From NCBI RefSeq assembly GCF_009914755.1, contig NC_060931.1: a stretch of DNA of 64,000 nucleotides; one strand, 5' to 3'. The position numbers and the translations under genes are program-made. Under the pieces are notes generated by a model. That model was given only the letters and a program-made list of their open reading frames with translations. It did not search any database and was not told the origin of the DNA. Of the stretch, positions 1-64,000 are shown one piece after another (positions within the stretch are counted from its first letter, which is position 1; each line of letters opens with the position of its first letter). The stretch is from the human T2T-CHM13v2.0 reference genome, Homo sapiens.

Positions 1-58
1 GTTCTTCTGTCATGGCTTCAGCCGGTCCCTCTGTTTGGGGTCCCTGACTTCCTGCAAC
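1..58 (+). mobile_element. 3' end of ERV1 LTR (MER41-like)
   Basis: Ends ...tttggggtccctgacttcctgcaaca, resembling the MER41 LTR terminus. Confidence 0.6.
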
Positions 59-565
59 AGCTGGGGCCCTGTGCCCATGCCCTGGATGTTTATACTCCTC
101 CGAGCGAAGGCAGCCGCCTGACTCCATATGTGGAAGAGGAAGCTGGGCAGGGACGAGCACTGTCTTTATACATGGTCTGGACATGTGGAAAGCTGGCCAA
201 GAAGAGGATGGAGCCAACACAGGATGGAGACTGAGCTTTTGGGAGATACAGAGGCAAGGAAAGCATGTTGGTAGCTGTGGGGGCTATTGGTTGCAGGCTT
301 GGCTTCAATGCTTGGGCTCTAGTGCCTGACATTGCCATGCAGACTTCCCAGTCGTGTCCGCACTCAGCTCAACACGCCTCACTTGTGCCCTGTTACCTGG
401 ATTCACAGGGACTAAGCCAGTCTTGCCTGATCATACCTGCAACTAGATTTTGGCTTAATCCTTTGTGATGTGGACCCACAAACCAAGACATTGTAACTGA
501 TGTCACAATGTCAGTTTTGCATCGATGGGGCTACATATGCTAGATTTTTCTTTTTTAAAAATAAA

Positions 566-846
566 TTTTTTGAGACAGGGTCTTGCTCTGTCACCCAGGC
601 TAGAGTGCTGTGGTGTGACCATTGCTCACTGCAGCCTTGACCTCCTGGGCTCAAGTGATCCTCCCACTTCAGCCTCCTGAGTAGCTGGGACCACAGGCAT
701 GCACCACCATGCCTAGCTAATTTTTTATTTTTTGTAGAGATGGAGTTTTGCCATGCCGCTCATGCTCGTCTCCTGGGGTCAAGTGACCTGCCTGCCTCGG
801 CCTCCCAAAGTGCTGAGATTAAAGGCGTGAGCCACCGTGCTTGGCC
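566..846 (-). mobile_element. Alu (AluJ-like)
   Basis: poly-T then gagacagggtcttgctctgtcacccaggc ... gagccaccgtgcttggcc. Confidence 0.95.
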
Positions 847-1248
847 ATACACCAGATTCTGGGGGAGAGTGAGTATCAGTGTCAGCCAGCCTTAGCCAGT
901 ACTGCATTACAGTTTGAAAGATGACTTTATGATAAAGATCTTAGATGTGGGTTGACTGGAATCCAGACCACTGGACTGAAGTTCCCTGAGGGCAGGTTCT
1001 GAGTCTCAGCTATCTTTGCATGCTAGCCAGAGCATAGAAACTTTGCTATGTGTTTTAAATACGTGTTTTGCATGAACAAATGAAGTCTCTCTTAATCTGA
1101 ATTAAAAAGATATATATATACCTTACTAGGCATATCTGGAAAGTGAATATCTTTATATTAAATATGCATCAAATTTGGTGTTTCTAAAAAGTTGTTTGTG
1201 GTTCAAGTTAGGGAGAAGGCAGAAAGCCTTTCCATTTAAAATTTATAA

Positions 1249-1640
<392 letters not shown>

Positions 1641-1743
1641 TAAGTGGTATACTTTGAATGTTACTTGATCCTTTTTTGATAACTCAAAGTCACTGTTACA
1701 AGCATTAATTGCTATAAAATTATGACTTTAGAGCCTACGACTG

Positions 1744-1975
1744 CAGCTGTCAAACTTTTTGACCCTAATTTACCTTAAGAAATGAATTTTACAGTGCAAC
1801 CTAGTATTGCAGATATGTAGATGAGACACAAGTTCCCAAAGATAATACTTATCTTCACTACCTAAAAAGCACTGTGATCTCTTGTCTTCTGTTGTTTAAA
1901 ATGTTGGTCAGGATTCACTAAACCATGATGATTGCCCCATCATCATGGGTGGTGCCTATGGTTTGCAAACACTGA
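1744..1975. mobile_element. hAT-Charlie/MER-type DNA transposon relic
   Basis: Termini cagctgtcaaac ... gtttgcaaacactg resemble hAT TIRs. Confidence 0.4.
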
Positions 1976-2277
1976 GAAAGAATGCAAGGACTTTCAGCTT
2001 CCCCGCTTTCTGGCTTTTACCTGTATTTTCCTGCAGTCTGGTGTCACTTCTTTTTATGTGAAGGCCTGCCCCCACAATCCTCCTTAGAGTTCTAATTTCC
2101 TGAACTTGGAAATCAGACCATCAAGTTTGCTGGTATTATGTATAAACTGAGAGTAAACTGTTTCTCAATGACAGCCTGAAGGTGCCCTGGACCATGGCGT
2201 GGAGCTGAGGAGCAGCGACTCAGAGCCCCTCCGAGCCGCTCTGAGCTCCTGGCTGGGTTCCCATGCAGCTTCACTCA

Positions 2278-2843
<566 letters not shown>

Positions 2844-2865
2844 CTACCCTGAGCTGCCTTTGCTC

Positions 2866-3165
2866 TATTATTATTATTATTTTTGAGATAGGGTCTGGCT
2901 CTATCACCCAGGCTGCAGTGTAGTGGTGCATCTTGGCTTACTGCAACCTCCACCTCCTGGGCTCAAGTGATCCTCCCACCCCAGCCTCCCCAGTAGCTGC
3001 GACTACAGGCGCACACTACCGCGCCTGCCTAATTTTTGCATTTTTTGTAGAGATGGGGTTTCACCATGTTGTGCAGGCTGCTCTCGAACTCCTGAGTTCA
3101 AGTGATCTGCCTGCCTTCGTCTCCCAAAGTGCTGGGATTATAGGTGTTAGCTACTGCGGCCGGCC
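2866..3165 (-). mobile_element. Alu (AluJ-like)
   Basis: (tta)n tail and dimer; inverted relative to the Alu at 2411. Confidence 0.92.
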
Positions 3166-3339
3166 CCTGTGCCTTATTATTTATAGCTCCTCCTAGTGTA
3201 CACTTTAACTGTCATGGATCTTTCCACTTAAATGCAAACAAAGACAAACATTAATATATGAAATTGCAAAAAGTGTGTCAAGTTTGTGTGTGTAGATATC
3301 TTATATTGGTTTCTAAAAATTACAGCAAAAGGGGTAGAT

Positions 3340-3660
3340 ACTGTGCCCCTAGACAACCTAAATCACAAGCAATCAGGCACTAGTTAAATAAATTATTGGC
3401 ACATCCATTCAATGGAATGCTGGAGATGCATAAAAATGATGATGCAGATCTATATTTACTAAAATGTATCCATGATAATTTTAGATGAAAAAAAGCATGT
3501 TTCAAAGCAATGTCTATAATAAGATTCTACTTTTATTTTAAAAATATAAAATATATGCATGTAGATACATATGTACAACACACAGACAAACACATACACA
3601 TAGAAAAAAGATTGGAAAGTTTTACATGGAAATACTTATTTTCTTATTTGACTTGTTTAG
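3340..3660 (+). mobile_element. Old L1M(E) 3' fragment
   Basis: gacaacctaaat...ttaaataaattattggcacatccattcaatggaat motif of L1M 3' ends. Confidence 0.6.
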
Positions 3661-3893
3661 ACTTTTCTGAAATATTGGCAGTTTTTGCAGTGCATTCCTT
3701 TTATAATAAGAACAAAGGCAATTTTAACTTTGAAAAAAATAAAACTATATTATTATGCAAAACAGCACCTCTGTTTGGAGCACCACTCCTATTTGCACCC
3801 CATCCCATCCTCAAGTCAAACTTTCAGAAGAGTTCTACTCATACAAAAAAAGGGTAAGTTAAATCTTTATTGGATAATTCTTACATTAATGCA

Positions 3894-4052
3894 TTTTATT
3901 TTTTTAGAGACAGGGTCTCGCTCTGTAACCCAGGCTGGACTGCAGTGGTGTGATCACAGCTCATTGTAGCCTCAAACTCCTGGGCTCAAGTGATCCTCCT
4001 GCCTCAGCCTCCTGAATAGCTGGGAATACAAGCATGAGCCACGGTGCCCAAC
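3894..4052 (-). mobile_element. Alu monomer (FRAM-like) with TSD cattaat(g/t)catttta
   Basis: Single Alu arm with flanking direct repeats. Confidence 0.85.
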
Positions 4053-4319
4053 TCATTAATTCATTTTAAAGCAAACCACTGGCTTATGGTTTTACTTTTA
4101 ACGTCATGTTCTCTTCCCTGATGGAATTATGGAGGTGGAAACTCAAGCAGACGTGTTTGCTAGTTACTTCCTTGGCAGCAGCAGGCTATGGGCCTCTCCA
4201 GCCTTGGAGAAGACAAGTTGAAAAGCTCACATGACCTATATTCTGATGCTAGTTTTCCTAAGCCAGAGTCAATTCAAGTGTAAAACAATGTTAGTTTAAA
4301 GATGGGAATGATCCCTAAC

Positions 4320-4545
4320 TCTTGCTAGTGCTTTTCTCTTTACAAAGTTCATTTGCATCCGTGGCATAACTGGTATCTCACAGAAAACTGACTAGGGAGG
4401 GAGGGCGAGCAGAAGCATCATTCTCAGTTCACAGATGAGGAATCTAAGGTGGGGCAACTTGCCCAAGGCCACCCTATGGGGACTGGTACAGACGGGATCC
4501 AAACCTAGTTTTCCTGGGTTTGTTCTCTTTATTCTGTGCCATTGC
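4320..4545 (-). mobile_element. MIR
   Basis: acagatgaggaatctaaggtggggcaacttgcccaaggccac core. Confidence 0.7.
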
Positions 4546-4710
4546 ATTCTTTCTAGAAATACAGAAATCATATAATTTATCATCCCAACTAGACAGCTTT
4601 GAAAGTAAAAGGGGGTGCTAAATGGATGGGCTCCAGGGCAAGAGGTATAAATTGTGACTCTCCCAGGCAAATTAGGACTTCTGGTCACTTTAGATATAAC
4701 CCAGCCCCTT

Positions 4711-4770
4711 ACACACACACAGACCCACAACACACACACACACACACAGACACACATACACACACACACA
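4711..4770 (+). repeat. Interrupted (CA)n microsatellite
   Basis: Direct reading. Confidence 0.9.
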
Positions 4771-4844
4771 GGGCGAATCACATCTTTTAAATAGGAAAGA
4801 GAAATGCAGCAGGGTAACAATGCCTATAAAGTGCTAGAGTATTA

Positions 4845-5504
<660 letters not shown>

Positions 5505-6768
5505 GCACTTAAGTATAACTTGTATTTTATTGTTTGTGGAAGTTAGTCTAGGCTTTACATTTCCAGGTCATCAGCTTGCAGGCAGTAAGAATACAAAGTC
5601 TAGATTGGGCAACTGGTATTAATCAAAGTGAGCCACATTCCAAATGTGGCCAGTTTAAGTTTTTCTGTTATCCATATTTGGTCCAACATTCTGAACACAA
5701 AAAATGGGTTTTATTGTTGAAACTTGTGACTTAGTATAATCACTGCTAGAAACAGGCTTTTTACTGGTGCAATTAACGGTATTCAAGGTATGTAGCCTGG
5801 CCAAAACCCTGAGAGACACTACCCACCCTTGTATAAACAGGTATTAGAATCCAGCCAGGCCTGTCCCTTCAGGGATGGTGCTCTGGGCTGCCCTGTGTCC
5901 AGCCACCAAATCTGGATGGTTTATGAGGGGATGATGCTGCTTTGGGAAAACAGTGTAACAGTGTCCCCTCTCTAGAGGATTCTTGTAGTTGCCTAGGGCG
6001 AACCTTTCGTGTCAGGTGTGGTTGGAAAACCTCAAAGGAGAGAGGGCTGGGCCTTTGTCAAGCTTCCCAAACAAGCTGAATCAACTGTTTTGTTTCTACT
6101 TGTCAATAAACGTTTGTTTGATAAATGCCTGCATCTGTGGCAGAATTCAGTCTCATACCCACATTCATTCACATGGTATTCACAACTGCAAGGTTGTGCG
6201 GGAGAAGCTGACCCTCACCACATCTATCTTTTACAACCTTTTACGCTGGCAACTGTGTCCTACCAGAGAGAACCCAAGAGGCCTATGTGGCCAAACCACT
6301 TTAGGTTGGTCCACAACAAACATGCCACTTGGTGAATCTGAAATGGGTAGACTTCAGGAAGGGATCCCTTAGTACATTTTCCTCATCACCAGATTTTGAG
6401 CCTCAGGAAAGCAGAGACGGGGTCTGTCTTGTTCACTACTATAAGCCTCATGAAGTGCCTGCCCACAGGAAATGTGTAATTTACATTTGTCAAATGAATA
6501 AAATAAGAAAGAATTTTGTCATTTCTAGATCTGGCTTATTAACTGTAATCTGTGATTGTTCTTTATTCTGCTAATGAGAACTGATCTGCACAGATCACAA
6601 CCTGTTCTTTGCCCTGATTAAGTTAGTACTTCAAAAAGCAACAAATAACAGGCTAATAGTAAAAACCACTGGGATGATACTGTTTAATTCACACAATAAT
6701 GCAATGAGATTGGTATCATCACCCCCATGTTTGGATGAGGAAACCAATGTCCAGAGAGGTTTTATCTC

Positions 6769-7063
6769 TTTTTTTTTTTTTTTTTTTTTTTTTTTAGACA
6801 GAGTCTTGCTCTGTTGCCCAGGCTGGAGTGCAGTGGTACGATCTGAGCTTGTTGCAACCTCTACTCACTGCAACCTCCCGCCTCCTGGGTTCAAGTGATT
6901 CTTGTGCCTCAGCCTCCCAAGTAGCTGGGACTACAGGCATGTGCCATCACACCCGGCTAATTTTTGTATTTTTAGTAGAGATGGCGTTTCACTATGTTGG
7001 CCAGGCTGGTCTCAAACTCCTAACCTCAGGTGATCTGCCCCCCTTGGCCTCCCAAAGTGCTGG
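6769..7063 (-). mobile_element. Alu lacking its 5' ~30 nt, interrupting a MIR (about 6670-7160)
   Basis: Alu stops at aaagtgctgg; MIR-like sequence on both sides. Confidence 0.88.
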
Positions 7064-7183
7064 TACAGTGGCATTAGCCAAGTTAGTAAAGCCAAGACTT
7101 GCACTCAGTTCTGTCAGACTCCAAACCCAAGCACGCTCTCCTGTGCTGTGCTACCCAGAATTAGCAATAACTCAGTTTTGTAG

Positions 7184-7554
<371 letters not shown>

Positions 7555-7789
7555 TGAACACATGCATCTTTTTGGCACTTCATCTTATTTTATCAAAAGC
7601 TTTTTTTGGGGGAAAAACTAGATGGATGTTGGAATATATAAGCCTGCCTTCCGGTTCTTTTACTTTTAATTATTTTGATTGACATATGGCCTTGAGGGAT
7701 GTCTAAGGGCCTCTCCTATCTTTGAGCTGCAGAAGGATCCGTCCCCAGGAATCTGTCGCAGCTCTCCCTGTCTCCAGGGCACCACTCCG

Positions 7790-8210
7790 ACACCCTCCCC
7801 CCATGCACCCCTGCCACTTGCCACACTAGACAACTGAGAGCCTTTTGTTTCACGCCTCTGTGGCTTGGTGCACAGTGTTCTTTCTCTGGAATCCTGGTCC
7901 ACTCGTTTGTTCTTCACCTTGGTTAACTCCTTGTTTTCTTTCAGGATCTAGCTCAAACATTAGCGCATTTGGGACACTTAGGAGATTCCCTGCTATCCTG
8001 AACCTCTGCCAGGTCTCACCTGAAGCCCTTTCTCTCTGCTCTCTGGACCCACTGAGCACACCTCCACCTTAGCACCTGGCACGTGGCTCCGTAGTAACAG
8101 ATAGATTTGCCACCCTTCTTCGCATATAAAGAGCCCAAGTCAGGAACTTTTTCTTAGTACTGGTACATAGCAGGCACTCCAAGTGTGTTAGATAATAAAT
8201 GAATAAATCA
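7790..8210 (+). mobile_element. L2 3' fragment
   Basis: tggtacatagcaggcactccaagtgtgttagataataaatgaataa L2-type tail. Confidence 0.55.
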
Positions 8211-8356
8211 GGAAATAATTAGCCAATCCACAGTAAAGCAAGAGAGAAATGCAGGGATCAGTGGGCAGCAGTCTGCAGTGGTCTGAGAGCTAGCTAAACT
8301 GAATTATTTCTCTTAGCCACTGTGCTTATTTTTTAACTTTAAGAGCATCATAGTTG

Positions 8357-8654
8357 TTTTTGTTTTTTGTTTTTGTTTTTGTCTTTTTTTTTTTGAGATG
8401 GAGTATCGCCCTGTCGCCCAGGCTGGAGTGCAGTGGCACTATCTCAGCCCACTGCAACCTCTGCCTCCGGGTTCAAGTGATTCTCCTGCCTCAGCCTCTG
8501 GAGTAGCTGGGATTACAGGCGTGCATCACCATGCCCAGCTAATTTTTTTGTATTTTTAGTAGAGATGGGGTTTCACCATGTTGGCCAGGCTGGTCTTGGA
8601 CTCCTGACTTCAAGTGATCCGCCTGCCTTGGCCTCCCAAAGTGCTGGGATTACA
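8357..8654 (-). mobile_element. 5'-truncated Alu with TSD catagttg
   Basis: Ends at gggattaca; catagttg(t/g)tttt on both flanks. Confidence 0.92.
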
Positions 8655-9144
8655 TAGTTGGTTTTTATGAGACAACAGACCATTTAATTCTGAGTGTTCT
8701 GCTCCTTTGCCTGTTACAGCAAAAAACACCACCACCACCACCACCAAAAAAAACAAAAACAAAAACAAAAACAACAAACCTCTGGAAAGATATTCCTTTG
8801 TGGCCAGTTCTCCATCACTATGCCAGCCACCAGCATCCCCTCTGGGGACTGGGGTGATCTGATAGCGCCCAAGGACAGGCTGCACTCACCAACTCTGTGG
8901 CTTCTAGGTCCCCGATGTAGACCAACAAATGACCTGAGCAGAGCTATAGCTCGATCCAACTGTGGGACTCTGGCCTAATGAAAAACAATTCCCAGCATAG
9001 CCTGACCCCTTCAAAATGCAGATAAAAATAATTTAGTGATTTCCTCCCACTAAACTCTTGGGCATCAACCAAGAAATCTGCAGTGTGGCTGCTCTGATGC
9101 CATTGTACAATGGCAAATAGTTAGGTTTTCTTTGTGCTTTTATC

Positions 9145-9325
9145 AGTGCTTATTAGCAGGAACACACCTGGCATTTTAAGAGGGTTAATTCTCCGTTGGG
9201 TGGAATTGTTCCATGCAATGCACAGCATTTAGCACTTCTACTCCGATGGATGCCAGTTACCACAACAGCCCCCAAATGAACATTTTCCAAACATCTCTAG
9301 TGGTAAGAGCCATCAGGAATACTGG
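9145..9325. mobile_element. MER20-like hAT relic
   Basis: taattctccgttgggtggaattgttccatgcaatgcacagcatttagcac...gatgccagtta resembles MER20. Confidence 0.5.
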
Positions 9326-11126
9326 GCTTCCTGGTGGAGTTAGATTTGATTAATTTTGCAGCATCTTAGAAGAAATGGAAGAGGCCACCCAACCCAGGCG
9401 GTGGGTTGAATTCTAAAGGGACAAGGTCCAGGGAGTTAGACAGCACACATGAAGCAATGAGCCAGTTGGACCAAGGCTTGTTTGTGGGAAGAAGTGGAGG
9501 TCCTGAGAGCAGAGAAGGTGCACTGGTTCCTTGAATGAAGAAGTCAAGGCAGCGAGGAAGATGGGCTCACGGAACCAAGAGATCTGAGCTTGGGTAGAGG
9601 TCAAAATGGTACAAAAAAGATGAAGAATGAGTGGGGGATGGAGGAAGGCTGGGCTATGGGCTGAACCCTGGCTGCAGTCTGAGCCTCCTCCTCACAGCCT
9701 TTGGTATGCAGGGCATACCAAAGAAGCCAAGAAAGTCATCGATTCTGGACAGCTCCAACAGCTTAAAGTTTCTAGTTAGGAACTAGCTGTCTTCTCTTGC
9801 TTGGCCTTAAAAGAGCAACAACACAGCAACAACCCTATCACCACTGTGGTCACACCCTGCGAACATGACCTCCTGCAGAGAACTTCTATGTTTCCCAAAG
9901 TGACCTAAAAGGGCATTTGTATCCCAAAGGGGGAGAGGCTCTAAAACAAGCCCAGGAGAAAAATCCACTGAAGTGCTGAGTACAGGGCATGAGTACAGAA
10001 ATCATTGCCCATCACTCTGATTTAATGGCTAGAAGCTCAACAGCTCTAACAGGAGAGCAATGGGCAAAGTTGCAGTGAAGCTACTTATTCCTGTGTCTCA
10101 TCTTTCTCACTTATTTTAAATTTATTTTATCTTGTTCTGTTGTTTGCAACTTTATAAGTGGCCTTAAATCCTTTTGCAACAAAGATGGGTATAAATAAAT
10201 AAAGCAAAGAAATAAAATACGTGGCTGCTGTTGTCAGCACTGCCAGACTGGGCGCGAAGTGTTTTATCTCTGATCTAAGAGGAAGGACGTGCTCTGCTGA
10301 AGTGAGAAGGGAGGAAGAAGGAGGAGAAAACTCCACAGTGTCGTGGAGAACAGTTGGCTGTGGACCCAGAGGCCTGCGTACTGTTCCGTGTCTGCATCAA
10401 AGAATCACAGAACCTCATGCAAGTTACTAACCTCTCGGGCCTCAGTGTCCCTACCTTTAAAATGAAGGATTATATTGAATGATTTCAATGGTCCCCTTAT
10501 TTCCAAGCACTGTGATTCTGTGAGGCACCCACATTTGGCTCTTGTTCCTCTTCCTCTCTTCCTCAATAAAACAGCCTCTCCAAGTTGAGTGGGCCAGTAA
10601 GGGCTCCTTCTAAAGGAGTTTCTAGGGGTGAAGACAAATATAAGTCAGATGAGTCATCCAAAGAAATATTTTTGCCCCATTAAAATAAATTGGAGCGCAA
10701 CTTATTTGGGAATGTAGGAAACTAAGATTTCATTGGATAATTAACTGATCAATTTTCCCACTGTGAAATGGGTTAAAAATGTTGGCTTTTATCTCTATTC
10801 ACTGATGAGGTGTTAAGTTCCTTCCTTTCAAATAAGTTCTGTTATAGAAAGTAGTTATCATCTGTTTGTATAATATCTTAAGACTGCTGTACCATTCATT
10901 AGTAACAATCAAAAGAATATTATTAGCATATGTCCAAGAAATGGAAGGCATTGCTAATATTCTGGGACATTCTTCTTTTGCTTTCCATTTAAGATTTTAG
11001 ACTTGTTTTGGTGTACATAGTCTCACAAAACCATAGTCACGCGCCCTATTTGTATACAGAATGTCTTAGGACAAATGTTGCTTTTAGCAGACCCAATTCA
11101 GAACATCAGAGAGTAGTGCCCTAGAG

Positions 11127-11205
11127 CAGTGGTTCTCAAACATCAATGACTCCAGTCTCTTGTTAAAATGCAGATCCTTATTCTGTAGGTCAATGTATTT
11201 TAATC
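11127..11205. mobile_element. MER5 (hAT-Charlie) first part; remainder at about 15465-15512
   Basis: cagtggttctcaaa...cttgttaaaatgcagat; distal gatgcagctgatcagagaaccacacttgg. Confidence 0.55.
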
Positions 11206-11233
11206 ATGCCTTTTAAAATTTTTTCTTATTTCT

Positions 11234-12351
<1,118 letters not shown>

Positions 12352-12564
12352 ACCAGGGATGATATATTAGTCCATTCTCACACTGCTATCAAGCTCTACC
12401 TGAAACTGGGTAATTTATGAAGAAAAGAGGTTTAATTGACTCACAGTTCCACAGGCTTAACAGGAAGCATGACTGGGAGGCCTCAGGAAACTTACAATCA
12501 TGGTAGAAGGTGAAGGGGAAGCAAGCACGTCTTACTATGGAGGAGCAGGAGAGAGAAACAGTGA

Positions 12565-12930
<366 letters not shown>

Positions 12931-12991
12931 AGTGCCACACACTTTTAAAGCATCAGATCTTGTGAGAACTCACTCACTATCACAAGAACAG

Positions 12992-13342
12992 TGTATTAGT
13001 CCATTTTCATGCTGCTGATAAAGACATACCCGAGACTGGGCAATTTACAAAAGAAAGAGGTTTAATGGTCTTACAGTTCCACATGGCTGGAGAAGGCAAG
13101 GAGGAGCAAGTCACGTCTTACATGGATGGCAGCAGGCAAAGAGAGAGAATGAGAGCCAAGCAAAGGGGGAACCCATATAAAACCATCAGATCTCATGAGA
13201 ATTTATTCACTATCACGAGAACAGCATGGGGGAAACCGCCCCCATGATTGAATTATCTCCAACTGGTCCTGCCCTTGACATGTGGGGATTATTACAATTC
13301 AAGGTGAGATTTGGGTGGGGACACAGAGCCAAACCATTATCA
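12992..13342 (-). mobile_element. THE1 solo LTR nested in the MST LTR
   Basis: tgtattagtccattttcatgctgctgataaagacatacccgagactggg...accattatca; 5-bp TSD aacag at 12987-12991 and 13343-13347. Confidence 0.9.
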
Positions 13343-14220
13343 AACAGCAAGGGGAAACCCATCCCCATGATCCAATGACCTCCCACTAGGCCCCTCCTCC
13401 AATTCAACATGAGATTTGGATGGGGACACAAATCCAAAGCATATCATCTGTCCCTGGCCCCTCCCAAATCTCATGTCCTTCTCACACTGCAAAATACAAT
13501 TATCCCTTCTCAACAGTTTCCCAGTCTTAACTCATTTCAGCCATTAACTCAAAAGTCCACAGTCCAAAAGTCTCATCTGAGACAAGGTAAGTCCCTTTTA
13601 CCTGTGAGTCTGTAAAATCAGAAACAAGTTAGTTACTTCCAAGATACATTGGGGGTACAGGCATTGGGTAAATGTTCTTGCTCTAAATGGGAGAAATTGG
13701 CCAAAACAAAGGGGCAACAGGCCCCATGCAAGTTTGAAACCTAGTAGGGCAGTCATTAAATCTTAAAGCTCCAAAATAATCCCCTTTGACTCCATGTCTC
13801 ACATCCAGGCAACACTGACATAAGCAATGGGGTCCTAAGGGCTTGGGCAGCTCTGCCCTGGTGACTCTGCAGGGTACAACCCCTACGGCTACTTTCATGG
13901 TGTTGAGTGCCTGTGGCACTTCCAGGCGCATGGTGCAAGATGTTGGTCTATCTACCATTCTGGGGTGGGGAACAGTGGCCCTCTTCTCACAGCTCCACTA
14001 GGCAATGCCCCAGTGCGGACTTTGTGTGGGGCTTCCAACCCCACATTTCACCTCTGCACTGCCCTAGTAGAGGTTCTCCTTGAGGGCTCCGCCCCTGCAG
14101 CAGACTTCTGCCTAGACATCCAGGCATTTTCCATACATCTTCTGAAATCTAGGTGGAGGTTCCCAAACTTCAACTCTTGCCTTCTGTGCAAATGCAGGCC
14201 CAACGTCATGTGGAAGCTGC

Positions 14221-14269
14221 TGAGGTTTGGGGCTTGCACCCTTTGAGGTTTGGGGCTTGCACCCTTTGA
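14221..14269 (+). repeat. 23-bp tandem duplication within MST internal region
   Basis: tgaggtttggggcttgcaccctt x2. Confidence 0.9.
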
Positions 14270-16214
14270 AGCCACTGCCTGAGGTGTACCTTGGCCCCTT
14301 TTAGCTGTGGCTGGAGCTGGAGCGGCTAGGATGCAGGGCACAGTGTCCCAAGGCTGCACAGGGCAGCTGGACTCTGAGCCTGGCCCACAAAACCATTTTT
14401 TCCTCCTAGGCCTCTGGGCCTGTGATGGGAGGGGCTGCTGTGAAGGTCTCTGGAATGCCCTGGAGACATTTTGCCCATTGTCTTGGCTATTAACATTCAG
14501 CTCCTCTTTAATTATGCAAATTTCTGCAGCAGGCTTGAATTTCTCCCCAGAAAAATGGCTTTTTCTTTTCTACCACATGGCTGGCCTGCAAATTTTCCAA
14601 ACTTTTATGCTCTGCTTCCCTTTTAAATACAAGTTCCAGTTTCAGAAAATCTCTTTGTTCAGCACATGAGCATATACTTTTAGAAACAACCAGGTCACAT
14701 CTTGAATACTTTGCTGCTTAGAAATTTCTTCTGCCAGATACCCTAAATCATCTCTCTCAAGTTCAAAGTTCCACAGATCCCTAGGGCAGGGGGGAAATGC
14801 TGCCAGTCTCTTTGCTAAAGCATAGCAAGAGTCACCTTTGCTCCACTTTCCAAGAAGTTCCTCATTCCCATCTGAGACCTCAGCCTGGACTTCATTGTCA
14901 ACATCACTATCAGCATTTTGGTCAAAAACCATTCAACAAGTCTCTAGGAAGTTCCAGACTGTCCCACATCTTCTTGTCTTCTTCTGAGCCCTCCAAACTG
15001 TTCCAACCTCTGCCTGTTATCCAGTTCCAAAGTCGCTTCCACATTTTCAGGTATCTTTATAGCAGTGTTTCACTCCTGGTAGTAATTTTCTGTATTAGCC
15101 CATTCTCATACTGCTATAAAGCACTACCTGAGACTGGGTAATTTATGAAGAAAAGAGGTTTAATTGACTCACAGTTCTGTAGGCTAAACAGGAAGCGTGA
15201 CTGGGAGGCCTCAGAAAATTTATAATCATGGCAGAAGGCAAAGGGGAAGCAAGCACATCTTACCGTGGCAGAGCAGGAGAGAGAGTGATGGGGGAAGTGC
15301 TAGACACTTCTAAATCATCAGATCTTGTGAGAACTCACTTGCTATCACGAGAATAGCAAGGGGGAAATTCACCCCCATGATCCAATCACCTCCCACCAAG
15401 CCCCTCCTCCAATTTGACATGAGATTTTGGTGAGGACACATATCCAAACCATATCAGATGGGGCCTGGTGATGATGATGCAGCTGATCAGAGAACCACAC
15501 TTGGTGTAGCCAGCCTCTAAATTCTGATGCTGTTACAGAATAGGGTGCCACCATGGCTGGGGTCTGACGGGAATGGCTGTGTTATATGTGTCTGGCCTGT
15601 GCCAGAGCCCAATGCGTTGCAGGAATAATGTGGGTGGAGTGGCCCAGGCTACTGCAGAGAGGGCCCTGAGGATAACTGTCAGGTTTCTGTCTTACTTTCC
15701 AAACGATGTGGGTCTGTGGAGCTTTACTAGATAGACATTAAATAAAAAGCTGCAGGGAAAAGAAAGCAGGGCCTGAGGCCCTTAAACTATAGCAGGCACA
15801 GTGGCAATAAGGGTGACTCAAGGCCCAAAGGGGAAAGGTTAGGACTCCGCAGGTTGGCTGGCTCAGGGCACCCATGGCATGCTGCCAACCTGAGCCATGT
15901 CAGACATGGGGCCTGGATGACACACATGCACCCTCAAGAAACCCCAGTCAGGAGGCCTCAGAGGGCCTCCAGGGTAAGCCTTAAAGATCCATGCAATTTT
16001 CTGGTACCCCACAGCAAGAAGCTACCCAGATGCCCATTAGCCCTTCTGCCCAGAGGTACATGAGGGCTCTGAGCACCTCACTCTCTCTCAGACGACCCAG
16101 GGATTTGAGAACTGACCTAGACAGGATCTCAAAACTTCTGACTGCAAGGCCAGAGCACTTTTCTCCACTCCAGGACATCGTGGTTCCATGTGTTGCTAAT
16201 AAAAGCAAACCCTG

Positions 16215-16605
16215 ATTAAGAACTATCCATTTGAAATACTTCACATAGCTTAGCTCATCTAATCTCCACAACTCTATATAGTAGCTGCTCTTTAAATCCT
16301 TATTTTCAAGATGAGTAAGCAAGCCTAGAGAGGCTAAGTAGCTTGCCCAAGCCACCCACTAATTGGCAGGGTCAGAATTTCAATCCAAATGCTATACAAC
16401 TGAACCTTCATTCTCGATTGCCACCCCTGCAGGACACACTAGGGCAGTGTTATTCCAGATGGAGCCCACAGCTCTGGATCGGAGGCATCAGTGCCTCTGG
16501 CAGGAAATGCCCCACCCTCCTGACCAGCTGAATGGGAATCTCAGGGGTGGGTCCAGGAATCTGTGCTTTACAAGCTCCTTGGATGAGTTTGCTATATGCT
16601 GAATA
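16215..16605. mobile_element. MIR (minus, about 16215-16420) and MER5A (about 16445-16605)
   Basis: agaggctaagtagcttgcccaag; ggggtgggtccaggaatctgtgctttacaagctcc. Confidence 0.65.
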
Positions 16606-16831
16606 TACCTATACTAGAGACATCCCTGAGGGAAGCTTATTTCCCAGGCCAGGCCAACAATAATAAGACCATATTACTATAGTAATATTATAATACATAT
16701 TACAGTTTTGAGTCAGAAGTTTTGAGATCCTGTCCAGGTCAGTTCTTGAATGCCTGGGTCCCCTGAGGGACAGGGAGGTACTCAGAGCTCTCATATACCT
16801 CTGGGCAGAAGAGCTAATGGCATCTGGATAG

Positions 16832-17149
<318 letters not shown>

Positions 17150-17339
17150 TAAGGGTTACCCTAGAAGCCCTCTGAGACCTCCTGACTGGGTTTCTTGAGG
17201 GTGCGTGTGTGGTGTCTAGGATCCAAGGCTGTCCATGTCACCCATGGGTCCTGGATGCCACACAGGACAGGTCTTCTTACAATAGTAGTAAGACCATAAG
17301 TGTAACTTGAAGTATAGACTTCACTGCTTAGCATAAACC

Positions 17340-17580
17340 CTGGGAGGCAGCTTGGTATATCAGAAAGAGATCACGTGTGGGCTCAAAACCAGCTCCAGCA
17401 GAAGGTACAAGCTTGGAAACTTTGGGCAAAGAACTTAACTTCTCTGAGCCTCACCTTCCTCATGTGGAGAATGGAAGTATACTATCTTACTCCCAGAGTT
17501 CATGTGGGCATCAAGTGAGATAACTAGGTAAAGTGCTGTGCTCCATATCTAGCACCCAGGAAAGACTCTGTAAATAGCAG
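17340..17580 (+). mobile_element. MIR
   Basis: ttgggcaaagaacttaacttctctgagcctcaccttcctcatgtggagaatgg. Confidence 0.75.
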
Positions 17581-18686
17581 CCTCGGTACTTCCTCAGAGC
17601 TTCCCTGTTTTCTAAAATTCATGTCCTTTCCTAGCATCCTTTACAACAGCATGAATCTTGAATTCCTTTGGCTGCCAAGCCAAGGGAATAGCTTTCAAAA
17701 AGAAAGAGGCAGCTACCCTCCTGGATAACTGGAGTAGTATGCTATCTAAACAATGCCTAAAGGCATTTCTGTAGATAGTCACTTGGAGCACATGCTCAAA
17801 TGTCATCAAACTGTGGGTAGGGGTGCTCACTCAGGGACCAAGGAAATTCACATTTAAGCAATGGTTTTGTTCTCATCTCTGTGACTCAACTATACCTGGT
17901 AAAACTGTGACTAGTGGCATGTCATTAAAAGTGTATCCCCACTGCAAACCCCAGAGGTGGAGAAATGACAGTGGTGGTGAAAAACTGGCTGCAAGCACAG
18001 ACCAAATTCTGCAGTGACATTTCAGTCCTTTGAGTCAAACCAATCCTCCATTTCTGGGCATATGGATACCTTGGAGGAAGCAGTTCTTCACATTTGCTGT
18101 GACTGGAGCGTCCTAATTGGCACCAGCAGGCTTCAGGTATAGGCAAAGAAAAGGAACCCCTACCCTCCAAAAAAAGCTGGGGTGGAGGCAGGGGGGATGG
18201 GAAGAGAAAAAAGAGATGGTGTTGGAGAAGAAGGAGCTTCAGGGGGCATTTATGTCATTATTACTTAAGTCATCTGAGGCCACATCTGTCCTAAGCCATT
18301 ATTAGTCTGTTTTTCAATCTGGAGGAGAAGGTACAAGTAGAATTTAAGGGATATTTTTCCAAAGATGAAGAAAAAAGTCATACTACATACTTCATTATAT
18401 AAATTCATTATATACTTATTATATATTTCATTATATAAATGAAAATCCCACTAGGAGATGTCAGTAGTTACTCTTCATATCTGTAATATGAAATTTCAAT
18501 AAAAGGGTGCAGGTGGCAAAATAGAAACCTGAGCAGACCTCATCTTCTCATTCTTCCCGCAGCGTTTGGAGACCTCTGCAAAGACAGACTATTTTATATG
18601 GGGGCCCAGTTGTTTTCTGATCTTTTTAGATGCTGGCCCAGAAAAACAAAACCAAACCAAACAAAAGTGAGTTCTCTTGTACCTTA

Positions 18687-20130
<1,444 letters not shown>

Positions 20131-22436
20131 AAATTAGAAGTTGAAAACTATAACTGTTTCTTAAGACAACTATGAAATAGTTAATATCATCAAAAGCATT
20201 AAAACGTTCTTTTGGTAAAGCAGAGGAAATGGAAGGGGCAGTGAAGAGTAAATTAGATAAAATAATTCTGTGTCAAAACCTCTCCCCTTTTAAAACAACA
20301 GCAACAATAAGAAAACACCACCCATACAAATCATGATAGAGCGGCACCTTGGATCGAGTCCTGTAGCTATGCTAGATAGCCCCACACCTTCCCAGTTAAT
20401 CAGCTATAGGATACCTGAGTGGGAAAGAAAGTGCACGTGGGCACTGTCCAACCCCAGTGGCCACAGGGAAGGCAGGGTATTTTGCAGAATTGGAGCCAGC
20501 AAGTAAGCAGTCCGAATTCCGAGTTCCTGGGTGCCAACTGGAGTGAGCTGAGTGATCACTAAAAAACAATATAAATGGGATCCACTTCCACCTTCAGGAT
20601 GGGCAGGATTAAGGCGTATTTAAGGAAGCCACAACACAGCAGTTTGCTCTACTCACTGTTCCAAAGAGGCAGGGTCATATCTACCTTTTGGTGTGTGTGC
20701 CTGGAGGCTCCGGGGAGAGGTGGACACAGATAACCCTGAAACCTCCCAGGCAGGGAATCACCTCTTCACACACAGTTTGCATCTCTGCAGTTGACGGCAG
20801 GAGCAAAAAATGTGGCCAGCCAGGTTGGAAGGGTGACAACTGATGGAGGCATGGAACCACCTTCGGCTTGGGGCCAACCCAGGTTACTAATCACAGGTCA
20901 GGTATTCAGGTCAGATGTCCACCATTCACACGGGCTCTTTGTCTGCCAAGGCCTGGGTCCAGGCTATGAGTGTTCAAAAATAGAACAGGAAGTTCAGAAA
21001 AAAGCAGAAGCCAAGAGAAGGTTACAGCATGGGAGGGCAGGCTTGGGAGAGAGGATTTATCTTGTGGGGAGGACCTCCCAGTTTAGGAGAGAAGCACCTG
21101 CTCTAGGCACAGGAAGACATCACAAACAGGTGATGAACAGCAGCCGGGAAGCAAGGGGCCTGTTGTGTTTCCATGTTACATCCTGATTCCAGGATGAGCA
21201 AGACTAGGAAACAGACCAGTTTACAGTGGCCACCAGCCTCACAGACTGTACCTATTAAAATGGAATGATTCTTCTGTCCTTTTGTGAGCAGGAGCCGAAG
21301 AACAGGTAAATGAAGGGAAGCAAAGGAAAGAGAAAGAGGCCTGGATGGGTGAGGGGAGCATTTGTGATCTTGGCCCACTCAGCGCCCATCCCCCTTCTTC
21401 TCTTCTTCCAGTAACAGCAGCTTGATTTTCCTCCTGGGAGCACCCTCCTCCACATTCAGTCTGGGAGGCTCCCACAGAGTAGCCCCCGCCCTACAGGGTC
21501 TAGTTCAAGGACCCTCATGAAGTCCTCTCAAGGGGATGTGGGTAGTTGATAAAATCATTATCCCAGATATTTGTGTAAGGCCTTATAGTGTAAGGGTTTC
21601 CTTATAGAAATTTCCTACTTGGGGCTTTGGGTCTTTCTGGCTTCCTAAATTCATGTATAACCTTGTCTCTTGGTTCACTGGGTTGAGATTCCCTAGCCCC
21701 CTGCTGTGCTAACTGTACCCCAGGGACATATCCCACAGCTTCCTCATAACTGCAGCAGGAGCCAGCGCAGAGAATGAGGTCAGGGCTCTTGGCCTTCTCA
21801 GAGAAGCGGACTAAGCCTAGGAATGATTAGATTTTGCTTTGGGGAAATCTGATACCTATTCAAATAGGGGGTGTACCTGGAGCCCACAGTGGAAATGGGA
21901 AGGGTGAGGATTTGGCAGCTCCATCAACAGAAGACAGATAAAAACTCACCACTTACAGAAAAAGCAGGGGCAAAAGCAGTGAGCGTTCCTTTTGGAGTAG
22001 ATTTCTGCTTTTCAGCAAGCGCAGGGAACAGAAAGATCCAGCTGTGAAGGGGCCAGCGAATCATGCATTTAAAAGTTGCACTGCCAGGGCCTAGGAAAGG
22101 AGGCCTCTCTTCAGCCGTGACCCCACTTTGGATTCTTCCAAAACCCAGGTGATCATATAATCCTTTAAACGTCTCTGGCCCCTTTAACTACCAAAGCCCA
22201 GTGACATCTTAATAAGAAGCCTGGTGGCATAGTCTTGGATCTGGAGCCAGGAGTGTGCTTCTTGCTTCTTTAAATAGTCCGAATACCATGTAGGAAGCCT
22301 GAAATCTTGATCTTGGTATAGCCCTTGGGTCAGTTACCTCTCTGGACAGCTTTCCCTAGTGCAGGTGGTTAATTCTTTCATATCTGCAGAGTGCAGACTT
22401 GAACAGACAGAACTAACACTGCCTCTTGCCTACAGT

Positions 22437-22558
22437 GCTTACGCCTGTAATCCCAGCACTTTGGGAGGCTGAGGTGGGTGAATTGCCTGAGGTCAGAAGT
22501 TCGAGACCAGTCTGGCCAACATGGTGAAACCCCATCTCTACTAAAAAAAAATACAAAA
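22437..22558 (+). repeat. Alu left-arm fragment, apparent copy of the Alu at 24776-24897, flanked by 14-bp direct repeat ctgcctcttgccta
   Basis: Shares private variants gcttacgcc, gaattgcctgag, tctggccaac and an A9 linker; flanks at 22419-22432 and 22560-22573. Confidence 0.8.
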
Positions 22559-22592
22559 CCTGCCTCTTGCCTAGGTTAGTGCTAGGTACCGT

Positions 22593-22940
22593 TCATTCAT
22601 TCATTCAGAGACAGGGTCTTGCTCTGTTGCTCAGACAGGAGTGCAGTGTTGTGATCACAGCTCACGGCAACCTCTGCCTCCCAAACTCAAGTGATCCTCC
22701 CACCTCAGCCTCCCGAGTAGTTGGGACTACAGGCATGTGCCACCATGCCTGGCTAATTTTTAAAAAAATTATTGTAGAGATGAGATCTCATTACATTGCC
22801 CAGGCTGGCTTTACTATTTTTGGTAGAGACGGGGTCTCAATATGTTGCCCAGGCTGGTCTTGAACTCCTAGGCTCAGCGATCCTCCAGCCTCAGCCTCCC
22901 AAAATGCTGGGATTACAGGCATGAGCCACTGTGCCTGGCT
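22593..22940 (-). mobile_element. AluJ-like with internal duplication (about 22770-22860)
   Basis: tagaga...ttgcccaggctgg segment occurs twice. Confidence 0.88.
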
Positions 22941-23529
22941 CCTTCTCTACCGCAGAGGAGTTGGTGGTGTCTTCTGGGTATCCACTGGAAAATTCCAGGG
23001 CACTCTACCTGTCCAGCAGAGCTGAGCACACCTTGGGATGTGCTCCCAAGGGAAGCTCTGCCTCCCTCCACTCAGGCCAAGCTACTTGCTGGACTTCCTG
23101 CCTATGGCCTCTCCATTCTCTTCAGACCTCGGGCTGTAGGAAGTTTCCCTCAGCACCACACATGGCTTCGCTGCCCTGCCTCTAACCCCACACAAATTCT
23201 AGCCAGGAGACCCTGCACCCACCCCAACAGGCTGAGCAGCAACAACCACGACCACCCAACACCAAATGTTGCTGCCGGGTGTGAAGTGGCCGGTCCAGAA
23301 CACGGGGTCCCTGACTGGACTCACAGGGCCAGGGCTGGGAATCTTCCCCGCACCTCTCTCAGCTGGCACAGGAGAGAGGGCACACAAGAGAGAGCTTCAG
23401 GGTGACAGGGCACAGAAGTCACCCAAATCTCTGACTCTGTTCATGGCCATCATGGTTTCCAGCTTCCCTTGAGGGAGGCAGAAAAAGGGGAGAAACTGAA
23501 GGCCTGACTCAAAAAATAAAGGGTTGGGT

Positions 23530-23715
23530 GGGGGACAACGGGGTGCGAAGCGGAGCTGCTGGAAGGATTCCTGGACCATTCAGCACAGCGGCCTTGGAGC
23601 AGCTCATCACTAATCACGGTGTTCTGAGGCTCCGAATGCTCTGCGCAGGCCAGCTGGGGCACCGCTCTGCTGTGCCTGCATCCCGCCCTTACAGATGCTC
23701 ACAGCCACGCCTGAG
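23530..23715. promoter_or_regulatory. Short CpG-retaining unique segment, candidate regulatory element
   Basis: About 10 CpGs in about 180 bp of non-repeat DNA in a CpG-depleted window. Confidence 0.25.
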
Positions 23716-24451
23716 GCTTTGCCACATGGGAAGTAGTCTCCTCCCAGGGCTCTGGTCGGGGACAAGGGGACAGTACGAGGCTTGCACTAACTTGGGTGTC
23801 ATTCCTTTGTGACCTCGTTTTGTAAAAATCGTGAACACCCTAGACCTGAGAGGAGGACCAGCCCAGATGAAAGCTTGGAAGAATTCCCAGGGGCTGGTGG
23901 CAGTCTCAGCCTGGCTGCTCTGCCCAGGGACATGGCCCACAGGGCTCTGCTTTCCCTGCTGCCAGCTCCTCAGCTGGAGACAGCATGGCCAGTGGAGGCC
24001 TCCTGTGGCTGCTTCTCTCAGACCAAACTCCTTTGAGAAATTTTGACATGAATGAGAATAGGGTAGCCTAATTGAAATACAATGGGGTCTTCCTCCTAAA
24101 TTCCCACCTCTAAGCTAGTTTTCTCTTGGGAGGGACTAGTGCTCTCTTTTTAAGAGGGGTGTGTGTGAGTGAGTGAGTGAGTGTGTGTATGCGCACACAT
24201 AGGTTAACAGTTTGGTTCTAATTTAGTTGCCTGTCCCAACTGCATTGTTTACTGGTAGTGGTAACTTTACTTCATCATATAACCTGCTCTTCACAGTGGC
24301 TTCAAAATGCATTGTAACTCATCACTGGTACTACCATGCCCTCAGACATCATGAAGACAGGCTGAGGGCAGGGCTGGGACTATGTGTGTACACGTGCGTG
24401 CCTGTGTGTGCCCTCACAGTTAAAGTTGGGTCCATATTAAGAAGATACAAA

Positions 24452-25216
<765 letters not shown>

Positions 25217-25324
25217 GTACAGCACCACTGCCAGTTTTTAGGGAGTGTGGTTCTGGGTCTCGATGCCCTCACTCTTTGGATACATGACGTGGGGTGTATC
25301 ATTTCATACTGAGGTCTCTGCAAA

Positions 25325-25570
25325 GCAGAGGGGCTAAGAGGGCTCGGGGTTAGACACACCTGGGTTTGAATCCTGATTCTGCCACTTTCTAGCTGTTAGT
25401 CTTTGGTCAAGTTCCTTTTCTCTGTATGCCTCACTTTCCTCATCTACAAATTGGAAATATTGAGAGTTCCTATTGCAAAGTATTGCTGTGATGACTAAAT
25501 ATGTGAATACATATCAAGCGCTCAGAAAACTTCCTGGCACACAGTATGTATTCAATAAATATTTAGTATT
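25325..25570 (+). mobile_element. MIR
   Basis: cctgggtttgaatcctgattctgccactttctagctg...cctcactttcctcatctacaaa. Confidence 0.85.
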
Positions 25571-26211
25571 TATATTATTCAACAGATAGCAGCTGTTATT
25601 ATTATAAATAAAAAAGGGTGGGAAGTTGGACTGAATCACACTTAGGTCTTTTGCAGCTCTAAAATCCCACAGTTTTATGATGTTATGGAAGACTCAACAG
25701 ATCCTGAATGGATCCTTTAAAAAACACACTAGCCAAAGGGAGAGAGGCCACAAAGAATTTAAGATGAGGCTGCCCACCCTGCTCCTGGCCCCTGTATGTG
25801 CACTTTGTGTCAAAGCCCATGTGTTTCAGGTTGGCACACACCAAGACAGCACCACAGCCCTGCAGCCTCTTCCCTTGTGAAGGCAGCGGAGCGAGGTCAA
25901 AACCCTTTTTGTTTTGCCTGTTTGTGGATTCTAGCTCCACCTCCCAAGCTGCTGCTCCATTATGCTGGGCTGTTTAACAGGGCCGCCAGGGTCAGGGCTA
26001 GCAGGCTTCAAGTGTCCATGCGGCTGCTGAGACACTCTACTGGTACTTGACTTTGCTGCAAAGTAGGGAGGAAAAGGAGAAGTGATGCTTGCTGAAAAGT
26101 CTGGATTTTAGAACTGAAAGACACTGCTCGATGTAGGACTAAAATCCTTCTTTGATGTAACGAGGATATTTGGGTTTAAAGTCTCCTTTTTCAAGAGGAC
26201 CAAAAGATGAG

Positions 26212-27330
<1,119 letters not shown>

Positions 27331-27737
27331 CCTTGTTAACAGGGCAAACAAGGTCCAGAATACAAAGCTAAAGAGAGAAGAAAGAGAGAGTTTACTGTCT
27401 GGCCACTGGTAAAACGAAAGAAATCACCTCTGTTATGAGACAAGCTATAAAACAATAATAGGTGGAAGCAACCAGACCCCCTCCATCTTTGCACTCCCCA
27501 TGCCGGAGCCAGTTGTGACAAATTACAGGACTGTTGGGGGAATAAACCATTAATGATTGATGTTCCAAGAAAAGCTGCCTCACTAACCTTTAGAAAAATC
27601 TATTTGAATCCTTCCTTACTTCCTCTTCAGATGGTGTAGTCTACAACATTCCCCAGTGCATGGATTGGCAGGTAGAGCTCTCTTTGTGAGGAATCTGCTC
27701 TCCAAATGGGAAGCACATACATTGCGAGCAACTTTAA

Positions 27738-28366
<629 letters not shown>

Positions 28367-29157
28367 CTAATTTCCATTTCTGATTAAACAGCAGCACAGC
28401 GAATTATAAGCTTTCACACATCCATCCAAACTTCCAACTATGTAGGAAATAATTCCAAGAGCACAAAGAAGGCTCTAGGAGCATACCTCTGGCCTGTGGC
28501 AGGACAGAATCCACTGTTCACCTTATTTTAGGATGCTTAATGTATCCCCCATCCCTCAGGCAGCACAGAAGTTACCTTACATGTCCCTTAGTGTGAACAA
28601 ACCAAGGCTGAGCAGAGAGTCTGAGGTGATGGCTGGCAGAACCAGGTGTGGACAAATTCAGGAAAGCAGCGCTGTCACCTTCCCCTCTGTCTCCTTAGTG
28701 CTGGGCTTCATGCTTGGCACCCAACACACACTCAGCCAAATGGCAAATGACAGGTGAGAAATACAGCGTTGACCTCTGCAGATGCATTTTGGGAGTGTCC
28801 AGTATGGCAAAGGGCATCCTAGTCCAGCCCTTAGGAGATGATCAATCATGTTTGCCCAGTGAATGAACTCATGAGCTTCCTACTCATCAGGAGCACATGA
28901 GAGACCAGGAAGGATTCTGCCCTGTGCCTGCCATCTTGGTCCTCCTGTGCTGCAGCATCTCAGGATCCTATCAAGCAAATAAGGAGTTCCTGTAGCTTCA
29001 TACAGTTGTGGCAGCATCTACTTTAGCATCACTGACTGAAAGCTGGGTAGACCATTATAGACACTATCCCTCTTCTATTAATTTAACAATTAACATTTAA
29101 AAAGCACTGGAAATCATCACAGCATGAGGTTCTTTTAAATAACAGACTAGGTCTTAC

Positions 29158-29175
29158 CTCCGTATTCACTATTCT
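29158..29175 (-). other. Candidate 18-nt microexon
   Basis: Minus strand: gtcttaatgtttatttctag|agaatagtgaatacggag|gtaaga. Confidence 0.3.
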
Positions 29176-29532
29176 CTAGAAATAAACATTAAGACAAATT
29201 AAAAACTAGCAATCTGATTCTCTTCTGTGTCCCATGCAGTCATATAATAAGGAACAAGATTTTTTTTCCAGGGTGAGTATACCAATGGGCAATTTGACAG
29301 TAGTTGTTAAAACTGAAATGTGTATATGACCCAGTCATTCCTGAATAAACACTATGCACAAGAGTGTTCACTAGAGCACTGCCAATATTAACAGGGGGGA
29401 AAATGTAACCAACACTTTCATTCTATGGAATATTACTCACGAAGCAGACAGTCACGCACAGGCTTGAAAGATACCTAAGTTGAATGGTTTGGAGAAAAAC
29501 AGAGTTGCAGAACTTATATATGGTACCGTTTA

Positions 29533-29873
<341 letters not shown>

Positions 29874-29893
29874 CTAGATATTTTTCCATAGGG

Positions 29894-29904
29894 GTGTGTG
29901 TGTG

Positions 29905-29951
<47 letters not shown>

Positions 29952-30045
29952 TATATACACACATACACACATATATATATGTATATATGAATATAAAGGC
30001 AATGTTATATATATGAATATAAATGTTTTCCATATATATATATAT
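29894..30045 (+). repeat. Compound (TG)/(TA)/(CA) microsatellite
   Basis: Direct reading. Confidence 0.9.
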
Positions 30046-31158
30046 GCAAGAAAAATGTTTGGACAGACACATCCCAGACTAACAACCGTATGTATGTTTA
30101 GGGTAGGGACTGGGCTTGTAGTAGTATTAAGAAGGACTTTATCTTGTAATAATGTATTACTTGTGTAATGTAAAAATTATTTTTAAAAACCCAAGAACAA
30201 TTTTAAAAAGTATGACTGTACTACTTTGCTTCTCATGGTAGTTGTTCTTTGTGAATTTATTATCTAGCTGGAGATAAAATGTTAAATTAAAAGGTATTTC
30301 CTTAGATCTTAGGAATGAATGCAGACAGTGGCAAGAAAATCTAACTGTATTACAAACGTGTAAAAAAACTTCACTGAAGAGGGTTGAGGGAAAAGTGCTG
30401 ACCTAAGTAACTTTGAAAATGAGTAGTCCCTAAGACTAAAGGCAAAAGTGAATATAAGCACTGTCCTCTATTCGATAACATTGTTTCCCATGGGTTATAA
30501 TTCTCATACTGTTATTCATGCATATTGGAACTGAACAATTAAGAAAATGGATAGCATATGGTAGATGCTGGGTTTCTTACTGTTGCAGTAGAAATTTATA
30601 GATAAGCAAAGGGAGGGGACTAGAATGATCCATATGGTAATTGGTTAGAGTATGAACTCATGCTTAATATAGATATAGATGGTTACATATAGAAATATTT
30701 ATAGGTATATGATACCTATTTATAGCTATAAATACACAGTTAGAAGACACACACTTATTTTCTTGTTCTGCCATCTGAGAAGGCCCAGAAGCAGCAACAC
30801 TCCAGCTGCAATGAGCATAACTAGTACCCAGATCTTGGTTTCTAGTATCATTCTCCTATAAAAGGAGCCAGGACTCCCTGGAGAAATGGCTGATTCTGGG
30901 GCAGAGGCAGGAAATATACAAGATGAGCCTGGGGCATCTTACAGTACCAGAAAGTAAGGCAGTGCTAAATAAATAATAAAATCCTACAAGGATAGGTGTG
31001 TATCAAAGGGACACAAGAACCACTTGAAAGAGCTTCCAGTGGCCAAAACTGGAGGAATTTGAGAAACAAAATAAAGTAGTATTGGATTATAACCCAAAGT
31101 ACAAAATAAAGATCTATGAGTCCATACTGTTATAAATGCATGATTGAATAAATAAATG

Positions 31159-31515
31159 GGCCACGCGTGGTAGCTCACACCTGTAATCCCAGCAGTTTGG
31201 GAGGCCGAGATGGAAGGATTGCTTGAACCCAGGAGTTTGAGACTAGCCTGGGAAACACAGTGAGACCCATCTCTACAAATAATAATAATTAATAATAATT
31301 AGCTGGGCATGGTAGCATGCACCTGTAGTCCCAGTTACTCAGGAGTCTGAGACAGGAGGTTCACCTGAGGCCAGGAGGTCGAGGCTACAGTAAGCTGTGA
31401 CAGTGCCACCACATTCCAGCCTGGGTGACACAATGAGACTCTGTATCAATAATAAATGAATGAATGAATGAATGAATGAATGAATGAATAAATAAATAAA
31501 TAAATAAATAAATAA
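31159..31515 (+). mobile_element. AluJ-like with (gaat)/(aaat) tail
   Basis: TSD aataaataaatgg. Confidence 0.92.
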
Positions 31516-31600
31516 ATGGAGGAGAAGATACAAATTTTCCTTGCAGAAAAATTCCAAATAATATATACAGACATTCCATCCTTAAGGCATGGAAGCATAA

Positions 31601-32215
<615 letters not shown>

Positions 32216-32629
32216 CCTCCCCACTTCTTAAGTGTGGGTTGTGCACAGTGACTTCCTTCCAGAGAGTACAGCATGGAAAAAGCAGGGCAGGAGAGGCTGT
32301 GGGAGAAGAGTAATTTCACAGAGGACAAACTTGACAAATACTGCCTCAAACACTACCTCAGTCAGGTGATCAAGGTCAACATTAACAGTGATAAACCATG
32401 CTGAGAGTACATTACCCTTGATGTATGTGATGAAAATGGCACTTTACCTCTGTGGTCTTTACCCCCAAAACATATAACCCAAGTCTAGTCATTAGAAAAC
32501 ACATCAGGCAAATATCAACAGAAGGGTATCCTATAATAGGCCTGACCAGAACTCCTCAAAACTGTCAAGTTTATTTAAAAAAAAAACAAGGAAAGCCTGA
32601 GAGACTGGCACAGCTAAGAGGAGGCTAAG

Positions 32630-32999
<370 letters not shown>

Positions 33000-33157
33000 C
33001 TATCGTGCAAAACTAAGGAAATCTGAATAAACTACGGACTTCGGTTAATAATAATGTGTTAATATTGGTTCAAGAATTGTAGCAGATGTACCACACTAAT
33101 GTAAGACGTTAATTATAGGGGAAACCAGGTGCGGGATATATATGGCAGCTCTCTGTA

Positions 33158-33513
33158 CAGGTCGAGAATCCCTAATCAGAAAATCCAAAATGCTTCCAAA
33201 TCTGCAACTTTCTGAGTGCTGACATGATGCCACAGCTGAAAAATTTCACACCTGACCTCATGTGATGGGTCACAGTAAAAACACAGCTAAAACTTTGTTT
33301 CATGCACGAAATTATGAAAAATGTTGTGTAAATGTACCTTCAGGCTATGTGTATTAGGTGTATATGACACATAAATGAATTTTGTGTCTATCCTTGGGTC
33401 TCATCCCCAAGACGGCTCATTATGTACATATGCAAATATTCCAAAGTCAGAAAGCATCTGAAATCCAAAACACTTCTGGTCCCAAGCATTCTGGATAAGA
33501 GATATTCAACTGG
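33158..33513 (+). mobile_element. Tigger4b-like (TcMar-Tigger) MITE
   Basis: TIR-like ends caggtcgagaatccc / gagatattcaactgg, TA on both flanks, internal match to recalled Tigger4b. Confidence 0.8.
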
Positions 33514-33544
33514 TATTATCGTCTCACTTTTTCTTTAAATATAA

Positions 33545-33914
<370 letters not shown>

Positions 33915-33926
33915 TTTCTTACTCCT

Positions 33927-34009
33927 TAAAAAGAAAAGAAAAGAAAAGAAAAGAGAAAAGAAAAGAAAAGAAAAGAAAAGAAAAGAAAAGAAAAGAAAAG
34001 AAAAGAAAA
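33927..34009 (+). repeat. (GAAAA)n pentanucleotide repeat
   Basis: Direct reading. Confidence 0.95.
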
Positions 34010-34012
34010 CCC

Positions 34013-34600
<588 letters not shown>

Positions 34601-34939
34601 AAAGCCAAAATCTAAATAAACCTAAGTACAGATTACTAATGTATATGAATTATGGATTTTTTTTTCCCTTGGGAGAAGTTTTAGGACTATGAGGTCACAA
34701 CTACTTCAGATGATAGTGGAAATAAATTCATAGTTTGATTTAGCAGCTTGGGACCATGGACCCCCAAGGCCCCTCCAGCACCCAGGGACAACTGCTGAGT
34801 ATGCAGTTGTTCTGAGTGGGCATTGTAGGTCAATACCAAGCAGCATGGTGCCTACGTTGGCAGGGGTGGGATCACCATCAGGTCTGTGGGTAACCCTTCA
34901 CCACACTAGCAGCTAATTTAGATGGCAGCAGTAGCTTTG

Positions 34940-35440
34940 GAGATCCATCACTCTTCTGCTCAAATCCCTTTAATCTCCTGTAGCTGTCTGCCTCGTTTAC
35001 TTCCCCCTCCAGTCACGCTGGGCTCATAGCTGTTCCTCAAACCCACCAAGCATGTTCCTGCCTCAGTGCTGTTGCACCTGCTGTTTCTTCTGACTGGAAT
35101 GTTACTCCCCTAAAAAACTTCCTGACTTGTCTCCTCAATTCTTTTGGGTCTCTGCTCAAATGACACTGTATCAGAGAAACCTTTGTGGTGAAAATAGCAA
35201 CCCTACATCATCACTCCCTTTTACCTCATCAGCTTCACTTTTCTTTCTCAGTACTAACATATTGTCTATTTAGTTGCTTGCTGCCTGCTGTTGCCCATTA
35301 AAAGGCGATTTCCATGAAAGCAGGGGCTTTACCTGTTTTCATCTGCTTTGGTTCACTGTTGCATTACCAATACCTAGATAGAATCTAGTAGATAGTTGGC
35401 ACTCAAAAATATCTACTGAAGAAATACATGAATGAATGGG
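34940..35440 (+). mobile_element. L2 fragment
   Basis: ctgctcaaatgacac...ttccatgaaagcaggggc...gcactcaaaaatatctactgaagaaatacatgaatgaa. Confidence 0.75.
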
Positions 35441-35682
35441 TGATTTTCTACATCACAATATGGTGAATCATATGTGCTCATAAATAATTGTATCCACAAT
35501 GCATTTGTCAGTCCTTTCCATTCTTTAAAGCTCAGAAAGTTACCTACATACAAAGTATATGCATAGACAAGCAGATTATTCATTCAACAAATATTTACTG
35601 AGTGGGTCCTATATGTCAAAGCATTGTAGTGGGCATCAGGGGTACAAAGGTGAGTAAGATCCACTTTTTGACCTCCAGGAGG

Positions 35683-36515
35683 TCCATCCATCCACCCATC
35701 CATCCATCCATCCATCCATCCATCCATCCATTCATCCATCCACCCATCCATCCATCCATCCATCCATCCATCCATCCACCCATCCATCCATCCATCCATC
35801 CACCCATCCATCCATTCATCCATCCACCCATCCATCCATCCTTCCATCCATCCACCCAACCACCCATCCTTCCATCCATCCACCCAACCACCCATCCATC
35901 CATCCATCCATCCATCCATCCATCCATCCATCCACCCATCCATCCATTCATCCATCCACCCATCCATCCATCCACCCATCCATCCATTCATCCATCCACC
36001 CATCCACCCATCCATCCATTCATCCATCCACCCATCCATCCATTCATCCATCCACCCATCCATCCATCCTTCCATCCATCCACCCAACCACCCATCCATC
36101 CATCCATCCACCCAACCACCCATCCACCCATCCATCCATCCATCTATGCTTCCATCCATCCACCCATCCACCCACCCATCCATCCATCCATCATCCATCA
36201 TCCATCCATCCATCATCCATCATCCATCCATCCATCATCCATCATCCATCCATCCATCCATTCATCCATCCACCCATCCATCCATCCTTCCATCCATCCA
36301 CCCAACCACCCATCCATCCACCCCTCCATCCGTCCACCCATCCATCCATCCATCCATCCATCCATCCATCCATCTATGCTTCCATCCATCCACCCATCCA
36401 CCCACCCATCCATCCATCCATCATCCATCATCCATCCATCCATCATCCATCATCCATCCATCCATCATCCATCATCCATCCATCCATCCATCCATCCATC
36501 CATCCATCCATCCAT
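35683..36515 (+). repeat. (CCAT)n/(CCAC)n tetranucleotide array with higher-order block duplication
   Basis: About 830 bp; variant block catctatgcttccatcc at 36141 and 36371. Confidence 0.95.
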
Positions 36516-39449
36516 GCTTTCAATCCTTTTGAGCCCCAGCCAAATTCCAGCCACTGCATATTTAAGATAGTATTTGGCACATCATCTTATCTTTCTCTCT
36601 GGATTGTTAACCCTCCTAATGGCAGGGAACTTAATAATTTAGTTGTAGCTCTGTAAAAATCACTAAATTCTGAGTATTAGTTTCCTCATCTGTAAACATG
36701 GGTTTGAGACCTCTGGTCAGCCCACCTTACAGGGATGCTGGGAACGTCCAGTGAGATGATTCAGAAATAAAATAAGCTTTCCACATCATGAAGTCCTAAA
36801 CACATATAAGGGATTCTCAGTCAGTAAATGCTAAAACCGAAACCAAAAACCCAAACAAACAAAACAGACAAAAAAACCCAACTACAGTCCTTTCCTCAGA
36901 CTGCCTCTCAGTGGGCCTCAGAGCCCGGGGCAGCTGCTGCAGCTGGCGAGGCCAATCTGCCATCACTCAGAAATTCCACAGTTGGACAGAAATCAGGACA
37001 GGCAGCCCAGCTCCCGTCAAGGTGATCCTCTGCAGATTAAGTAGACCATCAATAATCTTTGGTAAACATCTGACTCAAGCGTGCACCAGCTCTTCCCGCC
37101 CTCCTTGCCCTCCAGCTGAGGCTCTGTTGGCTATTGTGTGCTGTTCTGAAGTTTTAGCAACCTCCTTTCATGTTTTTTTTTTTTTTTAACCTGGCTGGCT
37201 TTGGAGTTTCTTACGTGATGGAGCTTGAGAGTAAATGAAAGTGATTCCTGAATGTTGACATGTAAACATCATTGACCAGACCAGGCCCTATTCAAAAGGA
37301 AGATATTCTAAGTCTTCCAAACTCTAATCAAAGTGAATAGAGAGAGAGAGAGAGAGTGAGAGAGAATACAAATATGGGACAAAGCAAGAAGGTAAAGGAG
37401 CAAGCAAAGAGAGAATACCTATTAGAACATTCTTCCTGGAGCCATGAACAGATCTCTCCATAAGCTCTGGAACTTTCTAGCCTCCACACTTATGCTTTCC
37501 CTTCCTGATAGAGTGCCTGACATTGTCAGCATTAACTGAAAAGGTGGAGGCTGCCAGACTGAGCTGGTGAAATAATTCTATGGGAACAAAGACTCACACT
37601 TCTCCTCTGTGCATTCTCACCTATAAGGGCTAAAACAATTTCAAATTAAATACCTCGAAGAAATCCTTTTTTCCTCAGCCACTTTCCCACTAGATCCCCT
37701 TGTCCTGGGCTATAATAACAACATCTACAATAATAATGATGATATCTGCTGGATACCTTTTATACAGTACTAGCTCAGCCAGGCATTGTATAAACACTGC
37801 CAACCACAAGAAGCGTATCTACACTGAGACTCCAGTCCTTCTTTTGGGATATTCCCCGTGATTTCAGGGTCCAGGACCTTCCATCAAGTTATGCGCTAAT
37901 GGAAGCTCATCCCTATTAACATGTTGTCTTTCTCTTGTATTATTATTATTTTTTTAACATGGTAAGGCACACTTTATTCAAGAGGGCTCTGGCGATAGGC
38001 ACAGAGACCTTTGCGATGAGATCTTGCAGCTGGCAAGAGAGACTGGACCCAACATTCTCCCTTGTACGCTTTGATTTTATGGAAAAATTTCAAACATACA
38101 CAAAAAGAGAAAAGTGCAACAAACACCACATATGCCTACTACCCAGTTTCAACAATTAATATCCCGTTAATCCTGTTTAATCTATTCCCACCCCCTAAAT
38201 GTTGTTTTTAGGGAAGATTATAAAGCAAACACCAGACATTAGACCATTTCAGCACCACCCCTTGGCATTATTTGTCTTTTCTTTTCACTTTGTTGAATGT
38301 TGCAATGACTCTGAGGACCCAGTGAGATTTCCTGCTATGGATGGGAGGTGGTGTGGGGTATACAGCAATATAATTAATTAATCATATATTAATTAATCAA
38401 ATCTATATTAATCAAACCTAAGCCACCAATCCACTCACTTATTTATTTTTGATATTGTTTTATGGTAAGAATTGTTCAAGTTGCCTTATACTTATTATTT
38501 AATGAAACAAGGGATTGAAACTAGATTTACCCTTAAAAACTGGGGCTGAAGACAGACAGTAAAGCTAATCATTTTCTTGGCTTCTGAAGATGGGTGATCC
38601 AAAGGGACTCTAGAGTTCCTTGTCAGGGAACACCAACCACTGGAGAAATAGGATCCAGTCCCTCCCTCTTCTGTGGGCTTCCCAGGACTGAGTGATGAGG
38701 CTTCAGTCACCGAGTGGCAACAGTCCTATCCATATTGGGGCTGAATATAGGAAATGCAGAATGCATGAGGAACAGGGAAGCTGAAAACATGGATTGACTG
38801 TGTGCACACATTGCTATTTAATTATTTATGTGAACTGTTTGCCACGTGTGCTTAATTACCTTGCAGCACGATAATGAACAGGTCTGTCATTAAAATCCCA
38901 TTGGATTCTAGTGATGAAAACTCTCTCTGGGTTTTCCTGGCCTTCTTTTGCAGCAGGCAAGGTTGCTGGCCCAGAACTTAAAAATATGAGTGGTTTGTTC
39001 CTGGCTAGGTCTCTGGTCTCTGAAGCTATGGCAATTGCAGTTTTGTGGAACACGTTTAAGGCTCTGATGGGAGATTTGGCACATCTATGGCCAAAGAATG
39101 GCTCTCTTACCTCTGATCATGCCAAAGTTTGGGCAAAAAGTCTCTTCTTGAACTTTTGTTGAGATGGGACAGATTGGAGCTGTAAACCAGGCCTGTGGGC
39201 TTATATAATTTCCAGTTCCCCTAAAGCAATTGTTCCAGAGAGCTGGAAAACATATTTACGGACCAGCTCTTCCCCAGACTAATTAAATCAGGATCTCTGG
39301 GAGTGGGGGCTGGTGCTGCCCAGGTGGAGACCCACTGCTTTAAAGCAAGTACATGTTGTGCACACAGAGTCTTACTTTCTTCTCCATCTTTCTCTGTTAA
39401 GATAACCTTTTTTTCTCAAAGCTTTTGAGATAGAAGAGATGTGTTCTTT

Positions 39450-39820
39450 TTAGGTTTGGGTATTCAGGTCATGCTGGCTTCATAAAACGAATTGTGGGAA
39501 ATTTTCATCTTATGCTATGGTCTGAAATAGTTTGAATAACAAAGGATCTATCTGGTTTTTGAAGACTAGCTAGTACCCGGTTATAAGACCATGAGGACTT
39601 TTAAAAAAGGGAATCTCTTTAATAAAATTTCTAATGTATTTTATGATTATTGGTCTATTCAGGTGTTCCACCTCTTCGGGGACATTTTATTTTGCCAAGA
39701 ACTTCTCCATTTCCTCTAGATTTTCAAATGTATTGCCATAGATTTTCACATACAATGCTTTGATAAACTCTTTTGCGCCTTTCCCAAATGGTGATTAAAT
39801 CTTCTTTCTCACTCTAATAA
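39450..39820 (-). mobile_element. Old L1M fragment
   Basis: atgctggcttcataaaacgaattg...ggtctattcagg...ttcctctagattttcaaat. Confidence 0.65.
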
Positions 39821-40062
39821 ACTTTTCAAACTTCCTCCATTGTAACAATATTAGCTAATGCTTATTGATCACTGATCATGTGCAGAGCACACGGTCCTAA
39901 CTGCTTTACTTGTACTAAACTCAGTTCATCCTCATGACAATTCCACGAAGTAGATACTCTTATAATCCTCATGCTACAGTTGGGTATGTAGAGAAGTTAA
40001 ACAATTTGCCATTAGGTCACATAGTAGCATGCAGCTCTAGCATGCTGCCTACTAACGTGCCC

Positions 40063-40090
40063 GTGTGTGTGTGTGTGTGTGTGTGTGTGT
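40063..40090 (+). repeat. (TG)n microsatellite
   Basis: Direct reading. Confidence 0.95.
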
Positions 40091-40958
40091 TAAGAATTAG
40101 CCTATCATTTGACCATATAGGGTTAAGACTTAGAGGGGAGGGGGACTCTTCACCCACCCTCTCCTCCTTGTGTCCTAAGATGTGCTGCCTTGGGTATAAA
40201 ATTAATTGGAGGTGGGGGTGATGTCATAGCTAACCCCAAATTCTCATTAAACAAAACAAAACATAAAAATAATGAAGGGGCGGAAGGAGTAACAACAGCG
40301 TGGAGCTGCAGGTTCCTGCTCAAAGCTCGTAAGCGGGGAGTATGAACTTTTAAGAATTTTGTGGCTGGAAGGTGACAAGATTCCAATGGCAAAGAGTGGC
40401 CCAGAGACTTGGGGCCATGAGTTCCAATGTCTAGATGGAGGATTCTGTACTATGTAATCCTTTTGGTGACCTGGCCCAAGGTTACTTACTTGTTTTGAAT
40501 GTTCACTCAGACAATGAGAGGCCCACACCAGCAACATGAAGCAGACACGAATAGGGATGAAGAAAATAACCACAACCACCTAAAAGGGGTGAGTGGTTAT
40601 TATGCTCTACTCACAGCCACATCACACTGGGCAACCTTTGTATGAAAAGATAGATTTAAAAGATCTTCCAGGACGGCTCTCTGTCACTTCCAGAACAAAA
40701 GCTCAACTCTTTCGTGTGGCCTTGAAGGATTTCCACCAACTGACATCAAGTGGCTTTCTAAGCCCATTTGCTGCTGCTCCCCTCAGCACTACTGCTGTGT
40801 CAGTTGAACTAAACTCCTAGCTCTATATGTCATTGTATGTCTGTCTTTCTGCCTTTGCCCATGTTGCTCCCACCACCAGGAGTGCCCTTTCTCCACTTCT
40901 GAATATCAAAATGTGATGAATACTTCAAGGTCTAGCACAAATGTCATGATACTGCTTT

Positions 40959-41042
40959 CAATATAACTAAATCACACTAGCACTCACATATACTTACCAG
41001 CAATATAACTAAATCATACTAGCACTCACATATACTTGTCAG
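40959..41042 (+). repeat. 42-bp tandem duplication
   Basis: caatataactaaatca(c/t)actagcactcacatatactt(ac/gt)cag x2. Confidence 0.92.
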
Positions 41043-41738
41043 CACTTGATATTCGTTAACTGATTTAACTTGTAAAAGAATCCTGTGAATTATGTACTAT
41101 TCTTATCCCTATTTTGTAATTGGGGAAATTGACGATCAATGATTTTTCCAAGACTACACAACTGTCTAGTAGTTGAGTTGGGATTTGAACCCATGTAATC
41201 CGGCTCCCTGCTCTCAACCCCTCTGCACGGTATCTGTGCCTCTCAGCAGGCATGAGCTATAATGACTTTTGTATTTTTCTTACTACACCTACCAGACAAT
41301 AAGCTCCTCCAAGAAAGGCTGTGGGTCTGGTGCACCTTTGCATCCCATCCAGTTGGATGTGCCATAACTATTTGCTGGATGCAGAGCGCTAAGCCAGAGT
41401 TGGTCATGGAGCTTGTTACAAAGCTTAGTAAACATTGTAGAGAAGAATACAGTACTAGGTGGATGAGGTGGGGAGGGCAAGGGGGAAAAATTTGCCACCA
41501 AGGTCCATCCCTTCTGATAAGATACTTAGGGAGGCTGACTTTTAATAAATGATACAGTGGAAAATCACTGCTGAAGAGTGATCAAATGCAAATCCGGAAG
41601 GTACAAACTGAGCTAGGCAAGGGAGATGCTGGCAGAGGTGTGGAAATCTTCAGGCTTTTAGGGACCTGGAACCATGCCTTAAGGCCTTGCTACAGAAAGC
41701 ATGGTCCCTGGACAAGCAACAGCATCAATGGGAGCCCA

Positions 41739-41824
41739 TTAATCACGCTTTTTGCCATTTTAAAAAATGGGTTCAAATCCCATTTTTAATGGCAAAAACC
41801 ACAATTACGTTTGCACCAACCTAA
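41739..41824. mobile_element. Rearranged MADE1 (Hsmar1 MITE) inside MER5A (about 41687-41920)
   Basis: Intact right TIR taatggcaaaaaccacaattacgtttgcaccaacctaa; truncated left TIR. Confidence 0.8.
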
Positions 41825-43232
41825 GAGAAATGCCCCACCCCAGACCCATGGAAGAAGAACCTATATTTTAACAAGATCCTCAGGTGAGTTGCATGTACCC
41901 TAAAGTTTGAGAAGCACGCCCAGAAGGCCAGACATTCAGGCCCACCTCCATAGACTGTGGCTTAGTTGGTTTGGGGTGGGGCTAGCCAGGGCAACCACAT
42001 TTTCAAAAACTTTTACAGTTAATTTTACCTTGCAGTCTGGGCCAGAACCACTGCCTTGCTCTTCTCTAGAAACTGGTGGAGTGAAAAGATGGAGGAGGGC
42101 AAGGGATGGAGAATCCCACTTCTGTCACTAATGAGCTATGTGACCTTGGGCATGTCATTCAATATCAAATGAAGAAAGTAGATTAGATCAGAGGTTCATG
42201 AAACTCAGAATCAGAAAATACACATTCCTGGATCAAGTGAATTATAATTCCCAGCACTGGGCCTGAGGAATCAGCGTTTTCAACAAGTTCCCTAGGGATC
42301 CTTGTGTAGCCGCCTGGCCCTGGTATTGGGGATCAGTCGGCAACATGACCTCTAGGTCTTTTCCTCTACTATTCCATGATCTTAGAGAAGGAGAATTTTG
42401 CCCCAGGTTCTAAAAGCAATGATAAATATGTGTTGGCATAGGTTCAAACATTTCATTTAAACATTCAACAGTTCAAACATTTTTGACTGCACTGGAACCT
42501 GCTGTAAGAAATATAAGTACTTTTCATGAAGACTATATACTGTATATATAGCTCCACACCTTTCCCTTACTGTGATCCACTCTGTTTCCTTCTTTTATTT
42601 TCAAATGTACCACTCTGCTGATTTCATGATACACTAGTGGGTTGAGATAATTTGTAAAACCTGGTGCAGACAATCTCTGAATCAAGAACAAAGTCAGGGC
42701 CAGAAAGCCAGAATCTGTGTCACCTAGCAGAGGCCAGACAGCACCATGCTGACCTGTCCAACCCATAAGGAACCCAAGGGGCAGCTGATCACAACATGTG
42801 AAACTACAACAAAGGGACACTGGTTGGGAAAGCTGGAAAGGAGAAGAGAGGTTAGTGGAAGGCTCAAGACTCCAGGCTGAGGAGTTTAGTGACGATCACA
42901 GAGGCAATGTGCACTCTCTGGGGCTTCCAGAACAGGCAAGATCCACAAAGCATTTACAGCAGTGGTTCTCAACACTAGAAATACATCAAATTGCTTGGAA
43001 AGCACTCACAAAATACCAGTATCCACTCCCAGAGATGCTAAACCGCTAACCCAAAGTTCTCCCAAGTGAATGGACTATGTAGCTGGGATGGAAAAACCAC
43101 TGATCCAAGAGTTAGTTAAAGAGGCAGGGTGACGTAACACAAGAAATGTGGGCTTTGGGGTCTCTTAATTTCTCTGAAGTTTCCTGTGGATGAAATGGGC
43201 ATAACAACATCCACCTTAGCAGCTTGTTGTGA

Positions 43233-43607
<375 letters not shown>

Positions 43608-44030
43608 CGGTTGCTCCATTCTTAAGCCTTCCTCAGGACCAGTGAGAACCCTAAGCCCCAGAAAGGCAGGTCCAAGTTCACGCGGCTGGGCTGCAGCAGA
43701 GTGGGGATGTGCGGAGGCTCAGCTCTAGATGTGAATTCTTTGGCACTGTGGGCCTCCTCTCAGGACAGAACAGAGCTCAGGGAGGGTCTTGTGTATCAGG
43801 CTCATCTAAATCCAACTCAAATGACCTCAAATGGCCATTTCTCTCCTTCCCCCACTGAACTTCTGTCAGAGCACTGGGCCAACAGAGAGTCTGTCACACA
43901 AAATAAAGCCTTAGTTTTCTTTACCCAATAACCAGGTCATATCCTCTCCCTACAACATTATACAAGCTTGCCTTTCAACAGGATAGTGTTTGATTTTGAC
44001 ACATTTGAGCTTGACGTTCTTTTCTCATAG

Positions 44031-44097
44031 AAGTATCAGTACGATGCCTCCGTGGTGAAAATGCAGTCGAAGAATGATTTTTCAGCCCGTGTGGAAG
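44031..44097 (+). other. Candidate 67-nt internal exon
   Basis: ttgac...gttcttttctcatag|aagtat...gtggaag|gtgagt; CpG retained; one open frame KYQYDASVVKMQSKNDFSARVE, product not recognised. Confidence 0.4.
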
Positions 44098-44177
44098 GTG
44101 AGTGGGATGGGAAGAGAGGGGTGATGGATCGGCCAGCTGGAAGGCAGTGTCAGCAATTCAGACATGGGTGGAGGAAT

Positions 44178-44627
44178 TGTGAGTTTTATGGGTTCTCTCC
44201 CTAAAAGATGTTGAAGTCCTAAACACTAGCACCTGTGAACGTGACCTTATTTGGAAATAGAGTCTTTGCAAATGACCAAATTAAGACAAGGTCATGAGGG
44301 TGGGCCCTAATGTAATCTGACTGTGTCATTACAGAGGGAACTCTGGACATAGAGAGTGACATGCACAGCGAGAGCACCTGGTGAAGATGAAAGCTGAGAT
44401 GGGGGTGAGGCATCTACAAGCCAAGGAATGCCCAAGCCTTCCAGCAAACCACCAGAAGCCAGGAGAGAGGCAGGGAGCAGATTCTCTCTCGCAGCCCTCA
44501 GAAGGGACCAATCCTGCTGACATGTTGATCTTGGACTTCCTGCCTCCAGAACTGTGAGATACATTTCTGTCACTTAAGATATCCAGATTGTGGCACTTTG
44601 TTATGGTAGCCCTCGCAAACTAATGCA
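44178..44627 (+). mobile_element. MLT1 (B/C-like) solo LTR
   Basis: gtgaacgtgaccttatttggaaatag...ctccagaactgtgagatacatttctg...aaactaatgca. Confidence 0.85.
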
Positions 44628-44914
44628 GTGGTGTCAGATCCTTGTTCAAAGGACACATTGTCACGAACAGAGGCAAAGAGCCCCAACTGTCTCCTTTCAA
44701 GAGCTAGAACTTCAGAAGAGTAAGCATGCTCTGTCCTACAGGTGACTCTTAACCCGCAGTTGAGATGCCTGGCTTTATCTTCTGCAGAGATCTAGCCTTG
44801 AAATAAAGCTTGTGATCTAATTTCAAGATTACCAGCCTTTTTGTTGGTGTCCTCAAATATGCCTGCATCGGAGCAATAACCAGTGGCAATTTTCATATGG
44901 ACTCTCTCATCAGT

Positions 44915-45180
44915 ACAATAGGCAATAACCCTTACCTCAAGCTTAACATATGTGAGGCATTTGCCTTTTGTACATGAATCCACCCAATTTTCACAACCAC
45001 CCTATTATGTGTGTACTATGCTTATGCTCATTTTACAGAAGAGAAAACTGAGTGAGACACATAAAGGTAGAGTGAGACACACAGAGGTAGAGCAACTTTC
45101 CCAAGGCTGCACAACTAGAAATGTTGGAGCTGGGATGGGGATGCAGGCAATTTGGTTCCAGAGTCTGTGTCCTTCTACAC
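44915..45180 (-). mobile_element. MIR
   Basis: ctcattttacagaagagaaaactgag...gcaactttcccaaggctgcacaactag. Confidence 0.7.
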
Positions 45181-45279
45181 TACAAAAATGGCTACCACAT
45201 GCTGAGGGCTTACTCTGGGCAGGCACTTTCCAAACACTGACATTATTAATCCATTTTACACGCACAACCATTTAGCTAA
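45163..45279 (+). repeat. Donor copy of a 117-bp dispersed direct duplication
   Basis: Identical to 46753-46869 except at 2 positions. Confidence 0.95.
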
Positions 45280-46752
45280 GCTTGCAGACTGTTTATTTTC
45301 CATATTCATACTTCCAGGGAAGCTATTTTAATTTTAAACATAAGATGGCCAGCCATTACCCCCACTTCCCAAACACATACGCACAGCCTGGGCCCTCCTC
45401 CAAAACAGGTCACTGGCTGGGGATCCTATAGCTTCCCTTGACGAGTATCTTCCAGCATCCCACGATTCACCTCTCCCCCTCTCAACATGCTTATGCCCTC
45501 CCCAACTTCCAGTCCTTATCTCCCCAGCCAAAATCAGGAAGTGATTCTTTGTGGGCAGCTCAACCTCTGAAGGTCAAGCTCATTGCTTTTCAAATTAGAA
45601 TTTGAAGGGTCTTTTCCTCTCCTGGTCAGAGATGAGTGGGAGCTGTCAGATCTGGCCTCCCAGCTTCTGTAATTGATTTATATTTTGGTATAAAATAACT
45701 CTTGATTTTACTGAGGGAGTCAGAGGAGGGGAAGAGGTACAGGGGATCCACACGGAGGCAAAGAACAGACAGAAAATAAAGGAGAAGAAGAAAAACCAAG
45801 AATGATTACATATCTGTGCCAAGAACTGGGGCCAGGTACTCAGCACATTGCTCCTATTGCCAACAGCTGAGAGCGGTTAGGCAGTGTGTGGCAGGAAGCT
45901 GGATTGGAACCCAGTACTCCTTCAGCTGCACCTGAGTAAGAGTCCCAGGGAGGCTGCCGGCTGGCTCACTGTCTCCGACAAGCAGCAAGTCTTCTTCAGG
46001 AGAATTCTCGGTTGCATAAGGAGGCAGTTTACAGGACTCTAACAATCACTGTCACCTCTGGAAAGTCAAGGAAGGGAGCTCTCCAAGGTTCCCTGTGCCA
46101 CTCAGGGCGACACTGAGAAAGCAGATTGATCGCTTTAGAAGTCCGTGACTATGCTGAATGTTACATAGCTGCATTGCAGCAGCCTAGGAGGTGGCCACAC
46201 TCATGTGGCCTTCTTGGACCTTCTGACCCACCAGCCATAAATGCTAACAATGCCAAATGCGGCACAGCTTCCTTTCAGAATCAGTCAGCAAGACACCCTG
46301 TGGTTCATGCTTCCCTCCAAATCTGCTTGCTAACTTATGAGGAAATAGATCTTTCCGCCTCAGTAACAACAAAATTGGTCTTTGCATCTGCGAAAATTAT
46401 GCTCTAGATGACAGCAATCCTGAACATTAATCAAGTATCAATCACTGACATGAGTGGAAAATGGAGCTGGCGTCTTTATTTAAGTCTTGTTTTGAGCAAA
46501 GCAAAGCAAGGACTGATTGCGGAGAAAACCCTTTAATGGGTTTGAAACAGCACGTTGCAGCATGAGCTTGATGGCTGAGGTCTGGTTCAATGCCCAGTTC
46601 TCTCTCTAAATGGCTGTGCTCCTTGTGCCTCAGTTTTCCCATTTGTTAAAAAACAGAAAAATCATCACCTCTCAAGTCACCAAAGGATTAAATGAGACAA
46701 CACATCCCCACACAGAAACAATGATCTATTAGATATATTCAGAATAACCTGG

Positions 46753-46878
46753 GTCTGTGTCCTTCTACACTACAAAAATGGCTACCACATGCTGAGGGCT
46801 TACTCTGGGCAGGCACTTTCCAAACACTGACATTATTAATCCATTTTACATGCACAACCATTTATCTAAATGGTTGTG
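46753..46878 (+). repeat. Derived copy of the 117-bp duplication ending in a fold-back palindrome
   Basis: cacaaccattta-tc-taaatggttgtg (46853-46878). Confidence 0.93.
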
Positions 46879-47266
46879 GGAGACTAAATCCGCTAGGGAG
46901 AGAGTCCCTTATCTTGCCCAAGAGCTTAGAGTATATTTAACATGCTCTGTGCCCACACCAGGGGAATATTCTTTTTTTAGGGGAATATTCAGGTTTCTGA
47001 GCTGTCCAGTCCCCACCCAAAGGGCTTGTTCTCCATGTGTCAGCAGCACTGTCCTGATCTCCCTCTGGGCTCATCCCAACTTGCCAGACTTAGATCTTAC
47101 CCCCTTAAAAAAGCCTTCCACCCACAAATGCAAAACCTGAATCCAATCACAAGGAATCACCAGGTAAACCAAATCCAAGACTTGTAATCTTTAAAAACAT
47201 GAAGGCCATGAATGACAGAGACTGAAGAGACACAACAACTAAATGCAATATGTACTCCAGGATTAA

Positions 47267-47608
<342 letters not shown>

Positions 47609-48394
47609 TAACTGGCAAAATTTGAATAAGCTTTAATCAATGATGTTAGTTTCCTGATAATTGTACTCTGGTTATGTAAGAGAATATCTTTGTTTTTAGA
47701 AAATACATGTTGAAATATTAAGGGGTGAAGGGATACAGTTTTGCAACTTACTCTCAAATGGGTCAGGAAAAAATTAAAAATATAAATATATATTAAAAAA
47801 CCAATCTGTATAGATACACATATATATAGGGGAGGGGGTGGACAGTTTTTGCAACTTTTCGGTAAGTTTGAAATTAACTTCCTCTCCCCAGAGGAGCACT
47901 CCACAATTGATTACACTCTTTCCTCTTTCTCTTTTAACATCCTTGTAATATATTTTTTCATGTGGGCCGTGTACGGGAATTCCGTTTGTACGCCTCGTAC
48001 CACTTGACTTACAGGCAAATAACATTACAGCTGGAAGGAAAGGTCCTCAGAGACCACATAATTTGAAACTTCTGGGTGCTGCAACCAGGCTGAGAGGGGT
48101 CCACGGCTGTTGTCACCCAGCTGACCAGTTCCCGAGCTGCCCTGTGTTCTAGGGGCTCTTTCCCCTACTTCACACTGCATGGCCACGCAATGCAAGAAGC
48201 TGCAAAGGAGTGGCAGGTGCAACCGATCCCCTTGGCCTTTGGGACGATGCTGGGCCTGTTGGGAGGGGCAGGAGGCCCTGGAGTCCCGGTCTTACTCTCT
48301 CTTTACCCAGAGTGGAGCCATGATGTGAAAAATGTCAGGAAGCTGCTCTAATCCCATCTGTTCCCAGGGCTCTAGGTAACACCTATGTGTGAAT

Positions 48395-49290
48395 GGGCCT
48401 CAAATTTGTCTCTCTAACCCTGACCTCCACCTGAGGTCCACACTCCTATATCCAACTGCCAGTTCTTGAACATTGACTCAGCACCTCTAACATAACATGT
48501 CCCAAACCAAAGGTTAGATTTCTCCCTTCCCCTGCTTTTCCCTGTCTCAGGTTCAGTGGATCATGCCCCCAGTGGTTCAGGCCAAAACCTCAGGCTCATC
48601 TAACCTCCTGTTGTTCTCTCACACTCCATATCCTAGCAAATCACGTGGGCCCTATTTTCCAAACATATTCAGAATCTGGCTTTTCCTCAGTGCCGCCACC
48701 ACCAGGCTGATACAGGCCACCAGGACTGCTCGGCTGGACTTTTACAAGCACCTTGTGACGGTGTCCTGTTCCCACCCTTCCTGTGTCTACACTGTATTGC
48801 CTACCCAACAACCGCAGTGAGCATGTCTCTCTCTGGCTCAGAACCATCCAAGGGCTTCTGTGTCACTTATAATAAAATCTGCATCCTTAGAAGGATTTAC
48901 CTGACTGGATCCCTCCCTGAGCAGTCAATCTCTTTTCTCACATTCTTCACTCCTTGACACTTCAGGCATCTCATCCCTGTGTTGTCCCAGGGGCATGAGA
49001 GCCTGGCATGTCCCCAGCTTCTGCGTCTCTCCCCTGGTGCCCTCTCTGCCTAGAGTCCTTTGGCCAAGTATCTACAAGACCCTCTCGCTGACTGCACTCC
49101 CTGATTACCTTGTGCAAAAGAGCACTCTGCCCTTCCTGCACTGACTTTTCTTCACCTGACATCATACACTTCTTTGTTTACTATTATATCCCCCAGGAAG
49201 TTTCTAGACACAGGGAATCTATGTGGTTCTCTGTGAATCCCAGCCACTGCTTGGCACATAATAGGATCTCCTTAGTACTGTATTTACTAG
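48395..49290 (+). mobile_element. L2 fragment
   Basis: tcctatatccaactgcc...aacatgtcccaaacc...cttggcacataatagg...aataaatgaatg. Confidence 0.75.
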
Positions 49291-49570
49291 ATTAATAAAT
49301 GAATGCATTATTAAGTCAAAAAGCAAGGAGCAGAATGATGCATAAAATGCACACTCATTTATTTTAAAAAGGAAAAATATACACATGTATACTTGCTTAT
49401 CTTTGGGAGGATGGAACAGCCTTGCCTTCTGCAATGGTGAATGGGTGACTGCGGGCAGGAGTAGGAGGGAGACTTTTCACTGTATACCCTTCTGTGATTT
49501 TTTTGAATTTTGTAGTAGATACATGCGCTATCTGTCCAATGAATTAAAAACAGAAAAACATATTTGCCCC

Positions 49571-50755
49571 TGTGATATTGTGAACTATATATTTGGTCTT
49601 CAACCCATTTTTTGGCATTCAATTCTTAAAATCCTTAGAAGCGCCAAAATGATGTCTTTTGCACGCTAATGAGTTGACTGATGGCAGCGGGTAAGTAGCT
49701 TCAGGATGGGGGCTGTTCACCAGAAAGACCAAGGCAGGATTAGAGGGCGGGGACTTTCAGCTCCACCTGCCAACCTCTGGGAGGGGAGAGAGGCTGAGGG
49801 TTGAGTTCATCACTAATGGCCAGCGGTTTAATCAATCATGCCTACATAATGAAGCCTCCATAAAAACCCAAAAGGGTTCGGAGAACTTCTGGATAGCTGA
49901 ACACGTGGATGCTTACAGAAAGATTAAGAGGAACTCACTTTCAGGGCAGGGTGGCACACTCTAGCTCCATAGGGACAGAAATTCTTGTACTCGGGACCCT
50001 CCCAGACCTTGCCTTATGTATCTCTTTATCTGGCAGTTTATTCGTATCCTTTAAGATATCCTTTATAATAAACCAGTAAATGTGTTTCCCTGAGTTCTGT
50101 GAGCCACTCTGGCAAATTAATTGAACCCAAAGAGGGTGTTGTAAGAGTCCCAACTTGAAGCCAGTAGGCCAGAAATTCTGGAGGCCCAGACTTGCAACTG
50201 GTGGGACAGTGGGGGGACTGAGTTTTGGGGACTGAGCCCTCACCCTATGGGATCTGATGCGATGTCTAGGTACATAGCGTCAGAATTGAATTAGAGGACA
50301 TCCAGCTGGTGTCCACTGTGGAAGTGATTGTTTGCTTGGTGGTGGGAAAAACTCCAACATGTTTGGTCTTAGAAGTCTTCTGTTGGCCGGGTGTGGTGGC
50401 TCACACCTGTAATCCCAGCACTTTGGGAGGCTGAGGTGGGCGGATCACCTGAGGTCAGGAGTTCAAGACCAACCTGACCAACATAGAGAAACTCCGTCTC
50501 TACTAAAAATACAAAATTAGCCAGGTGTGGTGACACATGCCTGTAATCCCAGCTACTGAGGAGCCTGAGGCAGGGAATTGCTTGAACCTGGGAGGTGGAG
50601 GTTGTGGTGAGCCAAGATCGTGCCATTGCACTCCAGCCTGGGTAACGAGCAAAACTCCATCTCAAAAAAAAAAAAAAAAGAAGTCTTCTGTTGATGATTG
50701 TTGTGGTGTAAGAGCAAAGGAAAAACACATTGAGCATGATTTTTGCACACACAAC
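49571..50755 (+). mobile_element. MER21-family LTR interrupted by Alu (50385-50679, TSD agaagtcttctgtt)
   Basis: tgtgatattgtgaactatatatttggtcttc... MER21-type start; Alu with clear TSD. Confidence 0.8.
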
Positions 50756-52067
50756 ACCCAACTCTAATAAAATGATTATGGGAAGACATATTCAGAGCAG
50801 ACTTAGTCTGCATTTGTGACAAGGGACAAAGGGCAGCGGTGGGATGCTGGACCTGGAATGTCTAGGAGAGTGGTCCAGCTCTTCTCTACCTGTGAGACTC
50901 TGGCTGGGTTGCCTGTCTGGTCTCAGTAGGTCCCGAGTTGCTCTACTGCAATAAAGGGTTGGGGAGGTTAGATCCGACCATCTTAGGGATCTCTCTCCAG
51001 CTGCATGGCTCTGTAGTTCCATTTGATTGGATGTTACCTGTTGGACCACACAAATGGACAGGTCCTACGCTATGCCCTCGTGAGATCTCTGCAGACCCAG
51101 CACCAATGTTGCAGGAATCCTCCTGCCAGTGACACAGTTAGGTGTCCCCCTGGTTACCTGGGCCTGGGTATGACTGAGCTAGAAAGCTGAGGCTCACCCT
51201 CCTGCTTCCAGAGTCTTCTCCCTCAGGCCTGAGGCTTGGGGCTTTTGCACTGTGTACCTCTGCCACTTGAAACTCTCTGGGGAGCTGAGCAAAACAGCAC
51301 TCAGGGCCAAGTGTGGACAGGGCTGCCTGTGTCTCTAGAGCTGGGCCCACCCCGGAGATAAGGAGATCGTCAGGTGGTCTCATGAGGCAGCAGGGCACAC
51401 TAAAGTAAACTTTCCTTTCCTGAAAAATGTTAGTAAGAAAAAACTGCAAACGAAAAGAGCTTTCAGAGTGTTTGGGGGAAGGCCCTCTGCTGGGGAGGAA
51501 TGTGAGGAGTGAGAGAGACAATGCTTGGGCACCATTCTAAATTATCTGCATGAGGAGAAGGAAGGGAACAGCTTGGGGGCACAGGAATTCGCCCCTCACT
51601 TTGGAATGCCCCACCTTACTGTTTTCCTTATTAGATTTGTCTTGTTGATGATTTTAGACTGAGACTAATGTTAATATGAGTTTAGATTCTGTCTGCACAG
51701 GCCAAGGGGTTGGTGGAGAAATGTTTGGAAGTGTTTTGGGTTTCAGAGGAAATTCCTTGCAGGATTAAAGAATTTTCTCTGGATAGCCCTCAAAATAGAG
51801 TTTAGGGTATAGTTACAGTACAGGAGAGTAAGGAAGGGTAAAATCATCATACTGCAAGTCAAACAAGAATGAGAAAGAAAGTGGGCTTTTCAAAAGAAGT
51901 TTGACAATATCTTTAGTCCTTAACCAATGATTTTAAGTCTAATTCTACCTTTATTTTGAAAGCTCAAGAGTTCTAGTCTTCGGAGTTGTCATTTGGGGGT
52001 GGAGATAGGGGCAGGATGTACACACAGTTGTCACCCTGAGAAAAGGGGCCACTAAGAGAGGTTGTAT

Positions 52068-52181
52068 GGGACACACAAGAATCACCTGAACCCAGGAGGC
52101 AGAGGTTGCAGTGAGGTGAGATTGAGCCACTGTCCTCCAGCCTGGGCAACAGAGTGAGACTCTGTCTCAAAAAAAAAAAAA
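52068..52181 (+). mobile_element. 5'-truncated Alu (part of right arm) with TSD gagaggttgtat
   Basis: TSD on both sides, poly-A tail. Confidence 0.88.
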
Positions 52182-52630
52182 GAGTGAGAGGTTGTATCCC
52201 TTAATATCCCTGGATTAATATCTTTCATATCCTTGGATATTAAAGAAAGTAGTAGACAGCATTAGGTTGATTTCATCTGGGCAGCACCAGATACTTGTGG
52301 GGCTTCTGACTTGGCAGGTCTCAGGTAGGGTCTCCACTTCTTTATTTCAAAAAGCTTCAGAGATGACTGTAAATCAACACAATTGTCTGTTGTCACCCCT
52401 GCTTCCTTCTCCCCCAGGTCCAAACCCACCGTTGAGGATCACTGTTGGCTGTATTCTGGGCACTTACTGCCTAAAAATGGACTAGTCTGTGAAGGTTCTT
52501 CCTGCACTATGCACCTGCACGATACACCTAAAATCTTAATTTGCCTTTAACAGCTGTACCCCACAGGAACCTATGAGGTCTTCAAAATGGGAGAACTTGG
52601 GATTGACTTTTTTCTTCCCACTCATTTAAG

Positions 52631-52711
52631 TGCACTTTGAACCATGTGTAGACTGCGGGCACTTTAGAAAGAAGCTGAGACTGAAAAGTCTGTCTTGACT
52701 TCCAAGGAAGG
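52631..52711 (+). other. Candidate 81-nt non-coding exon
   Basis: ttgacttttttcttcccactcatttaag|...ggaagg|gtaagt; stops in all three frames. Confidence 0.35.
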
Positions 52712-52827
52712 GTAAGTCCCTGTTTGCAGCCCCGGGGCCTGCTCATTGTTAAGTTTGTGTTTCAAACAACATACTTTGTGAGCAGTTAAATATGATGGAT
52801 AATATAATTTTAGATTTATAATTGCTC

Positions 52828-53369
<542 letters not shown>

Positions 53370-53918
53370 TTACTTTTATCAATCACTCCTTTGGCAAGCG
53401 GCTTTTCCTTTTCCTCAGTTTGCATTCAAAGCCTTCCACGATCTGGTTCCAATGTGATTTTCAAACTGGCTTCTCTCATAGCTCCTGCAACCCACTTTCG
53501 TTGCTTCAAGTTGACTGGCTGCCTCACTGTTGTTTTTTCCTTCAATGCTGTAATAATGGCATAGGATTATATCATTAGAATGATGAATGTATCTTGACTT
53601 AACTACTCCCCAATTGCTGAACATTTTTCTATTTCCCTTCTCTGTGTTTTACTTTGCCAGGAAGGGTGTCTAAGGAATCATGCAGTCTAGTGGCTTTCAG
53701 CTTTGGCCAGTCACTGGAGTATGGGATTACTCCATACTCCATGGGAAGGGATGGATGGGAAGGTGGGAGGGAGGTGGGAGTGTTATAAAACTCTCAATGG
53801 AGTTATGCATATAGGAAAAGGCACAAATCACACATGTGCTGCTGGATGCCTATTCACAAACAAAATCCCCACGTAACCAGCATCTGGATCAGAAATGACA
53901 TTCCCAGCACCCCAGAAA

Positions 53919-54193
53919 GGCTGGGGTGTAGTGGCTCATGCCTGACGGGTGAATCACTTGTGTTCTGGAGTTCGAGACCAGCCTGGGCAACATGGGGAAA
54001 CGCCCGTCTCTACTAAAAATACAAAAAAAATTAGCTGGGCATGGTGGTGCATGCCTGTAGTTCCAGCTCCTTGGGAGACTGAGGTGGGAGGATTGAATAA
54101 GCCCAGGAAGTCGAAGCTGCAGTAAGCTGTGATCTTGCCATTGCACACCAGCCTGGGCAACAGAGTGAGATCCTGTCTCAAAGAAAAAAAAAA
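53919..54193 (+). mobile_element. AluJ-like with internal deletion near its 5' end
   Basis: gctcatgcctg|acgggtgaatcac skips about 30 nt. Confidence 0.88.
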
Positions 54194-55476
54194 AGTCTCA
54201 CCTTCAGATTGGTCATTTGATAGCTGGATTTCTGGATCTGAGGTAAACCCAGGAATTTGCATTTTTCAGATTCTCCTCAGGGGCCTCCCATTTACCACTA
54301 GACTTGAAGACTACTCATCTACCAAGGATTTTCAAAGGGTGCCCCTCAGGTGTCCCCCTGGGGATGTGGGGGTAGAGACAGGGAGCCGTCAGCTCTGCCT
54401 TTCCATGGATCAAAATCACTGGAATCTCTTTCTTATACTGGGCCTCCTTCGGTAGATAGCAATCCTTCAAACAACCATAATCTTGAAAACCACCCATATC
54501 AGCTCTCAAGGGAAGAAGCAGAACACAAGGATTAATACAGTACAGACATATCTATCAGCATTTACATGAATTTATTTCAGGTATTGACCTTTTGCAATAG
54601 TAAGAGCTGGTTAAGCAGCTTCTACAAGGTGGTTGTTTTTGCATCTGATGTGAGTATGTGAGGTTCACAGGACAGGCAGTCGGGAAGAACAATTGCGAAT
54701 TCACAGGCCTTAACTGGAACCTCATGAAGATGGACTGAAACTCATGTCACTTCTTGTTGCCTTTGACCTCGATGGTACAAATGTCCTGCAGAAGCTGCAG
54801 CTCTTCAGCATGGAGCTAAATGCACACACCTGGCCCAGGAGTCAGAGAAGCTGAAGGAGGATCCAGAAGGTGGAACAGTTGCAGGCCCGGCTGGCAAATG
54901 AGTGACAACGTATGTGTTGCAAAGTGCTGCTGCCTTTCCATCCTTGGAATCTCCCAAGAATTTCTCTTAGGCTCCATCCCAATTAGAAACTCACAGGACA
55001 GGGAATTCTAGGAAATGTAGTTCACCCTAGTCTAGGATGTGTGACAGCCACCACACCACCCTCTGACTATCATTCCCATGCTTGGCTACCACTGGAACTA
55101 TGCAGAGTGTTAGCTTCCCAGGTGGCTCAAACATGTAGTTGAGGCTGAGAAGCACTGGCTGTCAACTGTCACGTGGATGTGAACTTTGAGACTGCCCCAA
55201 CCCAGGTCCCAAGAAGATAAATTCTACACTTTTTTCATCGCAAGAAGAGCATAAAAAGGTCTGGTTATTTTTCCTAAGGTCCTAAAATGTGGCTTTTCTC
55301 ATTATCCTGCCTTCCTCCTGTCTGTCTTGTCTCAGCTAACCCAGCTACAACCTTCCTGTAGTCCTCAACACAGTGGCCGCACCCTGAACAAAGCCCTCCC
55401 TTGTTTACCCTCCCGGTACAAAGTGGATTAAGAGCACAGCTGGAAGACCCCAAGATCATCCAAATGCCACCAAGCT

Positions 55477-55510
55477 CATAGTGAATTGAAGACCATAGTG
55501 AATTGAAGAC
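55477..55510 (+). repeat. 17-bp perfect tandem duplication
   Basis: catagtgaattgaagac x2. Confidence 0.92.
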
Positions 55511-56914
55511 TCAGAAGTTTTCACTATTAGGCTTCTAAATAAAGCATCTTTTCCTCTGTGACACAGACTAATTAAATGATTGTAACACAGCCAAGTGGTC
55601 AGTGAACACTTAACCACTGTGATGTGAGCCACAGAGCTGGTGAGAGCCAGTGCTGCAGACTCACAGGTGGCTGAGCTGCTGCTGCTGAGTCTTTCTCAAG
55701 GACGGCTGAAGGAGAAGCCACTGGAGGAGATAGGGGCGGTTGTAGAAGTGGGAAAAGAGTTGGGGGCTGGAAAGAGCTCTGGTGCAAGTTGCAGCTCTGC
55801 AACTAAGTGGCCACTGGGGTTTGCACAAGTCACTTAAATTTTCTAAACCTCAACATCAGCCCTACCTCCTGCACAGGATAATTGAGACATCAAATGAGAG
55901 AATACACGTGATACAGTCTGGGAGGAAGAAAGTCCAAAAGCACGGACATTCTGTGTTAGTAGTTTTAACTCTGTTATAGATGACACTGGTATAAGGTGAA
56001 GATTATCTAGTTTATAGATGGATTTTTATTTAGATATTTTGCTTTCTTTTTCCTATCTATGATGTGGTTGTTTCTAAAGAGGTCTGCTGGAGTGTGAGAT
56101 TGACACAAGTGACTAAAATGGGATCTTTGGGATTAACTTTGGGTTTTTATTATTTATGCTCTCCCTCTCCTCTCCATTACAGCAGACAGCTGAAGACAGG
56201 CTGAACCACCCATTCTACACTCTGGAAATAAGTTTACATAGAAAGAACCCTTCTAAGAAAAAGCAACAGCTAACTCATCTTTCAGAGCATCCTTGAGGAG
56301 TAAAACTGGGAAAGGATCAGGCAGTGCTGCTCTATGTTTATTGGTATGTTCACTATTTATGGGAGTTTTCTCTTTCAGAATCATATTTTCAGCTTCTTGA
56401 GGGCAGGTCTGAATCCTGATGAGGCTTTCTGTCTGCATTAGTGCCTGGGACAGTGCAGTAGAAAGGATGTGGGTTGTAAGGATCCAAAGTTCTGAGATCT
56501 AGTTACAGCTCTGCCCCCCCAAAAGCCATTTTAATCCTTCTCGGTCTCAGTTTCCTCTCTGTAAGGTGGGAATTACCCACTGCATGGGAGTATTGTATAG
56601 CACAAATTAGACAATCTGTGGGAAAATACTTCTATGACCCAAAACGTGCTGTGCAAGAGGGATAGACTGCGGTAAGAGCTCTGACGTCTCAAGAACTCTA
56701 TACTGGTTGATTTTCCTGTTGAGGATAGGCAGGCACAGAGCACAGGTGGTCGACCCTGGGCTTCAGACGGGAAAACACTCAGGAGTGGAGGAGAGGGGAA
56801 GGACATCCCTGGCAGCCCCTGGAGAGACCACAGACACTTTCTCACTGCCCATCTTGGAAGATCTCTGCACTATCTCTTTTGCTTCAAGCTGTTTGTTAGT
56901 CTGGTCCCTTGTTT

Positions 56915-57334
<420 letters not shown>

Positions 57335-60122
57335 TGAGCACCTACTATGTGCCAAGCACTGTGCCAAGAATTGAGAATTGAATGGTAAGCAAAACCAGGT
57401 AAGGTCCCTGCCCTCATGGGGTGGAATCTGGCCTGTTTCTTCCCAAACATGACTTGAGTTTGGACTCAAGCCTATGCACTAAGTCCTGTGGGTACCATCC
57501 AGCCCTGGGGACAGACATAAATGTTGTGTTTTAGTGGGATTCCAGATATAAGCTGAAAAATATCAACAAGTTTAGGCCAGGTCCAACAAGGAAAAAAGAA
57601 AAGGCAAAACTCCCAGCAACCTCTTTTTTGGGTCTTCCTTCCTGTGCCCTCATCGCCGGTTTCCAGAGTCATACTCTTTATGGTTTTACCCTCTTTTGGA
57701 ACTCTCACCTAACTCATTCATATTAAGGTGTTTCCTTCTCTAGAAGCACTGAATTTAACAGGGAAAAAAACCTTAAAGAAATGATACCCCAGCTGGAGGG
57801 ATGTTAGAGGACATCCTAAATCACACCACTAGGGTAGTCATTTCAGAATGGCACTTTCAGGGGCAACAGGTATAGAGGAAATGGGTGCTGGCAGCAGGGA
57901 TGGGTTCCCTTAAGCAAATCTCTGTGCTCTTTAAACATTACTCAAGGTAAGGAGGGGAAAGGCAGGGAGCAATATGGCTGCCATCAGGGTCCTTGTTTTT
58001 GTTTAGAGGAGGTGAGTTTGCAAGGGCTTATTCCATTACTATAAGTGATAACTACATTATTCACTGTATAAATGAACGTGGAAAAAAATAAAGACCAGGG
58101 GAGTCTTCTGTAGCCAGAGCCTAGAAAAGCCCCATCCACTGGTCCTCTTTTTAAATTTTTCTCTAATTTCTGACCAAGCTGTCAGACAATCCTACTGGTG
58201 AATTTCCAGCTGGAATTTCAATTTCCCTCTTAGTGAGAAAAGTGAGACACATTTTATTATTAGATCCTAATCCCTAAAGTGAAATTCCCGAAAGACTGTT
58301 GGTTACGTGAACCCTGAGTAGACTCATTAAAAGAAAAGCTTTGTATTGTAAAATAAAGCATGGGCACTGAACACCACACGAAAGAGATGCTCTGCGTTGG
58401 GAGGGATGGGAAGGGCAACATCCAGGTAACCGTCATGCAGGTGGAGACACAGAACTTTGCCAAGCACCCCACTCCATGTGTCTGGTCTGCTTGTAGCCAC
58501 CCACCTCCCTCCAAAAGTAAGCAGACTCCTGGCTCCACAGTCTTTGTGTCCTTGTGTGTGTTTATGATGTCATCACCCACGCGTGTATCGTCAGAGGCTG
58601 CATTTCAGTCCTCCCATTTTTTGCATGCCTTTTAAACTTATTTTAAGTGACCAATTTCCCCCTCATTCTTTTCCTTACAATTTTTCTGTTGAAGACTCTT
58701 GCTGTCCAATCTGCAGTTTCTCACTGTCTGGATTTTGCCCTTGATGCATGCCAATATGTCCAAATGCACTCATTTTCATGCAAATAATCACCCATTTAAA
58801 AAAACTCTGTTTGCCAGCCATGTTCTTAAGGAGGGCACAACCCACCATAATCACTTTCTCATGAGCATGTGGGCAAAGGGAGTGCTCACAATAGAGGTAA
58901 TGAGACAGAGAGAAAAATGTGAATGTGATTTATGAAAAAGAAATATATATATTTCCAATTGGAAGCGACCAGGGAATGCTTCTCTTTAATGCCTTTCAAT
59001 ATAGTTTGCTTTAGTAGGAAACACATTTGGAAAGGGATTTGGCATCATGTTGTACTCTAGGGTCCAGGGTTGCATGCATTAGTTTTTATCAAAGATGACT
59101 GCATAATAGGAACCTGGATGTAGCAAAAACCTAAGGAATCTAAACCACTAACCAAGCTCACCAAATGTAATAAATATAAATCACAGATGAAAGGAAGATT
59201 AAATCTGGCTATTCACTTATGCAAGAAATGAAAGCTTTAAGATTTTTTTTCGTTTTCTAATCTCAGCAGGCAGGCCCATGAACATAATTATTAGTATTTT
59301 CAAGGCTTGATCAAATATTGGCTAATAAAGAACTCATTCACTTAACGGTGATGACCTCCAGGTACCTGCAGTAAGTCCAGAACCCTAAATTATATGCTCC
59401 AGAGCTACGGCACCTACATGATGGACAAAATAAATGAATAGTGTTATACTAGTAGATGGGAGTTTTTTTTAACACTTAAAATTAAATATGCCTGAATTAA
59501 ATACCTGTTTCGATTTGCAGAGGGGGAAAAAAGCTCCCAAAAGATGGATATGATAAAAGGCTCCCTTCACACCCAACAGACTACAAATACTACCTTCAAA
59601 ACCATCACAGCATTAGTTGTACAGTCACGAAAGGGGCCAAAAAGACATAGAGGGGAATAAAAGAAATTAGGCGAGGGCCTAAATGAGCACATGCTCGCTC
59701 TCTATTCTTATTTCTTTCCTTGGTTTTCCTAGGGATTGTATTTTTGAAAAAAAAAATCAGGTTTGTGAGGCCTCCTCTCTGCTCACATTCACTAGAGAGA
59801 AGGTAAGGACAAAAAGGGATAGGGAGGGAAAAGATAATCACAAGAAGGATGGAGGCAAATTTCACAGGCAGACTGATATCTTCCTTGGGCTCAGGAGTTT
59901 TAAAACTCTGCTTGCAAGATTAGGTTCTTGCTTTTATAGTATAGATGGTAAGAGATTTCCAACTCTGATTTTACAATGCTCTGGGGTATATGCAATTATT
60001 ATGATGTGTGCATTTAAAATTCTCAAAGCCAAATTAATTTGAATTCTTTTTCACCAAAAAGGCAGACATTCAAAAGCTTTTTTTTTTTTTTTTCAGTTAC
60101 CATCCTAGTCTACCTTTCTGTA

Positions 60123-60433
60123 TTTTTTTTTTTTTTTTTTTTGAGACAGGTCTCACTCTGTCACCCAGACTGGAGTGCAGTGGCACGGTCACAGCTCACT
60201 ACAGCCTCCATCTCCGGGGCCCAAGGAGCGATCCTCCCACCTCAGCCCCCTAAGTAGCTTGGGCTACAGGCATGCAAAACCCCGCCTGGCTAATTTTGAC
60301 ATTTTTTTTTTTTTGTAGCAATAGGGTCTCATTATATTGCCCAGGCTGGTCTCAAACTCTTGGGATCAAACAATCCTCCTGCCTCAGCCTCCAAAAGTAC
60401 TGGGATTACAGGTGTGAGCTACCATGCCTGGCT
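60123..60433 (-). mobile_element. AluJ-like
   Basis: Full dimer. Confidence 0.92.
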
Positions 60434-61989
60434 CTTTTTGAAAGATTTGATACTCCTTGGAATTTACCCTGCCTGGGCCCTGGTACACAGTTGCTCTGTT
60501 TCAAGGCTAAGTACTTGTCTTCCCAGCTGGCTGGTGCTCTTCTTCCAGGCCCTCTCTGGATCACTAGGAATTCCATAGTTCTTCCCTAAGCCTTTTTTCC
60601 ATCCTTGTCCCTCTTCCGAGTCCCTACTCCAAAACCCCTCATGGACTGCTCTCTTCTTGAGGTTTCCCACCTCGGCCTCTAAGAGCTATGGTGGAATGAA
60701 ATTCCTGGTGGGCAGGCTGGGCTGGCTCCCAGCAGTGATATGTGAAGGGGGAAGCAGAACTTCGCAAGGGGAATAAACCTATCAGGGCCTTCCATGCTTC
60801 CATCAGCTCACTTCTCCTCCTGGGCTGGGCTCAATCTAAGTATGTTACATCCATGACGGTGATTAATCCTCATACCACCTCTCTGAGAAGCATGATTATA
60901 CCCATTTTCCACACATGAGAAGATTTACACTCAGTCAGAGCAGGAGCTAGACAAGGCTGGCTGAGCAGTGAACCTTGCTCCCAGCCCGGCTCTGAACCAT
61001 CACACTCTTCAGTGTGAAGCAGGAGATTTTAGCCTCACGTTTCTGGACATTGGAAGGACTCAAGAGCTTTGGGGTTTGCTCCTTTGGTAGCCAGTGGAGG
61101 ACAGATCAGTGGTGACAGGTTCTGGCTCTGTGGCCCCCTGCCATGCCACTCTGAAAGGGGGCCCTCCCCTGCCTGTGCCTAGGCCTCCCTGGCCACCACC
61201 CAGTTTTTCCATGAGGGTCTACCGCAGAATGCAGGTGTGAAGTCTTTACTCTGTACCTCCCTACACTGCCCAGGGTAGAATGTGCTGGTTCTTCTCAGGA
61301 CTGTGCCATCTGTAGATAGACCAGGGCCTTAGCCTTCCTTCTTAGCAAACGAAGTGTATCAGTTCATAGGAAACCACTCTGCTGATGACACTCAACATCT
61401 GAACACAGGACAGTAAAAAAGGCCCTTGATTTGGGAGGTACGGGGAAGAGAATGGAGACAGGCACGATTCTGTCTTTACATCTTGAGCCATCCCTGCGGA
61501 AGGGGGTCCGTGGGGTGGCCGGGGGTGGTAAGGCTTCAAATCCTTTCTTTGAACCATTTTAAAGTTTTCTTGCATGTTGCCTCCTTTCCCCATAAACCCA
61601 TGTAACACATCACCAACTACTACACAGAAAATGTTAAATATATAATAAATATACTAAATTATATAAAAATATTATTTAGTGGCCTTTTTTTTAGTTTATT
61701 CTTACTTTTTTTTTTTTTTTAATCCAGGTACCCAATTTTATCAGCCACGTTTGGAGTAATGGGTTGATGAATGTTGATACAGTCATGGGGTTTCATTTAT
61801 TCATTATGTCTTCCTTCTTCTGTGGGAGGCAGCGCTGAGATGATAAATGCTGGGCTCAGATCCAGCTTGGGCCACTCACTCCCAAGATTCATACACAAAC
61901 AGACCAGCTTGATCAGGGCCCAGCAGGGAGGTGAGGCTTAAACCTCCTCGCTGGAGGAGGAGCCAATAAGAAGACTGGCAGCTTGGATA

Positions 61990-61993
<4 letters not shown>

Positions 61994-62035
<42 letters not shown>
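61994..62035 (+). repeat. (TG)n microsatellite
   Basis: Direct reading. Confidence 0.95.
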
Positions 62036-62039
<4 letters not shown>

Positions 62040-62789
62040 CAGAGTGACCTATCCCAGGTGGATGCTGGGAGTGGTGGCAGGAAGTGGGGTGTGATCAGAG
62101 AGACAGGAAAATGCTCAGAGAAATGTGTGATAGCTCAGATAGGTCTCAAACCACAAGGCCCTGTCTACACATCCAGCACGATTCCTTCTGGAACACAGGG
62201 AGTTAAAGATGAAACAACTCTAGAAACTGAAACCAATTATCCATGGCAATTTATTAAATAACTAAGGTTTCTAGGCCTTATTAAAATAAATGTTTAGTGT
62301 ATTTTCTTATTCTCTGACATTCAGTTCTTTACTTGTCAGCACCTGCTGGCAGCAGCTGGAGTAATCTTACCAATTTTGCCATATGTGCAAATCAATTTGA
62401 TTTCCGCCCCCCCCAAAGATAGAAATCAGTAAAGTGATTAAGTTACAATTAAGGCATGTCATTGAAAGCCCAGATAACATGAAAAGGCTGAGGAGGAATC
62501 AGCTGGAGGTCACCAGTGATTTCCTTCCACCCAGGTTAAATGATTTTCCCCCCTCATTCTCCTGCCTGCTCTACTGCATGTGACACTGTGGATGAATCAA
62601 CAAGCCTCCTCCTACTTCTGGGAAGTCTCTCCTTTTTCTGGCTTCCATCATGCTTTCCATATGCCAAGTTCTCCTCTTGTCACTCATACTGGCCCCCTAA
62701 CTGTTAATCTGTCTGTCCATCTATCCAACCATCCACCCATCCAATAGATGTTTAATGACCCAGTGTGTCATGCACTGGGAAAAGTGACA

Positions 62790-63715
62790 AAGGATATTTA
62801 TGTATGGTTTTACAGTTAAAAAAATGCTTTTCCATATATTATTTAATTAAATTCCTGCTACAACCATATGAGGGGGCTGTTAGGATCCCCATTATTTTAT
62901 ATATGAGGAAACAGGCTCTGAGAGGATCTGCAATTTATTTAAAACAGCACAGCCAGCAGGTGGCAGGGTCTAGACATGAATTCAGGTTTTCATCCCATTA
63001 AGAATTCCTAATGGTACTCTCCTATATACTGGTGAGGTATAATTTCTCAACTAGCCTCACTGTTCCTAATGAAATGTCACGCTCCAGCTATCACGTATTA
63101 ACTGAGACTATGTTAGGCTCTGAGGGATGCAAAGACTGAGTCCCCATCCTCACAGAGCTTGTGGCTGAGTTGGGAAGGCAGACATTAAACATTTCTGTTC
63201 ACACAAGAAATACTTGTTTTCAACATATAAGGGAGAGCTCATCTAGTTGTGAAAATTAGGGGAGTCTTCCAGAAGGAAGTAATCATTAAGATGCAGTCTG
63301 AAGGATGAGTCAGAGTTAGCTTTGGAAAGCGGGGATGAAAGAAAATCACATGTACAGAGGGAAAAGCATGTATGTGCAAGGGCCTGTGGCAGAAAGACCC
63401 AATGTGCTGAAATTTTGAAGGCCAGCTTGACTGGAATATAGACAATGAAAGGGAGCCTGGCACAGGATGTGGCCCAGACCACACAAGACTTTGTAGCCAT
63501 GATAATGATTTTTACTTTTAGCTTAAGAGCAAAGGGAAGCCACAAGTCAAGAGAATGACATGATGAACTTTGATTTTGATTCTGACTTCTGCGTGCAGAA
63601 TGAATTGTAGAGGAGCAAGAGTGGAAGCAGGAACAGCTGGAAGGCTTTTGCAGTTGTCCAGGTGGGAATTGATGGCAGCTTAGACCAGCTTTGTGGTGGT
63701 GAAAATGAAGAGAAG
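62790..63715 (-). mobile_element. MIR (about 62790-63000) and L2 (about 63090-63715) fragments
   Basis: atgaggaaacaggctctgagagg; gtgcaagggcctgtggcagaaa...gaattgtagaggagcaagagtggaagcagg. Confidence 0.7.
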
Positions 63716-64000
63716 AACCCCACAGGTACCCCCTGCTCTGCTCAAGCCCATTTCCTTACTAGATCCTGACACCAGAGTGTGCTCACGAATTTGCAGTGAA
63801 TGGAAGCTTGTCCACACTTCAGGGCTCTGCTGGAGTCTCCTCTTCCAGGAAGCCGTCTCCAGACAATGCCAGTCCTCTGAGATCTTTCAGAAGTTGTACG
63901 TCTCTTCTGCGTTTTCCATTCTCACACCTGATGCTTCTCTATGGCTTGGCTGCTCTCTGGTCCACTCCTGGAGATGCCTTCATTTCTCCTGTTGTCTTGC

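What the first reader, a model, noticed from the sequence alone, without database searches (positions are those of the whole stretch)
45163..46878. Young 117-bp copy whose end records a snap-back synthesis step
Seen: 46753-46869 matches 45163-45279 with 2 mismatches (offset 1590 bp). Homology ends at the donor's short palindrome ttagctaa, and the copy continues as taaatggttgtg, the exact reverse complement of the preceding cacaaccattta (12-bp arms, 2-nt centre). Inference: the nascent strand copied the donor, folded back at ttagctaa, extended on itself and rejoined. This gives both direction and mechanism. High identity suggests a recent, possibly ape-specific or polymorphic event.
Basis: partly seen in the sequence, partly recalled or inferred. 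Interest (0 to 1): 0.7.

Follow-up and report, generated by a model that had tools for sequence, protein, structure and literature searches.

The report
Local repair duplication with palindromic junction
A 117-base stretch of a human intron has a near-identical copy 1.6 kb away that ends in a short palindrome; it is likely an ordinary scar of DNA-break repair, a known and common kind, and the sequence alone cannot tell which of several strand-switch routes made the palindrome.

Summary
Observation confirmed: 46753-46869 matches 45163-45279 at 115 of 117 bases. A whole-genome search finds only these two. The copy ends in a perfect inverted repeat with 12-bp arms, seen at 3 of 5000 random positions. 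The donor is likely 45163: an old SINE-like element runs across its left boundary (2 of 385 controls). Size, spacing and junctions fit the published repair-mediated duplications (Pace 2009, PMC2671141; 824 in human); I did not find this locus in their table. The snap-back mechanism is not established. The fold-back primer is 2 bp (+2.1 kcal/mol), while pairing of the same palindrome with another strand is 8 bp (-7.5). Fold-back, inter-strand switch, mirror direction and two-ended annealing all give the same product. The arm may partly predate the copy (7 of 400, uncorrected). Divergence is 1.7% (95% interval 0.2-6.2%): probably hominoid-era; human-specific or polymorphic status is not shown. 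Similar duplicates lie nearby (4 in 264 kb). New member of a known kind, low interest.

The parts
45163..45279 (+). Donor (template) copy; holds the last ~16 bases of one old repeat and the first part of a second
   Evidence: donor status inferred
44940..45178 (+). Old dispersed SINE-like element (the label MIR is recalled, from no call) whose body lies left of the donor and runs across its left boundary
   Evidence: E 2.8e-25 against a profile built with 44800-47100 masked; extension into the duplicated bases reached by 22 of 500, 6 of 500, 5 of 400 and 2 of 385 random controls
45191..45260 (+). Second fragment of the same repeat family inside the duplicated segment
   Evidence: profile positions 2-84, 1 of 400 controls; only E 0.18 with nhmmer
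45272..45279 (.). Donor 8-bp palindrome TTAGCTAA, where homology ends; likely strand-switch or annealing point
   Evidence: 8-mer palindromes occur at 291 window positions, 0.45%; energies
46582..46705 (-). Old element of the same family left of the insertion, opposite orientation; not shown to reach the junction
   Evidence: E 2.5e-10; extension to 46752 not significant (76 of 400 and 45 of 400)
46750..46753 (+). TGGG, left member of a possible 4-bp target-site repeat; its last G is shared with the donor
   Evidence: chance of such a repeat about 6%
46753..46869 (+). Acceptor copy, 115 of 117 identical to the donor
46853..46878 (.). 26-bp inverted repeat (12-bp arms, 2-nt centre). The right arm complements the donor's left arm for 13 bases from the centre, so it would have been a perfect palindrome if the centre base was once the donor's
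   Evidence: hairpin -10.6 kcal/mol as DNA, 0 of 200 shuffles fold as well
46870..46878 (+). Nine bases beyond the direct homology, inverted relative to the donor; likely templated filler, possibly in part old target-site sequence
46877..46880 (+). TGGG, right member of the possible target-site repeat (would make the insertion 127 bp)

Best explanation
The segment at 46753-46869 is a near-identical direct copy of 45163-45279 ending in an inverted repeat; it likely arose when a germline DNA break near 46752 was repaired by copying this nearby template, and the new strand likely switched strands at the donor's TTAGCTAA by pairing all 8 bases with another copy of the same strand (the displaced donor strand, a sister chromatid, or a second invading break end) rather than by folding on itself. 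Shown: the copy, its uniqueness at this sensitivity, the inverted repeat, and that homology ends exactly at the palindrome. Supported statistically: 45163 is the donor. Inferred from the known class: break repair by synthesis-dependent strand annealing or theta-type end joining. Inferred and not separable from rivals by sequence: the intermolecular route and the direction of synthesis. It is likely a neutral intronic scar. My odds: repair-mediated duplication 0.9; switch at the palindrome with mostly new arm bases about 0.75; intermolecular rather than fold-back only slightly better than even.
For: Size 117 bp, gap 1474 bp, two copies, no polyA tail fit Pace 2009: proximal class under 5 kb, median 147 bp, peak near 1.2 kb, with microhomology, filler and occasional 4-21 nt target repeats. 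The donor's old repeat continues into the copied bases. The only template of 9 or more bases within about 5 kb for 46866-46878 is the inverted donor/copy end. The donor 3' end is predicted unfolded. Two-ended synthesis with annealing at a short complementarity is described in Pace 2009. Walker 2021 says many short template switches can be either intra- or inter-strand and that mirror cases cannot be told apart.
Against: Khodaverdian 2017 (Drosophila) reports that 1-2 nt and 3-4 nt primers, including a TA/AT inverted repeat, are commonly used for snap-back and that longer stems are not favoured, so thermodynamics do not exclude fold-back. The right arm resembles the tail of the old repeat that lies left of the insertion (72 of 3000; 7 of 400), so it may be older than the copy. 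No empty site was seen. The direction tests share data and are not independent; the weakest gave 22 of 500. The second repeat fragment was not seen to continue beyond the donor's right edge.
Confidence: 0.42

Rival explanations
1. One reading: the same repair duplication, but the nascent 3' end folded back on itself at TTAGCTAA, extended 9 bases on its own strand, and annealed to the right break end through about 2 bases, leaving a 4-bp TGGG target repeat.
For: Gives exactly the observed product. Very short inverted primers are used in SD-MMEJ snap-back. A TGGG repeat flanks a 127-bp insertion.
Against: The primer stem is 2 A:T pairs, +2.1 kcal/mol, and is not predicted to form. The TGGG repeat has about a 6% chance of arising at random. 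Not separable from inter-strand routes.
Confidence: 0.33
2. The right arm was already at the target site (the tail of the old repeat to its left). It served as a 12-13 bp inverted microhomology by which the right break end found the donor, extended a few bases, switched strand at the palindrome and copied leftwards. Synthesis would then have run opposite to the first reader's picture.
For: The arm matches the majority letters of the independent profile's tail at 10 of 10 columns (72 of 3000 controls). Left flank plus arm scores above 393 of 400 controls. The 12-bp duplex is -13.5 kcal/mol. An inverted 12-mer partner within 2 kb exists for 123 of 5000 positions, repeats included.
Against: One of four empty-site readings tried, so weak after correction; the reading two bases further left gave 51 of 400. 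The left element is not shown to reach the junction. The Viterbi and nhmmer versions showed no gain. The tail columns are poorly conserved. It needs a chance match next to a palindrome.
Confidence: 0.2
3. Not a repair copy from 45163: reverse direction, retrotransposition, two members of a repeat family, or a chance palindrome.
For: Both loci lie among old repeats. No outgroup was seen.
Against: 98% identity, while other copies of that family in the window are barely detectable from it. Two genomic matches only. No polyA tail. The old element is continuous at 45163. The palindrome is rare by chance.
Confidence: 0.05

Closest known systems
Repair-mediated duplications, proximal class (Pace et al. 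2009, PMC2671141; read parts 1-4 of 8 of the text, searched Table S1). The 'doublets' of Thomas et al. were seen only as cited there.
   Same: Over 50 bp, two copies, donor within 5 kb, no polyA tail, short filler, possible microhomology and short target repeat, intronic.
   Different: Not found in their Table S1 (no ATXN7L or KIAA1218 row; no chr7 row with coordinates starting 1049-1054; the hg18 position is from recalled offsets). Their method needs an interrupted annotated repeat, which was not shown here. The filler is an inverted copy of the donor's own end; I saw no such category in the parts I read.
SD-MMEJ snap-back (Khodaverdian et al. 2017, PMC5728401; 12 passages seen)
   Same: An inverted primer repeat primes short synthesis; the insert becomes part of a longer inverted repeat and makes microhomology for rejoining.
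   Different: Defined at induced breaks in Drosophila, with templates within about 30 bp of the break. Here it follows a 117-bp copy from 1.6 kb away, and the intramolecular step is unproven.
MMBIR-type templated insertions in the human germline (Osia et al. 2021, PMC8421209; 12 passages seen)
   Same: Inverted copies of nearby templates; complex multi-template events are common as germline variants (33 and 26 in two people).
   Different: Their search covers inverted templates of 10 bp or more within 100 bp. Here the main template is direct and 1.6 kb away and the inverted part beyond the homology is 9 bp.
Short-range template switching, four-point model (Walker et al. 2021, PMC7954356; 7 passages seen)
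   Same: A transient reverse-orientation copy yields a single inverted repeat; intra- and inter-strand routes are often not separable.
   Different: Confined to one fork; it does not include the kilobase jump.

Membership tests
Repair-mediated duplication, proximal (Pace 2009) | Insertion of 50 bp or more found at one other genomic place | tested here: met
   117 bp; 2 matches from 2 candidates genome-wide (the tool's sensitivity caveat applies)
Repair-mediated duplication, proximal (Pace 2009) | Donor more than 50 bp and less than 5 kb from acceptor | tested here: met
   gap 1474 bp
Repair-mediated duplication, proximal (Pace 2009) | No polyA/T tail | tested here: met
   sequence at both junctions
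Repair-mediated duplication, proximal (Pace 2009) | Microhomology, filler, deletion or short target repeat at the breakpoints | tested here: inconclusive
   9 bases beyond the homology are present; one shared G at the left junction; the TGGG repeat has about 6% chance; exact status needs the empty site
Repair-mediated duplication, proximal (Pace 2009) | Empty site in an outgroup, or an interrupted repeat that defines it | not testable with these tools
   No primate relatives are held; repeat continuity across the acceptor was inconclusive
SD-MMEJ snap-back | Inverted primer repeat at the point where the inserted inverted sequence starts | tested here: met
   TTAGCTAA at the homology end
SD-MMEJ snap-back | Priming within one strand (hairpin) | tested here: inconclusive
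   Unfavourable by energy, but such short primers are used in vivo; the product is identical for inter-strand routes
SD-MMEJ snap-back | New synthesis creates microhomology with the other end | not testable with these tools
   Needs the empty site; 2 bases under the TGGG reading
L1-mediated (target-primed) insertion | PolyA tail and 7-20 bp target duplication at an A-rich site (definition recalled) | tested here: not met
   No tail; longest flanking repeat 4 bp
Lineage-specific or polymorphic insertion | Absent from other apes or from some humans | not testable with these tools

The most novel reading that the evidence does not exclude
Repair copying that ends by strand-switching at a small palindrome creates a perfect, spacer-less 26-bp palindrome, and its tip is then mutated selectively. 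The only non-CpG difference in 117 bases sits on one of the two centre bases (about 2 in 115 by chance; post hoc arithmetic). If general, repair-duplication junctions would be a dated source of new perfect palindromes in ape genomes and a natural assay of hairpin-tip mutagenesis, and this one could be young enough to still segregate.
Probability: 0.15. Interest if true: 0.45.

Novelty: new member of a known kind. Interest (0 to 1): 0.18.

Why it matters
As a single locus it matters little: it is an intronic scar with no annotated exon or functional element (hub annotation), in a class with 824 catalogued human members. It is a clean teaching example of a two-step templated insertion, and a caution that a junction palindrome does not fix the direction of synthesis or prove fold-back. 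It would matter more only as a seed for a genome-wide count of how often such duplications end at donor palindromes and whether the new palindromes are centre-mutated.

Tried and rejected
Repeat-family or multi-copy origin: rejected. Distant templates for the acceptor flanks: each flank matches only itself genome-wide. Within about 5 kb the left flank has only two 11-base matches, which I treat as chance. Acceptor right flank beyond the arm as an old-repeat fragment: not supported (282, 128 and 80 of 400 controls). Second repeat fragment continuing past the donor's right edge: not seen. Donor's own arm sequence as the tail of a third element: not supported (44 of 400; 930 of 1000). Several nhmmer-based tests returned no hit and were uninformative, so I replaced them with an unfiltered Viterbi and a sum-of-pairs score. 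Listing in Pace Table S1: not found; one search showed only the first 30 of 124 chr7 places. Outgroup or SV-catalogue evidence: none obtained. Supplements that I could not see may list this insertion. The background sample is 264 kb only. No protein, RNA-family or structure searches were run, as nothing pointed to a gene.

Full report
Observation. 46753-46869 matches 45163-45279 without gaps at 115 of 117 bases, offset 1590. One mismatch is a CpG transition in the copy (46851); the other is at the centre of the donor's palindrome TTAGCTAA (46865). Homology stops at the last base of that palindrome. In the copy, 46853-46864 and 46867-46878 are perfect 12-bp inverted arms. Only 9 of these bases lie beyond the direct homology. 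A search of the whole genome returned these two places only, and each acceptor flank matched only itself; the tool warns that such searches skip common words.

Chance. The next 9 bases reverse-complement something in the previous 20 at 44 of 63,971 window positions. A junction-style search reached arms of 12 or more at 3 of 5000 random positions, and at 1 of the 16 duplicate ends examined, namely this one; the next best was 7. The inverted repeat therefore belongs to the event.

Direction. I built a profile of the old dispersed repeat from 46 copies found in 264 kb with the test region masked. The family name MIR is recalled, not from a call. The profile finds an element at 44940-45178 (E 2.8e-25) that crosses the left edge of the 45163 copy, and one at 46582-46705 on the other strand. 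Adding the first 28-30 duplicated bases to the donor-left body raises the score more than random sequence does: 22 of 500, 6 of 500, 5 of 400 and 2 of 385 controls reached it in four versions that share data. So 45163 is likely the original. The matching test on the donor's right edge showed nothing.

Mechanism. The class is clear. Pace 2009 (PMC2671141; parts 1-4 of 8 read) describes 824 human duplications with donor within 5 kb, median 147 bp, no polyA tail, and microhomology, filler, deletion or short target repeats, ascribed to synthesis-dependent strand annealing. This locus fits. I did not find it in their Table S1 (the hg18 position rests on recalled offsets).

Folding back needs a 2-bp A:T stem (+2.1 kcal/mol), and the donor end is predicted unfolded. 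The same 8-mer pairs fully with another copy of the same strand at -7.5 kcal/mol. By inspection, four routes give the identical product: fold-back; a switch to the displaced donor or sister strand; either of these run from the right break end; or both ends copying the donor and annealing at the self-complementary 8-mer. Walker 2021 (7 passages) states that intra- and inter-strand switches and mirror directions are often not separable. Against my preference, Khodaverdian 2017 (12 passages) shows that 1-4 nt primers do drive snap-back in flies and that longer stems are not favoured. I put the intermolecular route slightly ahead (0.42 against 0.33).

A third reading came out of the profile. The right arm matches the majority letters of the repeat's tail at 10 of 10 columns, in the orientation of the element left of the insertion (72 of 3000 controls). 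Left flank plus arm beat all but 7 of 400 controls, against 51, 378 and 105 of 400 for three other empty-site readings; a positive control gave 1 of 400. The tail columns are weak, the left element is not shown to reach the junction, and the Viterbi version gave no gain. It stays a minority reading (0.2) in which the arm is old and acted as inverted microhomology. A 4-bp TGGG repeat flanking a 127-bp insert favours wholly new arm bases, but it has about a 6% chance of arising at random.

Age. Divergence is 1.71% (95% interval 0.21-6.17%): 3.9 (0.5-14.0) million years at the 2.2e-9 rate used by Pace, or 8.5 (1.0-30.9) at 1e-9. Two or fewer mismatches have probability 0.012 at 7% expected divergence and 0.069 at 5%, so an origin shared by all primates is unlikely. 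Pace found 15 of 824 to be human-specific and 1 of 10 tested to be polymorphic. My rough inference is that the copy is most likely shared with other great apes, with about a one-in-ten chance of being human-specific. No outgroup or variant catalogue could be examined.

How ordinary. A scan of 21 stretches (264 kb, each searched alone, so pairs across edges are missed) for pairs of 40 bp or more, at least 94% identical and under 5 kb apart gave 5 rows. I dropped one as an apparent Alu-to-Alu match at a stretch edge. The other four are this one, a second in the same window, and two in L005 and L020. Complex multi-template insertions are also reported as common human germline variants (Osia 2021, 12 passages). 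TSIPs (PMC5110952) were seen as a search listing only.

One oddity remains. The right arm complements the donor's left arm for 13 bases from the centre, so the product would have been a perfect 26-bp palindrome, and the single non-CpG mismatch falls on its centre. This may be tip mutagenesis, a junction base, or chance (about 2 in 115, post hoc).

Verdict. A real, well-preserved repair-mediated duplication with a templated inverted filler; new member of a known kind; no sign of function; interest 0.18.

Noticed in passing
window 22437-22558 and 24776-24897: A second young local duplicate in the same window: 122 bp, 97.5%, offset 2339. The 24776 copy continues as an Alu-like element; the 22437 piece is isolated and flanked by a 14-bp direct repeat (22419-22432, 22560-22573). 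The next-best match among 225 BLAST rows in 264 kb is far lower (157 against 207 bits). Likely a repair duplication with a target-site repeat.
   Followed up: partly
L005 2638-2696 and 3602-3659 (G000:C7:106832001-106842000): 59-bp inverted local duplicate, 96.6%, 906 bp apart; the 2638 copy appears to interrupt an Alu-like element (label recalled) with a short TACA repeat on each side.
   Followed up: partly
L020 3454-3505 and 4680-4731 (G000:C7:106982001-106992000): 52-bp direct local duplicate, 94%, 1175 bp apart; one copy starts at the end of an A-tail.
   Followed up: no
window 45050-45089: 20-bp tandem duplication (90%) inside the donor-side old repeat; it shows as an insertion against the profile.
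   Followed up: no
window 46961-46990: A short AGGGGAATATT-containing motif occurs twice around a T run, 90 bp right of the insertion (seen).
   Followed up: no
window 46724-46745: Two small palindromes with about 5-bp arms sit just left of the left junction (seen by eye); probably chance, not tested.
   Followed up: no
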